This document shows, in pieces, positions 1 through 64,000 of a stretch of DNA of 64,000 bases. Both the position numbers and the translations under genes were made by a program. Every line of letters begins with the position of its first letter. Within the stretch, counting starts at the first letter, position 1. The notes under the pieces are model-generated. The model worked only from the letters and a program-made list of their open reading frames with translations, did no database searches and was not told the origin of the DNA. The DNA comes from Akkermansiaceae bacterium (lineage in GTDB: Bacteria; Verrucomicrobiota; Verrucomicrobiia; Verrucomicrobiales; Akkermansiaceae): contig JARWZU010000061.1 in assembly GCA_029866215.1 (NCBI GenBank), forward strand, positions 44,337 through 108,336, written 5' to 3'.

Positions 1-459
1 GTCTTGGAATGACATCATCGCCACCGCAGTCGAGCTCAATGCCACCGCGACGCCTAACACCATGCTGTCCACGATTGAAAATCCTAAATACCTCGCCACA
101 AGACCGACCACCCCAGTCGTCACGAGCACTTGAAGCCCTCCACCCACAAGAGCAGTCCGCCATAGATGCTTCAACTCACTCAGTGAAAATTCGATCCCCA
201 GCGTGAACATCAACAGGACCACTCCAATTTCCGCAAGGTGACCGATCACCGGATCCCCCTTATCCAATCCCACAAGCCAGAGAAGACCAAAATTTCCAAT
301 CACCACTCCACTTAGCAAATATCCAACCAGTAAACTTTGCTTGAATCTAACAAGAACCAAAGAAATAAGCACCGCAAAGACCACCACCAAGGTCAAAAGT
401 GCAAACAACGGCGAAACATTCACCACCCCACTGCCGAGAAAAAGACAATCCAATCCCAT
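1..459 (-). CDS. Monovalent cation:proton antiporter, CPA2 (KefB/KefC/YbaL-like) family, 5' part; runs off the left edge
   Basis: Not in the ORF track; hand translation gives ...LLVGYLLSGVVIG...LAEIGVVLLMFTLGIEFSLSELK...LVGGGLQV...VAVALSSTAVAM, typical CPA2 N-terminal TM motifs. ATG at 459 or GTG at 423. Confidence 0.88.
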   Translation of the reverse strand, partial: MGLDCLFLGSGVVNVSPLFALLTLVVVFAVLISLVLVRFKQSLLVGYLLSGVVIGNFGLLWLVGLDKGDPVIGHLAEIGVVLLMFTLGIEFSLSELKHLWRTALVGGGLQVLVTTGVVGLVARYLGFSIVDSMVLGVAVALSSTAVAMMSFQD

Positions 460-508
460 CGGTGGAATCATCCGCCTGATTTCACCGATCGCAAAGAACA
501 AAACAGCC

Positions 509-1354
509 CTAAGCGATTTTCACCGGATAAATCACACCATCTGCCCCCCTAAAGAATACCTCCTCGGCACCACGCTTGAGATACCCCAAAGCATGAAGTA
601 CCTCACCTGTAGGTATCGGCGCCACGCTGGTAATCTGACCCGCCTCACCACCCAACGCATTTTCCAACGGCCCAGTAACCACAGGCACACCCGCGTGAAA
701 GACGAACCGCGTCAATCGCTTGTTCACCTTCCCCGCCGACTTGATCCGTGAAATAACTTCTTGCCCGATGTAACACCCTTTTTGATAGGAAATGTCCGTG
801 GACTCTAACAGTGCCTCAGGTGGCAACATGCCTTCAACCAACTCGCACCCCCAGCGCGGAATCCCATGCTGAATGCGCAAAACCTCGAACTCGTCTCCAT
901 CATAGCATCGAGCCACTTCCGTGAAATCAACTACCTGCTCGCAAGGAATCCACCAGTCGGCGCCATCCACCCCAAAACGATTGGATTGCCGCACCAAAAC
1001 ACCCGTCGGCACCTTCACTGCAACCCCCATAAAATGACACAACCGGTAAGCACCGGACAGATCAATAACCTCCACGTCATCCGCAATCAAATAACGGGTC
1101 AGCCTCGCCATGAGATCATCAGCCCTTCCCACGGGTCCTTCGACCCACAGCGCACCTGCATCATCTTCCGTCACCATCACTCGGAATTGAAGGCGCCCCT
1201 TCGCATCCGTCACGCACGATGGCAATGCAATCTCCTTCCCAATTACCCTGCGGACGTCCTGGGTGATTTGTCCATTGAGAAACCTAACCGAATCAGGCCC
1301 CGAAAACCGCAACACCGTTGGAACGCCAAGATCAACCCACCTCACCGAATTCAT
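509..1354 (-). CDS. ygfZ: YgfZ/GcvT-family folate-binding protein (Fe-S/tRNA modification accessory)
   Basis: FLNGQITQDV at the N-terminus and signature KGCYIGQE. Confidence 0.9.
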   Translation of the reverse strand: MNSVRWVDLGVPTVLRFSGPDSVRFLNGQITQDVRRVIGKEIALPSCVTDAKGRLQFRVMVTEDDAGALWVEGPVGRADDLMARLTRYLIADDVEVIDLSGAYRLCHFMGVAVKVPTGVLVRQSNRFGVDGADWWIPCEQVVDFTEVARCYDGDEFEVLRIQHGIPRWGCELVEGMLPPEALLESTDISYQKGCYIGQEVISRIKSAGKVNKRLTRFVFHAGVPVVTGPLENALGGEAGQITSVAPIPTGEVLHALGYLKRGAEEVFFRGADGVIYPVKIA

Positions 1355-2205
1355 GCCGGATGCAAATAAGGTTTCGCGAGCACCGAATAATCCAGCCCTC
1401 CAAGCCCGTCGGAATCGAGCTCATTCATGCGTTTGGAAACGGATGCGATCGCAGGCGTCTGTAAACCGGCTGAGTCGGCCAGAGCAAGCATGTAGCGCGC
1501 ATCTTTTCCCATATTAGAAAGTGAAAAATGCGTCTCAAAATCTCCAGCCACCATGGTTGGTAACTTCATCGTGGCCAACGTAGAAGAACTAACATTCAAG
1601 GAGATCGCTTCAATCAAGCATGCAGCGCCTACTCCATGACAAGTGGCGATGGCCAAGGACTCCGCCAGCGCCTGCACCGTGCAAGCTGATATCAGATTGG
1701 TTGCAAGCTTCACGACCGTCGCGGTCCCAACGCCACCACAGTACAAACGACTTTTACTCGTTACACTGAGGTACGGCTCCAACTCTTCGGCCAAAGATAC
1801 ATCACCACCGATGTAGTAAATCAGATGACCCTTTTCAGATGCGATTTTACTACCGGTAAATGGCGTATCCAGAAAACGACATCCCTGATCCGCGCAAACG
1901 TTTTCTAACCACTTGATAGTCTCTAGATCCAACGTCGCATGATTCAACAAAATCTGCTCAGGCTTCAGTAAATGAGCAACCCGCCCAACCACCTCACGAA
2001 CTGCAGGCGCATCTTTCAGATAAATCGAAATGATCGACGACCCATCGATCGCGGCCTCGGGTGTATCAACCTCTCCCGGTAATGCTTTGGGGGTACGATT
2101 CCAACAAGCTACGTGCCAGCCAGCATCACTGAGACGCCGACACGCACGCGATCCGATGATACCAAGCCCAAGAACCGCAACTGGAGTCGTGCGAGAAATC
2201 CTCAT
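1351..2205 (-). CDS. NAD(P)-dependent oxidoreductase, 3-hydroxyisobutyrate/beta-hydroxyacid dehydrogenase family
   Basis: GLGIIG Rossmann motif, WNRT, FLDTPFTGS, VVKLATN catalytic Lys motif; 4-nt overlaps with both neighbours. Confidence 0.88.
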   Translation of the reverse strand: MRISRTTPVAVLGLGIIGSRACRRLSDAGWHVACWNRTPKALPGEVDTPEAAIDGSSIISIYLKDAPAVREVVGRVAHLLKPEQILLNHATLDLETIKWLENVCADQGCRFLDTPFTGSKIASEKGHLIYYIGGDVSLAEELEPYLSVTSKSRLYCGGVGTATVVKLATNLISACTVQALAESLAIATCHGVGAACLIEAISLNVSSSTLATMKLPTMVAGDFETHFSLSNMGKDARYMLALADSAGLQTPAIASVSKRMNELDSDGLGGLDYSVLAKPYLHPA

Positions 2206-3038
2206 TGTTGCCGCTGCAGTGCAAGTTCTACCAGTTTCGCCGCTTGCTGCCGGATCTCCTTGATGATCTCAATCGTTGGAGGCTTACCCTCCTCAAGCAC
2301 CATGCCGGTCCGAAGCCCAGAAAGCACCTCACGCATCGCGATGTAATTCGGCCGCTCCGAAATCTTCGGCTCAAGTCCACCGATCGATTCGGTGTAGTAG
2401 TCCGCAATGTCCTCGCGCATCACCTTCCGAGCTCGCTCCTCAGAGAACTGCTTCTCCACCGCCACCGTCGAAACCTCCAGCGCACGGATCCAGCCGCCAA
2501 GCGAAATCAAATGTGCCAAGTCTGCATCACGCAAGGTAACCAACTCAGCCTCCACATCCCGCTGCGTCGAAGTAAGCTCCTTTTTCAACTGCGCAACATC
2601 TTTGTTCTTCGCACTTTCTAACAAACTCGCCGCATGACGATTCACCCGATCACCCGCGCCAAGCGCTTTCCCATACCGGGTTAAATCCTTGGCAAGTTCC
2701 TCGACCTGTTCGAGTTGTTCGGCTTGCACCACCAAAAATCCATCCGCAATCAAAAATCCAAGCTCTATCGCTAAGTCCGCACGATCCTGTGACATCCGCG
2801 CCGGCATTTTTCTAGCAACCTCCGCAATCGGTAAAGGCATCAAAAAATGGAGGGTGTCGAACAACTTCGATATAGATGGCGCAGTGAATTCATTCACTCC
2901 CAGCTCTTCCCGAACGTGCACCTCGTCGATCAAATCCTTCGGAATCTCAGGCGCACCCTCGGGCACCGGATCTTCCGCCCACATTGGAAGCACCAACGCC
3001 ACCATCAATCCCAGCATGAAAAAACAATTCAGTTTCAC
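2202..3038 (-). CDS. Exported alpha-helical hypothetical protein
   Basis: Likely GTG start at 3038 gives the signal peptide MKLNCFFMLGLMVALVLPMWA; helical body with LISLGGWIR motif; ATGA overlap with the downstream gene. Confidence 0.7.
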   Translation of the reverse strand: MKLNCFFMLGLMVALVLPMWAEDPVPEGAPEIPKDLIDEVHVREELGVNEFTAPSISKLFDTLHFLMPLPIAEVARKMPARMSQDRADLAIELGFLIADGFLVVQAEQLEQVEELAKDLTRYGKALGAGDRVNRHAASLLESAKNKDVAQLKKELTSTQRDVEAELVTLRDADLAHLISLGGWIRALEVSTVAVEKQFSEERARKVMREDIADYYTESIGGLEPKISERPNYIAMREVLSGLRTGMVLEEGKPPTIEIIKEIRQQAAKLVELALQRQQ

Positions 3039-3389
3039 AAGCGCAGTCTGCCACCACCCGCCTTGCAGAGCAACTGACAAAATCGACACCACCGATTTCA
3101 AATCCTCCACCCTGTCGCATCTGGCCGATGTGAAAAATTTGGATTGCCAAGTCCATCTCACTCCATCAATCTGCAGTTGTTGGAGCGACCGAGCGGTGTC
3201 TTGCGTCATTTCTCCAACCTTTGGGTCAACGCCCATCTGCCCTGCTGAAGCATGGAAGCTACCTCAAGCTAACCAACTTCGACGAATCTGCAGAATCGTT
3301 GAATACCACCCATCCACCGCAGATAGTTGAGTATTTTCACTCAGCGATCTGGCCCAACCAACACATCTCAACCCTTATTCCCATAACTC

Positions 3390-3824
3390 ATGGCCGGTCA
3401 CAGCAAGTGGTCAAAGGTCAAACACATCAAAGCCAGAGTCGATGCCATCAAAGGCCGGGTCTTTAGCAAGTGCGCTCATGAAATCGCCCTTGCCGCCCGC
3501 GCCGGTGGAAGCGACCCGGCGGAAAATTCTCGCCTCCGAACTGCCATCGACAGCGCCAAGTCCGTTTCCATGCCAAAAGACAACATCGACCGCGTCGCCG
3601 CGAACGAGCTGGGTTCCACCGCCAACGCCCTCCGCACATCTGGACTCAATATCATTTCCGAAAAACTCGTCTCAATCCCTCAAACCTCCTGTGTCGTCAG
3701 TGACCTCAGCACCGCCCGCCAAGTCCTCAAACTTGACGATTTGCTGGATGACTACGCAGACACCCTCAACTTCATGACTAATTTTGACGTAGCAGACCCG
3801 ATCTTGGATCAACTCGCTTCCTAA
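3390..3824 (+). pseudogene. yebC: YebC/PmpR family protein with an in-frame internal deletion of about 100 aa
   Basis: MAGHSKW...MPKDNIDR N-terminus joined directly to C-terminal-type sequence ending ...TNFDV; 144 aa versus about 240-250 aa; YEGYGP motif absent. Confidence 0.8.
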
Positions 3825-3869
3825 ACCTTTTCCAAAGCTTCACGCACCCCAACCTTTCCACTCTTCCGG

Positions 3870-5822
3870 ATGAGCAATCAAAAAAAACAGGATACCACAC
3901 CGCCGACATCAACAGGCACCGAGGGCGATGACACCCCCACCCGCAAACGCGCAACGAAAAAAGTCGCCGCAAAAAAGGTAGCCACAAAAGTCGCGACCAA
4001 ACCGACTGCCGCAAAAAAAACAGCCACCAAAAAAGTTGCGACGAAAACCGTAACCACCAAGGTCGCTGCCACCAAAACCCCAGCGAAAAAAGTCGTGGCG
4101 AAGAAGGCCACAAAAAAAGTCGCCTCGAACGCTGCATCCGCACCCGAATTCGATTTCGTCGCACCCGTTGCGGCTCAGTCCACCCCAGTTGCTGACCCAG
4201 CTCCTACCCCACCAGCCACCAAACCTGCGCGCGCAAAAAAGGCAGCAACTCCCTCACCAGCCGCCGATCCCGCCTCCAATGCCCCCCAACGTCGATTCGG
4301 CCGCGTTCCGGGCGGCGGACCCACTTCCGCCCGCGAGCCCTCGGAACAACCAGCACCTGCCGCATCGACACCCTTTCCGTCGTCTCAGCCCCCAAAACCC
4401 CAGGCCGAAAACCCTGCACCCCCAAGCCGAAATCCTCAGGAAAATCACTCCCAGCACAGCCAAACCGAGGAAAACTCGGGCCCGCCTCGTGAAAGCCGGA
4501 GCAAGCGCCGCAGAGAAAAACGCAAACGCCGCAGAGAACAACAAACCGGCAAACAAGGCTCGCCCCAAGGTGGGCAACCTCATTCCCAGCACCAACACCA
4601 AAATCAAAACCAAAATCAAAACCAGAATCAAAACCGCAACCGTCAGGACCACGGCGGCCAGGCACCCAACCGCGCAGGCAACGATGAGCGCCGAGGCGCT
4701 CAACTGAACGGCCCAAAAATCGAGACCAATGGCGTGCTGGAACTCGCTCCAAAGGGCTTCGGATTCCTGCGCGTCCCTGACAAAAAATTCGACCAAGCAC
4801 GCGACGATGTTTTTGTCGCCCCTGAGACGATTCGCAAATACAACCTTCGCCTCGGCCAGTGGATTCACGGCACCCATCAAGAAGGCCCACGCGGCCCTCA
4901 ATTGGTGGACGTCACACTCGTCAACGACCAGCCCCCAGACCAAGCCGCCAAACTCCCGCATTTTGACGAACTCAAAGCGATCAACCCGAGCCGTCGCATC
5001 AGTTTTGAAACGACCCCATCGCGTTTCACCACCCGGGTCGTGGATATCATGGCACCCGTCGGCCGCGGCCAACGCGGTCTCATCGTCTCACCTCCTCGCT
5101 CAGGAAAAACCACCCTGCTCCTGCACATGGCAGAAGCCATCCGCGAGAAATATGACGAAGCGATCCACCTCATGGTCGTGCTCGTCGACGAACGTCCCGA
5201 AGAAGTCACCGAGTTCCGCCGCGCTCTCCCGGGTGCAGAAATTTACGCGAGCTCAAATGACGAACAACCTCGCAACCACGCACGCATCGCCGAGCTCGCC
5301 ATCGAACGAGCCAAACGCCTTGTAGAGGCGGGAAAAGACGTATTCCTCATCATGGATTCCATCACTCGCCTCGCCCGCGCCTACAACGCTGGCATGAGCC
5401 AACGCGGCCGTGGCACCGGCTCCGGAGGAATCACCATCGGCGCACTCGAAGTCCCACGTCGCCTTTTCGCCGCCGCCCGCAACACCCGCGGCGGTGGCTC
5501 ACTCACGATCTTGGCCACCGCCTTGATTCAAACCAATTCCCGCGCCGATGAAGCGATCTACATGGAATTCAAAGGCACTGGAAACATGGAACTCGTCCTC
5601 GACCGCAAGATCGCGGAAAATTACATCTATCCAGCAGTCGATATTTTCAAATCCGGCACCCGCCGCGAGGAAATCCTCCTCCCTGACCATATGCTTCATA
5701 AAATTCACCTGATCCGCCGTGGACTCTCCGGCCACCGTCCGGCAGAAGCGATGGAGCGCCTGCTGTTCTTCCTTAAAAAATTCCCTAACAACCCTCAAAT
5801 GTTGTTAGAAATCAAGGGCTAA
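3870..5822 (+). CDS. rho: Transcription termination factor Rho with a long low-complexity N-terminal extension
   Basis: GVLELAPKGFGFLR RNA-binding motif, GRGQRGLIVSPPRSGKT P-loop, DERPEEVT, DSITRLARAYN, EFKGTGNMELVLDR. Confidence 0.96.
   Translation: MSNQKKQDTTPPTSTGTEGDDTPTRKRATKKVAAKKVATKVATKPTAAKKTATKKVATKTVTTKVAATKTPAKKVVAKKATKKVASNAASAPEFDFVAPVAAQSTPVADPAPTPPATKPARAKKAATPSPAADPASNAPQRRFGRVPGGGPTSAREPSEQPAPAASTPFPSSQPPKPQAENPAPPSRNPQENHSQHSQTEENSGPPRESRSKRRREKRKRRREQQTGKQGSPQGGQPHSQHQHQNQNQNQNQNQNRNRQDHGGQAPNRAGNDERRGAQLNGPKIETNGVLELAPKGFGFLRVPDKKFDQARDDVFVAPETIRKYNLRLGQWIHGTHQEGPRGPQLVDVTLVNDQPPDQAAKLPHFDELKAINPSRRISFETTPSRFTTRVVDIMAPVGRGQRGLIVSPPRSGKTTLLLHMAEAIREKYDEAIHLMVVLVDERPEEVTEFRRALPGAEIYASSNDEQPRNHARIAELAIERAKRLVEAGKDVFLIMDSITRLARAYNAGMSQRGRGTGSGGITIGALEVPRRLFAAARNTRGGGSLTILATALIQTNSRADEAIYMEFKGTGNMELVLDRKIAENYIYPAVDIFKSGTRREEILLPDHMLHKIHLIRRGLSGHRPAEAMERLLFFLKKFPNNPQMLLEIKG
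4587..4646 (+). repeat. Coding (CAA-AAY)n repeat giving a QHQHQNQNQNQNQNQNRNRQ tract in Rho
   Basis: cag cac caa cac caa aat caa aac caa aat caa aac cag aat caa aac, read directly. Confidence 0.9.
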
Positions 5823-5925
5823 GCCATCGACCCATTCGCCAACCCACCCCAGATCCCATTCGCCTGAGGTCTCTCCGGCATCACCAGAATTGAAACGCAC
5901 CACTTCCCATCAACACGCTCACTCC

Positions 5926-6672
5926 ATGTCATCACTCACAAACAAGGTCGCCGTCGTCACCGGAGGTGGCCGCGGAATCGGTCAGGAAATCGCCCGCGCT
6001 CTCGCAGCTCAAGGCGCCAAGGTCGCTGTCTTAAGCCGTAGCGCATCAAGCTGCGGAAAAGCGGCCGAAGAAATCAACGCGGCTTTCCCTGGCTCGGCGA
6101 CCGCCTACGCGGTGGATGTGGCCGACCACGCCGCAGTCCAAGAACTCGCAAAAACCATCAGCGATGAGCTGGGCACGGTAAACATTCTCGTCAACAACGC
6201 CGGGATCACAAGGGACGGTCTGCTTATGCGGATGAAAGAGGAAGACTGGGACACCGTTCTCGATACAAATCTCAAAGGTGCATTCAATACCGTCAAGGCG
6301 TTCATGCGCGTCCTGATGAAAGCCGAAGACCCCCGCATCATCAACATCGCTTCGGTGATCGGCCTCATCGGCAACGCCGGCCAAGCCAACTATTCCGCCA
6401 GCAAGGCCGGCCTAATCGGCTTCACCAAAGCCGTCGCCCGCGAACTCGCTGGCCGCAAGGTGACTTGCAATGCCGTGGCACCAGGATTCATCACCACCGA
6501 CATGACCGATGAACTTTCAGACGCAATCAAGGAAGCCGTCGTCGCGAAGATTCCCCTCGGCATCTTCGGAGAAACCAAGGACATTGCCGAGGTCGTCACG
6601 TTCCTCGCAAGCCCCGCCGCCCGTTACATCACCGGCCAAGTCATCGCAGTGGATGGCGGAATGACGATGTAG
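5926..6672 (+). CDS. fabG: 3-oxoacyl-ACP reductase
   Basis: TGGGRGIG, NNAGITRDGLLMRM, YSASK, VAPGFITTDMT; start moved to ATG 5926. Confidence 0.93.
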   Translation: MSSLTNKVAVVTGGGRGIGQEIARALAAQGAKVAVLSRSASSCGKAAEEINAAFPGSATAYAVDVADHAAVQELAKTISDELGTVNILVNNAGITRDGLLMRMKEEDWDTVLDTNLKGAFNTVKAFMRVLMKAEDPRIINIASVIGLIGNAGQANYSASKAGLIGFTKAVARELAGRKVTCNAVAPGFITTDMTDELSDAIKEAVVAKIPLGIFGETKDIAEVVTFLASPAARYITGQVIAVDGGMTM

Positions 6673-6720
6673 CCCAAAGCCTTCCGCTTCGAATTTGACA
6701 GATTCTGCGTCGCTCCATTC

Positions 6721-7200
6721 ATGGATCTCATCCTTCTCCGACACGGCAAGGCCGAAATGGCCCACCCAAGTGGCGATTTCTCGCGGTCACTGGTAGAAAA
6801 AGGCCGCAACCAAGCACGCCGAGCCGGAAAACTCCTGCGAAACGCCGGACCCCTGCCCGACATCGTTCTCACCAGCCCACTCATCCGCGCAAGGCAAACG
6901 GCAGATGAATTTTGCGAGGCCGCAGGAATCCCCGGCGCCTTGATCCAAGGTTGGCTCGCTTCCGGAATGCACCCTGAGTCTGCCCTCCAAGAACTTGCGG
7001 CTTTTCAAGATTTCAAGCGGGTCACCATCGTCGGCCACGAACCAGATCTCTCCGATTTCATCGGCTGGTGCCTCGGCACCAGCGGCAGCATCCACATGAA
7101 AAAAGGCTCCCTGGCCTGCCTCGAAATCCTCCCACCCTCCCGCATCGGCACCCTCAAATTCCTCATCCCACCCAAGCTCGCCGAAGAGTCAGAAACCTAA
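6721..7200 (+). CDS. sixA: Phosphohistidine phosphatase SixA
   Basis: LLRHGKA, TSPLIRARQTA, VGHEPDLS. Confidence 0.9.
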   Translation: MDLILLRHGKAEMAHPSGDFSRSLVEKGRNQARRAGKLLRNAGPLPDIVLTSPLIRARQTADEFCEAAGIPGALIQGWLASGMHPESALQELAAFQDFKRVTIVGHEPDLSDFIGWCLGTSGSIHMKKGSLACLEILPPSRIGTLKFLIPPKLAEESET

Positions 7201-7330
7201 TCGACTCGCCCCAGCAACCATCACCGAGGCGATCACCCGCCACGATTCGAAATCATTCCGAGGTTTTGGTTGCCAGTTGCCCGCTCTCGACTGAGTGTCT
7301 CTTCCCTTTCCTATTTCTCACACGATCCGC

Positions 7331-8125
7331 ATGAAAGTCGTCGCCATCGCCAACCAAAAAGGCGGCGTGGGTAAAACCACCACCGCTCTCAACCTCTCCG
7401 CCGCCCTTGCGCTGCGGGGCCAACGGGTGCTCTTGGTCGATCTTGACCCCCAAGCTAACTGCACCAGCGGCCTCGGCATCGAAACCGTCGAAGGCTGCAG
7501 CATCTACCCCGTGTTGGTCGGCGAAACCACGGTCGCCCAACAAATTTTACCCACAGGCCGAGAAAATCTCTCACTACTCCCATCAGAAATGGATCTCGCC
7601 GGCGTGGAAATCGAACTCGCTCGCAGCGATGACCACCTGACCCGCCTCCGCACGATCCTCCAAGCACTCAAGCCCAACGACCTTTTTGAATACTGCATCC
7701 TCGACACCCCCCCATCACTCGGTGTCCTCATGACTTCTGCCCTCGCCGCAGCGGATGAAATCCTAATCCCGCTCCAATGCGAATGGTTCGGACTCGAGGG
7801 GCTGGCGAAAATCGTCCATGTGATCGACCAAATCCGCGGCTCAGACGCAAACCCCTCGATCAAATTGGAAGGAATCGTCATGACCATGTACGATGGCCGC
7901 ACCCTACTTTCACGCCAAGTCGTCGAGGAAGTTTCCCAATTTTTCCCGGAGCAAATCTACTCAACGGTGATCCCACGAACCATCCGGATCGGCGAGGCCC
8001 CCAGCCATGGCAAAACCATCTTCGAACACGACCCCTCAGGCGTCGGCGCTCAAGGCTACGGAAATCTCGCCGACGAATTCCTCAAACGCCACAGCCCCCC
8101 GGAAACGCCAATCACCCCAGCGTGA
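7331..8125 (+). CDS. parA: ParA/Soj family ATPase
   Basis: [10 protein letters not shown] deviant Walker [29 protein letters not shown]; no parB adjacent. Confidence 0.92.
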
Positions 8126-8153
8126 ACTAGAATTTCCCAAGTCCCCCCAGAAT

Positions 8154-8190
8154 CGCCACCGCCCGCCACCGCCCGCCACCGCCCGCCACC
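8154..8190. repeat. 10-bp tandem repeat (cgccaccgcc) x3.7
   Basis: Read directly in the parA-mreB intergenic region. Confidence 0.9.
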
Positions 8191-8390
8191 TCCAATTCCC
8201 CGATTTCCTAAGCAGTTGAGGCCCGTGGCCGCGATGGAAGATATGGATTCTGGCTTGACCTCCTGCCATGAAATGTTGACATTTCAACACTTCGCAGTTG
8301 TCGCATCATTTGTGCCAATCCGAAAAATCGGCCTCTCACGACTCCACGCCACAATGGCCAGCCCATTTTTCTACTCTTCTTTCAATTTAA

Positions 8391-9428
<1,038 letters not shown>

Positions 9429-9442
9429 TCGGCAATCCGGCC

Positions 9443-10255
9443 ATGAAGCCGCTCAATCTCATCGCCCTTCTACTTTTCCTCGGGGGAACGGTCTGGACCT
9501 TCACCCAAAGCGAACGTGCCGTGCGCGAAGTGCAACACGTATACTTTTCCGCGATGGCTCCATTCCTGAAGTCAGGATCCATAATGGAAACCCAATCAAG
9601 GACATTCTTTGATGAAATCCAGCACTCAACCAAACTCGAGGTCGAACTGGGGGTGGTACGCAACGAACTCGGACGACTCCGAATCATCGAGTCACGCTTC
9701 CGTGAAATGGAGACCGAAAATGAGCGCCTCCGACATGCGCTCAATTACAAAAAAACAACTCACTTCGATGTGGTCCCGGCACAAATCATCCGGCGCCAAC
9801 CCACCACTTGGTGGCAAACGGTCGACATCGACGCAGGCGAAGAACGTGGAATCGGAACCCAACTCGCCGTACTCTCAAGCGACGGCCTCGTCGGCAAGAT
9901 CGACCGCATCTATCAAAAGCAAAATCGCGCATCGGTCCTCCTTCTAACCGATGAGAAGTGCCAGGTTTCCGCGAGGGTCGAAGGCTCTCCGGAGGTCGGC
10001 ATCCTCAGTGGGCAACGCGGCCAGTTTGAAGGCAACCCACTTCTTCGCCTACGATTCCTCTCCGCCGACGCGTCACTCCACCAAGGCCAACGCGTCTTTA
10101 CCACTGGACGCGGAGGAATTTTCCAACCTAACATCTTACTTGGAACCATTGATTCCGTCGAAAAAGGCGCGCTGGATTCCGAAGCTCTCGTCCGCCCATC
10201 GGTGAACTTCGCGGATCTCAGCACGGTATTTGTCGTACTCTCTGCCGATCCCTAA
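9443..10255 (+). CDS. mreC: Rod shape-determining protein MreC
   Basis: N-terminal TM, coiled coil ENERLRHAL, GLVGKI, VFTTG..GIF; directly after mreB. Confidence 0.9.
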   Translation: MKPLNLIALLLFLGGTVWTFTQSERAVREVQHVYFSAMAPFLKSGSIMETQSRTFFDEIQHSTKLEVELGVVRNELGRLRIIESRFREMETENERLRHALNYKKTTHFDVVPAQIIRRQPTTWWQTVDIDAGEERGIGTQLAVLSSDGLVGKIDRIYQKQNRASVLLLTDEKCQVSARVEGSPEVGILSGQRGQFEGNPLLRLRFLSADASLHQGQRVFTTGRGGIFQPNILLGTIDSVEKGALDSEALVRPSVNFADLSTVFVVLSADP

Positions 10256-10262
10256 CGCTTAC

Positions 10263-10847
10263 GTGATCCGTTATTCATTCACTACCATCCTGCTCTTGCT
10301 CGCCTCGTTTGTGGTACAGCAATTCATCCCTGCATTCACCTCGTTCCACCACTCGCGGATTCTACTCGTTCAACTGACTTTCCTCTGCGCCGCCGTCACC
10401 GTCGGCCAACCAACCATGCTCTTGCTCGCCTTCATCGGCGGCTTCTTTTGGGATGCGCACTGCGCTCTTGGCCCTCATGGGGGTGACGCTGAGGTCTACA
10501 CCCAGCAAGTGGAATCCTTACGCTTCGGCTACTCGATCATTCTCTTCGGCGCCATGGGCTTCCTCATGCAGGGAATCCAACCTCTTTTTAAACAAGGAAA
10601 ATGGCAGTTCTCTGCATTTCTCTCGGGCATCGCCATCCTCCTCTATCTCACTGCAGAATACGCCATCATCACCTTCGTTCGCGGCGATTTCACTCTATCG
10701 ACCTCGACGGTGATGCAAATGATCTTCACCGCGCTGCTCACCATGCTGTTCTCGCCCCTCGTATTCTGGTTGCTCTTCCGCATCGCTAAAGCCTGCGATC
10801 ATTCGATCGACCCAGATGCCAGCCGCAGACGACGCCCAATCTACTGA
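10263..10847 (+). CDS. mreD: Rod shape-determining protein MreD (polytopic membrane protein)
   Basis: About 5 TM segments, position between mreC and mrdA; GTG start 10263 inferred. Confidence 0.65.
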   Translation: MIRYSFTTILLLLASFVVQQFIPAFTSFHHSRILLVQLTFLCAAVTVGQPTMLLLAFIGGFFWDAHCALGPHGGDAEVYTQQVESLRFGYSIILFGAMGFLMQGIQPLFKQGKWQFSAFLSGIAILLYLTAEYAIITFVRGDFTLSTSTVMQMIFTALLTMLFSPLVFWLLFRIAKACDHSIDPDASRRRRPIY

Positions 10848-10851
10848 ACTC

Positions 10852-13068
10852 ATGGAACCCAGCTATCGCATCCGAATCTACCTCCTAACAGCACTCGTGC
10901 TGATAGGATTCGGAGCGTTGTTGACGCGTCTCTACGATTATCAAATCGAGCGCCGTGAGGAGTTTCTCCAACAAGTTCCGGGAAACCACACGGTGACGAT
11001 TCGAGAACCCGGCATCCGCGGCGAAATTACCGACCGCAATGGTATCGTCCTAGCCCGCAATAAACTCAACTACGAAGTCTCTCTCAACCTTGAGGAAATC
11101 CGCCAAGCATACATCTCACAACATCTCGAAAACCCGACATTGAAACGGGTCGCCCAAAAAAATGGCCTGCCCCGCCAACGCTCAGAAAAAGACATCGTCG
11201 CGATCGTCAACGAAGGCGTCATCGCAAGACTCCGCAAACTCGACCTCGCCAAAAACTACAAGGCCGGCGACCTCCGCGCACATTTCCTCACCCACGGTGG
11301 CCTCATTCCATTCAGCTACCGCCCCGACTTAAACTACTCGGACTTTTCGAAATTTGCAGAACATAACCTAGAACTTCCCGGAGTCTATCTAAGCGTCCGC
11401 CCACAACGGGAATACCCGTACGGTGCTCTTGCAAGCCATGTTTTAGGCTACCTCAAACAGTGGGAGAAGGGCGACGTTCCAGAAAGTGCAACTCACAAAT
11501 TCGACCACTACGTCGGGGAAGAAAAAGGCATCGCCGGAGTCGAAGCGACCATGGATGAAATCCTCCGTGGCCCGGAAGGCCGTAAAAGTATCGTACGAGA
11601 CGAAAAAGGCCGCACGATCCGTCCATCGGACTACACCAAGCCGGGAATCGGCGCGAAACTGCAACTCACCATCGATGCCTACGCGCAATACCTTCTAGAA
11701 AACACCCTACGCCTCGCAGGACGCGCCGCAGGCGTCATCATGGATGTCAACACCGGCGAAGTCCTCGCCATGGCATCAGTACCAGATTATGACCCCAATG
11801 ACTTCATTCCAAGCATCTCGCAAAAAAGTTGGGATGTGTACCGCTCGAACCAACAACTCGCCCCTTTCACGAACCGTGCGATTTCAGAGTTTACGCCCGG
11901 ATCAACCATGAAAATCCCCACCGCGATCGCTGGCGCACTCGCTGGAATGGGCTCCCGCATATATTCGTGTGATGGCTTCGTCACCTACGGAAATAAAAAC
12001 GTCGGATGCTGGATCTGGAACCTCCACAAAGGCCACCACGGCAACCAAAATCTTTCCCAAGCCATCCAACATTCCTGCAACCCCTACTTCAACAAATTAG
12101 CCAACACGATCGGTTGGAAAGCCTTGGTTCACGGATGTGAGTTGGTCCATATCGGTAAGAAAACTGGCATCGAGCTCCCAAAAGAGGATGCGGGGACCTT
12201 GCCCGGAAGCAGCGCTTGGCGCAGCGCAAACCCCACCCTCGTAATGAGCCCAGTACTCAATGCATTTCTTTCGATCGGACAAGGCGATACACTCGCCACC
12301 CCCTTGCAAATCTGCGCAGTCACTGCTTGCCTCGCAAATGGCGGAAAATACTATAAACCTCGTATCGTCAAAAAGGCGACATCACAAGATGGCAAAACCC
12401 TGATCGCCGACACGCCCAAAATCGAGGTCGACCTCACGAAAGCCGGCATCAAACCCGGCGACATCGAACTGATCCGGCATGGAATGTGGATGTCGACCAA
12501 CGAAGAAGGCGGCACCTCAGGCAAGGTCAAAAGCGCTCGCATCTTAGCTGCATCGAAAAGCGGAACCGCACAAACAACTGACAACGGAAAAAAATCAAAC
12601 AACTCGTGGGTCATGAGTTTTTCTCCATACGAAAACCCCAAATACGCTGTTTGCGTCCTCGTGCAAAATGGCGGATCCGGCGGTGGCGTATGCGGACCCT
12701 TGGTGAATCTAATTTATCGCGGTCTTTTCGCACGGGATCAAAATGGCATCACACTCCCCCTCAAGCCGTTGCCCACAGCCTTGGGCAACACCGACCGCAT
12801 CGAAAAAACCATCGACGTCCCCTCCGAGCTGATCGCATCCGTGGAGACGGGCGATGCAGAGGTCATTCCCGACATGCAAAGCATTAACCCACCTCCCGGA
12901 ATCACCACGGAAGAAATCACCGGCGAAACTGGCGACGAGGCCGGCGATGTCACCCCCTCCGGAAAAACCACCCTTTCTCCCAACATCACTCCCACCCCAA
13001 CCATCACCCCCGAGGTGGACGAAGAGGGAATTGTCATACCCAAGGCCATTCCTGTCATTGAACCCTAA
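10852..13068 (+). CDS. mrdA: Penicillin-binding protein 2 (class B transpeptidase) with acidic Pro/Thr-rich C-tail
   Basis: RGEITDRNG, PGSTMK (SxxK), HSCNPYF (SxN), KSGTAQ (KS/TG); follows mreBCD. Confidence 0.92.
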   Translation: MEPSYRIRIYLLTALVLIGFGALLTRLYDYQIERREEFLQQVPGNHTVTIREPGIRGEITDRNGIVLARNKLNYEVSLNLEEIRQAYISQHLENPTLKRVAQKNGLPRQRSEKDIVAIVNEGVIARLRKLDLAKNYKAGDLRAHFLTHGGLIPFSYRPDLNYSDFSKFAEHNLELPGVYLSVRPQREYPYGALASHVLGYLKQWEKGDVPESATHKFDHYVGEEKGIAGVEATMDEILRGPEGRKSIVRDEKGRTIRPSDYTKPGIGAKLQLTIDAYAQYLLENTLRLAGRAAGVIMDVNTGEVLAMASVPDYDPNDFIPSISQKSWDVYRSNQQLAPFTNRAISEFTPGSTMKIPTAIAGALAGMGSRIYSCDGFVTYGNKNVGCWIWNLHKGHHGNQNLSQAIQHSCNPYFNKLANTIGWKALVHGCELVHIGKKTGIELPKEDAGTLPGSSAWRSANPTLVMSPVLNAFLSIGQGDTLATPLQICAVTACLANGGKYYKPRIVKKATSQDGKTLIADTPKIEVDLTKAGIKPGDIELIRHGMWMSTNEEGGTSGKVKSARILAASKSGTAQTTDNGKKSNNSWVMSFSPYENPKYAVCVLVQNGGSGGGVCGPLVNLIYRGLFARDQNGITLPLKPLPTALGNTDRIEKTIDVPSELIASVETGDAEVIPDMQSINPPPGITTEEITGETGDEAGDVTPSGKTTLSPNITPTPTITPEVDEEGIVIPKAIPVIEP

Positions 13069-13119
13069 TATCACCTAACAACTCTCTATCAATTAAACCA
13101 CTTCATTCATCCAAACATT

Positions 13120-14706
13120 ATGATCCAACACATCAAAAGACTTCTCGGAATCGGTAAACCAAACCCTTCACGAGGTAACAGCATCGTCGTCAACGTCGAA
13201 AAACTCGAACGCCGCGTGGCACTTCTCGAGGACGGAGTTCTCGAAGAATACACCGTAGAGCGAGAAGGCGACCAAAACATTGTCGGTGGCATCTTCAAAG
13301 GCCGCGTGAAAAACATCGAAGGTGGCCTCAAAGCAATGTTCGTCGACATCGGACTAGACAAGAACGCCTTCCTTCACTTCTGGGATGCGATCCCAGCCGC
13401 TCTCGACGGAGGCTTGGAAGAAATCCAACGCGAAGGAAAAAAGAAGCAGCAAAAGAAAATCACATCCAAGGACATCCCAGATATCTATCCAATTGGCTCA
13501 GAAATTGTTATTCAAGTTTCCAAAGGCCCTATCGGAACGAAGGGACCACGCGTGACCACCAATATCTCATTGGCCGGACGCTACTTGGTTCTCATGCCAT
13601 TCACCGAACAATTCGGAATCTCTCGGAAAATTGAGGACCCCAAGGAACGCGCACGACTCCGGAAAATCGTTCAAAAACTCGCGGTCCCCGAAGGCATGGG
13701 CATCATCATGCGCACCGTGGCACAAGGAACACGGGCACGCCACTTCGTCCGAGACCTACACATGCTGCTAGAACAATGGGACGAGATCGAAGCGCGCCGC
13801 GCGAACAACCCCGCGCCCGCTTGCATTTTCCAAGAACCAGGTCTTATCGAACGCACCGCACGTGACTTCCTAACAGAAGAAATCGACCAGATCATCTGTG
13901 ACGATGCCGATACCACCGAAATGATCCGCCAAATCGCAGGGAAAATTTCTCGCCGCGCGAAACGCAGGATTCATTACATGCCATCCGCAACCCAGCCAAT
14001 CTTCGAACGCATTGGCATCCAAAAACAAGTCGACGAAGCATTCTCCCGCCAAGTCTGGCTCCCTTGCGGTGGCTACATCGTGATCGATGAAACCGAGGCT
14101 CTCATCGCCATCGACGTCAACACCGGCCGAAACCGTGGATCAAAAGACGTAGACAAAATGATCCTCGAAACCAACGTCGAGGCAGCAGTAGAGGTCGCAC
14201 GCCAACTCCGCCTCCGCAACATCGGTGGACTTGTCGTGATCGACCTCATCGACATGCGCCATCGGAAGGACCAACAGACGGTATACAAAGCGATCAAAGA
14301 ACGTCTCAAAAAGGACAAGGCCAAAACTCAAGTGCTTCAAATCTCACCCGTCGGCCTCATGGAAATGACGCGCCAGCGCCTCAACGAGTCTTTGCGCGAT
14401 TCGATGTACGAACCTTGCCCCTATTGCCAGGGCCGCGCTCGCGTCAAAACTCCGATGACCATGTCCATCGAGATTCAGCGCCGACTTAATACGGTCATCC
14501 AGAAGCACCATGAGGACCTCGGTGATATCATCGTCATCGTGAATAGCGATGTCCTCAACCGCTTCAAAAGTGAAGACGCGAAGTTACTGATGGAACTCGA
14601 GCGATCTCACTCAGGCCGACTCATCTTCCGTTCCGATCCAACGATGAACCGCGAACGATTCGTGATCATTGATGCCGCAACGGAAAAAACGATCGAACAG
14701 AGTTAA
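13120..14706 (+). CDS. rng: Ribonuclease E/G family (RNase G-sized)
   Basis: GGIFKGRVKNI S1 domain, AMFVDIG, IAIDVNTG, RLRNIGGLVVIDLIDM, CPYC Zn-link. Confidence 0.93.
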   Translation: MIQHIKRLLGIGKPNPSRGNSIVVNVEKLERRVALLEDGVLEEYTVEREGDQNIVGGIFKGRVKNIEGGLKAMFVDIGLDKNAFLHFWDAIPAALDGGLEEIQREGKKKQQKKITSKDIPDIYPIGSEIVIQVSKGPIGTKGPRVTTNISLAGRYLVLMPFTEQFGISRKIEDPKERARLRKIVQKLAVPEGMGIIMRTVAQGTRARHFVRDLHMLLEQWDEIEARRANNPAPACIFQEPGLIERTARDFLTEEIDQIICDDADTTEMIRQIAGKISRRAKRRIHYMPSATQPIFERIGIQKQVDEAFSRQVWLPCGGYIVIDETEALIAIDVNTGRNRGSKDVDKMILETNVEAAVEVARQLRLRNIGGLVVIDLIDMRHRKDQQTVYKAIKERLKKDKAKTQVLQISPVGLMEMTRQRLNESLRDSMYEPCPYCQGRARVKTPMTMSIEIQRRLNTVIQKHHEDLGDIIVIVNSDVLNRFKSEDAKLLMELERSHSGRLIFRSDPTMNRERFVIIDAATEKTIEQS

Positions 14707-14733
14707 TCGCCTTGGGCATTGTCACAAAGCTCC

Positions 14734-14767
14734 TACCCGCCCAGGCGCCAAACTCTTTGGGCGGGTA
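14734..14767. other. 10-bp perfect stem-loop between convergent genes; possible terminator or REP-like element
   Basis: tacccgccca-N14-tgggcgggta; no clear U-tract on either strand. Confidence 0.5.
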
Positions 14768-14935
14768 AACTCGTGTAATCCAAGGGTTATGAGGCGCTGA
14801 AATGGCCCTCATGGTCAGGAAACCTGTTGCGTCCAGCGTTCATCAGCCTCGATGAGCTTGCACAAATACAAGCGATCCTACCTCCAAGTCGTTCCACTCA
14901 ACGTTTCCTGCTCGCCTCCCGTTTTACCGATCTCG

Positions 14936-15247
14936 TCACTTCCTAGAATCGCGTACAAACCCAATCAGTCCTTCGACCGTACAGTGCGACTCAACGGAAT
15001 GCCGGAGCGGCAAATCTCCGTGAATTTGGTAAGTGTTTCTCCTTCCTTGACGCTTCCGCACAAGAATCCCCCCCGCCTCTAGCTCCGAAATAATCTTTTG
15101 GACTGCCCGTTCGGTGACACCTACCGCCAAGGCGATGTCACGTAGCCTCATTTCGGCATCCTCAGCAAGGCAGAGAAGCACGTGCGCATGGTTCGTAAAA
15201 AAGGTCCACCCTGCCGCCTCATGGACATCCACTTTGCTGTTACTCAT
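14936..15247 (-). CDS. Small winged-helix (MarR/ArsR-like) transcriptional regulator
   Basis: WTFFTNHAHVL...RLRDIALAVGVTERAVQKIISELE...GRRNTY...PLRH; HTH plus wing; divergent from sbtA. Confidence 0.85.
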   Translation of the reverse strand: MSNSKVDVHEAAGWTFFTNHAHVLLCLAEDAEMRLRDIALAVGVTERAVQKIISELEAGGILVRKRQGRRNTYQIHGDLPLRHSVESHCTVEGLIGFVRDSRK

Positions 15248-15278
15248 TTTTTGGGTTGACGGGCTAATTAAGAACCTG

Positions 15279-15304
15279 AATACACGAATCGCAATTCGTG
15301 TATT
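15279..15304. promoter_or_regulatory. Perfect inverted repeat, candidate operator of the wHTH regulator
   Basis: aatacacgaat-cgca-attcgtgtatt; TTGACG at 15256-15261 lies 17 bp upstream; degenerate copy (14/17) at 15321-15337. Confidence 0.75.
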
Positions 15305-15370
15305 TCAAGTCCACATAGTTAATACCGGACTCGCAATACTGGCAAGCACCACCTGCATCTCATCACGCCA

Positions 15371-16354
15371 ATGGAAACACTGCAATCCCTGTCCAATACC
15401 CTGCTGTCCCCGATGGTCCTCGCCTTCGCACTGGGTCTTTTCGCTACCCTCATAAAAAGTGACCTGAAGTTTCCAGATCAACTAGGTTCTGCACTCACGA
15501 TCTACTTGCTTTTTGCCATCGGCCTCAAGGGCGGCATGAAGCTCCATGGCATGAGCATTTCCGTCGTAGGGGTCCCTTTGCTCTGCGCAATCATGCTCAG
15601 TTGCATCATCCCAATTTGGTGTTTCTACATACTGAAAGCCTTTGTACGTCTCAACGCAACCAATGCCGGAGCAATCGCCGCACACTATGGCTCTGTGTCA
15701 GCAGTCACCTTCAGTGCCGTACTCGCATTTTTAGAAAATGGTAAAGTCGAGTTCGAGGGTTATGCCCCAGCCCTCCTCGCAGTCATGGAGGCCCCATCGA
15801 TAATCGTGGCGGTGTACCTCGCCATGCGCACCATCAACACCGCCGAAAATACATCACGAGGAAATTTCAAGCGCCTGTTACACGATTTAATCACCGGTAA
15901 AGGTATCGTCCTGCTCCTTGGAGGACTCGCCATCGGATTATTGTGCGGCCATGAAGGGTTCAGCCAAGTTGCTCCCCTATTTGATTCCCCTTTCAAAGGT
16001 GTCCTAACCTTATTTCTGCTTGAAGTCGGCCTCGTCACCGGCAGACGCGTTAGAGATTTAAGAGCAGCTGGGTTCCGACTCGTTGCCTTCGCATTGATCA
16101 TGCCACTGCTGCATGGGCTCTTAGGTGCCCTCATTGGCAAATGGTGTGGTCTCAGCCTAGGTGGTGCCACAATCCTCGCGACCCTAGCAGCAAGCGCATC
16201 CTACATCGCCGCGCCTGCTGCCGTAAGAATCGCGCTGCCTCAAGCAAGCCCAGCCCTCTACCTGACCTCTTCACTTGCGATCACATTTCCATTCAATATC
16301 GTATTCGGAATTCCAATCTATCATACCTTCGCGAGATACCTTTTCGACCTTTGA
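15371..16354 (+). CDS. sbtA: Sodium-dependent bicarbonate transporter family permease (SbtA/DUF897)
   Basis: YLLFAIGLKGG, AAHYGSVSAVTF, SASYIAAPAA, SLAITFPFNI motifs; about 10 TM. Confidence 0.88.
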   Translation: METLQSLSNTLLSPMVLAFALGLFATLIKSDLKFPDQLGSALTIYLLFAIGLKGGMKLHGMSISVVGVPLLCAIMLSCIIPIWCFYILKAFVRLNATNAGAIAAHYGSVSAVTFSAVLAFLENGKVEFEGYAPALLAVMEAPSIIVAVYLAMRTINTAENTSRGNFKRLLHDLITGKGIVLLLGGLAIGLLCGHEGFSQVAPLFDSPFKGVLTLFLLEVGLVTGRRVRDLRAAGFRLVAFALIMPLLHGLLGALIGKWCGLSLGGATILATLAASASYIAAPAAVRIALPQASPALYLTSSLAITFPFNIVFGIPIYHTFARYLFDL

Positions 16355-16437
16355 CACAACGCACGTTCAATTCGATGGCCGCATGAATCCGCTGGTTTAT
16401 TTTTTCAAAAATTTAAACATTCTTTAATTTAAAAAAT

Positions 16438-17046
16438 TTAATTATTTGGATAAATTCTAGTTACCTTTGATCCCTGCAGGCTAATTCCTCCCATGAGTCC
16501 TCGTTGATTGAAAAAATAGGCATAAATTCCCTTGTGCGCGGTCGTAGTACTCAGCGTCGTGGCAATCCCTTGATCAACCACAACAATGCTCGGGCTGCTG
16601 CCTAACTCCCATCCATCTGCGTGATCGAGTGCATTGATCGCGGATTGATCCATGAGAAAAAGGGCATACCCATATTTCTGAACCCAAGCTTGGAATCCAT
16701 AAGACACCCCAGTGGTTTCGTAGTAGTTCTTAATGGTCCCATCCTTCCGAATTAGCACCCCGGTGCCCTCCATGCCCCCGATCATAAAGCCACCTTTAAC
16801 AATGGTAGGAAAGACCAGAACCCCCTTCGCCTTGGCACCCAGACTGCGCGCTTTGGGGTTCATTTCATAAAGATCGTTCAACGCCATCCGCGAATCAGCC
16901 GCAATCTGATTCTTGCTCGAGCTTGGCGTATTGATACGTGTGCCACGATCTGCACTTGCACAGCTACTTGTCATCAGCGGCGTAACCATGGTGAATGATG
17001 CGAGGCCGATTGCATTGATGGTCTTTTTGATTTGGAGCATTTTCAT
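16438..17046 (-). CDS. SYLF/Ysc84-like lipid-binding domain lipoprotein
   Basis: Lipobox-like TSSC, AKGVLVFPTIVKGGFMIGG, GVSYGFQA, GLMGGISLQGSK. Confidence 0.75.
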   Translation of the reverse strand: MKMLQIKKTINAIGLASFTMVTPLMTSSCASADRGTRINTPSSSKNQIAADSRMALNDLYEMNPKARSLGAKAKGVLVFPTIVKGGFMIGGMEGTGVLIRKDGTIKNYYETTGVSYGFQAWVQKYGYALFLMDQSAINALDHADGWELGSSPSIVVVDQGIATTLSTTTAHKGIYAYFFNQRGLMGGISLQGSKVTRIYPNN

Positions 17047-17201
17047 TTGAGGTATTGGATGGGTGTTCGTTGGAATTGGTTGAAGTTTACGGTCTTTTAT
17101 GCCGCTATCACAAAGATTTAGATATTAATCTCTTGAGGCGATAACATCAAAGTGAGTGACGCGGTTGTTCTAATTTAGAGTATATTCTTCCATCAATCAA
17201 A

Positions 17202-18212
17202 TTGATGTGCTATCCACATAGCGAAATCATGAGTTCCCCTCCTCAATCTTCGATTGGGATATTTTCGCGTGGTTTACGCATTGATGAACGATCGAATGAT
17301 CCATATCAAGTGAGCAAGCACGCTCCCTATTGGGAAATTGTGCAGGATCTCCTGAGGCCCGGTCCATTCTGCGGTCGAGTGAAGGTAGTTCATACGGAAT
17401 CGATACAACTGATCTTATTCGAGCGATCTAACAGCACTCGAGTCTCCGCATCTGGTCCAAAGAACTGCTTCCTTGTCTCTTTTTCCATAGATTCCAATGA
17501 TCAAACTTTCTATCAGGGTTCTCAAATGAGGATTGGACAAATCGCAATCACCGACCCCGCTGAGTGTATCGAATCATTACACCTAGGGAGTTCGCAGATT
17601 ATAACCATCGCGATACATGAAACCCTTGCCCAGTCCATTGCGCACGCACACGGATACGATTCTTTCCGCAGTTTCGTTCCTCGAGAGCATCTTTTGATTC
17701 AATCAGTCAACCATCTGAACCTAATGAAACAAGCAATCACAGAGCACCTTGCCGATCACCTTGAACGTCGCACACCTGAAAGTTCCAATGCCGTAACGGC
17801 CTCTCTAGCATGCGACATTATCGAATCTATTTTTTCTGCATCCGTCCATGGACCAGTCGCAGGCTGCTCTCGCAAACACGCTCGTGTTGCCGAGGAGTAT
17901 TTAATGCATCACCCACATGAGCCACTTGATTTGATTCGGATTTGTGAGCAGGTGGGTATTTCCGCCCGGTGCCTTCAAATCAGCTTCTTGAGATCCTTCG
18001 GTATTTCTATGAAAGCCTACACGCATGCGTTGCGCTTCAATGGAGTACGCCGCGATCTCATTGCTGCCTGCCCTGCGGAACAGAGTGTCAAAGCCATCGC
18101 CCGACACTGGGGATTTTGTCACATGGGCAGATTTTCCATCAACTATCGGCGTTGGTTCGGCGAATGTCCGATCCAGACGCTTAGACGCCCCCACGGGGTG
18201 GAAATCGTGTAA
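17202..18212 (+). CDS. AraC-family (EutR-like) transcriptional regulator
   Basis: C-terminal double HTH: ICEQVGISARCLQISF...LRFNGVRRDL...IARHWGFCHMGRFSINYRRWFGECP; start may be ATG 17205 or 17229. Confidence 0.88.
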   Translation: MMCYPHSEIMSSPPQSSIGIFSRGLRIDERSNDPYQVSKHAPYWEIVQDLLRPGPFCGRVKVVHTESIQLILFERSNSTRVSASGPKNCFLVSFSIDSNDQTFYQGSQMRIGQIAITDPAECIESLHLGSSQIITIAIHETLAQSIAHAHGYDSFRSFVPREHLLIQSVNHLNLMKQAITEHLADHLERRTPESSNAVTASLACDIIESIFSASVHGPVAGCSRKHARVAEEYLMHHPHEPLDLIRICEQVGISARCLQISFLRSFGISMKAYTHALRFNGVRRDLIAACPAEQSVKAIARHWGFCHMGRFSINYRRWFGECPIQTLRRPHGVEIV

Positions 18213-18310
18213 AATCTGAGACTAAATCGGTTTCTCGGCTTGCTTTGAAATTGCTCGGCATGTTTCCTCCGTTGGGACTTAGGATCCCTGCAATTCCAAA
18301 CTTTTTCACC

Positions 18311-19714
18311 ATGTCACGTAAGACCAAAATCATCATCACTCTAGGGCCCGCAACCGAATCCGAGGAAATGATCGGAAGACTGATCGACGCGGGGACAAAT
18401 GTCTTCCGGTTGAACATGAGTCACGCTAAGCACGAGTGGGCTGCCGAAATGACCAAACGGGTTCGCCGCCAGTCTGATGCGCGTGGTGCGCACATTGCTG
18501 TCTTATTTGATCTAACCGGCCCCTCCATTCGGACGGGCGACTTGGAAAAACCCTACAATTTAGTCGAAGGAGATGTCGTTGAATTTCGCAAGGAAGGATC
18601 TGACCCCACCGTTCCACTTTCAACCACCGTAAACTATGACGGACTCATGGGCGACGTCACCGCTGGAAATACCCTAGTGGTCGATAATGGGGCCATGCTC
18701 ATGCGCATCGACGTAGTAGAGTCCGACCGCATTCTTTGCTGCGTAAGGACTCCCGGCAGCATGGGCTCACGCCGTCATATCAATCTTCCAGGGGTCCGCC
18801 TCAACCTCCCTGCTCTAACCGACAAGGATCACAAAGACCTTTCACTCGCAGTTGAATGCCGAGCGGACTACATCGCGGGCTCGTTTGTCCGTGACTCCGC
18901 GCACGTCCGCGAGCTCCGCGAAGCCATGCAGCAGCTTGAGGGTGAGGCACAAATCGTTGCCAAGGTCGAAGATCAGGAAGCAATCCGCAACATAGACGCC
19001 ATCATCCATGAGGCCGATGTGATCATGGTTGCTCGTGGCGACCTAGGAACTGAGGTTGAATTTGAGGAACTTCCGATCCTGCAGCGCCGCATTGTCAAGC
19101 GCTGCCATGAATTGGGAACTCGCGTGATTGTCGCCACTCAGTTATTAGAGTCGATGATCACCAACCCCACCCCCACCCGTGCTGAGGTGACGGACGTGAT
19201 GAATGCCGCTTATGAGGAGGCCGACTGCTTGATGCTTTCTGGCGAAACATCGGTAGGCCGTTACCCCGAGCGTTGCGTCGATGCGCTGGTCCGTATTGCA
19301 TCGCGCATCGAGCGCTCTGGTGGCCACGGCTTCGGTCAAAATGCCTTGCTTCGTGACGAGCGCCAGAAGACGGCTAGAGCTGCAGTCACCCTAGCAGATT
19401 CACTGCCAGATGCGCGGCTAGTCGTGCTGACTCGTCGTGGTGTCCTTGCAAACCATGTGGCTATGCTCCGGCCAAGGACCTCGGGATTTTACGCATTTAC
19501 CCCTACCGAAAAAGTTTGCTGCAAGCTTTCACTCACTCGGAGCGTGCGCGCATTCAAGTTACCATTCGCAACGAACATTGAGGAGACCATCCAACGTGTG
19601 AGCGAATTACTGATGAAGGAAAACCTCGTCCGCCAAGGCACCCCATTGGTGATCGTCTCCGACATCCTATCCGACCACTTCGCAGCCAATTCGATTTTGC
19701 TTCACCACGCGTGA
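18311..19714 (+). CDS. pyk: Pyruvate kinase
   Basis: RKTKIIITLGP, FRLNMSH, MVARGDLG, ATQLLESM, MLSGET; start moved to ATG 18311. Confidence 0.96.
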   Translation: MSRKTKIIITLGPATESEEMIGRLIDAGTNVFRLNMSHAKHEWAAEMTKRVRRQSDARGAHIAVLFDLTGPSIRTGDLEKPYNLVEGDVVEFRKEGSDPTVPLSTTVNYDGLMGDVTAGNTLVVDNGAMLMRIDVVESDRILCCVRTPGSMGSRRHINLPGVRLNLPALTDKDHKDLSLAVECRADYIAGSFVRDSAHVRELREAMQQLEGEAQIVAKVEDQEAIRNIDAIIHEADVIMVARGDLGTEVEFEELPILQRRIVKRCHELGTRVIVATQLLESMITNPTPTRAEVTDVMNAAYEEADCLMLSGETSVGRYPERCVDALVRIASRIERSGGHGFGQNALLRDERQKTARAAVTLADSLPDARLVVLTRRGVLANHVAMLRPRTSGFYAFTPTEKVCCKLSLTRSVRAFKLPFATNIEETIQRVSELLMKENLVRQGTPLVIVSDILSDHFAANSILLHHA

Positions 19715-19771
19715 TGGAGGGCGGCTAGATTCGCTCGCGCGCTCGGGCGAAACCAAAATGCAAGTGAGATG

Positions 19772-20635
19772 TTATCCCCCAATGGGGTGCCATGTTGTCT
19801 TGAGCTCAAGGTGATCTCTAATCTCGTATAGCCCTTGCGCACTTTCAGAATACCAATCCATCGGATCTTCCACCGCAATCAATTTGAGACGCTTGACACT
19901 ATCGGCCGCACCATTCTGGAGTGCTTGGCGCTCAACAAGGTCGGCAACCGCCGTGACTCCGCGCAAATGTGCATGACTCGCGAACGTCGGGATCAATTCA
20001 TCACGCTGCCCCGTGAGTAGATTCACCACACCGCCTGGCAAGTCGCTGGTCGCCAGCATTTCGCCTAACAGAATTGCTGGGTACGGTTGTTTGTTCGAAG
20101 CAAGAGTGACCACCGAATTTCCGCCCGTGATGGCAGGCAACACCAACGAAACTAGTCCTAACAGCGGCACGTCATCAGGCGCAATGATGCCAATGATTCC
20201 CATCGGTTCCGTGACGGTGAAATTGAAGTGGGACGATGCGACAGGGTTCACGCTGCCGAGTAGCGCCGGAAATTTGTCGGTCCATCCGGCATAGTGGACG
20301 ATGCGGTCGATACTCGCAACCACCTCACGGTTGGCTTTGGCACGCGATCCTCCGCCGATCAGAATCGCCTCGGTCATTTCAGGAGTCCTAGCCTCTAACA
20401 TCTCGGCAAGCCGATAAAGAATCTGACCGCGGTTATAGGCACTTCTACCCGCCCAGTTTGGCCCAGCCTTCGCGGCAGCTTCCACCGCGTTCCGCAGATC
20501 CTTGCGGGTGCAAAGCGGGATATTCGCAAAAAATGTACCCTTCGCATCGCAAAGCGGAGCCACTCGCCCGCCCTCAGAGCGGATAAAGCTGCCGCCCACG
20601 TAGCACTTGGGAGTTTTGGTGATATGAAGTCGCAT
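19772..20635 (-). CDS. Short aldehyde dehydrogenase-family protein (NAD-binding domain only)
   Basis: 287 aa; RGQILYRLAEML, EPMGIIG, PGGVVNLLTG present; ELGGK and catalytic GQxC segment absent. Confidence 0.8.
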   Translation of the reverse strand: MRLHITKTPKCYVGGSFIRSEGGRVAPLCDAKGTFFANIPLCTRKDLRNAVEAAAKAGPNWAGRSAYNRGQILYRLAEMLEARTPEMTEAILIGGGSRAKANREVVASIDRIVHYAGWTDKFPALLGSVNPVASSHFNFTVTEPMGIIGIIAPDDVPLLGLVSLVLPAITGGNSVVTLASNKQPYPAILLGEMLATSDLPGGVVNLLTGQRDELIPTFASHAHLRGVTAVADLVERQALQNGAADSVKRLKLIAVEDPMDWYSESAQGLYEIRDHLELKTTWHPIGG

Positions 20636-20655
20636 GATGAGCGTCGTGTTCTTTG

Positions 20656-22149
20656 TTAAAATGTAGCCTTAAGCTTTGCGTAATCTAGCAGGCCTTGCTT
20701 GCCGCCCTCTCTTCCGAATCCTGATTCCTTGTAACCACCGAATGGTGATGATGGGTCGAACTTGTTATAGGAATTCGCCCAAACAACGCCCGCCTTGAGT
20801 TCGTTAGACATTTTTAAAATGAGCGATCCCTTATCCGTCCAAACCCCAGCACTCAACCCGTAGTGCGTGTTGTTTGCCTTTTCGATCGCCTCCTCTGGAG
20901 TTCGGAAGGTGAGAATTGAAAGCACTGGACCAAAAATTTCATCGCGGGCGATGCGATGGCTTTGCGAAACCTTGGAAAACAAGGTCGGTGGGAAATAAAA
21001 CCCTTTGTGCGGTAGCTCGCAGACAGGCTGATAGAGTTCAGCGCCCTCAGCCACACCGCTTGCGACCAGTTCATGGATCCGGTCGAGCTGTGCTCGTGAA
21101 TTGATCGCGCCGACGTCAGTGTTCTTGTCGAGGGGGTCGCCGGTACGCAACGACTTCATCCGGATTTTCAGCTTGGAGAGTACCTGATTGGCAATGGATT
21201 CCTGAACGAGTAGGCGCGATCCCGCGCAGCAAACATGCCCTTGATTGAAGAAAATCCCGTTGATGATTCCTTCGACCGCTTGATCGATGGGTGCATCTTC
21301 GAAGACAATGTTTGCAGCTTTTCCACCTAGCTCGAGCGTCAAGCGTTTACCGGTTCCTGCAAGTGCACGCTGGATCGATTTTCCCACTGCCGTGGATCCC
21401 GTGAAGGCAATTTTCGCGGCGAGTGGGTGATTGACCACGGCTGCTCCGGTGTCTCCCGCGCCAGTGACGATGTTGATCACTCCGGGCGGCAATCCGGCAT
21501 CCTGAAGGATCGACGCAAACTTGAGGGCAGTGATCGAGGTAGTTTCCGCAGGCTTAATTACTACGGTGTTTCCCGTAGCAAGCGCGGGCGCAAGCTTCCA
21601 TGCAAGCATGAGCAGCGGAAAATTCCACGGGATCACCTGCCCCACTACCCCCAACGGCTCAAGCACTCGACCGGGCGTCACGTAGTTCAGTTTATCTGCC
21701 CATCCTGCATGATAGAAGAAATGTGCTGCCGCCATCGGCAGATCGAAGTCGCGTGACTCCTTGATCGGCTTGCCACCATCGAGGGTCTCGGCCACCGCGA
21801 ACTCGCGCGCACGATCTTGCAGGAGTCTTGCAATGCGAAAGAGATACTTCGCCCGCTCGGAGCCGGGCAGCTTGCTCCACGCAGGGAATGCCTTGGCCGC
21901 AGCTTGATAGGCAGCATCGACATCCGCCGCACCTGCGAGCGCGATTTCCGAAAGCTTTTCTTCATTGCGCGGGCTGATCGAATAGAAGGTTTTCCGAGTC
22001 TTTGGTGCTACCCATTTTCCACCGATGAACAATCCGTAGCTCGCATCAATGAATGCCGGGGAAGATTCAGGGGCAGCGTCATATTCCCACAGATTGCCGA
22101 AAAGCAATTCACGGGCAACAGGACGGGCGGTGCGTTTGGGAGAATGCAT
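20656..22149 (-). CDS. Aldehyde dehydrogenase (acetaldehyde, deoC-linked)
   Basis: IPWNFP, KPAETT, FTGST, LELGGK, FFNQGHVCCAG, EIFGPV. Confidence 0.93.
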   Translation of the reverse strand: MHSPKRTARPVARELLFGNLWEYDAAPESSPAFIDASYGLFIGGKWVAPKTRKTFYSISPRNEEKLSEIALAGAADVDAAYQAAAKAFPAWSKLPGSERAKYLFRIARLLQDRAREFAVAETLDGGKPIKESRDFDLPMAAAHFFYHAGWADKLNYVTPGRVLEPLGVVGQVIPWNFPLLMLAWKLAPALATGNTVVIKPAETTSITALKFASILQDAGLPPGVINIVTGAGDTGAAVVNHPLAAKIAFTGSTAVGKSIQRALAGTGKRLTLELGGKAANIVFEDAPIDQAVEGIINGIFFNQGHVCCAGSRLLVQESIANQVLSKLKIRMKSLRTGDPLDKNTDVGAINSRAQLDRIHELVASGVAEGAELYQPVCELPHKGFYFPPTLFSKVSQSHRIARDEIFGPVLSILTFRTPEEAIEKANNTHYGLSAGVWTDKGSLILKMSNELKAGVVWANSYNKFDPSSPFGGYKESGFGREGGKQGLLDYAKLKATF

Positions 22150-22175
22150 GAGTCTGTTAAATCATTGATCGCAGG

Positions 22176-23105
22176 CTAATAGGCAGTGGTAGATTCACTG
22201 AACGTGTAGGGTGCCTGATAGACCCCCGTCTTCTCTTTTACCATTTGTCGAACAAGGTCATTGAGAAGGGCAGACGCGCCGAAGCGGTAGCGGTCTTGGT
22301 TCAACCATGCATCACCCAGGGTTTCCTTCACCGCCACTAGAAAATGAAGCGCCTCTTTTGCGGTGCGAATTCCCCCTGCGGGTTTCATGGCAATCTCAAC
22401 ACCGGTGGCTAGGAAATGATCGCGAATGGCCTCGAGCATGACTTGGTTGTTGCCGAGCGTCGCGTTAGCCGATGTCTTGCCGGTCGAAGTCTTAATGAAA
22501 TCACCCGGGCGCAGGACGCGCATCGCGAGAAACGACGCCGCTCGGATGTTGTCGTAAGTTTCCAGCTCGCTGGTTTCTAAGATCACCTTGAGGGTAGCCT
22601 CACCACAGGCTTCAAGGACGGCGGAGATTTCATCCTGCACCCGAGCAAGCTCCCCCGCGAGGAACGCCCCGCGGTTGATCACCATGTCGATTTCATCCGC
22701 ACCGTCTGACACCGCCGCACGCACCTCGGCGAGCCGGATTTTCAGCGATGACTGACCTGAGGGAAAAGCAGTTGCGACCGACGCGATTTTGACGGATGTA
22801 CCCTTCAACAGTTTAGCTGCGTGTTTCACCATCGCGGGGTAAACACAAACCGCCGCGGTCGGAGGAATATCGGAGTCGTCGTGCGGCCTCAGAGCTTTCT
22901 GGCACAGAGATGCCACCTTGCCAGGGGTGTCCTTGCCCTCGAGCGTGGTTAAGTCGACCATCGTGGTCGCCAGCTTCAGACCAAAAACCTTGGCATGCTT
23001 CTTGATGCTACGGGTCGCATATTTTGCCACACGCTCATCAATGCCGACCTGGTCGACACCGCCAATTTCCTCAATGAGGCTCCTTAATCCTAGGGAATTC
23101 CGCAT
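22176..23105 (-). CDS. deoC: Deoxyribose-phosphate aldolase (long type)
   Basis: VDLTTLEG, AVCVYP, ATAFPSG, GADEIDMV, LKVILET, FIKTSTGK, KPAGGIR; ATG 23105 inferred. Confidence 0.93.
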   Translation of the reverse strand: MRNSLGLRSLIEEIGGVDQVGIDERVAKYATRSIKKHAKVFGLKLATTMVDLTTLEGKDTPGKVASLCQKALRPHDDSDIPPTAAVCVYPAMVKHAAKLLKGTSVKIASVATAFPSGQSSLKIRLAEVRAAVSDGADEIDMVINRGAFLAGELARVQDEISAVLEACGEATLKVILETSELETYDNIRAASFLAMRVLRPGDFIKTSTGKTSANATLGNNQVMLEAIRDHFLATGVEIAMKPAGGIRTAKEALHFLVAVKETLGDAWLNQDRYRFGASALLNDLVRQMVKEKTGVYQAPYTFSESTTAY

Positions 23106-23235
23106 GGCCACCAAACGGAAGCTCTCGGGAAACTCTCCATCTGCCAAGTTTCAAGTTCGACAAAGGATGAAATTCCCTTGGAAAATTCGCGATTAGCTCC
23201 TATAAACTCGTGCCGTATCTACCCCAACGACCACC

Positions 23236-23655
23236 ATGTTCAAAGAATTCAAGGAATTTGCCCTCAAGGGCAACCTCATCGACATGGCCGTGGCCTTCGT
23301 CATGGGAGCTGCATTTACGAAACTTTCCACCGCCTTCATCGAGGATCTCATCATGCCTTTGATCGGGCGAGTCTCCGGCGGCATCGACTACTCGAATAGG
23401 TTCGTCGCGCTGTCCAGCTCGGTTACTGCGACCAGCCTAGTTGACGCAAAAAAACAAGGGGCGGTGCTCGCTTATGGAAATTTCATCACCATCGGCATCA
23501 ATTTCATAATCGTTGCCTTTGTGATGTTCCTCGTGGTCAAGGGCATCAATAATGCCAAACGCCTTACCGCCAAAATAGCCGAGGAGAAGCTCCCTGAAAC
23601 GAGCACCGAGGAAAAACTCCTCACGGAGATCCGTGACCTGCTCAAAAATCGTTGA
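23236..23655 (+). CDS. mscL: Large-conductance mechanosensitive channel
   Basis: FKEFKEFALKGNLIDMAVAFVMG...YGNFI...LLTEIRDLLK. Confidence 0.96.
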   Translation: MFKEFKEFALKGNLIDMAVAFVMGAAFTKLSTAFIEDLIMPLIGRVSGGIDYSNRFVALSSSVTATSLVDAKKQGAVLAYGNFITIGINFIIVAFVMFLVVKGINNAKRLTAKIAEEKLPETSTEEKLLTEIRDLLKNR

Positions 23656-23758
23656 ACCCACCGTCACTTATTCCCGAACGCCCAACTTTTCACCTCGCCA
23701 GCAGGAGGGATCCGAACTAAAATCCTGACAGAAAATAGGAGCCTGCCAAAATAAAAGT

Positions 23759-23774
23759 TGGCACGAAAATTGCT
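23759..23774 (+). promoter_or_regulatory. Sigma54 (-24/-12) promoter of glnB
   Basis: TGGCAC-gaaaa-TTGCT matches the RpoN consensus exactly, 40 bp before the glnB ATG. Confidence 0.8.
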
Positions 23775-23796
23775 TACTTTTTCCTGCCTATTCTAA

Positions 23797-24162
<366 letters not shown>

Positions 24163-24187
24163 TCGGCTTTATCCGCATTTACCATTC

Positions 24188-24222
24188 AACCAATGGCTCT
24201 CTCACGGGGCCATTGGTTTTTT
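24188..24222 (+). terminator. Intrinsic terminator after glnB
   Basis: aaccaatggctc-tctcacg-gggccattggtt followed by a T run. Confidence 0.7.
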
Positions 24223-24280
24223 ATGTCATAAAAAACGGCAAATTTCATCACGGCACACCCAGCCGAAGAATGGACCATGA

Positions 24281-25267
24281 TCAAACGGTTCGCGCAGCAA
24301 GACGCACCGCAACTTCATCGCCAACGCTTAAACTCAGTTCGTCCAGTTGCTTGCGGGAAAGTTCAACATCGATGAATTGGCCATCTCCAAGTTTGACGGT
24401 GAGCGTCGCAATCGGCCCCGCAGAAAAAAGGTGGTGCACCCGAGCCAACACATCAGTCGCAGGATCGCACTCCGCAGCAAATAGTACGTCAATTTCATGA
24501 GGCCTCAGGTAGCGCACGTTTTTGCCCTCATGAAGTTTGTTCACGTTTCCCAGAAACTCATATACAAACGGACTTCTCGGTTGGTCGTACACACTCTGTG
24601 GCTTGCCAACTTGCTCAATACGCGCGTTGCGCATCACCACCACTTGGTCGGAAAGCTCAAGCGCTTCTTCTTGGTCATGAGTAACGAACAATGTCGTTAG
24701 CCCGATTTCATCATGAAATTGGCGAAGCCAGCGACGAAGGTCTTTGCGGACTTGGGCGTCGAGCGCTCCGAATGGCTCGTCTAACAGAAGAACCTTGGGC
24801 CGAATGGCAAGAGCGCGGGCAAGAGCAACACGCTGGCGTTGACCACCCGAAAGTTCGTGAGGACGCCGACCTTCAAGTCCCTCAAGGCGCACAAGTTTCA
24901 GAAGCTCCATCACACGGTCGCGGATCTCAGATTTTTTGGGGCGTTGGGCGGAGGGAAGTACCCTCAGACCAAAAGCAATATTTTGGGCAACCGACATGTG
25001 CTGGAACAGAGCATAATGCTGGAAAACAAAGCCGACACCGCGCTTCCTCGCTGAAACCTCACTCACATCTTCCCCATGAAACGCGATGCGGCCAGGACCA
25101 GGATCAGGGAAATCAAGACCGGCAACGATGCGTAACAGTGTCGTCTTGCCCGAACCAGAAGGGCCCAGCAAGGCAGTAAGCGAGCCATTCGGAACTTCTA
25201 ATGATATCTTATCTAAAGCCGTGTAAGCGCCGAAATTTTTACTAATGGAATGAATCGAAATCGACAT
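24281..25267 (-). CDS. cysA: Sulfate/thiosulfate ABC transporter ATPase
   Basis: [38 protein letters not shown]; C-terminal TOBE domain. Confidence 0.95.
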
Positions 25268-25276
25268 GGGAAGAGT

Positions 25277-26116
25277 TTATTGATGATTAGAAGATTGATG
25301 ACCCGTCAGATGCTCCACGGCGGACTTAATGCCGAGCGTCACGAGTGCGAGAAAGGCAAGCAAGGTGGCGCAGGCGAAGGCCGCGCTAAATTGGTATTCG
25401 TTGTATAGGACCTCCACATGGAGAGGCAGCGTGTTTGTCTCGCCACGGATATGACCAGAAACGACGGAAACCGCGCCGAACTCGCCCATCGCGCGGGCAT
25501 TGCAAAGCAAAACCCCATAAAGCAGTCCCCACTTGATGTTAGGAAGTGTCACGCGAAAAAACACCTGCCACCCTCTTGCGCCCAGAATAATCGCGGCTTC
25601 TTCCTGATCACTACCCTGCGTCTCCATCAGCGGAATCAGCTCACGCGCGACAAAAGGAAAAGTGACAAACATGGTGGCAATGACAATGCCAGGGAGCGCG
25701 AAGATAATTCGAATGTCATGTTGTTCTAGCCAAGGCCCCAACCACCCTTTCGCGCCAAAGAGTAAAACCCACACTAAACCGGCAATCACCGGTGATACCG
25801 CAAAAGGCAGGTCGATGAGAGCCAGCAAAAACGATCGGCCGCGAAACCGGAATTTCGTAATCAACCACGCAGCAGAAACACCGAAAAGTGTATTGAGCGG
25901 AACAGAAATCCCTGCGGCAATGAGCGTAAGCTTAATCGCAGAAAGCGCAGCTTCCTCGTGGAGCGAAGCTAGAAAGATTTCCCATCCTTTACGAAATGCC
26001 TCCGCAAAAACTGCCGCCAACGGCAGAAGCAAAAAGACAGAAATTATGAAGACGGCCACCCCAATCAAGAGACGGCGGACCCACGGGGATTCGGTAGTGG
26101 CAGAGCGGTGTCTCAT
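25277..26116 (-). CDS. cysW: Sulfate ABC transporter permease
   Basis: [38 protein letters not shown]. Confidence 0.95.
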
Positions 26117-26122
26117 GAAAAT

Positions 26123-26941
26123 TCAGCGGTTTTGCCAGTTCAGGCGGCGTTGAAGAATATTGATTAGAAAAAGTAAAATGAAAGAAACGATGAGCATTCC
26201 CGCCGCGATGACCGCAGCAGCTTCGTATTGAAATTGTTCTAACTTCGAGACGACAAGCAGCGGCAGAATCTCAGTCTGCATCGGCAAATTACCCGAGATA
26301 AAGATCACTGAACCGTACTCTCCAATCGCACGTGCAAATGCAAGGGTGAAACCCGTGATCAGGGCTGGGACAAACATCGGAAAAATCACCCGCCAGAAAA
26401 TGATCCATCGACCCGCTCCAAGGGTGGCGGCGGCCTCTTCATACTCGACACTGAAGTCCTCCATCACCGGCTGCAATGTACGAACGACAAAGGGAAAGCC
26501 GATGAATGTAAGCGCTATGAATACGCCAAGTGGATTGTAGGCAGCCTGAATTCCCCATGTCTCGAGGTATTGACCTATCCAGCCGTTAGGGGCATAAATC
26601 GCTGTCAAAGTGATACCTGCCACTGCCGTAGGTAGGGCGAATGGCAAATCCACCATCGCGTCCAATAATCTTCGACCTGGAAAACGATAGCGGACGAGAA
26701 CCCACGTGACTAACAACCCAAAAATCGTGCTTACCACGGCCGCTGCAGCACTGGCGCCGAAGGTCAGCTTGGCCGCCGCGATCAAACGCGGCGAAGTGAG
26801 AATCTCCCACCACTCTGAAGGGCCAAGCCTTGCGGCCTTAAGAAATAACGCCGCAAGGGGAATCAAAATGATCAGGCTGAGATAGGTAATGGTGAATCCC
26901 ATCGACAAACTGAATCCGGGAATGACGCGACGTTGCTGCAT
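26123..26941 (-). CDS. cysT: Sulfate ABC transporter permease
   Basis: [37 protein letters not shown]. Confidence 0.95.
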
Positions 26942-26972
26942 ATTTCAGAAGATTTACGAACCGAAGATGATC

Positions 26973-27962
26973 TTAACGCTTGGAATAGACCTGGTCGAAG
27001 GTTCCTCCGTCGTCAAAGTGGATCTTCTGCGCTTTGACCCAACCACCAAATTCCTGATCGATCGTCACAAGATTGATTTTCGGGAAATTCTGCGACCACT
27101 TGGCGAGAGCCGCAGCACTCCTAGGACGGTAGAAGTTTCTACCCGCGATGTCTTGGGCTTCCTCGCTATATAGGTATGCTAGATAGGCCTTTGCCAATTC
27201 TTCTGTGCCGTGCTTTTTCGCGTTCTTCTCAACGACCGCCACGGGAGGCTCTGCCAGAATACTGATTGAAGGGATAATGATCTGAGTCTTGCCGGGGAAC
27301 TCTTTTTCGATCAGGTGAGCCTCGTTTTCCCATGAAAGCAGCACATCTCCCAAGCCGCGCTGCGCAAAGGTAGTGGTCGACCCACGGGCTCCCGTATCAA
27401 GTACGGGTACATTTTGGTAGAGTGCACGGATGTATTCCTTCACCTTCGCCTGATCGCCACCGAACTTGCGTGCAGCATAAGCCCAAGCAGCGAGATAGTT
27501 CCATCTCGCTCCGCCAGATGTTTTCGGGTTGGGCGTGATCACCTTCGTACCCGACTGGATGAGGTCCCCCCAATCCTTGATACCCTTCGGATTCCCTTTT
27601 CGAACAACGAATACGATCGTCGAGGTGTAGGGTGAGCTGTTGTTGGGAAACTTCGCCTGCCAGTCTTTTGGTAGCAAGTTCGCCTGTTGGGCGATGCTAT
27701 CGATGTCGCCTGATAAAGCGAGTGTCACCACATCCGCACTAAGTCCATCGATGACGGACCGCGCTTGTTTCCCCGAGCCGCCGTGCGATTGCTTGACACG
27801 AAGTGACTTGCCAGTTTGCTGTTTCCATTGTTTGGCGAATGCTGAATTGAACTCCTGATAGAACTCTCGCGTAGGATCGTAAGAGGCGTTGAGCAACTCA
27901 TCTGCCAAGGCGCTAGTGACTAGCAGGGAAGAAATCAGAGCAAATAATTTTAATTTTTTCAT
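26973..27962 (-). CDS. sbp: Periplasmic sulfate-binding protein
   Basis: [39 protein letters not shown]; signal peptide. Confidence 0.95.
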
Positions 27963-27994
27963 AAGTATTGTTTTTTGGATAATATTTTATTTTA

Positions 27995-29286
27995 CTAGAA
28001 TGAGAAACGAATGCCGGAAAGATATGTTACGCCGTCGTAGGAATCATCCTTGCTTTTTTGGAGACTGGCCCACTCGGCACCTGCGAGGATTTTGAGTTTA
28101 TCGCCGTTGATGAAGTACTGTACCCCACCATAGAGCGAATGGTAAGCATCGCCTAAAACGCTATTGGCTGCGACTTTTTTCTCGTAACGCGATTGCCCCA
28201 CCACCCCTCGTGAACCTTCACTCTCAGAATGAGAATAGCGACAACTACCAGTTGTAGCTTATCTGGAATAATGTCATATGTTGGCTGAATGAAAAAACCA
28301 TAGACATCACTGCCATCTGATTTTTTTGAACTGGAGCAATAGTCACCCCCCGTTGCGTAATAACCTTCAAAAACAACGGCGGCATATCCTTCCTTCAACC
28401 AAAAAGTTGAAGAGAGAATATCGTCATATTTATTGTTTACCAGATCACTTTTGAAGCGGGCACTGTGGAGCCAGTCAACTCGGAAGTCGGCTTTCTCGAG
28501 GTTGAGCAAATGCTTGAAGTCGTATCCCGCACCCAAAGTGAAGGAGTGGCCGTCCGTGAAATCGCCAAACTCGCCGCCGCCAAACTTGCCCGAGGCGACT
28601 TTGGTGACAGGATCGGCTGTAGTGGCTGGAGTGCTGTTGGTGTAAACCCCAGCGCGCCAAGAAATTTCATTCAGAGCCCCATCGGCTGTTAGTCCCGCCG
28701 CACGGTTAATGCCAAGCTGGTTGAAGATCTGCGAACGCTCGAAGGTGGGTTCCGAGATTGTGGGTTCCAGCCAGTCGTATTGACCGATCAGAGGCTTGGT
28801 CTTGCCCGCGGTGAAGCCTAGCCGCGACTTAGGTTTCCAGCGGAGGTAGGCATCGACGAGCCCATCGTAGAAATCATTAAACTGATCGTTACTTTGAAAA
28901 TCAAAACGAGCTTCGAACTTTTTGTCGTAAAGTTTGGCATCAAAACCAAATCGAGAACGGCGATCTTCCCAGTTGCTCTGAATTCCTTGATCCGCATCGG
29001 TGTTCCAGTATTGACCTTGATAGCGGCCACGGAGTTTGAATTCCTTTAAAATCGGATTCATGTCGTCCTTGTAGAGAGTGGCGTATGACCAAAGCTTTTC
29101 AAAAGCATTAGGCTCCACAAATTCTGTCGTTTCATCCTGCGCGCTGGCCAATGTCGGCAACGCGGCTAGCCAAGCCAATGCGGTAATACGCTGCAGGCGG
29201 TGGTTCAGGATGGTGGATTTGCGGGGTTTCACGGTTGGAGTCGGAATGCGGATTTCAGTTATTTGATGTCTTAGTGTTGTATTCAT
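27995..29286 (-). pseudogene. OprO/OprP-like anion porin, split by a frameshift at about 28241-28245
   Basis: ORF 28153..29286 ends in off-frame sequence after KLQLV; the other frame continues RYSHSESEGSRGVVGQSRYEK...SGIRFSF, matching the C-terminus of the paralog at 34797. Confidence 0.82.
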
Positions 29287-29402
29287 GGTTGTCTGCGTAG
29301 CGTCTGCATCCGGTGTTCCGGTGAGCTTTCGCAGTGGTTCATTCGTAGGGGCCCCCGTAGGTACGGTGGGAAAGTGAGGAAATCAGGAATTGTCGAAATA
29401 AA

Positions 29403-29510
29403 AAGAGACCGACTGGACTTGGGGAATGACGGTGCGAAATGACATCGTGTTAGAAACACTTTGGTCGATTCGCAACTGGTCGATTCCTCCGGTGGTCCGG
29501 TCGGTCTCTT
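29403..29510 (-). ncRNA. Candidate structured leader/attenuator between yezD and the porin
   Basis: 15/16-bp long-range stem (29403-29418 with 29495-29510) followed by a T run on the minus strand; encloses two GAATCGACCA repeats. Confidence 0.35.
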
Positions 29511-29555
29511 GAGAGCAATTTGCGGGTAGCGAGTACCCACATGGGATGGAGTTCG

Positions 29556-29756
29556 TTATTTCTGGCTTTGTACCCCATCGTCGCGAGTGGCAACGAAGCG
29601 GGTTTTCTCAATGCTTTCGATCTGGGTCACACGACCGTCATGAACGGTAATTTGAACCGAACCAAAGCGGAGGTTCGCCACATTCTGACGAACGACTTCC
29701 AGCCAGTCGGTCTTTTGACCGTCGGGCGTGGCGATTTCAGGGTTGGGCGGTTTCAT
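29556..29756 (-). CDS. YezD/DUF2292 family small protein
   Basis: DWLEVVRQNVANLRFGSVQITVHDGRVTQIESIEKTRF; family typically sits by sulfate genes; ATG overlaps the Rrf2 3' end. Confidence 0.85.
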   Translation of the reverse strand: MKPPNPEIATPDGQKTDWLEVVRQNVANLRFGSVQITVHDGRVTQIESIEKTRFVATRDDGVQSQK

Positions 29757-30327
29757 GGGGATCTTGAATGGGGTGGGTGAGTTGGGAGAGGCCAGCAAGA
29801 AATCCATCAGCAGGATCAGCCTTGCCAGCGGTTGCGGTTCCAATTGTGGCAGCAGACTCGAAGGTTGCAAAAGGTGGGACGATTCCGTCGCGGCGCATTT
29901 TACGCAGCGTAACATCAACCACTTGCGCGACTGTGTAGCGGTCAAGAATATTGGCGATCGCGTTGCGCACATCGATCATCACCATTCTCAAGCCGCAGTG
30001 TTCCTCGTCGGGACATGTGCAAGGCTGATACGCATTCTCGCTCGCGCAGCAGATCGGAGCGAGGCGACCATCCATCAAGCGGACAAGCTCACCGATTCCG
30101 ATCTGGGATGCAGGTTTTGCCAGAGAATAGCCTCCAAATTTGCCACGGTGGCTCTCCACCAAGCCGGCGTCCCGAAGTTCTTGAAGAATCCGCTCGACGA
30201 ATTTTAGGGGAAGCCGATTCGCCTCTGCGAGTTCCGCACCCGAAACGGCACGTCGCCCGACCTCGGTCGCAATCCCAAGATTGATCGTGGCGCGCAGTGC
30301 GTACTCAGCTTTTTTTGATAGGTGCAT
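29737..30327 (-). CDS. Rrf2 family (CymR/IscR-like) transcriptional regulator
   Basis: LSKKAEYALRA, KFVERILQELR, SHRGKFGGYSLAK, Cys cluster CCASENAYQPCTCPDEEHC. Confidence 0.92.
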   Translation of the reverse strand: MHLSKKAEYALRATINLGIATEVGRRAVSGAELAEANRLPLKFVERILQELRDAGLVESHRGKFGGYSLAKPASQIGIGELVRLMDGRLAPICCASENAYQPCTCPDEEHCGLRMVMIDVRNAIANILDRYTVAQVVDVTLRKMRRDGIVPPFATFESAATIGTATAGKADPADGFLAGLSQLTHPIQDPHETAQP

Positions 30328-30535
30328 TCGTTAATATGAACTAGTTAGCATGGGTTAATTCCACCTTGTCCGCGACAAAATAAGAAAATGTAACTTGCTG
30401 GGGAAAATTCCTCAAGCATTGAAAGAATAATGATTTACCGATTATAGACACGGTACCATCCCCCCAATCAGCCACATCAGCGATACTTGCTGACTTGTCG
30501 ACCACCGCGCATCATTCTTGTGCGCTATTCCCCGC

Positions 30536-32035
30536 TTATCGGTAGGCATTCTTCCAGTCCCTAAAGGCAGCGCCGAGGAAAGATAACGAATCGGTGGGCG
30601 TAAGCGATTCTTCGGAGAAATTGTACGAATTCATCGCGATTTCCGCCGCCCGCCCGCACACCCAAGCCGCGAGTGACGCTGCCCCGATGCTTGAACCTCC
30701 GCTCGCGAGGAGTGCGCCGATCACACCCGCGAGGAGATCCCCTTGACCGCCTGTTGCCATCGCTGGCGTTCCCGTGGGGTTAGACCACAGTGGTTGCCCT
30801 TGGCACGTGATGATCGATCGGCACCCTTTCAGCAAAAGCGTAGCTGGGGTCCGCTCAGCGAAGCGGCGCGCGGCTTCTTCTCGCGTAAAATCACTGAGGT
30901 CAGGCGCCAGCCTCGCGAACTCGCCCGGATGCGGAGTGAGCAGGTGATGTGCAGAGAAAATCCCAATTCCTAGCGCGGATCTTGCCACCAAATTTAGAGC
31001 ATCCGCATCGACCACCATCGGGCAGGCCGTATGCCCGATCAGCTCCAAGAGCTCACTCGTCCAAACCGAATTCAACTCCCCTAGCCCACAGCCGACCACC
31101 AACGAGTCACAGGGAAGACTCAAAACTTCAAGCGGATGATCCACCCCTCTCACGATAACCTCTGCCGAACATTTTGCAGCGATCAAATGGTGCGCCGCCT
31201 TTGGGACCCACAAGGTTACCAAGCCAGCTCCTCCGCAGATGGCACCTTTCGCCGCGAGCACTGCCGCGCCCGTGTAGCATTCGGAGCCAGCCAAGATCGA
31301 CACACGGCCAGCCATGCCTTTATGGAAATCAAACACCCGATGCCCCCTTCCGAGCGTAAAAACCCTCGGAGAAATCAACGCATGTTTGCTCTGGTTTGGT
31401 GACGTCAAAGGATCTACCTCGACGAGTACCAATGCTCCTGTCGCCGACGCAGCGTGGCCACAGAGAAGTCCAACCTTGGCATTTCCAATCATGAAGGTCA
31501 CATCCGCGATGACGGCGCCCGGTGTCGCAATACCTGAGTCGGGATCAACGCCCGAGGGAACATCCACCGCCGCCACCCGAGCACCCGCATGCTGCCTCAA
31601 CCATTCCATCTCCCCTGCAAACTCAGCAAGCGCCCCCCTCAGAGGCCCATCGCCCCGTAACCCAACCAAACCATCTAACAAAACTAGCGGATCATCCATC
31701 TCTGACAGACACGGCGCGTTGCTCAAGCAAGTGAGTTCCGCCATCTCAGCCATCTTTTTTGCTGTCAACGGGACCAACTCATCAGTGGAAAAGGCATTCC
31801 TAGCATAAATTTTCCAACCAAACCGATCGCGAAGCACTCTGAGTGCAACCAAGGTATGCCCCGCATTGTGTCCTTTGCCAAGGTAGCCAATTGCAGTTCC
31901 TGGAATTGGAAAATGACGACCGATCGCCACACCCAGTGCATGCCCTGCGGCATCGAGAAGTTCTTCTTCCGAATGGCCAGCGTGAATGGCTGCCAACTCG
32001 TGCGACCGCATCTCCGCAACCGTCACTGCAGTCAT
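30536..32035 (-). CDS. nnr: Bifunctional NAD(P)HX epimerase/dehydratase
   Basis: YjeF_N domain (GKGHNAG, AVDVPSG) fused to YjeF_C domain (KGMAGRV, DADAL, LTPHPGEF, LLKG, ATGGQGDLLAG). Confidence 0.92.
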   Translation of the reverse strand: MTAVTVAEMRSHELAAIHAGHSEEELLDAAGHALGVAIGRHFPIPGTAIGYLGKGHNAGHTLVALRVLRDRFGWKIYARNAFSTDELVPLTAKKMAEMAELTCLSNAPCLSEMDDPLVLLDGLVGLRGDGPLRGALAEFAGEMEWLRQHAGARVAAVDVPSGVDPDSGIATPGAVIADVTFMIGNAKVGLLCGHAASATGALVLVEVDPLTSPNQSKHALISPRVFTLGRGHRVFDFHKGMAGRVSILAGSECYTGAAVLAAKGAICGGAGLVTLWVPKAAHHLIAAKCSAEVIVRGVDHPLEVLSLPCDSLVVGCGLGELNSVWTSELLELIGHTACPMVVDADALNLVARSALGIGIFSAHHLLTPHPGEFARLAPDLSDFTREEAARRFAERTPATLLLKGCRSIITCQGQPLWSNPTGTPAMATGGQGDLLAGVIGALLASGGSSIGAASLAAWVCGRAAEIAMNSYNFSEESLTPTDSLSFLGAAFRDWKNAYR

Positions 32036-32076
32036 GCTTCGACTCTACCCGATCTGGGCTCAATTGCCATCCGAAA

Positions 32077-32679
32077 TCAATAACCCCTGCGATAACGCTG
32101 GATCCCTGCCACCACTCCATCCGCAATCAGTTCACGAAACCATCCAGACTTCATGCGATTGCGCTCGGGGCCGTTGCTTACAAAACCGCCCTCGACAAGA
32201 ATCGCAGGAAGCGTTGAATTCCGAATCACGTAAAACCGAGCATATTTCGCCTTACGATCCACGCTGTGAGTCCGACGGATCAGGCTATCTTGGACCAATT
32301 CCGCAAGTTTCTTGCCCTCTGACCCATAATAGAATGTCTCCAGCCCGCTCACATCTTGCTTCGGGGTGTAGTTGTAGTGCAGGCTTACAAAAATCGCATT
32401 TCTGTAGCGCTTCCCCATCGCAACCCTCTGAGGCAGCGAAACAAAATAGTCACTCCGCCGAGTCATGACCGTCTGATAACCGAGATTCCTCAGCTTCATT
32501 TCAAGGCGCGCTGCAGTATCAAGGGCAAGATGCTTTTCATAAACCCGGCCCCACTGACCGCCAACGTCCTGCCCACCGTGCCCCGCATCAATCACCACCG
32601 TCCGAAAACTCGCCGCCTCCGCCAGACCGCCAAGCAGGCACAGCAAAGGCAAGAGGAACAGTGAAATGGATGACTTCAT
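32077..32679 (-). CDS. N-acetylmuramoyl-L-alanine amidase (Amidase_3)
   Basis: VVIDAGHGGQD, EK, FVSLHYN, ILVEGGFVSN; signal peptide; start 32679 inferred. Confidence 0.92.
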   Translation of the reverse strand: MKSSISLFLLPLLCLLGGLAEAASFRTVVIDAGHGGQDVGGQWGRVYEKHLALDTAARLEMKLRNLGYQTVMTRRSDYFVSLPQRVAMGKRYRNAIFVSLHYNYTPKQDVSGLETFYYGSEGKKLAELVQDSLIRRTHSVDRKAKYARFYVIRNSTLPAILVEGGFVSNGPERNRMKSGWFRELIADGVVAGIQRYRRGY

Positions 32680-32767
32680 GAAGACGCGACTTTTGAAAAC
32701 AACTGAACCTAAGCAATTACTCAAGTTTTGTAAAGCAAATTTCCCACTCTGAATTGGCGCCGGGGCA

Positions 32768-33631
32768 TCAGTATGTTACGGATGGTCGGTCCGAGGCCTT
32801 GCGGATCTTGGCCTTGGCTTCAGCCGCCGCCTTTGGGTCATAAGGAACGCTATTCGCAACACTAACGGTTCCGTCACCGAAAGTCATGAGTTGCGGATCG
32901 CCCACTGTGCCCCGCTGATGCAACTGGCGGTCGCCAAGCTTCCCATCCGTGTCAATCTGACAATGCACCCACATCGATGGCGTGGCGAGGAACATAACGT
33001 GCAAACGCTGCGCACGATCGACCGTCACGATCGGCTTCCGCAGCATCAAAACGTCGCCTAGCAAGAACGTACGAATCATCTGCCCCGTGCGACAATCCAT
33101 GATCTGCGCATAGATTTGAGTCTTGTTATCTCCGCTAAAATTCAAGATCCGGAACTCGCGACTCTCGCCCGGCCGATTTGGAATTCCGACCTTTTGCGCC
33201 CAGTATGGCAGGCCCGGACTTTGGCTGAATAAAACCCGATTGGTGGAAGTGCTATCACCCGAGTTGCCGGGCATGTGGACCACCGCGACCACCGAAAAAT
33301 TCCCAGGCTCACTCAGCTGAAAATGCTGGGAAAGATCGACCTGTCGCGACAAGGACTCTCCCGCACGGATGGTCACCTTCCCAAAAGACCCATTTCCACG
33401 TTGCATGACGTCATCTCCATGGCTGTCCTTTAAAATTAAATCAAGCCACTGGGTGCGACCATCGCTGAAGAAAACCAGTTCTTTACCCGCATGATTGGTG
33501 ATGGTGACCACCGCGGTCACCGGCTCCCCTGCCAAATAGTTCTTTTTCGAAAGCTTGAGCGACGCCGCGAGCTGCGCTTCGGCCAGCCCAGCCAGCGCGA
33601 GGAAAAAAATGCATACATTCCTGAAAATCAT
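32768..33631 (-). CDS. Exported beta-rich hypothetical protein
   Basis: Signal peptide ending AEA-Q; Ig-like N-terminal pattern (YLAGEPVTAVVTITN); coding-like composition. Confidence 0.7.
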   Translation of the reverse strand: MIFRNVCIFFLALAGLAEAQLAASLKLSKKNYLAGEPVTAVVTITNHAGKELVFFSDGRTQWLDLILKDSHGDDVMQRGNGSFGKVTIRAGESLSRQVDLSQHFQLSEPGNFSVVAVVHMPGNSGDSTSTNRVLFSQSPGLPYWAQKVGIPNRPGESREFRILNFSGDNKTQIYAQIMDCRTGQMIRTFLLGDVLMLRKPIVTVDRAQRLHVMFLATPSMWVHCQIDTDGKLGDRQLHQRGTVGDPQLMTFGDGTVSVANSVPYDPKAAAEAKAKIRKASDRPSVTY

Positions 33632-33761
33632 CACCCGCAAGACTTAGCGTGCACCACAGGACACGTCAATCTATCCGACCACCAATTGCCAATTCCATGC
33701 AACAACCTCCCATGGCATCAACTCTCGCTCCAAGCACCAAAATCGACCCGCAGGGTAGACC

Positions 33762-34373
33762 TCAAGCGAAGCGCCGCGCATCCTTAAGATCCGCATGAAT
33801 AAAGTGCCCCCAGCTTTCATCCGCAAGGCCAGTCTCTTGGAGACCGAATAACGGGCGCCAGCGCGGGGCGAGCGGCTTGTTCTGAGGTTGCATGTTGGCC
33901 TCGTGCGGCAACTTGTTGCCCTTTCGGGTATTACAGCGGAAACACGAGGTGACAATATTCTCCCAAGTCGTGCGTCCACCTTTGTCTCGCGGGGTGACAT
34001 GATCCAGATTCAGCTGGGTCTCAGGCAAAATCTTGGTGCAGTACTGGCAGGTGAATTTGTCCCTCAGGAACACATTCCGACGACTAAATTTCACTTCCAA
34101 CCGCGGCATTCGATCATAAACCGACAAAACCACAATCTTCGGAACACGGATCATGATTCGAGCTCCGCGAATCATCTCAGCGTCTTTACTCTCAAATGAA
34201 TAAGCGATCCACGATCCCAAGTCGTGGGTACTAAACCGCTCATCACCTTCAACTTGAACCACTTGCGCGTGACCAAGACAAAGCAAATGCAACGATCGTC
34301 GCACCGAACACGTATGAATCGGCTGCCAAAACCGATTCAGTACCAGCACGGGATGTTCGAGGACTTCGCTCAT
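33762..34373 (-). CDS. Stand-alone HNH endonuclease (McrA-like)
   Basis: VLVLN N-terminus, RRNVFLRDKFTCQYC, LDHVTPRDKGG, WENIVTSCFRCNTRKGN. Confidence 0.92.
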   Translation of the reverse strand: MSEVLEHPVLVLNRFWQPIHTCSVRRSLHLLCLGHAQVVQVEGDERFSTHDLGSWIAYSFESKDAEMIRGARIMIRVPKIVVLSVYDRMPRLEVKFSRRNVFLRDKFTCQYCTKILPETQLNLDHVTPRDKGGRTTWENIVTSCFRCNTRKGNKLPHEANMQPQNKPLAPRWRPLFGLQETGLADESWGHFIHADLKDARRFA

Positions 34374-34688
34374 CAACTTCTCCAAATCAACATCGCGAAC
34401 CTACCAAAGTCATCGCCGTCGGCAACCGAAAAGCCGACGGATCCCATAAATTTCACGAGGTCTGCAAGAAATCCGAGGAGCATGCCGCAAAGTGCGACGT
34501 GCATGCCGTGCTTCGGAGCCTTGGACACGCATTGAAAGCTGATCCTAACACCTAATATGGCAACTTTGTCACAATCGTTGACTTCCAACTTTATGCCAAT
34601 TTTCGGAAGAAATTCTATGTTTTTAAGCCCATGCATCTCACATCAGCCCCCTTCCGCTGGACAGAGATTGTCAAAAACTTGGCTTTTT

Positions 34689-34705
34689 GTAACAGATCCT
34701 TCACA
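34689..34705 (+). promoter_or_regulatory. Candidate Pho box (11-bp-spaced direct repeat)
   Basis: gtaaca-gatcc-ttcaca about 90 bp upstream of the porin-pst operon. Confidence 0.4.
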
Positions 34706-34796
34706 AATCTACCCCTCAAGTGTCGGATTCGTCACATTAGCAAGCGTGTGCTCGACGCCATCACCACGGTTTAGTCCCTTAACTATAATCTAACCC

Positions 34797-36131
34797 ATGG
34801 CATCCAATCGATCCATCCCGTTCGCCATGCTTGCCACCAGCTTGCTTGGTTGTCTCTCGATTCAGGCACGTACTGACGCCGCTGCCAGCTCCGCAACCGG
34901 CCTACTGGTCGGCAAACTCGTCGGCGAAACGAACTTCGACAGGGCTTGGTCAGCCTTCACCCTCTACAAGGACGAAAGCAATCCGATCCTCCAAGAGTTC
35001 TCTCTTCAAGGGCGCCTGCAAGTCCATTATGCCGACGGAAACTCGGACAACGGCCACTTCGACATCAGAGACTTCAAAGAAGCAAGCAACGCCAACGACC
35101 AAACCGTGTGGGGCGACAACTTCGAAGCACGCCGTGCACGCCTTGGATTCAAATCCAAATGGTATCAAAGCTGGAAGCTCGAAGGCCAGATTGATGCTGA
35201 CACCACCGATGGTGCAAACAAGATTTATCGCAGCATTTACGACCTCTCTCTCACTTATGCCCCAACCGATGCGATGAATGTCACGGTCGGCAAGACCAAG
35301 GTCAAATTTGGCCGCGAACAGGAGATTTCATCCAAAGAAATCCTCCCTTTTGAAAGCAGCCTGATCTCAAACCTGCTATTCCCCGGCGAACTCACCGGAG
35401 TCATGGTCAATGGCAAAGGCATCCAAGACTACTGGACTTACGAACTGGGAGTGTACGGCTCGGACCGAGTGCGCACATTTAGCGGATACAACGAAGGCAC
35501 GGTCACACTGGGCAAAATCGGTTACAATTATTCGAGCCAGTCCAATTTAGATACCGCCCTAGCCTCTGTGCAGTTCATGCACAATTCCGCTCCAGGATTT
35601 AAGGAAACCGACTCTGACAATTTCTACAGCAACTCATCACCCGCATTTACGGATTCGATCGCCCTGACCAACGACATCACCATGGGCCGCTTCGGCCTCA
35701 TCACCGACATCCTCTACGGATTCGGGTACCGGGGGACCGCCGATCAAGCCGGACTGGAGAAATCTCTGAATCAAACAGACGTTTTCGGCATCAGCCTCAT
35801 TCCGTCCTACTTCATCGCCAGCGGACTTCAACTGGTCGGCCAGCTTCAGTGGGCTATCAGTGACAGCGTGCAACCCGCAAGCGGAAGTGACCCTGCCACC
35901 ACCAACTTGGGTCTTCAAAGCCGCTATGAAAAATGGGCACCCAGCGTGATTCCAAACGGGGACAGCTACACATCCGCATACATCGGCCTAAACTATTACC
36001 TATACAGCCATAAGCTGAAGTTCATGAACGGCATTCAATACTCGACCATGGACGGCGGCCTTGCTAAATCGGGCCAGACCGCTTCCTATGACGGCTACAC
36101 ATTCCTCAGCGGTCTCCGATTCTCGTTCTAA
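34797..36131 (+). CDS. OprO/OprP-like phosphate-selective porin
   Basis: Signal peptide, EARRARLGF, alternating beta-strand pattern, terminal Phe; heads the pst operon. Confidence 0.85.
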   Translation: MASNRSIPFAMLATSLLGCLSIQARTDAAASSATGLLVGKLVGETNFDRAWSAFTLYKDESNPILQEFSLQGRLQVHYADGNSDNGHFDIRDFKEASNANDQTVWGDNFEARRARLGFKSKWYQSWKLEGQIDADTTDGANKIYRSIYDLSLTYAPTDAMNVTVGKTKVKFGREQEISSKEILPFESSLISNLLFPGELTGVMVNGKGIQDYWTYELGVYGSDRVRTFSGYNEGTVTLGKIGYNYSSQSNLDTALASVQFMHNSAPGFKETDSDNFYSNSSPAFTDSIALTNDITMGRFGLITDILYGFGYRGTADQAGLEKSLNQTDVFGISLIPSYFIASGLQLVGQLQWAISDSVQPASGSDPATTNLGLQSRYEKWAPSVIPNGDSYTSAYIGLNYYLYSHKLKFMNGIQYSTMDGGLAKSGQTASYDGYTFLSGLRFSF

Positions 36132-36167
36132 CCTGATTTATTGTCTCGAATCCAACCATACCACTAA

Positions 36168-36974
36168 ATGAAAACCATCAGCATATTGCTAACCGCCACC
36201 ATGATCTCCATGGCAGGTGCCCAAACCCTCAGCATCAAAGGCAGCGACACCCTCGGTGCCAAGCTCGTGCCCCAACTTGCCGAAGCCTTCAAAGCCGCTG
36301 GCAACGCCGGCGTGAAGTTTGAAATCGCCGCAGAAGGCTCAACCACCGCCTTCCCCGCTCTTGCCAACGGCACTGCACAAATCGGCATGTCATCCCGCGA
36401 GGTGAAGGACGACGAGCGCACCTTCTGCCGCACCAAGGGCGTCTACATCAAGGAGCACCCGATCTGCTACGACATGCTCTGCGTGATCGTGAACAAGAAT
36501 TCACCACTCGCCAAGCTGACCAAAGACCAAGTCGCAAAAATCTTCACCGGCCAGGTGAAAGACTGGTCAGAAATCGGCGGCGCACCCGGCAAAATCTCGA
36601 TCTACACCCGCAACACATCCTCCGGAACCTACAAGGACTGGCAGAAGCTCGCCATGGGCGGCCGTGATTATCCATCGAGCTCGCTGAAAATGGCTGGAAA
36701 TGAGCAGATCGCCCAGGAAGTCGCTAAAAACAAGAACGGTATCGGCTACGTAGGTCTCGCCTACGCCAAAACCGCAGGTACCAAGACGGTCCTCATCGAT
36801 GGAGTCGAACCGGTGGCCGCAAATGCGAAAAAGTACACCTATGCTCGCCTCTGCTACTTCTACGCTCCTGACAAACCAAGCGCCGAGGCCGAGGCATTCA
36901 TGAAGTATGTCGAGTCCGACGCAGGCCAAGACATCGTCCGCAAGGTCGGTTTCATCCCTGCAAAGGATCTGTAA
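36168..36974 (+). CDS. pstS: Phosphate-binding protein
   Basis: KGSDTL, EGSTTAF, GMSSR, RNTSSGTY, IGYVG. Confidence 0.93.
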   Translation: MKTISILLTATMISMAGAQTLSIKGSDTLGAKLVPQLAEAFKAAGNAGVKFEIAAEGSTTAFPALANGTAQIGMSSREVKDDERTFCRTKGVYIKEHPICYDMLCVIVNKNSPLAKLTKDQVAKIFTGQVKDWSEIGGAPGKISIYTRNTSSGTYKDWQKLAMGGRDYPSSSLKMAGNEQIAQEVAKNKNGIGYVGLAYAKTAGTKTVLIDGVEPVAANAKKYTYARLCYFYAPDKPSAEAEAFMKYVESDAGQDIVRKVGFIPAKDL

Positions 36975-37082
36975 GGTTTCTATCTCGTTTTCGATTGTTG
37001 CAAAATGGGCATCGTTGGCACGTCCGCGGTGCTCATTTTCTTGTCTGATCGCCAAAGTCACCCTACCAAGCACCTAGCCGAA

Positions 37083-38990
37083 ATGCCGCACGAAGATCCT
37101 CACCCCCCTGAACCCGTACACCGTTTTCAAAAACAGGGCTTCTCGTACGAAAACGCCATCAAGTTTTTCTTCGCGTCGAATGCCGGGCTGACGATCGTGA
37201 TTCTCGCGCTCATCATTATTTTCCTCCTCAAGGAGGGCCTTGGCTTTTTCCCAGGCTACCAGCGTGAATTGGAAGTCTACCGCATCGCCGGTCTTGAATT
37301 TGTCGACATTTCGAGGAAAAACCTCACCGCACACGAACAAATCACCAGCGTTCTCAACCGCACTTACTACGCAGAAATCAACGGCAAATGCGCCCACCAA
37401 ATGCGCCGTAGCCAAGAGGCCAGCGCGCTCTTCAACGCCTACAGCGACCTGACCGCACCGACTCGCGACCTCATCGTTAGCAATTCCCAACCGGACAGCT
37501 CTCCGAGTCCGGAAATGATCGCCAGCCTCAGAACGAACTTCGAGAAACAAAAATCCAAGGCTCTCGCCACCCTCCCACCAACGCCCCACCTCACCCCCGA
37601 GGAACGCCAAGCTCTCATCGAGTCGATCCGCTCCCGCGCATTCGATGCCACCGATGATCCGCCACTGGTCGCGAGCCTAACCACCGAGTTCGCAGAGGCT
37701 CGGGAAAAGCAAGTCAAGCCTCTCGAAGCCTTACGAACGACGATTGACACCTTCGAATCAGCCGGCTCGGAGCTCAGTTCGCTCGTTTCAGAATTGACCG
37801 AATCCGTTACCGCAACCAAAGAAAAGATTCAGGACGCAGACATCCTCGAAAAAGACCGCAAAACTCTACTCGCAGCGGCATCGAGTGCAGAGGATCCCAT
37901 CGAACGCGAAAAACTAGTCTCCGAAGCTCAAGCCTCACTCGCCCAAAAACCCGACATCGAGGGTCCGATCCGTATTCTAATGGAACGCCGCCCCGCATGC
38001 ATCGCGGCACACCAGTCACTGAAGAATGCCGCAGCCACCGTCAGCTCCCAACTCCCAAACACCCTCACCCAGCCCGAGGCCTCTCGCCTCCTCAAAGTTG
38101 CTCACAACCTCTGGCCACTCTTCCTCGCAGATCTTGAAAAAACCCCGCAGAAGATCACCGACTGGAACCACTTAAAACCCGTCGCACTGTCGACGGCGAT
38201 CTCATCTTTCATCACTGGAAAAGACTGGGTCACCGGCGGGGAATGGCAGGACTTCTATGGCATCCTTCCACTCGCAGCAGGCTCACTCATGATCTCAATC
38301 GTCGCACTGACCCTCGCCATCCCGAGCGGCATCGGCGCTGCAATCTACGTGAACCAATTCGCATCCAAGCGCGAGCAATCGCTGATCAAGCCCGTCATCG
38401 AGTTCATCCAAGCCATCCCCTCGGTCGTGCTCGGGTTTATCGGAATCCTCATCTTCGGCACAATTCTGCGCGACCTCTCGCTCATGGATTCACTCAGTTG
38501 GATCCCAGGCTTCCCGATCGAGGAACGCCTCAATATCTTTACTGCCGGCTGCCTGCTCGCACTCATGAGCATTCCAACGATTTTCTCGTTAGCCGAGGAC
38601 GCGATCAATAACGTGCCCTCCGCCTATGCCGAAGCGGCTGAAGCCCTCGGAGCCTCACGAGTCCAGACGACCTTCCGCGTGATCATCCCCGCTGCGTTTT
38701 CTGGTATCCTTGCCGCCGTGCTGTTAGGCTTCGGCCGCGTAATTGGCGAAACCATGGTGGTCTTGCTGGTCGCTGGAAACCGCATCAAAATCCCAGACTT
38801 CACCAGCGGACTCGGAACGTTTTTCCAACCTTGCCACACACTCACGGGCATCATCGCCCAAGAACTCGGTGAGGTTCCGTTGGGCAGCGTCCACTACCGC
38901 GCCCTTTTTATCGTCGGCATCCTGCTTTTTGCCGTTGTGTTGATCATCAATGCCACGGCCCATCGCTTCGTGAACCGCATGAAGCAATAA
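37083..38990 (+). CDS. pstC: Phosphate ABC permease PstC with a large periplasmic insertion
   Basis: TM1, about 320-aa helical insert, then FYGILPL, AIPSVVLG, GFGRVIGETMVV, TLTGIIA; ATG 37083 inferred. Confidence 0.9.
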   Translation: MPHEDPHPPEPVHRFQKQGFSYENAIKFFFASNAGLTIVILALIIIFLLKEGLGFFPGYQRELEVYRIAGLEFVDISRKNLTAHEQITSVLNRTYYAEINGKCAHQMRRSQEASALFNAYSDLTAPTRDLIVSNSQPDSSPSPEMIASLRTNFEKQKSKALATLPPTPHLTPEERQALIESIRSRAFDATDDPPLVASLTTEFAEAREKQVKPLEALRTTIDTFESAGSELSSLVSELTESVTATKEKIQDADILEKDRKTLLAAASSAEDPIEREKLVSEAQASLAQKPDIEGPIRILMERRPACIAAHQSLKNAAATVSSQLPNTLTQPEASRLLKVAHNLWPLFLADLEKTPQKITDWNHLKPVALSTAISSFITGKDWVTGGEWQDFYGILPLAAGSLMISIVALTLAIPSGIGAAIYVNQFASKREQSLIKPVIEFIQAIPSVVLGFIGILIFGTILRDLSLMDSLSWIPGFPIEERLNIFTAGCLLALMSIPTIFSLAEDAINNVPSAYAEAAEALGASRVQTTFRVIIPAAFSGILAAVLLGFGRVIGETMVVLLVAGNRIKIPDFTSGLGTFFQPCHTLTGIIAQELGEVPLGSVHYRALFIVGILLFAVVLIINATAHRFVNRMKQ

Positions 38991-39002
38991 CCTCACAAAC
39001 TG

Positions 39003-40130
39003 ATGTTTAATCCCGAAACTCTCATTCGCAAAGGCCTCCCCAAGGGGCACTTCAAGGATGTCGCAGCACGCTCGTTCCTCGGTGGAATCACGTACCTGGT
39101 GGTCGCCATCGCAGTCTTGCTATTTGTCAAAATCATCATCGATGGCGCTCCGGTCTTGTTCAAACCTGAAGCACCCTTTGTAGATCTTGATTTTCTAACC
39201 TCGAAAAATGAAACACTGCATGTGTTCGACGACGCGCAGGGAAACCGCCACCAGCTTCCAGCCGCAGCATACAGCCAGTATATCTCGCAACACGGGAGCG
39301 CCACACTATTCAACGAGCAGACTTACTCCTACTCTGGCGGCGGCATCGCTGGCCCCATCGCTGGTACAGCCCTACTCACGATTGGCTCGATGATCCTTGC
39401 CCTGTTCTTCGGGGTAAGCGCAGCAATCTATCTATCAGAATACGCAAAACAAAGCCCATTCATCCATGCCATCCGCTTGGCAATCCTCAACCTCGCAGGG
39501 ATTCCTTCGATCGTCTTCGGACTTTTCGGTTTCTCCGTGTTCGTGCTCGCCGTCCCGGTGATCACTTCAACTCCGTCTGACCGCTCACTGCTGACGATCC
39601 CACTTCTCATCGGCAATTACTTCTTAAGCTTCCAAGGCTGGAACTCATCGCTCATGGCGGGCTGCGCGACACTCGCCTGCATGATCCTGCCCGTGATCAT
39701 CACCGCTTCTGAAGAGTCCTTGCGCGCGGTGCCCCAAGGGTTTCGTGATGCTTCGCTGGCCATGGGTGCCACCCGCTGGCAAACGATTCGCAAATGCGTC
39801 CTGCCATTTTCACTGCCCGGCATTCTCACCTCATCGCTCCTCGCAATCACCCGAGTCGCAGGAGAAACCGCGCCGATCATGTTCACCGCCGCGGTCGCCG
39901 CGAAAGACGACCTGCCATGGCAGGGACTGAAGAGCCCCTTCGACATTCTTTCGTCGCAGGTTCAGGCACTCCCTTACCACATTTACACCCTCGCCGCGCG
40001 CATCCCCAGTTCTGAGTTCACCCAACGCGCTCAGTACGGCTCAGTCTTCGTCTTCCTTCTTCTCGTCGCCTTTCTCTCACTCGGTTCGATGATCCTTCGT
40101 GCGAAACTGAGGTCGAAACTCAAATGGTAA
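39003..40130 (+). CDS. pstA: Phosphate ABC permease
   Basis: [46 protein letters not shown]. Confidence 0.93.
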
Positions 40131-40132
40131 GC

Positions 40133-40891
40133 ATGCAAACCGCGATCCAGATTCAGAATGTTTCCTTCGCCTATGGCGCGAAGCAGGTCCTTCACGACGT
40201 GTGCATGGACATCCCCGCCCGTCAAGTGACTGCCTACATCGGGCCATCCGGTTGCGGGAAATCAACGCTTCTTCGCTGCTTCAACCGGATCAATGACCGC
40301 ATCTCCGGCGCCCATCTCACCGCAGGCTCAATCCGAATCCATGACGTGGATATCAATCGTGCCGACATCGATCTCCAAGAGCTCCGCCGCCGAGTCGGCA
40401 TGGTCTTCCAGAAATACAATCCCTTCGCCAAATCGATTTACGAGAACGTGGCCTTCAGCCTGCGGGTCGCAGGGAAAACGAAACGCGCGGACCTCGACGA
40501 CATCGTCGAGGATGCACTCAAAAATGCGGCTCTCTGGGACGAAGTGAAGGATCGCTTGCACTCCAGCGCTTTCGGACTTTCTGGTGGTCAACAACAGCGC
40601 CTCTGCATCGCGCGGGCGATCGCGAACCAACCCGAAATCCTCCTCATGGATGAACCATGCGCGGCCCTCGACCCACTCGCCACTCTAAAAATCGAGGAGC
40701 TCATCAGTGAGTTGAAAAAGCAATACACCATCATCATCGTGACGCACAACATGGCACAGGCCACCCGATGCTCTGATCTAACGGCCTTCATGTACCTTGG
40801 CAAACTCGTCGAGTTCGGCCCGACGATGCAAATCTTCGAGAACCCTAAAGATCCGCAAACGGAGGCATACGTCACCGGAACCTTCGGCTGA
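40133..40891 (+). CDS. pstB: Phosphate ABC ATPase (copy 1)
   Basis: [41 protein letters not shown]. Confidence 0.95.
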
Positions 40892-40918
40892 TTTAGCTCG
40901 GCACCTCATCTACCAACC

Positions 40919-41704
40919 ATGGACGCCAATTCACTGCTACCTCCGGCCGACGCTTCCGTCTCCGTGCAACACTTGGATTTTAGCTACGGTTCTTCGCTCG
41001 CACTGAAAAACATCGAGCTAGAAATCCCAGCCCACAAGGTCACGGCTTTCATCGGCCCCTCCGGCTGCGGAAAGTCAACATTGCTGCGTTGCATCAACCG
41101 AATGAATGATGAAATCCCGGGCGCAACGATCACCCGCGGTGGCATCCATATCGACGGTGTGGATATCTATCAACCCTCGATCGACGTCGTAAAACTCCGC
41201 AGGGAAGTCGGCATGGTGTTCCAAAAATCTAACCCATTTCCCCGTAGCATCTACGAAAATGTCGCCTACGGCCTCCGCCTTCGTGGTGTGCGTAATAAGG
41301 CATCGCTCGATGCCGCAGTGGAAGAAGCACTAGTGGCATCAGCTCTATGGGATGAGGTCAAGGATCGCCTAACCGAGTCAGCTCTCGGTCTCTCCGGCGG
41401 CCAACAACAACGGCTCTGCATCGCACGCACCATCGCCGTAAAACCGAAGGTCATCCTCATGGATGAACCTTGCAGCGCTCTCGACCCGATCGCCACCGCC
41501 AAGGTGGAAAATCTAATATGGGATCTGAAAAACGATTATACCATCATCATCGTCACTCATAACATGCAGCAAGCATCTCGGGTTTCCGACAATACTGCTT
41601 TCTTTTACATGGGAGAACTCATAGAGTATTCTGATACTGCGCAAATCTTTCGAAATCCGAGTGTCAGAAAAACCGAGGAATACATCAGCGGCAGGTTCGG
41701 CTAA
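40919..41704 (+). CDS. pstB: Phosphate ABC ATPase (copy 2)
   Basis: [41 protein letters not shown]. Confidence 0.95.
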
Positions 41705-41735
41705 TACGACCTCAATCTCACCCCTACCCACATCC

Positions 41736-42458
41736 ATGACGAGTCATCACATTCTCCGAGAGTTCGATAAAGGAATGATATCCCTTAAGGCCGACGTCCT
41801 ACTGATGGCGAGCCTTGCGAGGCAAAACCTCGAGCGGGCGATGCGTTCATTGCTCGAGCGCGATATCGATCTGGCTCGCTCAGTCATTGCCGACGACTCG
41901 GATGTCGATGACCTCGAGCGGAAAATCGACCAAACAGGGATCGACATCATGGTACGCTTCCATCCAGTCGCTTCCGACCTCCGCCTCGTCATCACCTCGA
42001 TGAAAATGGCACACAACCTTGAGCGGGTCTCTGACCACGCGGTCAACATTGCCAAGCGGTCGAAAAAAATCTGCAAGTCGTTACCGTTAGACGAAGTCGG
42101 CCTCGCGGAACCGCTTTATTCATTGGCTGGCAAACTTCTCCGGGACGCACTGATGGCCTACACCGATGCCAATGCGGAACTTGGCGAGGGACTCAAGGTC
42201 CGTGACAGGGAACTCGACCGCATGCATAAGCAAATGATTGCCACATTGAGCGGCCGTCTCGAAACTTCACCCGGTCGCTCCGAAAACCTGCTTCACTTGA
42301 TCTTCGTCGCCCGCTCGATCGAGCGGATTGGCGACCTCGCGGTGAACATGGGCGAGGACTCCGTCTACCTCGGTGATGCTCGCGACATCCGCCACGAACA
42401 CTCGAAAGCAAGCACCCCAGCACCACAGGGCAGCAGCGAGTCAGACGCGCTTGCTTGA
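41736..42458 (+). CDS. phoU: Phosphate transport regulator
   Basis: PVASDLR, NLERVSDHAVNIA, IERIGDLAVN; start 41736 inferred. Confidence 0.93.
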   Translation: MTSHHILREFDKGMISLKADVLLMASLARQNLERAMRSLLERDIDLARSVIADDSDVDDLERKIDQTGIDIMVRFHPVASDLRLVITSMKMAHNLERVSDHAVNIAKRSKKICKSLPLDEVGLAEPLYSLAGKLLRDALMAYTDANAELGEGLKVRDRELDRMHKQMIATLSGRLETSPGRSENLLHLIFVARSIERIGDLAVNMGEDSVYLGDARDIRHEHSKASTPAPQGSSESDALA

Positions 42459-42482
42459 ATCCGCGCCCGACGCATCTTTGAA

Positions 42483-43361
42483 ATGGACAAAACTTGGGAA
42501 AGCGAACCTGCCATCGGCATCATTGGTGGCAGCGGCCTCTATCAGATCGAGGGCTTTGAGGAAATCACCGAACAAGCGGTCACCACTCCATTCGGTGACC
42601 CATCGGACAAAATCATTATGGGGCGCATCGCAGGCCGCCGCGTTTGTTTTTTACCCCGCCACGGGGTGGGACACCGCCTGCTGCCTCATGAAATCAACCA
42701 TCAAGCAAACATCTGGGCACTCCGCTCACTTGGCGTCCGCTGGGTGATTTCCGTGACTGCCGTGGGTAGCCTGCGGGAGGAATTTGGACCAAGGGACATT
42801 GTGATCCCACACCAACTCCTCGACCGCACCGCCACCGCAGCGAAGCACACATTCTTCGGCAATGGCATCGCCGCACACGTGGGATTTGCCGATCCCTACT
42901 GCGAAAAGTTACGCACCAACCTGTTAGACGCAGCACGCTCTCTCGCGCCGACCGTTCATGAGGCTGGCACCTACCTCTGCATGAATGGCCCCGCCTTTTC
43001 CACCCGGGCAGAGGCAGCATTCCACCGCCAAAATGGCGCGGACATCATCGGCATGACCAACGGCCCCGAGGCCAGACTCTGCCGCGAGGCCGAAATCGCC
43101 GCCGCCACCCTTGCCCTCATCACCGATTACGATTGCTGGAAACCGGATGAAGCCGCCGTGGAGGTCGAAACCGTGCTCGAGAATCTCCACGCCAATAGCG
43201 CGATGGCCAAGCGAATCATCCAAGCGATCATCACCCGCATTCCAGTGCAGCCAGAATCGGTATGCCATTGCGCCCTCGATAGCGCAATCTTCACTCCGCG
43301 TGAGCTTTGGCCCGCCAAGACCGCTCAAGACCTCGCGCCCATCCTCGGGCGTTTCGGATAA
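42483..43361 (+). CDS. mtnP: S-methyl-5'-thioadenosine phosphorylase
   Basis: GIIGGSG, RHGVGH, NIWAL, GPAFSTRAE, GMT, TDYDCW. Confidence 0.93.
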   Translation: MDKTWESEPAIGIIGGSGLYQIEGFEEITEQAVTTPFGDPSDKIIMGRIAGRRVCFLPRHGVGHRLLPHEINHQANIWALRSLGVRWVISVTAVGSLREEFGPRDIVIPHQLLDRTATAAKHTFFGNGIAAHVGFADPYCEKLRTNLLDAARSLAPTVHEAGTYLCMNGPAFSTRAEAAFHRQNGADIIGMTNGPEARLCREAEIAAATLALITDYDCWKPDEAAVEVETVLENLHANSAMAKRIIQAIITRIPVQPESVCHCALDSAIFTPRELWPAKTAQDLAPILGRFG

Positions 43362-43475
43362 CTTTACCGAGGATTCTCCCCGACCCTTCGAGAATTCCAC
43401 CCCCTGAGCGACCGCTTGGGATTGACCCGACCGGATCGCGGGCTTAGTCAGTGGCAGCAGCACATTTCACACACC

Positions 43476-44594
43476 ATGGAACCCACAACCACAGCTTATG
43501 GAACCTGGAGCGGCGGACGCTTCATGCATTTTGGCGAAACCTTGTCGGAGGAACGCTTCATCGGCTGCATCGAAACGGCGTACGAATCCGGCATCCGTAC
43601 CTTCGTAACCTCCGATGTCTATGGAAATGGAAAAGCCGATGAGCTGCTAGGCGTCGCTCTCAAGGGCGTAGACCGTGCAACTTACAGTCTGGTCGGCATG
43701 ATCGGGCACGATTTCTACGAAGGCCAGCGCCAAGGAAGCAAGGGTTACCCACGCTTCACCGACCCCGAACTTCGTGAACCCGCAGGCTACGCGGATTTTA
43801 TCCAAATGGCCTGCACCAAGGAGCTTGAACGTTGTGGCACCGATCGCTTTGACCTATTGATGCTCCACAACCCAGACCAACTCGGGTACACCAGCGAGCC
43901 GCTCTGGCAGGCACTCCAAGCCGCCAAAGAACAAGGCCTAACCGACCGCCTCGGCATCGCCCCCGGCCCCGCCAACGGATTCTCACTCGACTTGATCGGC
44001 TGCTTCGAAAAATTCGGTCACCTCATCGATTGGTCGATGCTGATCCTGAATCCATTAGAACCTTGGCCCGTCGGACTGACGCTGCCGCTTTGTGAGAAAT
44101 TCGGAGTCAAGGTGATGACCCGCGTCGTTGATTACGGCGGAGTCTTCCACGATGACATCGGCGGGCCCGAGCACAGCTTCAAGCCCGGCGACCACCGGAC
44201 GTATCGCCCCGAAGGCTGGGTCCAACACGGCATGGAGAAGGCCAACCGCATGAGACCGCTTGCGGAAAAATACGGCCTCAACCTCATTCAGTTCGCCTCC
44301 ATCTGGAATCTCAGCCACCCGTCGGTCGAAAGCGTGGTGCCCACCTTCATCCAAGAAGCCGGCGAGGGCGCGCGAAAAATCGAAGATAAGATACGCGAGT
44401 TCGGCCAACTGCCCGACATTCGATTCACCGCCGATGAGGTGGAATCAATCCGCCAAATCGGCGACAACACCGGCTGCATGACCTTGAAAGGTGCCAGCAA
44501 ACGCCACGAAACAAGCGAACGCCCAGACGAATGGCCGATGCGCGACGACCTGCTAGAACTCGCAGGTCGCCACGGGCTTGGCCTGAATTGGTGA
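43476..44594 (+). CDS. Aldo/keto reductase-fold protein with a non-canonical active site
   Basis: YGTW, GIRTFVTSDVYG, CGTDRFDLLMLHNPD, GIAPGP; start 43476 inferred. Confidence 0.8.
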   Translation: MEPTTTAYGTWSGGRFMHFGETLSEERFIGCIETAYESGIRTFVTSDVYGNGKADELLGVALKGVDRATYSLVGMIGHDFYEGQRQGSKGYPRFTDPELREPAGYADFIQMACTKELERCGTDRFDLLMLHNPDQLGYTSEPLWQALQAAKEQGLTDRLGIAPGPANGFSLDLIGCFEKFGHLIDWSMLILNPLEPWPVGLTLPLCEKFGVKVMTRVVDYGGVFHDDIGGPEHSFKPGDHRTYRPEGWVQHGMEKANRMRPLAEKYGLNLIQFASIWNLSHPSVESVVPTFIQEAGEGARKIEDKIREFGQLPDIRFTADEVESIRQIGDNTGCMTLKGASKRHETSERPDEWPMRDDLLELAGRHGLGLNW

Positions 44595-44610
44595 TCGCCG
44601 CCTGACTGGC

Positions 44611-45573
44611 TCAGCCAACGATTTCCGCGACGAGCTTCTCCAGCTTCACAATGTCCGCCGAAAACGCGCGGATGCCGTGCGCGGTCTTTTCCGTCGCCAT
44701 GGCGTCTTCATTCATCATGAACCGGAAATCACTCTCGTTCAGCGTGATTTTCTCATGGTCACTCGCAGCCGCCTCGGCCGCCGTGAGTCGGGCTTGGACG
44801 GGCTCGTTCGACGCTTGAAGCTCCGCAAGCAGACCCGGACTGATCGTGAGCAAGTCGCAACCCGCCAACGCGAGAATCTCGCCTTTGTTGCGGAACGATG
44901 CCCCCATGACCTCGGTCTGATAGCCGAACTTCTTGTAGTAGTTGAAAATTCCACGGACTGAAATCACCCCCGGATCTTCGTCGCCCTGATAGTCTTGGCC
45001 CGTCGCCGCCTTGTGCCAGTCCAGAATCCGACCGACGAAGGGCGAAATCAATTGCACACCCGCCTCGGCACACGCGACCGCTTGAGCGAATGAAAATAGA
45101 AGAGTTAGGTTGCAGTGAATGCCCTCTTTCTCAAGTGCTTCAGCCGCCTTGATCCCCTCCCAAGTGGAGGCGATCTTGATCAAAATACGGCCACGCGAAT
45201 GTCCCTCCGCCTCGTACGCTGCGATGAGTTGGTGCGCCTTAGCGATGGTCGCAGCCGTATCAAACGAAAGCCGTGCATCCACCTCCGTCGAAACCCGACC
45301 CGGTACGATCTTGAGGATCTCCAAGCCAAACAAAATCAAGATGCGATCCAGAATCGACTCGGTGAGCGCCGCACCGGTCGCACCCGTTGCCTTCATTTCC
45401 GCCACAGCCTGCTCTACGAGGTGTCGGTACTCCGGTTTCGCAGCGGCCTGCAAGATCAGCGATGGATTGGTGGTCGCATCCTGTGGCCGATAGGTTTTCA
45501 TCGATTCGAAATCCCCAGTGTCGGCGACGACAGTCGTAAATTGTTTCAGTTGGTCGAGTTGATTCATGCTCAT
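44611..45573 (-). CDS. tal: Transaldolase
   Basis: [42 protein letters not shown]. Confidence 0.97.
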
Positions 45574-45647
45574 GAGCCTTCTAATGTAAGCAAGAGCTCA
45601 GCCCTTGAAAAGGCGAAAGCGGATCACCCCCAGCGCGGCGGACGGAT

Positions 45648-46289
45648 TTACGATTCCAAGTAGCCACTCAACGCCTCACGCAAGGTCGTGCGAGCTCGGA
45701 ACAACAAGCTCTTCACCGCAGAAACGGAAAGGTTGAGCACCTTGGCGATCTCTTCGTAGGGCAACTGCTCATAGCGCCGCAGAACGACCGCCATTCGTTG
45801 CGCTTCTGGCAACCCAGCGATCGCAGCATCCACCGCACGCTGCAACTCCACCTGCAACAACTCCGAATCTGGCTGTCGGTCAGAACTGGCGGCGATGAGT
45901 TGATTGGAATTCTCCTCAAGCTCGTTTGCAGAAACCTCTTTTTTCCGGCTGCGTCGACGGGTTTCATTAAACACCAGATTCCGCGTGATCGTATAAAGAT
46001 AGGTCGTGAATTTGGCGTCAGGCCGGTAGCGCTTCGCATTCCGCCAGATGCGCAGAAATACCTGCTGGGCGATGTCTTCCGCTTCGGAAGGATTCCCTAA
46101 CATTTTGGCCACAGTGCCGACCACCGCACCTTGGTGGCGCTCGACGAGCTCACGAAACGCCTCATGATCCCCCGCGCCGACACGCTCCATCAATTGAAAA
46201 TCAATGGTGGTGATGTCAGCAGCTTGACCGGTGAAATCGACCTCCATTTTCAGATCAAAAGATGTTGCTGCGACATTGGCGCTGGGCAT
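45648..46289 (-). CDS. ECF RNA polymerase sigma factor
   Basis: AEDIAQQVFLRIW, FTTYLYTITRN (region 2); LPEAQR...YEEIAKVL..SVSAVKSLLFRAR (region 4); start 46289 or 46247. Confidence 0.9.
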   Translation of the reverse strand: MPSANVAATSFDLKMEVDFTGQAADITTIDFQLMERVGAGDHEAFRELVERHQGAVVGTVAKMLGNPSEAEDIAQQVFLRIWRNAKRYRPDAKFTTYLYTITRNLVFNETRRRSRKKEVSANELEENSNQLIAASSDRQPDSELLQVELQRAVDAAIAGLPEAQRMAVVLRRYEQLPYEEIAKVLNLSVSAVKSLLFRARTTLREALSGYLES

Positions 46290-46368
46290 TGAAATTGAAA
46301 CCTCCGCTCGGCATTGAAGTTGCGCGCTAAATTCAACGCACCGGAGGAACTCCGTGCTCCGGCATCGC

Positions 46369-46767
46369 TCATTTGGTGTTTTTCGCCCATGCCTCCACTT
46401 CGTCGTCCAAAACCACTTGGTCCAGCGCATCGCGCGCCCAGTCTTCAGTTTTTGCCAACTGGTTGAGCATCCGCCATGCGACCACTTGGACCGCTGGGAA
46501 ATCGCTCCACACCATCTCAGCCAGGCACTGCCACCCTCGGCCAGCCAAGCGCTTGGGATGCTCAAGCACGTCGTGACACGCCTCGCTGAGCAATAAGGTA
46601 CGCTCCAAATCCGGAGCTCCCCCGACCGGTGGGACTTCATACGCCCTCAGAGGAACTCCCGCCGCTCCGGTCAATTCACATTTCGACTTCGCACGCCTCG
46701 CCAGATCCTTGCCGATCGCCTGCAAGGCCAGCGCGCGTGCTTGATGCGTGTCATATCCCTTTGCCAT
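46369..46767 (-). CDS. Protein resembling the N-terminal domain of long PhnA-family proteins
   Basis: RAKSKCEL, YEVPP, WQCLAEMVWSDFPAVQVVAWRML, WARDAL pattern; no C-terminal PhnA domain. Confidence 0.6.
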   Translation of the reverse strand: MAKGYDTHQARALALQAIGKDLARRAKSKCELTGAAGVPLRAYEVPPVGGAPDLERTLLLSEACHDVLEHPKRLAGRGWQCLAEMVWSDFPAVQVVAWRMLNQLAKTEDWARDALDQVVLDDEVEAWAKNTK

Positions 46768-46849
46768 GCCTCAAGCTATCATGCTCCATCGGCGGCTTGA
46801 AACCACGAATTTCGCCAGATCCACCAACTCACCCCGCCACCTGTCCACC

Positions 46850-46882
46850 AAAAAGCCGCTCCCAACTCGTGGAAGCGGCTTT
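46850..46882 (-). terminator. Intrinsic terminator after rpmA
   Basis: Minus strand aaagccgcttcc-loop-gggagcggcttttt. Confidence 0.75.
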
Positions 46883-46912
46883 CCAGCCAAAACAAATAAC
46901 AAAAAAACAAAA

Positions 46913-47173
46913 TCAGTTGGCAGCAGCCAACGATGGAACGACGTTCACGCGGCGTCCTTCCTTGTCGAAGAACACGCGTCCATCGACCAATGCAAAAAGT
47001 GTGTGATCACGTCCGCAACCCACCCCAAGACCAGGATGCACCTTCGTGCCGCGCTGACGGATGATGATGTTGCCAGCAACCACCGCTTGGCTGCCAAATT
47101 TTTTCACGCCGAGGCGCTTGCTGCGTGAGTCGCGACCGTTCTTGACGGAGCCTTGTCCTTTTTTATGGGCCAT
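46913..47173 (-). CDS. rpmA: 50S ribosomal protein L27
   Basis: [16 protein letters not shown]...GRDHTLFAL. Confidence 0.98.
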
Positions 47174-47201
47174 GGAAGTAGGTAAGGTAAATGGTGTTGG
47201 A

Positions 47202-47513
47202 TTAGCCGGCGATCGATGTGATCTCAAGCGTGGTCATCGAGCGACGGAAGCCGATGGTCTTGTGGAAGCCCTTGCGGCGCTTGAACTTGAAAGCAACTCC
47301 CTTAGGTCCGCGGAATTGATTGATGACCTTGGCGGTAACCGAGGCTCCTTCAACCAACGGAGAACCGATCTTCACGGTTTCACCTTCGCCGACGAGCAAT
47401 GCGTCAAACTTGATTTCTGAATCGATTTCAAGGTCGAGCTTCTCGACATCGAATTTGTCGCCTTCTTGGATGCGGTATTGTTTACCGCCGGTTTTGATCA
47501 CTGCGTAGGCCAT
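47202..47513 (-). CDS. rplU: 50S ribosomal protein L21
   Basis: [15 protein letters not shown]...FKFKRRKG. Confidence 0.98.
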
Positions 47514-47693
47514 GGCCGTATGGGAAATAAAGTTAATCCACCCCTGTGGGCGGGCGGGAAGAACAGCAGGTCACCCATCCTTGCGCAAGGTTTTTTTATG
47601 AGGAATCTCAGATTTTCGGGGAAATCCCAATCAGCACGGACACCACGCGGGTAATCACGGCGTTGTCCGAGGCAAGGCAGCTTCTTAAAACAC

Positions 47694-48491
47694 TCAGCGC
47701 AAGGGCTCAGAATTCCGCTGGCGCTGGTCGAAAAGTAACGTTTCACGGTAGCCCGCAGCCTTCGCCAGTCCGATCGCTCGGGAAAAATCGCGGCCCACCT
47801 CGGTCGGCGCATGGGCATCCGAAGAAATGACCAGCCCGATCCCCGCCGAACAGGCGAGCTCCAAAAACCGAGGACTCGGATACGCCTCGGCGCAGGTTTT
47901 GTACCAACCCGCCGTGTTCAGCTCGATCGCGCTGCCAGACGCGGCGATCGCGTCAATCGCCGGCTCATAAAATCGATCCAAGTCACCCGGCGGGATGTGG
48001 GCGAACTTTTTCACCAAGTCGGGGTGCGCAAGAATGTCAAAAAGCCCGCTGTCAGCCATGCTCGCATAGGCTTTCCAGTAGCGTGTCCAAACCGCGTCGA
48101 CGTCGCTTTCCGCCCAGCGCCCCAGCCATTTCGGATGATCGAAGTCCCAATCTCCGAGGTAGTGCACCGACCCGATGAGGTAGTCCCACGAGTGACGCCC
48201 TGCCAGATCGACGATCCAGGATTCGGCGCCCTCGAGCCAATCGCACTCCAACCCAGCCCGCACCGGAATCCTCCCCGCGGCGTGGGCACGCGCGCGCTCG
48301 ATCCACTGAAAATAGCTGGGCAATTCCGCCACCGTCATCCGCCAATCGTCAAAGGGCTCGGGAACATGCGGGGCGTGATCCGAAATCCCATACTCGCTGA
48401 GCCCAGCCGCGATCGCAGCATCGATGAAGCCCTCCGGCTCGCCCTCAGCGTGACGACAAAGTGGAGTGTGGGTGTGATAGTCAGCAGGCAC
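47694..48491 (-). CDS. PHP-family histidinol-phosphatase (HisJ/HisK type)
   Basis: DYHTHT, GISDH, GLECD, IGSVHY, LAHPD, ELNT, ISSDAH; GTG 48491 inferred. Confidence 0.88.
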   Translation of the reverse strand: MPADYHTHTPLCRHAEGEPEGFIDAAIAAGLSEYGISDHAPHVPEPFDDWRMTVAELPSYFQWIERARAHAAGRIPVRAGLECDWLEGAESWIVDLAGRHSWDYLIGSVHYLGDWDFDHPKWLGRWAESDVDAVWTRYWKAYASMADSGLFDILAHPDLVKKFAHIPPGDLDRFYEPAIDAIAASGSAIELNTAGWYKTCAEAYPSPRFLELACSAGIGLVISSDAHAPTEVGRDFSRAIGLAKAAGYRETLLFDQRQRNSEPLR

Positions 48492-48574
48492 TTGCGGATT
48501 TGGGAATGAATCGGATTGAAACGACACAACAAACCACCATAGAGTCGGCCAACGCTGCAAGCCCTAGAAATCCG

Positions 48575-49648
48575 ATGATTCAAAATTCCACAGAGCCAGC
48601 CCCAGGCAATCCGGTAACTCATTACCTTCTAGAACAACTTCGCCGCCACCCCAAGCGGGTCGTTTTCACGGAAGGTGAGGACATCCGCGTGATTCGTGCA
48701 GCCGCGCGCTTGGTGGAAGAGGAGGCAGTCGCTCCCATCCTGCTGGGCAATCGCGCACGCATTCAAGCACTCGCCCTGAGCGAAGCGGTCTCGCTCAAAT
48801 TCATTCACATCATCGATCCCCCCCACGCCTCGGACTTCGGGCTATTTTGCCAGCGCGTCCAGAACATGGCACGCTACCGGTCCCTGCAAATCGGCGACCC
48901 CGCAGAAATTGTCAGCCGCCCGCATTATTTCGGCGCACTCATGGTGCAATACGGCCAAGCCGATGCCATCGTCGGGGGCAACCAAGAGCTCCCCGCCTCC
49001 TATTTCCGCGCACTGCTTCACACCATCAAGCCGATGCCCGAAGTCCCCAAGATTTTCGGCGTCTCAATCCTAACAGGTCAGCACCTCCAGCACCTCGGCG
49101 GCAGCGGCATCCTCTTCTTGGCGGATTCCGCGCTCAATCCCAATCCCGACGTGATGGAACTGGCTGCAATCGCCGTAGAAACCGGCAAGCTGGCACGCCA
49201 CTTCCTCGGGCGGAAAGCCTATGTCGCGATGTTGAGCCACTCGACCAAGAGCTCCGCCACTACGCCAGACGCACAACGCATGGTGGCCGCCACTGCACTG
49301 GCTCAAGATCATGTGCTGCGCGACTTCATTGACATCAGCGTCGAGGGCGAACTCCAAGCCGATGTCGCACTCGACCCCGTTGCCGCAGAAACAAAACTCC
49401 CCGGTGCAGAAGCCCGGCCAACCGCCGACGTCCTCGTCTTCCCCAATCTCGACGCCGCCCACATTTCGCTGAAATTGCTCCAGCACGTTGCTGGTGCGCA
49501 GAGCTACGGCCAGCTCATCCTCGGGCTCTCCCGCCCCGCGGCCCAAGTACCGAGAACCGCCAGCGTGGAAACCATCTTCGGCACCGCTGCCGCAGTCGCA
49601 GTGGAAGCGATCAAGTTCCACCAACTTTACCCCGAGGGCGAAATCTAA
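48575..49648 (+). CDS. pta: Phosphate acetyltransferase-family protein with a divergent active site
   Basis: VVFTEGED, VAMLSHST, EGELQADVAL, LVFPNLDAA; start 48575 inferred. Confidence 0.8.
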   Translation: MIQNSTEPAPGNPVTHYLLEQLRRHPKRVVFTEGEDIRVIRAAARLVEEEAVAPILLGNRARIQALALSEAVSLKFIHIIDPPHASDFGLFCQRVQNMARYRSLQIGDPAEIVSRPHYFGALMVQYGQADAIVGGNQELPASYFRALLHTIKPMPEVPKIFGVSILTGQHLQHLGGSGILFLADSALNPNPDVMELAAIAVETGKLARHFLGRKAYVAMLSHSTKSSATTPDAQRMVAATALAQDHVLRDFIDISVEGELQADVALDPVAAETKLPGAEARPTADVLVFPNLDAAHISLKLLQHVAGAQSYGQLILGLSRPAAQVPRTASVETIFGTAAAVAVEAIKFHQLYPEGEI

Positions 49649-49711
49649 CACTTCACCTCCGCCCTCCGAAACCCCCTCTTCATTTCACCCGTGACTCATC
49701 CGGTCCGTTCT

Positions 49712-49743
49712 CCTCCCGCGTTCATTCGCGGGAGGGCTTTTTT
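49712..49743 (+). terminator. Intrinsic terminator after pta
   Basis: cctcccgcg-ttcatt-cgcgggagg then gctttttt. Confidence 0.75.
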
Positions 49744-49785
49744 GTCTTCCTCACCCGGCTCTGATCGTTAGTCTTTGGCCACTTG

Positions 49786-50085
49786 ATGCCTGCCCGTTCC
49801 AAAGCCGCCCCCAAGCCCGAGAAGAACAAGTCCCTCGAACAATGGATCTGGGATGCCGCCTGCTCCATCCGTGGCGCGAAGGACGCGCCGAAATACAAGG
49901 ACTTCATCCTCCCGCTGATCTTTACCAAGCGCCTCTGCGATGTCTTCGATGACGAGCTGAACCGCATCGCCGCCGAGGTCGGGTCGCGGAAAAATGCGTT
50001 CCAACTCGCCAAGCGCGATCACAAGCTCGTCCGCTTCTTCCTGCCGCTGGAGCCCGCCGATCCCGAGCAGCCGGTCTGGTCCGTC
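49786..50085 (+). pseudogene. hsdM: Type I restriction-modification methyltransferase, N-terminal fragment
   Basis: SLEQWIWDAACSIRG...YKDFILPLIFTKRLCDVFD HsdM_N motif; homology and GC stop abruptly after PVWSV; no methyltransferase motifs follow. Confidence 0.85.
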
Positions 50086-50242
50086 AACCTAAAAGTTCCA
50101 TATTTGGTAAATTGATTAAAACTTTATTCCACTAAAGGTAAATACAACCAAGCTCGAGATCTTCCAACCGTTTGATTATCAGCGCGCTGCGGACCGAGCC
50201 GCCTGCGCCGAGCCGCTTCCGAAATTCTCTGTGCAGGGGGCG

Positions 50243-50424
50243 TGTAACGCGATGTAAGGGTGCCTGTACATCATGTTCGGGTGCTTGTGCGCGATGTAAA
50301 ATTGCCCGTACACGATGTTCGGGTGCTTGTGCACGATGTAAAATTGCCCGTACACGATGTTCGGGTGCTTGTGCACGATGTAAAATTGCCCGTGCACGAT
50401 GTAATGCCACCCGTGCGCGACGGG
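50243..50424. repeat. 21-bp minisatellite (about 8.5 units) with 42-bp A/B higher-order structure
   Basis: gatgt anchors at 50251, 50272, 50293, 50314, 50335, 50356, 50377, 50398; A = gatgtaaaattgcccgtacac, B = gatgttcgggtgcttgtgcac. Confidence 0.95.
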
Positions 50425-50430
50425 CGTGTG

Positions 50431-50556
50431 GGCGTGACGGTGATGAACAGGCACCTCAAAAACATCTTTGAATCCGGAGAATTCGAGGAGGCGGCAACTG
50501 TTTCTAAGATAGCAATAGTTCGATCCGAAGGTGGCCGTGAGGCGCGACGCGAGGTG
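50431..50556 (+). pseudogene. rhuM: RhuM-family protein internal fragment
   Basis: NRHLKNIFESGEFEEAATVSKIAIVRSEGGREARREV matches the RhuM core (HLKNIF.SGEL.E.AT..KF.IV..EG.R.V.REV); the following YNLD motif is missing. Confidence 0.75.
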
Positions 50557-50613
50557 GTGGCACGGAGCTTTATGGAATCAAGTGGTCTCCGTTTCGCGGA
50601 ATCACCTAAGGTT

Positions 50614-51522
50614 TCACGGCGTGTCCGACCGATTCAAAATTCTGCGTAAATCGTTGAAGGGCCCTCTGATTAAAATCCCCGCAGCAGCGCCCGCGCCAAA
50701 ACCAAACACATGGCCTAAGACGTCAGTGCGCGAGTCATGCCCGCCACCCAACCAACCAAGCAAGATGGTTCCTCCCATCAATGGCGCGAAAATCCTCATC
50801 CACGACATTCGCTCACGCTGACCTAACATTTCCGCAATCCCAAGACCTGACAAGATCCCAAGGCCTGCAAAAACTGCAGTGGAAGCCCCCATGGAAATGA
50901 ATGGCTGTGGATAGGTGATCCATGCCGTGAAGGCATTTCCCAAAGCGCCACAACCCAAAATCAAGCCCCACCCTCGCAACGAGCCTAACGATTTGGAAAC
51001 CAGCGTGGCCATCACCACACCGCTCACTAGATTTCCAACCAAATGCGAAAGATCCGCATGAAGAAACAACCCAGTGAAACACCGCCACCACTCGCGCCCC
51101 TCCATCATGGCGAGGTTCGCCGAAGACCCACGCTCGACCAACCCAGCATCGCGACCCTGCCAAATGAAAACCAAGACCACCACGCACGCCCACAATGCTG
51201 AAAGCCACCCGCCTGAAGGATGCGTGGCCCACTTGCGAACCGATGAGGCGATCATGTCCGGCGGACCGCCCTCACGCCGATACGCATCCAACTCATCCGC
51301 AATTCCTCCAACTGCATTCGCATCTGCCCGCAAATCAAACTCACCTGGCTGATTCGACTCGATGACCTGGCAGGCCTCCCCCATCGCCAAAATCACCAAC
51401 CCATGGTCATTCGCCTGATCCAAGGTCGGGTAACTGCCCACCCGAACCCAGTCGTCATCATCGCCATCATGCTCCGGTTTTTCGATCACGGAATCTTCAT
51501 GGGCTAGAGTTAGATTAGGCAC
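50614..51522 (-). CDS. Rhomboid family intramembrane serine protease with an N-terminal soluble domain
   Basis: WWRCFTGLFLHAD, HLVGN, GASTAVF (GxS), GHVFG catalytic His. Confidence 0.9.
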   Translation of the reverse strand: MPNLTLAHEDSVIEKPEHDGDDDDWVRVGSYPTLDQANDHGLVILAMGEACQVIESNQPGEFDLRADANAVGGIADELDAYRREGGPPDMIASSVRKWATHPSGGWLSALWACVVVLVFIWQGRDAGLVERGSSANLAMMEGREWWRCFTGLFLHADLSHLVGNLVSGVVMATLVSKSLGSLRGWGLILGCGALGNAFTAWITYPQPFISMGASTAVFAGLGILSGLGIAEMLGQRERMSWMRIFAPLMGGTILLGWLGGGHDSRTDVLGHVFGFGAGAAAGILIRGPFNDLRRILNRSDTP

Positions 51523-51528
51523 AACGAC

Positions 51529-52200
51529 CTAGCAGGTTCCTTCATACACCGTCACCACACCGAACGTGATGGGCGTGTAGGTAGCATCATGAAACCCGCT
51601 AGACTCTAATAGATTCACCATCGCGTTGCCCGATGGAAATGCTTCGATCGAGCCGCCCATGTATTCATACGCGTCTTTTTGCCCCGTGAGCCAACCCGCG
51701 ACTTTAGGCAACACGTTATGAAGATACCAACGATACGGGATGCGCAGCAGCCCTGAGGGGATCGAAAAATCGAGAATCACCAAGCGCCCACCCGGCGTGA
51801 GCACGCGGCGCATTTCCCGCAGCGCTGCAGGATAATCCGCCATGTTGCGCAGCCCGAACGCCACCGTCACGACGTCGAACTCGCCAACCGCAAACGGCAA
51901 GGCAAGCGCATCTGCCACCACCGTTTTTGCAATCCCCCTGCCGGATGCATGCACTAACATCTCCGCGCAGAAGTCCGTGGCAATCACCTCGCACTGCGGG
52001 CAACGATCTTGAATCTCTAACGCCAAATCACCCGTCCCACTGGCGACATCCAGCAGACGCTTCGGCTCCCATTTGCGAATGCGCGAACTCACCACCCGCC
52101 GCCACCAGATGTCCATGCCGCAACTCAGAACATGGTTGGTTAGCACGTAGCGATCGGCGATTCGAGCGAAGGCAGCATGGACGTAAACGGCATCGGGCAT
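51529..52200 (-). CDS. ubiE: Ubiquinone/menaquinone biosynthesis methyltransferase
   Basis: FARIADRY, LDVASGTGD, TVAFGLRN, LTPGG, YEYMGGSIEAFP. Confidence 0.92.
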   Translation of the reverse strand: MPDAVYVHAAFARIADRYVLTNHVLSCGMDIWWRRVVSSRIRKWEPKRLLDVASGTGDLALEIQDRCPQCEVIATDFCAEMLVHASGRGIAKTVVADALALPFAVGEFDVVTVAFGLRNMADYPAALREMRRVLTPGGRLVILDFSIPSGLLRIPYRWYLHNVLPKVAGWLTGQKDAYEYMGGSIEAFPSGNAMVNLLESSGFHDATYTPITFGVVTVYEGTC

Positions 52201-52283
52201 ACAGGAGGGGTAATCCGGATAACGTTTCTGCCAAGCTCGAATTTCAGTCAGTCCCTCACCGGATCGAAATTACCCGTTCGACC

Positions 52284-54857
<2,574 letters not shown>

Positions 54858-55007
54858 GGCTGTTAGTTTGCCACACTATGACCGCAAACACCCCAACTTG
54901 CAATGCGCCGAGGCTGGATTTCTCTAAAATCCTCCCGAATCAGCCCCAATCTCTCCCAACGAAACTGTGAACCCTTTTCGTTCAACGCAAGCCGCCATCA
55001 GGCAAAA

Positions 55008-55772
55008 TCATTTCTCCGTTGGGTCGTCGTCTCCGTAGAAACTCTTGATGTAGCCGTACTCCACGAGCGTGTCCTGCCATGGCGCGACCACGTTGGGATC
55101 TTGGAAAATCCGACCAGCGACCGCGAGCCATTCTTCCGCTTTCAGTGAGTTCTTCTTGTCGTACTCAAGGACCGCCTGGACGTAATAATAAAATGGTGAA
55201 TCATCGAGGAAATCGTACTTCCCTGCGAGAATCGTGACGTCGTTGTCCAAGCCAAGTTTCTTTTTGCCTAGGAGAATTTTGAACTCCACCAAACGCCCAA
55301 GTGCCACATTTTCGGGCGGAAGCGCTTTCATCACTTTTGCAAAAGTATCAACAGACTTTTGCCATTGCTTGGTCACGAAGTAAACCTCACCGATATTGAA
55401 ATCGATGTTGTAATCACTGACGCTCGCGTCACTCGAAAAGGACTGTGCCTTTTGAAAATCCGCAAGCGCCTTGTCGAAGGCTCGCATCTCCACGTAGCAA
55501 CTTCCCCGCAAGTTATAGATCTCAGGACTATCCGAGAAAATGCTGGCCGCTTTCTGCACCTTGTCGATCGTTTCAAAAATCCGCTTCTGTTGGAACAAGC
55601 GGTTGGCCTCGGTGAGAATTTTGACGAACTCGTTGCGCTTCTCTTCAGGTAAATTCAAGAAGGCTTGCTGGTTCGCAGTGAGCGCCTCTTTTTTCAGTGC
55701 TGGCGCAGACTTTTCTTGGGCGACAACTGGGGCGGCAAAGAGACAAAGCAAAAGGAGTTGAATGGCTTTCAT
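55008..55772 (-). CDS. Exported tetratricopeptide-repeat protein
   Basis: Signal peptide MKAIQLLLLCLFAAPVVA; TPR motifs YNLRGSCYVEMRAFDKALADF and FNIGEVYFVTKQWQKSV. Confidence 0.8.
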   Translation of the reverse strand: MKAIQLLLLCLFAAPVVAQEKSAPALKKEALTANQQAFLNLPEEKRNEFVKILTEANRLFQQKRIFETIDKVQKAASIFSDSPEIYNLRGSCYVEMRAFDKALADFQKAQSFSSDASVSDYNIDFNIGEVYFVTKQWQKSVDTFAKVMKALPPENVALGRLVEFKILLGKKKLGLDNDVTILAGKYDFLDDSPFYYYVQAVLEYDKKNSLKAEEWLAVAGRIFQDPNVVAPWQDTLVEYGYIKSFYGDDDPTEK

Positions 55773-55934
55773 AGGCATTTGAGATGAAGGAGACTAGGCC
55801 GACGTTCAAAAAACAGCAAGCCACCATTCTCGCCGATTTTTGCCGCCAAACCCCATTCCAATCCACGATCAAATGCCATCACCACGATTTTTCCTTTCGC
55901 GAAATCCCGATTCGGGTGTTTTCTCAAGCCGAGC

Positions 55935-57572
55935 ATGAACATCGGCATCGCCCAAATCAATCCAACCGTCGGAGACTTCCCCGGCAATGTGAAGCGCATC
56001 CTCGCCGCATACCGCGAGTGCATCGATTCGGGCGCTGACCTCGTGATCACCCCTGAGTTGTCCCTCGTCGGCTACCCTCCCCAGGATCTGGTGTTTAAAT
56101 CCCAATTCGTACCGAAATGCCTGCAAGCACTCGATTACCTCGCCGGCGAGATCCGCGAGATTCCACTGCTCGTCGGCTACATCGACCACCATCATCCCGG
56201 CCACCCCGGCAAGCCATTTCGGAACGCCGCCGCGTGGCTAGAAAATGGAAAAATCCAGCACCGCATCTGGAAAACCCTTCTCCCAACCTACGATGTTTTC
56301 GACGAACGACGCTACTTCGAACCCAGCGAATCCTGCAATCCGATCGTCTGGAACGGCCATCGCATCGGGGTGACGATTTGTGAGGACATCTGGACGGAGA
56401 CCTTCCTCCAACGCCCATTTTATGACCGCGACCCCATCGCGGAACTCTCGGCCAAGGGGATCGACCTCCTCCTCAACCTCAGCGCCTCGCCGTTCCACCT
56501 CGGCAAGCCGCTGCTCCGGCGCACCATGATCGGCGCCATCGCCCGCAAATCCAAGGTGCCCGTAGTCTATTGCAATGCCGTCGGCGCAAACGACCAACTC
56601 GTTTTCGATGGAAACTCGGTCGTGGCCAATGCCAACGGCCAAATTTGCACGCAACTGCCAAGCTTCACCGAAAAATGCGCGGTCATCGACCCATTCGCTC
56701 CCAACGCAATTGAGGTCCCCTTCGACTCCTGTGATGCGGCCGATCTCTATCACGCTCTCGTCCTCGGTGTCCGCGACTACGTCACGAAATGCGGATTCTC
56801 GAGCGTTTGCCTCGGCCTGAGTGGCGGCATCGACTCGGCCCTCACCGCCGCCATCGCCGCAGACGCCCTCGGTCCAGAAAATGTGCGCGGCCTCACGATG
56901 CCAAGCCCCTACTCGTCGCGTGGCAGCGTGGACGATTCGTTTGCACTCGCGAAAAACCTCGGCATCCGCTGCGACGAGGTGCCCATCCGCAGCGCCTTCG
57001 AGGCGATTAAGGCGACCATGCAGCCGATTTTCGAAGACCGCCCCGAAGACGTGACCGAAGAAAACATGCAGGCCCGAATCCGCGGACTCATGCTCATGGC
57101 GCTCTCGAACAAAGAAAATCACCTGCTCCTCACCACGGGCAATAAAAGCGAGCTAGCGGTCGGTTATTGCACGATCTACGGCGACATGTGTGGCGGCTTG
57201 GCGGTGATTTCAGACTTGCCGAAATGCCGAGTCTACGAAGTTTCCCGCTGGATCAACCGCGACCGAGAAATCATCCCTTGGAACACAATCGACAAACCCC
57301 CAAGCGCGGAACTCCGGCCAGATCAGAAGGATCAAGACACCCTGCCGCCCTACGAAATTCTCGACGGCATTCTCGAACTCTACGTGGAGCACCAACTTTC
57401 TGCGGACGAAATCATTTCGCGTGGCTACGAGGAAACCACCGTCCGCTGGGTCCAGCGCCGCGTCGACCTGAACGAGTGGAAACGCCACCAAGCCGCCCCA
57501 GGCCTGCGCGTCACTTCCAAGGCATTCGGCATCGGCCGACGCATGCCGATCGTCCAAAAACTCATCGGCTAG
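55935..57572 (+). CDS. nadE: Glutamine-dependent NAD+ synthetase
   Basis: Nitrilase triad (PEL, KTLLP, ICED) plus synthetase GLSGGIDS, ENMQARIRG, TTGNKSE, PSAEL. Confidence 0.96.
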   Translation: MNIGIAQINPTVGDFPGNVKRILAAYRECIDSGADLVITPELSLVGYPPQDLVFKSQFVPKCLQALDYLAGEIREIPLLVGYIDHHHPGHPGKPFRNAAAWLENGKIQHRIWKTLLPTYDVFDERRYFEPSESCNPIVWNGHRIGVTICEDIWTETFLQRPFYDRDPIAELSAKGIDLLLNLSASPFHLGKPLLRRTMIGAIARKSKVPVVYCNAVGANDQLVFDGNSVVANANGQICTQLPSFTEKCAVIDPFAPNAIEVPFDSCDAADLYHALVLGVRDYVTKCGFSSVCLGLSGGIDSALTAAIAADALGPENVRGLTMPSPYSSRGSVDDSFALAKNLGIRCDEVPIRSAFEAIKATMQPIFEDRPEDVTEENMQARIRGLMLMALSNKENHLLLTTGNKSELAVGYCTIYGDMCGGLAVISDLPKCRVYEVSRWINRDREIIPWNTIDKPPSAELRPDQKDQDTLPPYEILDGILELYVEHQLSADEIISRGYEETTVRWVQRRVDLNEWKRHQAAPGLRVTSKAFGIGRRMPIVQKLIG

Positions 57573-57632
57573 CATCTCGCGCCCAGCCGAATGCACGCGA
57601 GATGCTAGAATCCAACTCCAGCGGATTTCTAG
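57569..57632. repeat. Two overlapping CTAG-bounded inverted repeats in the nadE-cdaA spacer
   Basis: ctagcatctcgcg-N14-cgcgagatgctag (13-bp perfect) then ctagaatcc-N9-ggatttctag. Confidence 0.75.
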
Positions 57633-57682
57633 GATTGCATGGGGGAACCATCACGCAGTAGCCTACCCATCAATTCATTCCC

Positions 57683-58522
57683 ATGTGGAAAATCCTACAA
57701 GTCCAATGGAACGACGGCATTGAAATCTTGCTGCTCGCGACCTGCATCTACCAAATCTATCGGGCATTCCGAGCAACTCGTGCTGCCCAAATTCTTGTAG
57801 GACTCGGCGCGATCCTGATCTTCCTCACCTTGGTTTCCTCGGTGTTTAAATTTGAGGTCATCCAGTGGATCATCACCCGCGCCGCCGCCATCCTTGCATT
57901 CGCCCTGATCGTGATTTTCCAACCCGAGCTCCGCCACGGCCTCGCACGCCTCGGCAGCAAACGCCTTTTTTCCTTCTCAAGCAAACGCCGACTTGCCTTC
58001 CTCGAACGCTTCGCAGATGCCGTGATCAACCTGTCGAAAAAACGCATCGGCGCACTCTTCGCGATCCAGCGGAACATCAGCCTCAAGGAACAACTCGACA
58101 CCGGCGTGGTGCTGGATGCCGAATTTTCTCCCGAGCTTGCGATGACCGTCTTCCATCCGAAGGCCCCCCTCCACGACGGCGGCATGATCATCGCCGACGA
58201 CCGCATCGCCGGTGCCGCCTGTGTGTTCCCCGTGACCGAACGGGAAATGAACGACCGCTCAACCGGCTTGCGCCACCGCGCCGCCATCGGACTCACCGAG
58301 CGAACCGACGCCATCGCCGTGGTCGTCAGCGAGGAAACCGGTAACATCTCAATCTGCGAAAATGGCATCCTCCAACGAAACCTAACCGAGAAACAATTCC
58401 GGGAAAAAATCGAGGAGATCTTCTTCTCAAGTAAATCTTCTCATGAAACTGACCCTGCCCCAAAACTGGATCGCAAAGATCCTCTCACTCCTTCTGGCGA
58501 TCGCGATCTGGTTTCTGATTAA
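57683..58522 (+). CDS. cdaA: Membrane-bound diadenylate cyclase (c-di-AMP synthase)
   Basis: Three N-terminal TM helices, VIFQPELR, PLHDGG (DG motif), GLRHRAAIG (RHR), VSEETG. Confidence 0.95.
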   Translation: MWKILQVQWNDGIEILLLATCIYQIYRAFRATRAAQILVGLGAILIFLTLVSSVFKFEVIQWIITRAAAILAFALIVIFQPELRHGLARLGSKRLFSFSSKRRLAFLERFADAVINLSKKRIGALFAIQRNISLKEQLDTGVVLDAEFSPELAMTVFHPKAPLHDGGMIIADDRIAGAACVFPVTEREMNDRSTGLRHRAAIGLTERTDAIAVVVSEETGNISICENGILQRNLTEKQFREKIEEIFFSSKSSHETDPAPKLDRKDPLTPSGDRDLVSD

Positions 58523-58613
58523 AAACCACCTCGCCATGGAACCCTACCAGAATGCGCCGCGCGCACGTGTGGTGGAGCCTGCACCGACCTCCAAGGATCT
58601 GAAAAAAGACTGA
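58443..58613 (+). CDS. 56-aa CdaR/YbbR-like membrane peptide (TM anchor only)
   Basis: Hand-translated MKLTLPQNWIAKILSLLLAIAIWFLIKNHLAMEPYQNAPRARVVEPAPTSKDLKKD; NW..KILSLLLAI..W is the CdaR N-terminal TM pattern; sits in the cdaR position. Confidence 0.7.
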   Translation: MKLTLPQNWIAKILSLLLAIAIWFLIKNHLAMEPYQNAPRARVVEPAPTSKDLKKD

Positions 58614-58641
58614 GCCACCCCCCCCTGCCCGCAGTCACCGC

Positions 58642-59706
58642 TCACGCTTCGCGGCGCTTGCGGACCGCAGCAGCCAAGACATCGAGCGTCTTCGCGGTGT
58701 CTTCCCAACCAATGCACGCATCCGTGACCGACTGCCCACGAGTCAGCGTGGTGAGATCTTTCGCCAACTTCTGATTTCCCTCGACGAGGTTGGACTCAAT
58801 CATCACCGAAGTGATGACCTTGCAGCCCTCCGCGATCTGCTTCGCAATGTCCTGCGCCACCATGGGCTGGTTGCGGTAATCCTTCATGGAATTGCCGTGG
58901 GAACAATCGATCATCACGGACTCAGGCAATTGCTGCTCCCGTAACATCTCCGCAGCCGCCTGTACGTCAGCCTTGCCGTAGTTCGGTCCAGATTTGCCAC
59001 CACGCAGAATCAAATGGCACGACTCGTTGCCCGACGTGGAGACAATCGCAGAAACCCCTTGCTTCGTAACGGATAGAAAATGATGCGGCCGCGACGATGA
59101 CTGAATGGCATCCAAGGCGATCTGAATCGATCCACCGGTTCCATTTTTGAAACCGACCGGCATGGAAAGCCCAGACGCCAACTCACGGTGAATTTGGGAC
59201 TCGGTCGTGCGAGCACCGATCGCCCCCCAAGCGATCATGTCCGCGATGTATTGCGGCGAAATGGTGTCAAGGAATTCGGTCCCCGCAGGAACGCCACGGT
59301 TGGCCAATTCTAATAGCAGACCGCGCGCCACTCTGAGCCCGTGATTGATGTCAAACGAGTCATCCAGATGAGGGTCATTGATCAAGCCCTTCCAGCCCAC
59401 CGTGGTCCGGGGCTTTTCGAAATAAACCCGCATGATCACAAAGATGTCCTTCTCCACCCGCTTCGCCTCTTCCTTGAGCATCGCCGCATATTCAAGCGCG
59501 GCCTCAGGATCATGGATCGAGCAGGGCCCTACGATCGCCAGCAACCGATCATCCTCGCCTCGCAGAATCGCATCCGCCTGGGCACGAGCATTTGCCACCA
59601 ACTCGGCAGCACGCTCGGAAAGTGGTAAGTAATACGCTAAAACCGCCGGTGAAATGAGCGGATTCAGGCCTGTTATTCTGAGGTCGTCGGTGCGATGGAG
59701 GGTCAC
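58642..59706 (-). CDS. aroG: 3-deoxy-D-arabino-heptulosonate 7-phosphate synthase (class I-alpha, AroF/G/H type)
   Basis: VGPCSIHD, MRVYFEKPRTTVGWKG, IGARTTESQ, GFKNGT, IDCSHGN, SVTDAC; GTG 59706 inferred; isoenzyme letter uncertain. Confidence 0.93.
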   Translation of the reverse strand: MTLHRTDDLRITGLNPLISPAVLAYYLPLSERAAELVANARAQADAILRGEDDRLLAIVGPCSIHDPEAALEYAAMLKEEAKRVEKDIFVIMRVYFEKPRTTVGWKGLINDPHLDDSFDINHGLRVARGLLLELANRGVPAGTEFLDTISPQYIADMIAWGAIGARTTESQIHRELASGLSMPVGFKNGTGGSIQIALDAIQSSSRPHHFLSVTKQGVSAIVSTSGNESCHLILRGGKSGPNYGKADVQAAAEMLREQQLPESVMIDCSHGNSMKDYRNQPMVAQDIAKQIAEGCKVITSVMIESNLVEGNQKLAKDLTTLTRGQSVTDACIGWEDTAKTLDVLAAAVRKRREA

Positions 59707-59854
59707 AGGGCCGATGGTTGCCTCCACGCGGCCAACAAGGCAAGGCACAAGTTTCACATCCGAATACTTCCCCCACCGCCACAAGACGCGCCTTGTCGGT
59801 CGCCCCCAGACCTGCTTGCCTCGCTCAGTCCCAGCCGCCAATCACCCGAACCGT

Positions 59855-60604
59855 ATGAAAAAAGACCGCACCGATGCTCTGCTTGTCGCCCGCGGTCTTT
59901 GTGACTCGCGCGAACAGGCAAAACGCCTGATCCTCGCCGGCGAAGTCCGCAGCGGCGACCGGGTGATCGACAAACCCAGCGTCCAACTCGCATCCGACGC
60001 CCCTCTCGAAATCAAAGATAAACCCCGCTTCGTCGGCCGCGGCGGCCTGAAACTCGAAGGCGCACTCGATGCATTTCAAATCGACCCCACCGGCTGGGTC
60101 TGCATCGACGTCGGGGCTTCCACTGGCGGATTCACCGACTGCCTGCTCCAACGCGGTGCCATCCGAGTCCACGCGGTGGATGTCGGGACGAACCAACTCG
60201 TTTGGAAACTCCGCAACGACCCGCGCGTGATCGTGAAGGAGCAATTCAACGCCCGCCACATGGTCCCTGCCGACATCGGTGAACCGGTCCGCCTCGCGGT
60301 GATGGATCTCTCGTTCATTTCGCTCACTCTGGTGCTGCCCGCCGTTTTCTCAGTCTTGGAATCTGGCGGCTCAGTGGTCTGCCTCATCAAGCCGCAATTC
60401 GAACTCCGCCGCGAGGACATCACCCGCGGTGGCATCGTGCGCGACCCCGCCCTCCACGAGCAATCCATCGAAAAAATCCGCCACTTCGTCACTACGGAAT
60501 TCGCCTGCACCTGGAACGGCGTCATCCCGTCCTCAATCACTGGCATGGACGGCAATCAAGAATTCCTCGCATGGATCCGCCTCCCGGAATCACCCGATCC
60601 ATGA
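59855..60604 (+). CDS. tlyA: TlyA-family rRNA methyltransferase
   Basis: S4 domain, FVGRGGLKL, DVGASTGGFTD, DLSFISL, LIKPQFE, GNQEF. Confidence 0.94.
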   Translation: MKKDRTDALLVARGLCDSREQAKRLILAGEVRSGDRVIDKPSVQLASDAPLEIKDKPRFVGRGGLKLEGALDAFQIDPTGWVCIDVGASTGGFTDCLLQRGAIRVHAVDVGTNQLVWKLRNDPRVIVKEQFNARHMVPADIGEPVRLAVMDLSFISLTLVLPAVFSVLESGGSVVCLIKPQFELRREDITRGGIVRDPALHEQSIEKIRHFVTTEFACTWNGVIPSSITGMDGNQEFLAWIRLPESPDP

Positions 60605-60641
60605 CCCCCGACTGGTTCCTCCTCACCGAACAATAGCCGCC

Positions 60642-61496
60642 ATGAAAGTCGCCGATACGGGAATCGCTCTCCGAGAAATCCTCAAAAACGCACCTCGTCC
60701 CATCGTGCTGGTCCCGACCATGGGAGCCTTTCACGCCGGCCACATTTCTTTAATGCACCGCGCCCGAGAAATCGCTGGAGCAACCGGAACGGTGGTCACG
60801 TCGATTTTTGTCAACCCGATCCAGTTCGACCGCCCCGCGGATCTCGCGAATTACCCGCAACCCCTCACCAGCGACCTCACGACGTGCGAAGCCGCCGGGG
60901 TCGACGTGGCATTCACTCCATCCGCTGGCTCGATGTATTTTCCAGACCGCTCCGTCACCGTGACGGAGTCGCTGCTTTCCAGCGGGCTCTGCGGTGCCAC
61001 ACGCGCTGGCCACTTCGACGGGGTCTGCACGGTCGTGCTAAAGTTATTCCTGCTGTCCGGCTGTGACACCGCGATCTTCGGCGAAAAAGATTTCCAACAA
61101 CTCGCGATCATCCGCCGCATGGTGCGCGACCTCGATGCACCCGTGGAAATCCTCTCATGCCCGACCGTCCGCGAGACGGATGGCCTAGCGATGTCATCAC
61201 GAAATGCCCGGCTCAGCCCAGCACAACGGGCCGATGCCCCACGCATTCGCAAGGCGCTGTTAGAATCATCAACCCTCCACCCGCCCGCAGAAATCCTCAC
61301 CGCCGCCCGCGCGACAATTGAGGCATCGCCACTCACCCGCATCGACTACCTGTCACTCGTCGATGCAGAAACCCTGCAACCAACCCACTCGCTCGATCGC
61401 CCAGCGATTCTCGCCACGGCGGTTTTCTATGATGACGTTCGACTGATCGACCACGTCACGATTCATCGACCACCCACCTACCCCACCGACGCATGA
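60642..61496 (+). CDS. panC: Pantoate-beta-alanine ligase
   Basis: PTMGAFHAGH, IFVNPIQF, HFDGV, FGEKDFQQ, AMSSRN, RLIDH. Confidence 0.95.
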   Translation: MKVADTGIALREILKNAPRPIVLVPTMGAFHAGHISLMHRAREIAGATGTVVTSIFVNPIQFDRPADLANYPQPLTSDLTTCEAAGVDVAFTPSAGSMYFPDRSVTVTESLLSSGLCGATRAGHFDGVCTVVLKLFLLSGCDTAIFGEKDFQQLAIIRRMVRDLDAPVEILSCPTVRETDGLAMSSRNARLSPAQRADAPRIRKALLESSTLHPPAEILTAARATIEASPLTRIDYLSLVDAETLQPTHSLDRPAILATAVFYDDVRLIDHVTIHRPPTYPTDA

Positions 61497-64000
61497 CGGC
61501 AGAATTGCCCGTGTTTGAAATCGCCAGCGATCTGGTGGCCGCAATGAGCCACGGCAACCGCTCACGCCTACTCCTCAAGGCCCCCACCGGATCTGGCAAG
61601 TCCACCTCGGTGCCGGGAATGCTAGTCGATGCAAACATCGCGGGTAAAATCCTCGTGATCGAACCCCGCCGCATGGCTGCACGCCTGCTCGCTGGTTGGG
61701 TCGCAAAACAACGTCAAACCCCACTCGGCGACGAGGTCGGCTACGCCGTTCGATTCGATTCGAAGTACCGTGCCGAAACTCGAATCATCTACCTAACCGA
61801 CGGGGTGTTCCAACGTTGGATTCAAGACAATCCTGACCTAACGGGTGTTGGAGCAGTGGTGTTCGATGAGTTCCACGAGCGGAGGCTCGCCGTCGATATC
61901 GCCTTGGCTCGCTGTCTCGACCTGCAGGACGGATCGCGCCCGGACCTGCGCGTGGTGGTGATGTCCGCCACCCTCGAAACCGCCGGCCTCGCAGACTACC
62001 TCGCACCCGCAGTCTCACTCGAAACCGGCGGACGCACCTACCCCGTCGATGTCCTCTATCGGGCAGAACGACCCACCCCGAACGACCGCCGTGGCGGACC
62101 TCCGCGTGAGACTCCCATCTGGGAAAAAATGGTCACGGTCTGCCGTGAAGCGATGGCCATGCCAGACGCTGGAAACATTCTGATGTTCCTGCCCGGCACG
62201 CACGAGATCCGACGCACGATCGAGCTATTAGAAAACAATCCCGCCGCTCGCGGTTGGGACGTTTTCCCCCTCTACAGCGCCCTGCCTCCCGCAGCTCAAG
62301 AAGCGGCCATCTCACCCAGCACCCGCCCGAAGATCATCGTCGCCACGAATGTCGCAGAAACCTCGCTCACGATCCATGGTGTGCGGACGGTGATCGATTC
62401 TGGTCTCGCCCGCACCGCTTCGTTCGAGCCACGCCGCGGCATCAACACACTGCTCATCCGCAAAATCTCGCGCGCCGCAGCCGAGCAACGCGCAGGCCGT
62501 GCAGGCCGCACCGCACCTGGCCGCGCCTTCCGCTTGTGGAGCGAAGCGGATCACGCACGACGCGCGGAATTCGAGGCGCCAGAAGTCCACCGCGTGGATC
62601 TAGCAGAAGCGGTGCTTTTACTGAAAGCCGCCGGAGTGCCTGCCATACGGGACTTCCGCTGGTTCGACCGCCCATTAGAAGAATCACTCAGCCGCGCGGA
62701 ACGCCTGCTCCACGATCTGGGCGCACTCGATGCCGATGGTGCCCTCACCGACGAAGGCCGCAAGATGGCGTCGCTGCCGTTAGAACCTCGTTTCTCCCGC
62801 CTGATGCTCGCCGGGCACGAACACGGCTGCGTCGCGGAAACCGCCTTCATCGCCGCAACGGTCCAAGGCGAAGGAATCTTCACCAACACCCGTGGTGCCA
62901 CCGGCTGCAAGGATTTCCGCTTCCCAGATGACGACTCAGACTTCGCCGCCGAGTGGCGGGCCTTCGAGTCGGCAGAGGCCATGAGCTTTGACCCAAGGCG
63001 CTGCGATGCCATCGGCGTGATGGCTCGAAGCGCTCGCGAAATCGCCCAAGGCTTCGACCGCCTCGGATCGCTTGCGAAACGTTTCGGCTGGGATTGGCAC
63101 GCCGTCGATTTCAAAGCCAACCGCGAAGCGATCGGCAAGGCGATGCTCGCGGCCTTCAGCGACCAGCTCGCGATGCGCCTCAGCCAAGGCACTCTCGCCT
63201 GCAGGCTCGTCGGAAATCGCAAGGGCAAGCTGGATGATGAATCTTGTGCTCGAAATGCTCCCGCCTTCGTGGCCGCCGAGATCACCGAGGTCGAGGCACG
63301 CGAGATCATCGTCCATCTCCGCCGCGCGACGGCCATCGATCCCGCATGGCTTGAGGAACTTTTCCCAGATGATTTCCGAACATCCAACGGATCCGCATTC
63401 GACGAATCCCGCCGCCGAGTCGTCTCGCGTAAGGAAATCCGCTTCCGCGATCTGGTGCTCGACGCGAAGGAGAGCGACCACGGCGTGAACCTCGATCAGG
63501 CGGCCGAAATCCTTGCCCTGCGGGTGCTCTCAGGGGATCTCATTTTGAAAAACTGGGACGACTCGGTGACGCAGTGGACCGCTCGCCTCGCCTCGCTCGG
63601 CACCTGGAGGCCCGAACTGGGAATGCCGGGTTGGTCAGACCAGGACCGGGCGGATGCCATCGCGCAAATCTGCCATGGTTCGGTGAGCTACAAGGAAATC
63701 AAAGAGGCCAATGTCTGGCGGATCTTGCGCGAATGGCTCAGCCACGAACAACGCGCCGCACTCGACTCCTACTGCCCAGAACGCATCACGCTACCGAACG
63801 GGCAATCCGCCAAGGTCACCTACACGCTTGGCATGGATCCCTTCGTCTCGATCCGTGTCTCTCACCTCTTCGGCATCTGGGAAACTCCAATGATCGCTGG
63901 CGGTCGCATCCCGCTCCTCATTCACATCCTCACACCCGGCCAAAAACCTTGGCAAATGACCAAGGATCTCAAGGGCTTCTGGCAATCTGGCTACGCCCAG
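61493..64000 (+). CDS. hrpB: ATP-dependent RNA helicase HrpB; runs off the right edge
   Basis: Not in the ORF track; ATG 61493, APTGSGKST, EPRR, DEFHER, MSATL, ATNVAETSLTI, QRAGRAGR, ends DLKGFWQSGYAQ in frame. Confidence 0.94.
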   Translation, partial: MTAELPVFEIASDLVAAMSHGNRSRLLLKAPTGSGKSTSVPGMLVDANIAGKILVIEPRRMAARLLAGWVAKQRQTPLGDEVGYAVRFDSKYRAETRIIYLTDGVFQRWIQDNPDLTGVGAVVFDEFHERRLAVDIALARCLDLQDGSRPDLRVVVMSATLETAGLADYLAPAVSLETGGRTYPVDVLYRAERPTPNDRRGGPPRETPIWEKMVTVCREAMAMPDAGNILMFLPGTHEIRRTIELLENNPAARGWDVFPLYSALPPAAQEAAISPSTRPKIIVATNVAETSLTIHGVRTVIDSGLARTASFEPRRGINTLLIRKISRAAAEQRAGRAGRTAPGRAFRLWSEADHARRAEFEAPEVHRVDLAEAVLLLKAAGVPAIRDFRWFDRPLEESLSRAERLLHDLGALDADGALTDEGRKMASLPLEPRFSRLMLAGHEHGCVAETAFIAATVQGEGIFTNTRGATGCKDFRFPDDDSDFAAEWRAFESAEAMSFDPRRCDAIGVMARSAREIAQGFDRLGSLAKRFGWDWHAVDFKANREAIGKAMLAAFSDQLAMRLSQGTLACRLVGNRKGKLDDESCARNAPAFVAAEITEVEAREIIVHLRRATAIDPAWLEELFPDDFRTSNGSAFDESRRRVVSRKEIRFRDLVLDAKESDHGVNLDQAAEILALRVLSGDLILKNWDDSVTQWTARLASLGTWRPELGMPGWSDQDRADAIAQICHGSVSYKEIKEANVWRILREWLSHEQRAALDSYCPERITLPNGQSAKVTYTLGMDPFVSIRVSHLFGIWETPMIAGGRIPLLIHILTPGQKPWQMTKDLKGFWQSGYAQ

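What the first reader, a model, noticed from the sequence alone, without database searches (positions are those of the whole stretch)
14936..16354. Divergent wHTH regulator-palindromic operator-SbtA module lacking SbtB: candidate inorganic-carbon-responsive switch
Seen: a 103-aa wHTH gene and an SbtA/DUF897 permease are divergent across 123 bp. The spacer holds a perfect 11-4-11 inverted repeat (15279-15304) exactly where a -10 would fall after TTGACG (15256). A 14/17 degenerate copy lies 42 bp (4 helical turns) downstream at 15321-15337. No sbtB follows sbtA. Known: SbtA is an Na+/HCO3- symporter usually controlled by the PII-like SbtB. Inference: in this heterotroph, control may instead be transcriptional, via a repressor with His/Cys clusters (NHAHVLLC, RHSVESHC) that could sense CO2/HCO3-, pH or metal.
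Basis: partly seen in the sequence, partly recalled or inferred. Interest (0 to 1): 0.72.

Follow-up and report, generated by a model that had tools for sequence, protein, structure and literature searches.

The report
Conserved repressor switch for bicarbonate-supply genes
A small DNA-binding protein and the palindrome it most likely binds sit between their own gene and a bicarbonate-transporter-like gene, and the same pair recurs across many bacterial phyla next to genes that import, make or use CO2/bicarbonate, so it looks like an undescribed inorganic-carbon control switch of non-photosynthetic bacteria.

Summary
A 103-aa winged-helix gene (14936-15247, minus) and a 327-aa Sbt_1/SbtA-like permease gene (15371-16354, plus) diverge across 123 bp. 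The spacer carries a perfect 11-4-11 inverted repeat (15279-15304).

The regulator belongs to a large family with no dedicated Pfam or NCBIfam model (about 2,800 clusters at 50% identity). Its operator, ATACRCGAA-N6-TTCGYGTAT, is conserved across phyla. In 69 loci not used to build the motif, the best match in about 8 kb lay within 250 bp upstream of the regulator in 46 (2.4 expected).

In 51 of 80 genomic loci the regulator lies within 4 kb of SbtA, DabAB, beta-carbonic anhydrase, a PII/SbtB-like gene, PurE-PurK or isocitrate dehydrogenase. The only shared theme is CO2/bicarbonate.

The operator abuts or overlaps the -10/+1 of the target promoter, which points to an autoregulated repressor.

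- "Instead of SbtB" fails, because close relatives carry both the regulator and sbtB.
- The cysteines are not conserved across the family.
- The 14/17 second copy scores poorly as a binding site.

The effector is unknown. I found no paper on this regulator. I rate it a new variant of a known kind, with fairly high interest.

The parts
14936..15247 (-). Regulator gene, 103 aa. Minimal winged helix-turn-helix protein, distantly ArsR/SmtB-like. Family signature: W14, N19, H20, H22, R47, R69, Y73, R82, H83, E86.
   Evidence: ORF. Only generic HTH Pfam hits: HTH_24 at 24.4 bits just passes its own cut-off of 21.9, the others are below cut-off; NCBIfam HTH_metalloreg 25.7 vs cut-off 55. AF2 model pLDDT 78 with three helices, a wing and a C-terminal helix. 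Best structural matches are AspA, YgaV and SmtB. Conservation.
15371..16354 (+). SbtA-like permease gene, 327 aa, Sbt_1 family. Lacks the roughly 45-residue cytoplasmic loop of Synechocystis SbtA.
   Evidence: PF05982, E 5e-115. Matches Synechocystis SbtA (7cye) in two stretches, E 4.6e-32, with chain residues 164-212 unmatched. Crossover motifs YGSVS and AxSxSY invariant or nearly so in 37 regulator-linked homologues. Short metatranscriptome contigs inside the gene.
15279..15304 (.). Core operator: perfect 11-4-11 inverted repeat matching the family consensus ATACRCGAA-N6-TTCGYGTAT.
15272..15325 (.). Extended operator: outer half-site cores phased 14 nt from the inner ones, G15272 (position -6), T15310-C15311 (+32/+33) and C15325 (+47).
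   Evidence: G at -6 in 33/42 and 28/29 loci, C at +33 in 38/42 and 28/29, C at +47 in 33/42 and 23/29, in two separately collected sets. The window bases were read.
15256..15284 (+). Predicted sbtA promoter: -35 TTGACG (15256-15261), 17-nt spacer, weak -10 AATACA (15279-15284) inside the left arm of the operator.
   Evidence: GGTTGAC is conserved in 8 of 9 Verrucomicrobial spacers. Across phyla the best target-directed sigma-70-like promoter places its -10 at -6 to +4 relative to the operator start in 19 of 42 loci. The strict consensus scan did not call it.
15317..15345 (-). Predicted regulator promoter on the minus strand: -35 TTGCCA (plus-strand 15340-15345), 17-nt spacer, -10 TTAACT (plus-strand 15317-15322). 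It would start the regulator mRNA just before the operator.
   Evidence: The same CTTGM-N17-TTTAAT-like geometry can be read in all 9 aligned Verrucomicrobial spacers; the automatic scan picked the matching promoter in 7 of the 8 relatives, not in L003 or the window. Inference from consensus only.
15321..15337 (.). It lies in the spacer of the predicted regulator promoter and is at best a weak auxiliary half-site.
   Evidence: 82% copy. Half-site matrix score below 5 bits in the window, and at or above 5 bits at the same offset in only 2 of 8 relatives. Its 42-nt offset equals 3 x 14, in phase with the outer half-site array.

Best explanation
The 103-aa protein is an autoregulated winged-helix repressor of an uncharacterised, widespread family. 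It most likely binds as a dimer to the palindrome 15279-15304, with further copies on weak outer half-sites phased 14 nt away.

The operator lies where two face-to-face promoters cross, one for sbtA and one for the regulator gene. Bound protein would therefore shut off both.

Across phyla the same regulator-operator pair controls genes that import bicarbonate (SbtA-like permease with or without PII/SbtB), hydrate CO2 (DabAB, beta-carbonic anhydrase), release CO2 (isocitrate dehydrogenase) or consume bicarbonate (PurK-PurE). The module is therefore most likely a low-inorganic-carbon switch of heterotrophic bacteria: repression when CO2/bicarbonate is sufficient, release when it is short.

Shown here: the anatomy, operator conservation, gene linkage and operator position relative to promoter-like elements.
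Inferred: DNA binding by this protein, repression rather than activation, and the signal.

My preferred signal is bicarbonate/CO2 itself acting as co-repressor at the invariant W14/N19/H20/H22-R82/H83/E86 patch. That step is the weakest.
For: 1. Regulator and operator travel together. A matrix built from 12 Verrucomicrobial sites put the best hit of the whole locus within 250 bp upstream of the regulator in 46 of 69 untrained loci (2.4 expected, p about 3e-50). Hits of 14 bits or more numbered 31 in 17 kb of upstream DNA against 5 in 499 kb elsewhere.
2. Reverse test. Of 120 metagenome stretches picked only by the exact operator pattern, 42 carry a regulator homologue within 4 kb of the site, in nearly all rows directly beside it.
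3. Gene linkage in 80 genome loci: SbtA 23, isocitrate dehydrogenase 19, PurE 12, PurK 11, beta-carbonic anhydrase 6, PII 6 (10 with a Verrucomicrobial PII query added), DabA/DabB 4 each; 51 of 80 have at least one.
4. In the operator-selected set: SbtA 21, PII 12, isocitrate dehydrogenase 11, carbonic anhydrase 10, PurEK 5, DabB 4, DabA 3.
5. Composite operons join these genes under one operator: L178 sbtA-PII-CA-purK-purE, L138 purE-purK-CA-sbtA-PII, L095 purE-purK...dabB-dabA, L041 reg-sbtA-PII-purE-purK.
6. Operator position. The -10 of the best target-directed promoter starts at -6 to +4 relative to the operator in 19 of 42 loci. TTGAC is conserved 17 nt before the operator in Verrucomicrobia.
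7. The arms vary independently (A/T 27, G/T 9, A/C 5, G/C 1), as expected of a protein site rather than an RNA hairpin.
8. Fold and recognition elements. The model is a wHTH with invariant recognition-helix and wing residues (T45, E46, R47; G68, R69, N71, Y73).
Against: - There is no experimental datum: no binding, no expression response to CO2, no transcription start site. Metatranscriptomes gave only 200-nt contigs inside sbtA.
- 29 of 80 loci have no CO2-related neighbour within 4 kb, and their neighbours are heterogeneous.
- The window's own -10 (AATACA) is poor, and the strict promoter scan called nothing in the spacer.
- Only 2 of the 4 residues docked to bicarbonate in Synechocystis SbtA are kept (S114 and S324 equivalents yes; Y140->L and S327->A). 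The substrate of this permease subfamily is therefore not proven.
- Nothing identifies the effector, and direct bicarbonate sensing is a guess.
- 75 of the 120 pattern hits lack the regulator. These are chance matches or other systems, for example a gut-bacterial tautomerase locus.
Confidence: 0.6

Rival explanations
1. The regulator senses a purine-pathway intermediate that piles up when bicarbonate is short (AIR or N5-CAIR), not inorganic carbon itself. It would be a substrate-induced purEK repressor to which carbon-uptake genes were recruited.
For: PurE-PurK lie directly under the operator in 11-12 of 80 genome loci and 5 of 120 operator-selected loci. They are fused into single operons with sbtA, carbonic anhydrase or dab genes. 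That PurK uses bicarbonate is established biochemistry (my own knowledge).
Against: Most loci (SbtA-only, isocitrate dehydrogenase-only, Dab-only, and the window itself) have no purEK nearby. Isocitrate dehydrogenase control by a purine intermediate has no obvious logic. No nucleotide-binding domain is present in a 103-aa wHTH.
Confidence: 0.15
2. It is a classical ArsR/SmtB-type metal sensor (for example zinc) that adjusts zinc-dependent CO2-hydrating enzymes and their partners.
For: The nearest solved relatives by sequence are SmtB and CadC (E 5e-4 to 1e-2). SmtB is also among the fold matches. H20, H22, H83 and E86 are conserved and lie in the N-terminal helix and just before the C-terminal helix, roughly where ArsR-family sites lie. 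That beta-carbonic anhydrase and DabA are zinc enzymes is my own knowledge.
Against: The NCBIfam metalloregulator model scores 25.7 against a cut-off of 55. The cysteines are not conserved. Metal transporters are essentially absent from the neighbourhoods: one cation-efflux gene in L037. SbtA, PurEK and isocitrate dehydrogenase, the commonest partners, are not known zinc proteins (my own knowledge).
Confidence: 0.08
3. The permease subfamily carries something other than bicarbonate (another anion, or Na+ linked to pH homeostasis), and the regulator responds to that solute or to pH.
For: Two of four docked bicarbonate-contacting residues differ from Synechocystis SbtA, and the changes are fixed in the subfamily (L/V at 136, A/V at 280, invariant Y278). 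No transport data for non-cyanobacterial members were found in the searches made.
Against: The same operator serves DabAB, beta-carbonic anhydrase, PurK and isocitrate dehydrogenase, whose only common factor is CO2/bicarbonate. sbtA itself is fused in operons with carbonic anhydrase and PII/SbtB-like genes.
Confidence: 0.1
4. The protein is an activator, or has a dual role, and recruits RNA polymerase at low inorganic carbon rather than blocking it.
For: The window's -10 element is weak, as in activator-dependent promoters. Outer half-sites extend over more than 50 bp, which could bend DNA.
Against: In most phyla a good -35/-10 pair directly abuts the operator, so the operator covers the start site. 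That is a repressor position.
Confidence: 0.07

Closest known systems
ArsR/SmtB family of small winged-helix repressors (SmtB, CadC, YgaV, SqrR)
   Same: Size of about 100 aa. wHTH followed by a C-terminal helix. Palindromic operator overlapping the promoter of an adjacent gene, with autoregulation. Weak sequence and fold similarity.
   Different: Below the NCBIfam family cut-off. Lacks the N-terminal helix and the known metal or thiol motifs. Has its own invariant signature (W-x4-NHxH ... RHxxE). Its regulon is CO2/bicarbonate-related, not metal or sulfide detoxification.
Cyanobacterial inorganic-carbon regulators NdhR/CcmR and CmpR (LysR type), which control sbtA/sbtB, ndh-I3 and cmp (my own knowledge; reviewed in PMC8042125, listed but not read)
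   Same: Transcriptional control of sbtA and other carbon-uptake genes according to carbon status. NdhR is a repressor released at low inorganic carbon.
   Different: Unrelated protein family: LysR, about 300 aa with an effector domain binding 2-oxoglutarate or 2-phosphoglycolate. Found in autotrophs. The family here is a 100-aa wHTH in heterotroph lineages, and its regulon includes PurEK and isocitrate dehydrogenase.
SbtA-SbtB, the Na+/bicarbonate symporter with its PII-like inhibitor in Synechocystis (PMC8352866)
   Same: The permease is a clear Sbt_1 homologue with both crossover motifs. A PII-like gene follows sbtA in 10 of 23 regulator-linked genome loci that hold SbtA; in the operator-selected set 12 loci hold PII and 21 hold SbtA.
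   Different: No sbtB in this window. The permease lacks the long cytoplasmic loop (residues 166-212, disordered in the structure). It has L and A in place of Y140 and S327.
TetR/tetA-style divergent gene pair with one operator region serving two overlapping promoters (my own knowledge)
   Same: A regulator and a transporter gene diverge. One operator sits where the two promoters cross, giving joint control and autoregulation.
   Different: Different protein fold and no shared ancestry implied. This is an analogy of circuit design only.
AspA of plasmid pNOB8, a wHTH centromere-binding protein that binds a palindrome and spreads (PDB 4rs8, 5k5q)
   Same: Best fold match. A central palindrome is flanked by phased weak sites, which suggests several dimers side by side.
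   Different: AspA is a plasmid partition protein of archaea. Identity is 16% and there is no functional link. Spreading by the regulator here is only inferred.

Membership tests
Sbt_1 / SbtA Na+-dependent bicarbonate transporter family | Full-length match to Pfam PF05982 and to solved SbtA | tested here: met
   E 5e-115 over profile positions 1-307 of 308. Synechocystis SbtA 7cye, E 4.6e-32.
Sbt_1 / SbtA Na+-dependent bicarbonate transporter family | Na+ site at the TM4/TM9 crossover and the four residues docked to bicarbonate (S114, Y140, S324, S327; PMC8352866) | tested here: inconclusive
   The crossover motifs are kept (YGSVS; AxSxS). The S114 and S324 equivalents are kept. Y140->L136 and S327->A280. 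The substitutions are fixed in 37 regulator-linked homologues.
Sbt_1 / SbtA Na+-dependent bicarbonate transporter family | Adjacent PII-like sbtB gene | tested here: not met
   None in the 64-kb window. Present after sbtA in relatives L006 and L007, L152 and L178, and in Alphaproteobacteria.
Sbt_1 / SbtA Na+-dependent bicarbonate transporter family | Bicarbonate transport activity | not testable with these tools
   Needs an uptake assay or complementation of an E. coli can mutant.
ArsR/SmtB metalloregulators | Score above the family model cut-off | tested here: not met
   NF033788 scores 25.7 bits against a cut-off of 55. PDB profile hits to SmtB reach only E 5e-4.
ArsR/SmtB metalloregulators | Winged helix-turn-helix fold with a C-terminal dimerisation helix | tested here: met
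   AF2 model: H19-29, H35-42, H46-59, two-strand wing, H91-101, pLDDT 78. Foldseek hits YgaV, SmtB, CadC and SqrR. The dimer itself was not modelled.
ArsR/SmtB metalloregulators | Known metal-site motifs (alpha3 Cys pair; alpha5 D-x-H-x10-H-x2-E) | tested here: not met
   The SmtB alignment ends at the wing. The cysteines are not conserved (C26 69%, C89 36%). A different His/Glu/Arg signature is conserved. The motif definitions come from my own knowledge.
MarR family | Pfam MarR/MarR_2 above the gathering score | tested here: not met
   19.6 and 20.0 bits against cut-offs of 24.6 and 27. The protein is about 40 aa shorter than MarR proteins (my own knowledge).
The regulator family defined here (wHTH with W-x4-NHxH and RHxxE, operator ATACRCGAA-N6-TTCGYGTAT) | Signature residues, an operator within 250 bp upstream, and a CO2/bicarbonate-related neighbour | tested here: met
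   The window protein has every signature residue. The operator scores 34.6 bits, with its centre about 44 bp upstream of the regulator ATG. SbtA is the divergent neighbour.

The most novel reading that the evidence does not exclude
The family is a direct bicarbonate- or CO2-sensing transcription factor. The invariant Trp/Asn/His/His-Arg/His/Glu patch of a 100-aa winged-helix protein would bind bicarbonate (or be modified by CO2) and hold the protein on DNA. That would give heterotrophic bacteria of at least eight phyla a dedicated inorganic-carbon regulator that coordinates uptake (SbtA, DabAB), hydration (carbonic anhydrase), internal CO2 release (isocitrate dehydrogenase) and the bicarbonate-dependent step of purine synthesis (PurK).
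Probability: 0.3. Interest if true: 0.85.

Novelty: new variant of a known kind. Interest (0 to 1): 0.7.

Why it matters
How non-photosynthetic bacteria notice and respond to CO2/bicarbonate shortage is poorly understood. To my knowledge, the dedicated carbon-status regulators described so far are LysR proteins of autotrophs.

This work gives a compact protein, a defined 24-bp core operator and a predicted regulon. That regulon links carbon-uptake systems with PurK and isocitrate dehydrogenase across many phyla, including common freshwater, soil and gut-associated lineages.

The question becomes directly testable with a gel shift and a CO2 shift. The regulon also suggests why heterotrophs keep SbtA- and DAB-type systems at all: to feed bicarbonate-dependent biosynthesis. 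If the sensor is confirmed, the pair could serve as a small CO2/bicarbonate-responsive genetic switch.

Tried and rejected
- **RNA hairpin reading of the palindrome.** Rejected. The arms are conserved in sequence across phyla and vary independently, without compensatory changes.
- **The 14/17 copy as a second full operator.** No partner arm exists. Half-site scores are below 5 bits in the window and inconsistent in relatives.
- **Transcription start sites from public RNA data.** Only two metatranscriptome contigs of about 200 nt were found, both inside sbtA. No RNA runs were found for the Akkermansia-labelled relative L009.
- **Intrinsic terminator after sbtA.** None called, and folding is no better than shuffles (z 0.94).
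- **Strict sigma-70 scan of the spacer.** Nothing called. The promoter assignments rest on comparative alignment.
- **Literature.** Six of the seven full-text searches (SbtA/DabA with regulator, ArsR, winged helix, purK, repressor, CO2-responsive) found no paper on this regulator; the seventh looked for the SbtA structure paper.
- **The 75 operator-pattern hits without a regulator.** One recurrent group is a gut-metagenome locus with a tautomerase gene. The rest show no common neighbour. I treated them as other systems or chance.
- **The 29 genome loci without CO2-related neighbours.** No dominant family; single cases of PEPCK, a SulP permease and a Proton_antipo_M protein.
Full report
**1. 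The observation**

The window holds a 103-aa ORF on the minus strand (14936-15247) and a 327-aa ORF on the plus strand (15371-16354), separated by 123 bp. The larger protein is a full-length member of Pfam Sbt_1 (PF05982, E 5e-115). The smaller one gives only generic helix-turn-helix matches; HTH_24 just passes its own cut-off, and the MarR, HTH_29, TrmB and NCBIfam ArsR/SmtB models score below theirs.

The spacer contains a perfect inverted repeat, AATACACGAAT (15279-15289) and ATTCGTGTATT (15294-15304). It also contains a 14/17 direct copy at 15321-15337, and TTGACG at 15256-15261.

The gene after sbtA is a convergent SYLF/BPSL1445-type lipoprotein gene. No PII-like, carbonic anhydrase, Dab, PurEK or isocitrate dehydrogenase gene occurs anywhere in the 64 kb.

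A perfect repeat with 11-nt arms is rare here. It appeared in 7 of 3,000 random 123-nt stretches of the window, and by my arithmetic about 4-5 of those are expected to overlap this same site.

**2. The regulator family**

The protein has hundreds of close relatives (62-87% identity) in Verrucomicrobiota. The sources name them only as generic winged-helix, ArsR or MarR proteins.

A profile search of 1.84 billion representative proteins found 2,816 clusters at E <= 1e-10. A scan of one genome per species found more than 594 loci in Verrucomicrobiota, Planctomycetota, Myxococcota, Acidobacteriota, Armatimonadota, Abditibacteriota, Alpha- and Gammaproteobacteria, Actinomycetota and others.

Neither Pfam nor NCBIfam has a dedicated model for the family.

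The AlphaFold model (pLDDT 78) shows:
- a disordered N-terminus (residues 1-14);
- three helices, a two-strand wing and a C-terminal helix.

The nearest solved structures are small winged-helix proteins: AspA, YgaV, SmtB, CadC and SqrR.

In 144 diverse representatives the following residues are at 91-100%: W14, N19, H20, H22, V23, R36, T45, E46, R47, G68, R69, N71, Y73, R82, H83 and E86. C26 (69%), H88 (72%) and C89 (36%) are not conserved to that degree.

**3. The operator is conserved with the regulator**

In nine Verrucomicrobial spacers the palindrome, a GGTTGAC box next to the regulator start codon, an AT-rich box and a GCAAGC box are aligned and conserved.

I built a matrix from 12 Verrucomicrobial sites, with the central six positions ignored, and applied it to 69 loci from other lineages.
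- The best hit of the whole roughly 8-kb locus fell within 250 bp upstream of the regulator in 46 loci, against 2.4 expected (p about 3e-50).
- Hits of 14 bits or more numbered 31 in 17 kb of upstream DNA and 5 in 499 kb elsewhere.

The consensus is ATACRCGAA-N6-TTCGYGTAT.

Of these, 42 carry a regulator homologue within 4 kb of the site, in nearly all rows directly beside it.

The two variable positions of the arms do not co-vary (A/T 27, G/T 9, A/C 5, G/C 1). The constraint is therefore on a protein-binding site, not on an RNA hairpin.

Within the window this is the only site: 34.6 bits, next best 7.7.

**4. What the regulator sits next to**

Counts within 4 kb in the 80 genome loci, with identities confirmed by Pfam:

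| Neighbour | Loci |
|---|---|
| SbtA-like permease (nearly always divergent) | 23 |
| Isocitrate dehydrogenase (Iso_dh plus bacterial C-terminal domain) | 19 |
| PurE | 12 |
| PurK | 11 |
| Beta-carbonic anhydrase | 6 |
| PII-like protein (with a Verrucomicrobial PII query added) | 10 |
| DabA / DabB | 4 each |

- 51 of the 80 loci have at least one of these neighbours.
- The remaining 29 loci have heterogeneous neighbours. They include single cases of PEPCK, a SulP permease and a Proton_antipo_M (DabB-like) protein.

In the operator-selected metagenome set the counts are SbtA 21, PII 12, isocitrate dehydrogenase 11, carbonic anhydrase 10, PurEK 5, DabB 4 and DabA 3.

Several operons combine these genes under one operator:
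- L178: sbtA-PII-CA-purK-purE
- L138: purE-purK-CA-sbtA-PII
- L095: purE-purK followed by dabB-dabA
- L041: reg-sbtA-PII-purE-purK

These proteins share only CO2/bicarbonate. They import it, hydrate it, release it, or (PurK) consume it. Their functions are established biochemistry, stated here from my own knowledge.

**5. SbtB**

A PII-family gene follows sbtA in the close relatives L006 and L007, in L152 and L178, and in Alphaproteobacteria. A beta-carbonic anhydrase gene follows it in L002, L004 and L068.

The regulator therefore coexists with SbtB. The idea that transcriptional control replaces the missing SbtB is not supported. The window simply represents a variant of the locus with sbtA alone.

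**6. Promoter geometry and mechanism**

When all strong sites are anchored on the operator, the best sigma-70-like promoter pointing at the target gene has its -10 hexamer starting between -6 and +4 relative to the first operator base in 19 of 42 loci. The other 23 are scattered over about 100 nt.

Typical examples read TTGACA-N17-TAAATA immediately followed by AATACACGAA. The operator thus covers the -10/+1 region, which is a repressor position.

In the window the equivalent is TTGACG (15256-15261), 17 nt, then AATACA (15279-15284). That is a weak -10, and the strict scan did not call it.

On the other strand, all nine Verrucomicrobial spacers can be read as CTTGM-N17-TTTAAT-like; the automatic scan picked the matching promoter in 7 of the 8 relatives, not in L003 or the window. 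In the window this is TTGCCA (plus-strand 15340-15345) and TTAACT (15317-15322). It would start the regulator transcript just before the operator.

The two promoters therefore face each other and cross at the palindrome, so one bound protein would control both genes, with autoregulation. This is inferred from consensus elements only.

**7. An extended operator**

Outside the core, three positions are conserved in both sets of sites, one found through the regulator and one through the core pattern:

| Position | Genome set | Metagenome set |
|---|---|---|
| G at -6 | 33/42 | 28/29 |
| T at +32 | 31/42 | 21/29 |
| C at +33 | 38/42 | 28/29 |
| C at +47 | 33/42 | 23/29 |

These are cores of further half-sites, phased 14 nt from the inner ones and oriented like their inner neighbours. 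The window has all three (G15272, C15311, C15325).

This suggests that several dimers bind side by side. That may be why the best fold match is AspA, a protein that spreads from a palindrome. This is inference.

However, it scores below 5 bits with a half-site matrix, and the same offset reaches 5 bits in only 2 of 8 relatives. It also coincides with the spacer of the predicted regulator promoter. I treat it as at most a weak auxiliary site.

**8. The permease**

It aligns with Synechocystis SbtA in two blocks and lacks chain residues 164-212. That is the cytoplasmic loop which is disordered in the cryo-EM structure (PMC8352866).

- Of the residues reported there to contact docked bicarbonate, the S114 and S324 equivalents are kept (S110, S277). 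Y140 and S327 are replaced (L136, A280).
- The backbone Na+ site region is kept.
- In 37 regulator-linked homologues the motifs YGSVS and S-x-S-Y are invariant or nearly so, and the two substitutions are fixed.

The protein is a clear family member of a distinct subfamily. Its substrate is inferred from context, not shown.

**9. The signal**

Nothing here identifies the effector. The regulon fits a low-inorganic-carbon response:
- more uptake and hydration;
- more internal CO2 from isocitrate dehydrogenase;
- more PurK/PurE to compensate for scarce substrate.

I prefer direct sensing of bicarbonate/CO2 at the invariant W/N/H/H-R/H/E patch. A pathway intermediate such as AIR, a metal, or pH/another anion remain open. 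They are listed as rivals with the experiments that would separate them.

**10. Novelty**

Six full-text searches combining SbtA, DabA, bicarbonate transporter, purK, carbonic anhydrase, ArsR, winged helix, repressor and CO2-responsive returned no paper on this regulator. Curated family libraries have no model for it.

The design itself is familiar: a small winged-helix repressor with a palindromic operator between divergent genes. The family, its operator and its CO2/bicarbonate regulon in heterotrophs appear undescribed. I rate it a new variant of a known kind, with interest 0.7.

The main uncertainty is that there is no experimental evidence for binding, for direction of control, or for the signal.

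Noticed in passing
L012, L015, L035, L038, L039, L048, L057, L059, L069, L079; L094, L105, L118, L142, L148, L155, L194: An isocitrate dehydrogenase of about 480-550 aa (Iso_dh plus the bacterial C-terminal domain PF18324) is the second most common gene under this operator, mainly in Planctomycetota, Armatimonadota and Acidobacteriota. Why a TCA-cycle enzyme shares a regulator with bicarbonate uptake is unexplained. Internal CO2 supply is my guess.
   Followed up: partly
L178, L138, L095, L041, L025, L047: purE-purK are fused into single operons with sbtA, a PII-like gene, beta-carbonic anhydrase or dabBA. This suggests that bicarbonate supply to PurK is a main reason heterotrophs keep these uptake systems.
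   Followed up: partly
L113, L120, L131, L135, L141, L150, L153, L164, L176, L190, L196 (many from human-gut metagenomes): The same 24-bp pattern recurs in a locus without the regulator, between a tautomerase-domain gene and a 177-aa protein with no Pfam hit that sits exactly 129 bp from the site. This may be an unrelated regulator with a similar operator, or a very distant relative.
   Followed up: partly
window 17202-18212 (+) and 18245-19714 (+): An AraC/EutR-like regulator (HTH_18; NCBIfam EutR 83 bits, below cut-off) lies directly upstream of a pyruvate kinase gene. A truncated-looking aldehyde dehydrogenase ORF (287 aa, covering only the first half of the Pfam model) follows at 19772-20635 (-).
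   Followed up: no
window 16355-16437: The 83-bp gap between the convergent sbtA and SYLF-lipoprotein genes is very AT-rich (runs such as TTTATTTTTTCAAAAATTTAAA). It has no terminator hairpin better than shuffled sequence.
   Followed up: partly
window 10816-13068 (+): The PBP2-type transpeptidase has a C-terminal tail of about 100 aa, rich in Pro, Thr, Glu and Ile, beyond the transpeptidase domain (Pfam match ends at residue 633 of 750).
   Followed up: no
L010:2169-2525 (-): A PemK/MazF-type toxin gene lies just beyond sbtA in one relative. It is probably unrelated to the module.
   Followed up: no

Follow-up and report, generated by a model that had tools for sequence, protein, structure and literature searches.

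A conserved small membrane protein encoded at the 3′ end of cdaA in Verrucomicrobia, a candidate counterpart of CdaR

A 56-codon gene that begins inside the 3′ end of the diadenylate cyclase gene cdaA of an Akkermansiaceae bacterium is, with high confidence, a real and conserved microprotein gene linked to cdaA. It lies in the stretch of 64,000 nucleotides analysed here (the window) and accompanies cdaA in every related locus that we examined. Its product combines one N-terminal transmembrane helix, resembling the membrane anchor of the CdaA partner CdaR, with a short disordered tail that bears a conserved motif and no YbbR domain. The reading that we favour, with moderate confidence, is that the protein is the verrucomicrobial counterpart of CdaR, with a cytoplasmic N-terminus, a CdaR-type anchor and a periplasmic tail, acting on the cyclase by the mechanism set out in the Discussion.

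Results

A small gene embedded in the end of cdaA

The reading frame is as the original prediction described it: the ORF listing and the sequence agree on its limits, its length and its start 80 nt inside the end of cdaA (Table 1). The ATG is the earliest start codon 3′ of the preceding in-frame stop, and the product reads MKLTLPQNWIAKILSLLLAIAIWFLIKNHLAMEPYQNAPRARVVEPAPTSKDLKKD. No Shine-Dalgarno-like sequence was found 5′ of this ATG in the window sequence.

The product of the overlapped gene passes the equivalog cutoff of TIGR00159 (226 bits, cutoff 188.8), with residues 10-248 matched. It contains the Pfam domains CdaA_N (residues 5-82, 2.7e-12) and DAC (residues 112-228, 5.5e-38). Residues 249-279 form a C-terminal tail beyond the end of the TIGR00159 model, and the ATG of the small ORF falls at codon 254 of cdaA. 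The small ORF, set in the +1 frame relative to cdaA, thus overlaps only this tail, which lies outside the part of CdaA that defines the family.

Table 1. Features of the cdaA locus in window coordinates.
Feature	Coordinates	Strand	Description
nadE, glutamine-dependent NAD synthetase	55935..57572	+	Pfam NAD_synthase and CN_hydrolase; upstream, context only
cdaA	57683..58522	+	279 aa membrane diadenylate cyclase: three N-terminal transmembrane helices and DAC domain
Small ORF ("mini-CdaR")	58443..58613	+	56 aa, predicted single-pass membrane protein gene; ATG start
Start codon of small ORF	58443..58445	+	ATG, invariant in loci with ungapped overlap
Overlap of cdaA and small ORF	58443..58522	+	80 nt; anchor codons double as CdaA C-terminal tail (overprinting)
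Transmembrane helix	58461..58538	+	predicted, residues 7-32; motif N-W-x-A-K-x-x-S-L-L-L-A-x-A-I-W-F-L-I-K
C-terminal tail	58539..58610	+	short, Pro-rich, disordered, about 28 residues, predicted periplasmic
Tail motif	58557..58574	+	P-R-A-R-V-V; family pattern [PL]-[RK]-A-x-[IVP]-V
DAHP synthase (aroG-type)	58642..59841	-	Pfam DAHP_synth_1 1.3e-94; convergent, downstream, context only

The stop codon of the convergent DAHP synthase gene lies 28 nt from that of the small ORF. No Rfam family was matched at the locus, and a promoter and terminator scan gave no convincing terminator and nothing else of relevance. The ORF had been called unannotated, which is true of the gene track from which it was first read but not of public metagenomes, where near-identical ORFs are called as genes: several carry the JGI name "YbbR domain-containing protein", and NCBI lists them as "hypothetical protein". 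Most sequencing runs that carry the locus are DNA metagenomes from freshwater and lakes; a few are marine or have no label. On the RNA side, one 151-nt metatranscriptome contig corresponds to positions 58518-58672, comes without strand information and also covers the end of the convergent gene; as the sole RNA evidence, it is too weak for us to count.

The pair is kept while its neighbours change

Conservation was followed at increasing distance from the window. Scanning with CdaA of the window, we obtained 80 species-level genomes (loci L001-L080; MAGs of Akkermansiaceae, Luteolibacter and Verrucomicrobiales) in which CdaA is 76-98% identical. In 80 of these 80 loci, a small ORF of 45-65 aa with a conserved ATG lies directly 3′ of cdaA, and its N-terminal motif, NWIAK[IV]LSLLLA[IT]AIWFLIK, is invariant or nearly so. 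Ten further loci were looked up for seven distant family members that had emerged from protein searches; in all ten the small ORF directly follows cdaA, in differing neighbourhoods. Finally, a scan with a CdaA alignment yielded 80 metagenome loci whose CdaA is 44-68% identical to the query. Wherever at least 150 nt are available 3′ of cdaA, the small ORF is present (73/73), with a median length of 49 aa and with 70 of 71 ORFs no longer than 103 aa.

Across lineages, the two genes may lie up to 60 nt apart or overlap by as much as 143 nt, so the conservation of the small ORF is independent of the CdaA tail. Around the pair, the upstream neighbours in L001-L080 fall into at least 40 clusters and the downstream neighbours into 25; the only constant of these neighbourhoods is cdaA together with the small ORF. 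The proposal of a genuine small membrane protein tied to cdaA is therefore well supported, the ORF being retained in every related locus examined. No full-length cdaR was found after cdaA in about 160 related loci, and the ORF is both kept and, within the overlap, under purifying selection.

The linkage to nadE and the absence of glmM, which had been considered atypical, are indeed seen in the window: no glmM was found within its 64 kb. They are, however, quirks of the window and its two closest relatives, that is, local rearrangements and not features of the system. Among related loci, nadE is directly upstream of cdaA in 2 of 67, and 7 of 64 have DAHP synthase downstream. More widely, the genes are ordered folP-cdaA-mini(-glmM): folP is found 5′ of cdaA in 54 of 69 metagenome loci, and glmM directly 3′ of the small ORF in 20 of 63 distant ones. 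One Verrucomicrobiales MAG (L092) displays the full order folP-cdaA-small ORF-glmM, with a glmM product scoring 543 bits on TIGR01455.

The usual order cdaA-cdaR-glmM, from which the original prediction started, thus reappears in many relatives with the small ORF in the position of cdaR. Lying between cdaA and glmM, it occupies the cdaR slot, and from gene order and sequence it appears that the small protein takes the place of CdaR at cdaA in Verrucomicrobia. These genomes could still have a gene for a full-length YbbR protein at another place; the CdaR-like gene of Porphyromonas gingivalis was found through an association in the STRING database, not through a shared operon with the cyclase gene (PMC9259658). 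We also considered a cdaR split into an anchor gene and a separate YbbR gene. This arrangement was rejected: YbbR is absent from all ten different downstream neighbours that we inspected, among them aroB, Der, ThuA, a response regulator and an AMP-binding enzyme.

Selection acts on the inner frame

We calculated column entropy per codon position for the loci whose 80-nt overlap is free of gaps: 74 loci, which give 73 distinct sequences. Positions were counted in the frame of the small ORF, in which the third codon position of cdaA is position 2. In the 120 nt upstream of the ATG, entropy is 0.33 at position 1, 1.15 at position 2 and 0.49 at position 3; in the overlap core, formed by codons 7-26 of the small ORF, the respective values are 0.17, 0.11 and 0.60. 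The peak of variability therefore passes from the third position of cdaA upstream to the third position of the small ORF in the overlap core, where the third position of cdaA is the least variable and its first position the most variable.

This change of frame in the periodicity of variation indicates selection on the small protein, with the CdaA tail as a passenger: in the overlap it is the small ORF whose frame is constrained, with the CdaA tail overprinted on it in this lineage. Purifying selection in the second frame, the hallmark expected of an overprinted gene, is thus detectable within the overlap among these 73 sequences. Where T, P, A and S replace one another in the CdaA tail, an NCN codon has changed at its first base, and the change is silent for the small ORF. 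The ATG itself has zero entropy at its three bases in the 73 sequences, and the overlapped CdaA residue is either H or N; an ATG at the matching place is also kept in those loci of L001-L080 that lie outside the ungapped-overlap set. The GC content by codon position is similar in the tail of the small ORF (0.68/0.48/0.70) and in the body of cdaA (0.61/0.41/0.76).

A single helix followed by a motif-bearing tail

AlphaFold2, run with the family alignment, predicts one helix over residues 7-32 of the small protein, with pLDDT of 85-90 for residues 11-30, and a hydropathy scan is consistent with it. When 69 diverse anchors are aligned, including those of two true Veillonella CdaR, residues K12, A19 and W23 are invariant. 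The same AlphaFold2 model shows no secondary structure in the tail (pLDDT 55-68), and proline makes up 14% of tail residues among relatives. An artificial fusion of CdaA(1-253) with the small protein, modelled by AlphaFold2 from the single sequence without an alignment as a substitute for a complex, gave a mean pLDDT of 49 and was discarded as uninformative.

The original prediction had described the protein as a transmembrane anchor only, which the tail contradicts: 72 of the 74 distinct proteins of L001-L080 carry the motif [PL][RK]A-x-x-V. Its usual distance from the helix is 13 residues (49 of 66 proteins); the linker between helix and motif varies from 9 to 17 aa without the motif losing its frame, and the motif recurs in many distant members of the family. 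By analogy with CdaR, and because two lysines precede the helix, we infer a topology with the N-terminus inside and the C-terminus outside.

The anchor resembles that of CdaR

With a profile built from 34 family members, we searched 1.84 billion representative proteins and matched 135 representative clusters at E<=1e-3, all of 29-146 aa; five of these are N-terminal fragments of true Veillonella CdaR (E=1e-5 to 4e-4). The best characterised among them, P0133 (profile E=2e-4), contains a Pfam YbbR domain (1.1e-8) and matches PDB entries 5hqh (Listeria Lmo2119) and 2l3u; a protein 83% identical to it (P0171) is named "CdaR family protein" by NCBI. The compared anchors are KRNWPAKILSLLAAIVMWFFI in Veillonella and PQNWIAKILSLLLAIAIWFLI in the window. 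The profile is highly specific: among 13,816 six-frame segments, taken from the window and 92 loci, it picks out a single ORF in each locus, and no other segment matches at E<=10.

A broader alignment of the anchor, searched against 5.8 billion proteins, returned only proteins of 40-81 aa without Pfam domains. Around ten of them are labelled "YbbR domain-containing protein" by JGI, and NCBI uses "hypothetical protein [Verrucomicrobiales bacterium]". A search seeded with Veillonella CdaR returned Veillonella fragments alone. Pfam and NCBIfam scans of the small protein gave nothing at E<=1, while the positive control P0133 was recognised as YbbR with the E-value quoted above.

The small protein thus has the single N-terminal transmembrane anchor typical of CdaR, a resemblance that spans about 25 residues of the transmembrane segment and exceeds the threshold for one CdaR lineage, Veillonella. 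The match between the family profile and the N-terminus of Veillonella CdaR agrees with the predicted CdaR-like character of the anchor, and the small protein is probably derived from, or homologous to, the CdaR anchor. No YbbR domain was found among family members, including longer relatives of 81-192 aa, and we therefore class the protein as a domain-minimal variant rather than as a member of the CdaR/YbbR family. Our search of the full-text literature for CdaR in Verrucomicrobia, for cdaA with folP and for CdaR without YbbR found no description of such a protein.

Discussion

The proposed function rests on what is known of CdaR. The contact between CdaR and CdaA in the membrane, a premise of the original prediction, agrees with the literature: PMC10243994 and PMC12974146 (citing Rismondo 2016) place the interaction in the transmembrane domains. 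Streptococci have natural CdaA-CdaR fusions, and the CdaR helix is predicted to pack on the first helix of CdaA (PMC10243994). The direction of the effect of CdaR on CdaA is disputed even in Firmicutes, CdaR being reported as an activator in B. subtilis and as an inhibitor in Listeria and S. aureus (PMC10117814). For B. subtilis CdaR, the disordered extracytoplasmic region reportedly senses peptidoglycan status (Brogan 2025, as presented in bioRxiv 10.64898/2026.09.06.749708).

On this model, the small ORF would be co-transcribed with cdaA and translated from its own invariant ATG. Like the CdaR anchor of Firmicutes, its helix would pack on the N-terminal transmembrane domain of CdaA, and this contact would modulate the oligomerisation or activity of CdaA and hence the synthesis of c-di-AMP. 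Standing in for the YbbR domains, the tail motif would offer a contact in the periplasm, either to peptidoglycan or to some other component of the envelope. Translation, topology, CdaA binding, the effect on c-di-AMP and the role of the tail are all parts of the model that we infer. That the small protein regulates CdaA through a membrane contact seems to us slightly favoured, and a YbbR-independent tuning of c-di-AMP is plausible. It is a speculation that a short disordered tail on a CdaR-type anchor may constitute a minimal sensor in the diderm periplasm.

The main competing explanation also starts from a real, cdaA-linked membrane protein, but one whose origin lies outside CdaR and that has no regulatory role towards the cyclase. 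Such a protein might instead assist membrane insertion or stability, or act on a different target, its resemblance to CdaR being a convergence of transmembrane helices. Such an origin would agree with a small protein that has no Pfam or NCBIfam match, with a similarity that is confined to the anchor and exceeds the threshold for a single CdaR lineage, and with a tail that has nothing in common with YbbR domains. It accounts less well for the polar N-W-x-A-K that precedes the helix and is shared with Veillonella CdaR, found by a profile of high specificity. Nor does it explain why, in 20 of 63 loci, the ORF stands where cdaR would, with cdaA before it and glmM after it, or why the linkage to cdaA is absolute while the flanks vary. 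We consider this explanation unlikely, yet the one rival of real weight. A decaying remnant or recent truncation of a full-length cdaR in this genome would equally leave a CdaR-like anchor with the YbbR domains missing, but this is the least credible of the readings. The short form is fixed in the 80 species-level genomes and in 73 more distant loci, under purifying selection, and its length varies little, from 45-65 aa in the genome loci to a median of 49 aa in the metagenome sample. Downstream there is no remnant of YbbR; as no member has YbbR and no full-length cdaR holds this position among the roughly 160 loci, the gene is not a local truncation.

Two further readings dispense with the free small protein, wholly or in part, and both are very improbable. 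The conservation might stem from the CdaA C-terminal tail being itself constrained, or from an RNA or DNA element located where cdaA ends, since the 26 best-conserved codons are those of the cdaA overlap and the CdaA tail also looks conserved (...LDRKxPxxxSGDRDLVSD). The pattern of variation in the overlap, with the third position of cdaA the least and the first the most variable, is nevertheless the opposite of a coding constraint on CdaA. Moreover, conservation runs beyond the cdaA stop into the tail motif, and elsewhere the protein is kept although its ORF begins 4-60 nt past the cdaA stop or overlaps by 1-35 nt; neither an Rfam family nor a convincing terminator is present. Alternatively, a programmed +1 ribosomal frameshift could add the anchor to CdaA as a fourth, C-terminal transmembrane helix, giving a frameshifted cyclase in place of, or beside, the free small protein. 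The ORF does lie in the +1 frame of cdaA, overlaps of 80-143 nt occur in many lineages, the streptococcal fusions offer a precedent (PMC10243994), and a few database proteins resemble in-frame fusions (P0096, P0121). Against this, the ATG is invariant although the overlapped CdaA residue varies, and several lineages have a gap between the genes that makes a frameshift impossible. The apparent fusions come from long-read contigs ridden with frameshifts, in which neighbouring genes are broken too.

Apparent natural fusions of CdaA with the anchor (P0096, P0121, P0161 and, in Veillonella, P0182) had been considered as Rosetta-stone evidence. We treat them as artefacts, because the two that were looked up sit on long-read contigs where folP, ftsW and cdaA are split by frameshifts.

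The interpretation as a CdaR counterpart bears on a current debate. How CdaR controls the essential CdaA is contested, including the roles of the YbbR domains and of the disordered region (PMC10117814). A natural CdaR-like partner made of a helix and a short tail, widespread in Verrucomicrobia, would isolate the membrane contact and make the question directly testable. A bolder version of the model is that in much of Verrucomicrobiota a membrane subunit of about 50 aa, obligate for CdaA, replaced CdaR, and that its tail motif reports the state of the envelope or peptidoglycan; we regard this as a tentative and rather doubtful extension. If it were true, the YbbR domains would be dispensable for CdaR-type signalling, and a helix with a disordered tail would be its minimal core. 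The locus also adds a conserved microprotein of the kind missed by length cut-offs, and a clean case of overprinting, in which the tail of a cyclase is shaped by the codons of its partner. As Verrucomicrobia include Akkermansia, and c-di-AMP of gut bacteria is discussed as a trigger of host STING (PMC12901056), there is some applied interest, for the phylum generally.

Comparison with known systems

The closest known system is CdaR/YbbR (PF07949, COG4856), represented by B. subtilis CdaR, Listeria Lmo2119 and Veillonella CdaR. Like cdaR, the small ORF stands immediately after cdaA and, in many relatives though not in the window, before glmM. The two proteins share a plan: a short N-terminus, one transmembrane helix and a remainder predicted to be extracytoplasmic. 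The helix of Veillonella CdaR follows the same pattern, N-W-x-A-K...S-L-L-x-A...W, sharing identical residues at about 14 of 21 positions. The CdaR proteins known to date contain three or four YbbR domains (PMC10243994), the small protein none. CdaR is multi-domain and much larger, whereas the small protein measures 45-65 aa in this clade, and its extracytoplasmic part amounts to a disordered stretch, about 28 residues long, that carries a single short motif. In addition, it goes unrecognised by Pfam and NCBIfam, and this lineage encodes its anchor by overprinting on the CdaA tail.

The disordered region of B. subtilis CdaR (Brogan et al. 2025, as cited in bioRxiv 10.64898/2026.09.06.749708) offers a second parallel, being likewise membrane-anchored, disordered, extracytoplasmic and set on a partner of CdaA. 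In Bacillus and streptococcal CdaR this region comes after the YbbR domains and is rich in Ser and Thr (PMC12041528). The tail of the small protein, in contrast, directly follows the helix, is rich in proline and is much shorter, and its sensing role is putative. The streptococcal CdaA-CdaR fusions (UniProt A5LQF8, E1M7C3 and V8IIN0; PMC10243994) show that the C-terminus of CdaA can be joined to a CdaR anchor. In our case CdaA and the small protein are encoded apart, by two genes that use different reading frames and have a start codon each.

A further parallel is with small proteins that cross the membrane once and modulate a larger membrane protein, such as MgtS, AcrZ, KdpF and SpoVM-type microproteins. 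The protein described here is similar to them in being about 50 aa long, with one helix, in being encoded beside its presumed partner, and in being easily missed by length cut-offs. It differs from them in that it apparently arose from a multi-domain regulator through the loss of sensory domains, and in that it is fixed across much of a phylum.

The overlap between cdaA and the mini-CdaR gene

In this lineage, the C-terminal tail of CdaA (residues 254-279; window 58443-58522) is an overprinted read-through of the codons for its partner's membrane anchor. The length of the cyclase differs between lineages, from 247 to 306 aa in seven aligned proteins, and its stop codon falls anywhere from 60 nt before the start of the small ORF to 143 nt inside it, depending on the lineage.

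Apparent in-frame fusions of CdaA to the anchor occur as database proteins at two related cdaA loci. We rejected them as natural proteins: they are likely assembly artefacts, since frameshifts also break the adjoining folP, ftsW and cdaA on the same long-read metagenome contigs.

Features adjoining or resembling the cdaA and mini-CdaR pair
Feature	Location	Strand	Remark
DAHP synthase ORF	58642..59841	-	TTG start
TlyA-like S4/FtsJ methyltransferase ORF	59654..60604	+	
Apparent CdaA::anchor fusion	L086 3352-4321		Database protein, long-read metagenome contig
Apparent CdaA::anchor fusion	L088 2818-3228		Database protein, long-read metagenome contig
Aromatic amino-acid biosynthesis gene beside the pair	L025 4907-6052		Listed with 7 similar loci

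Variant members of the mini-CdaR family

Four database homologues (P0103, P0114, P0117 and P0195) contain the N-terminal motif twice, with the additional copy placed ahead of the anchor, for example KNWRAKLLSVLRARLTLENWRAKLMSVLLATTVWYLIKK; the duplication looks like an extra amphipathic segment. A subfamily carries longer tails of 96-146 aa (P0050, P0052, P0140, P0142 and P0143), and its members share a second motif, approximately RLHW-x-E, found as YRLHWIE, HRLHWLE or ARLHWLE and without a Pfam match. P0001, the near-identical homologue, shares its 90%-identity cluster with P0236, a 377-aa protein of the moth Hyposmocoma kahamanoa that is unrelated to it; this grouping is a quirk of the database and biologically meaningless.

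Downstream neighbourhood

The stops of the small ORF and of the convergent DAHP synthase gene lie just 28 nt apart. This gap (58614-58641) holds a C-rich run, CCACCCCCCCC, and no terminator-like hairpin was found in it; a 4-5 nt deletion at 58615 distinguishes related metagenome contigs. As listed, the DAHP synthase and TlyA-like ORFs overlap by 188 nt (window 59654-59841). Because their Pfam matches begin only at residues 91 and 74, respectively, both genes probably start further inside the listed ORFs, and the overlap is unlikely to be genuine.

Aromatic amino-acid biosynthesis genes repeatedly adjoin the pair formed by cdaA and the small ORF. Nine loci, the window included, have a convergent DAHP synthase of the aroG type; at eight, a co-directional 3-dehydroquinate synthase gene (aroB) starts at the stop of the small ORF.
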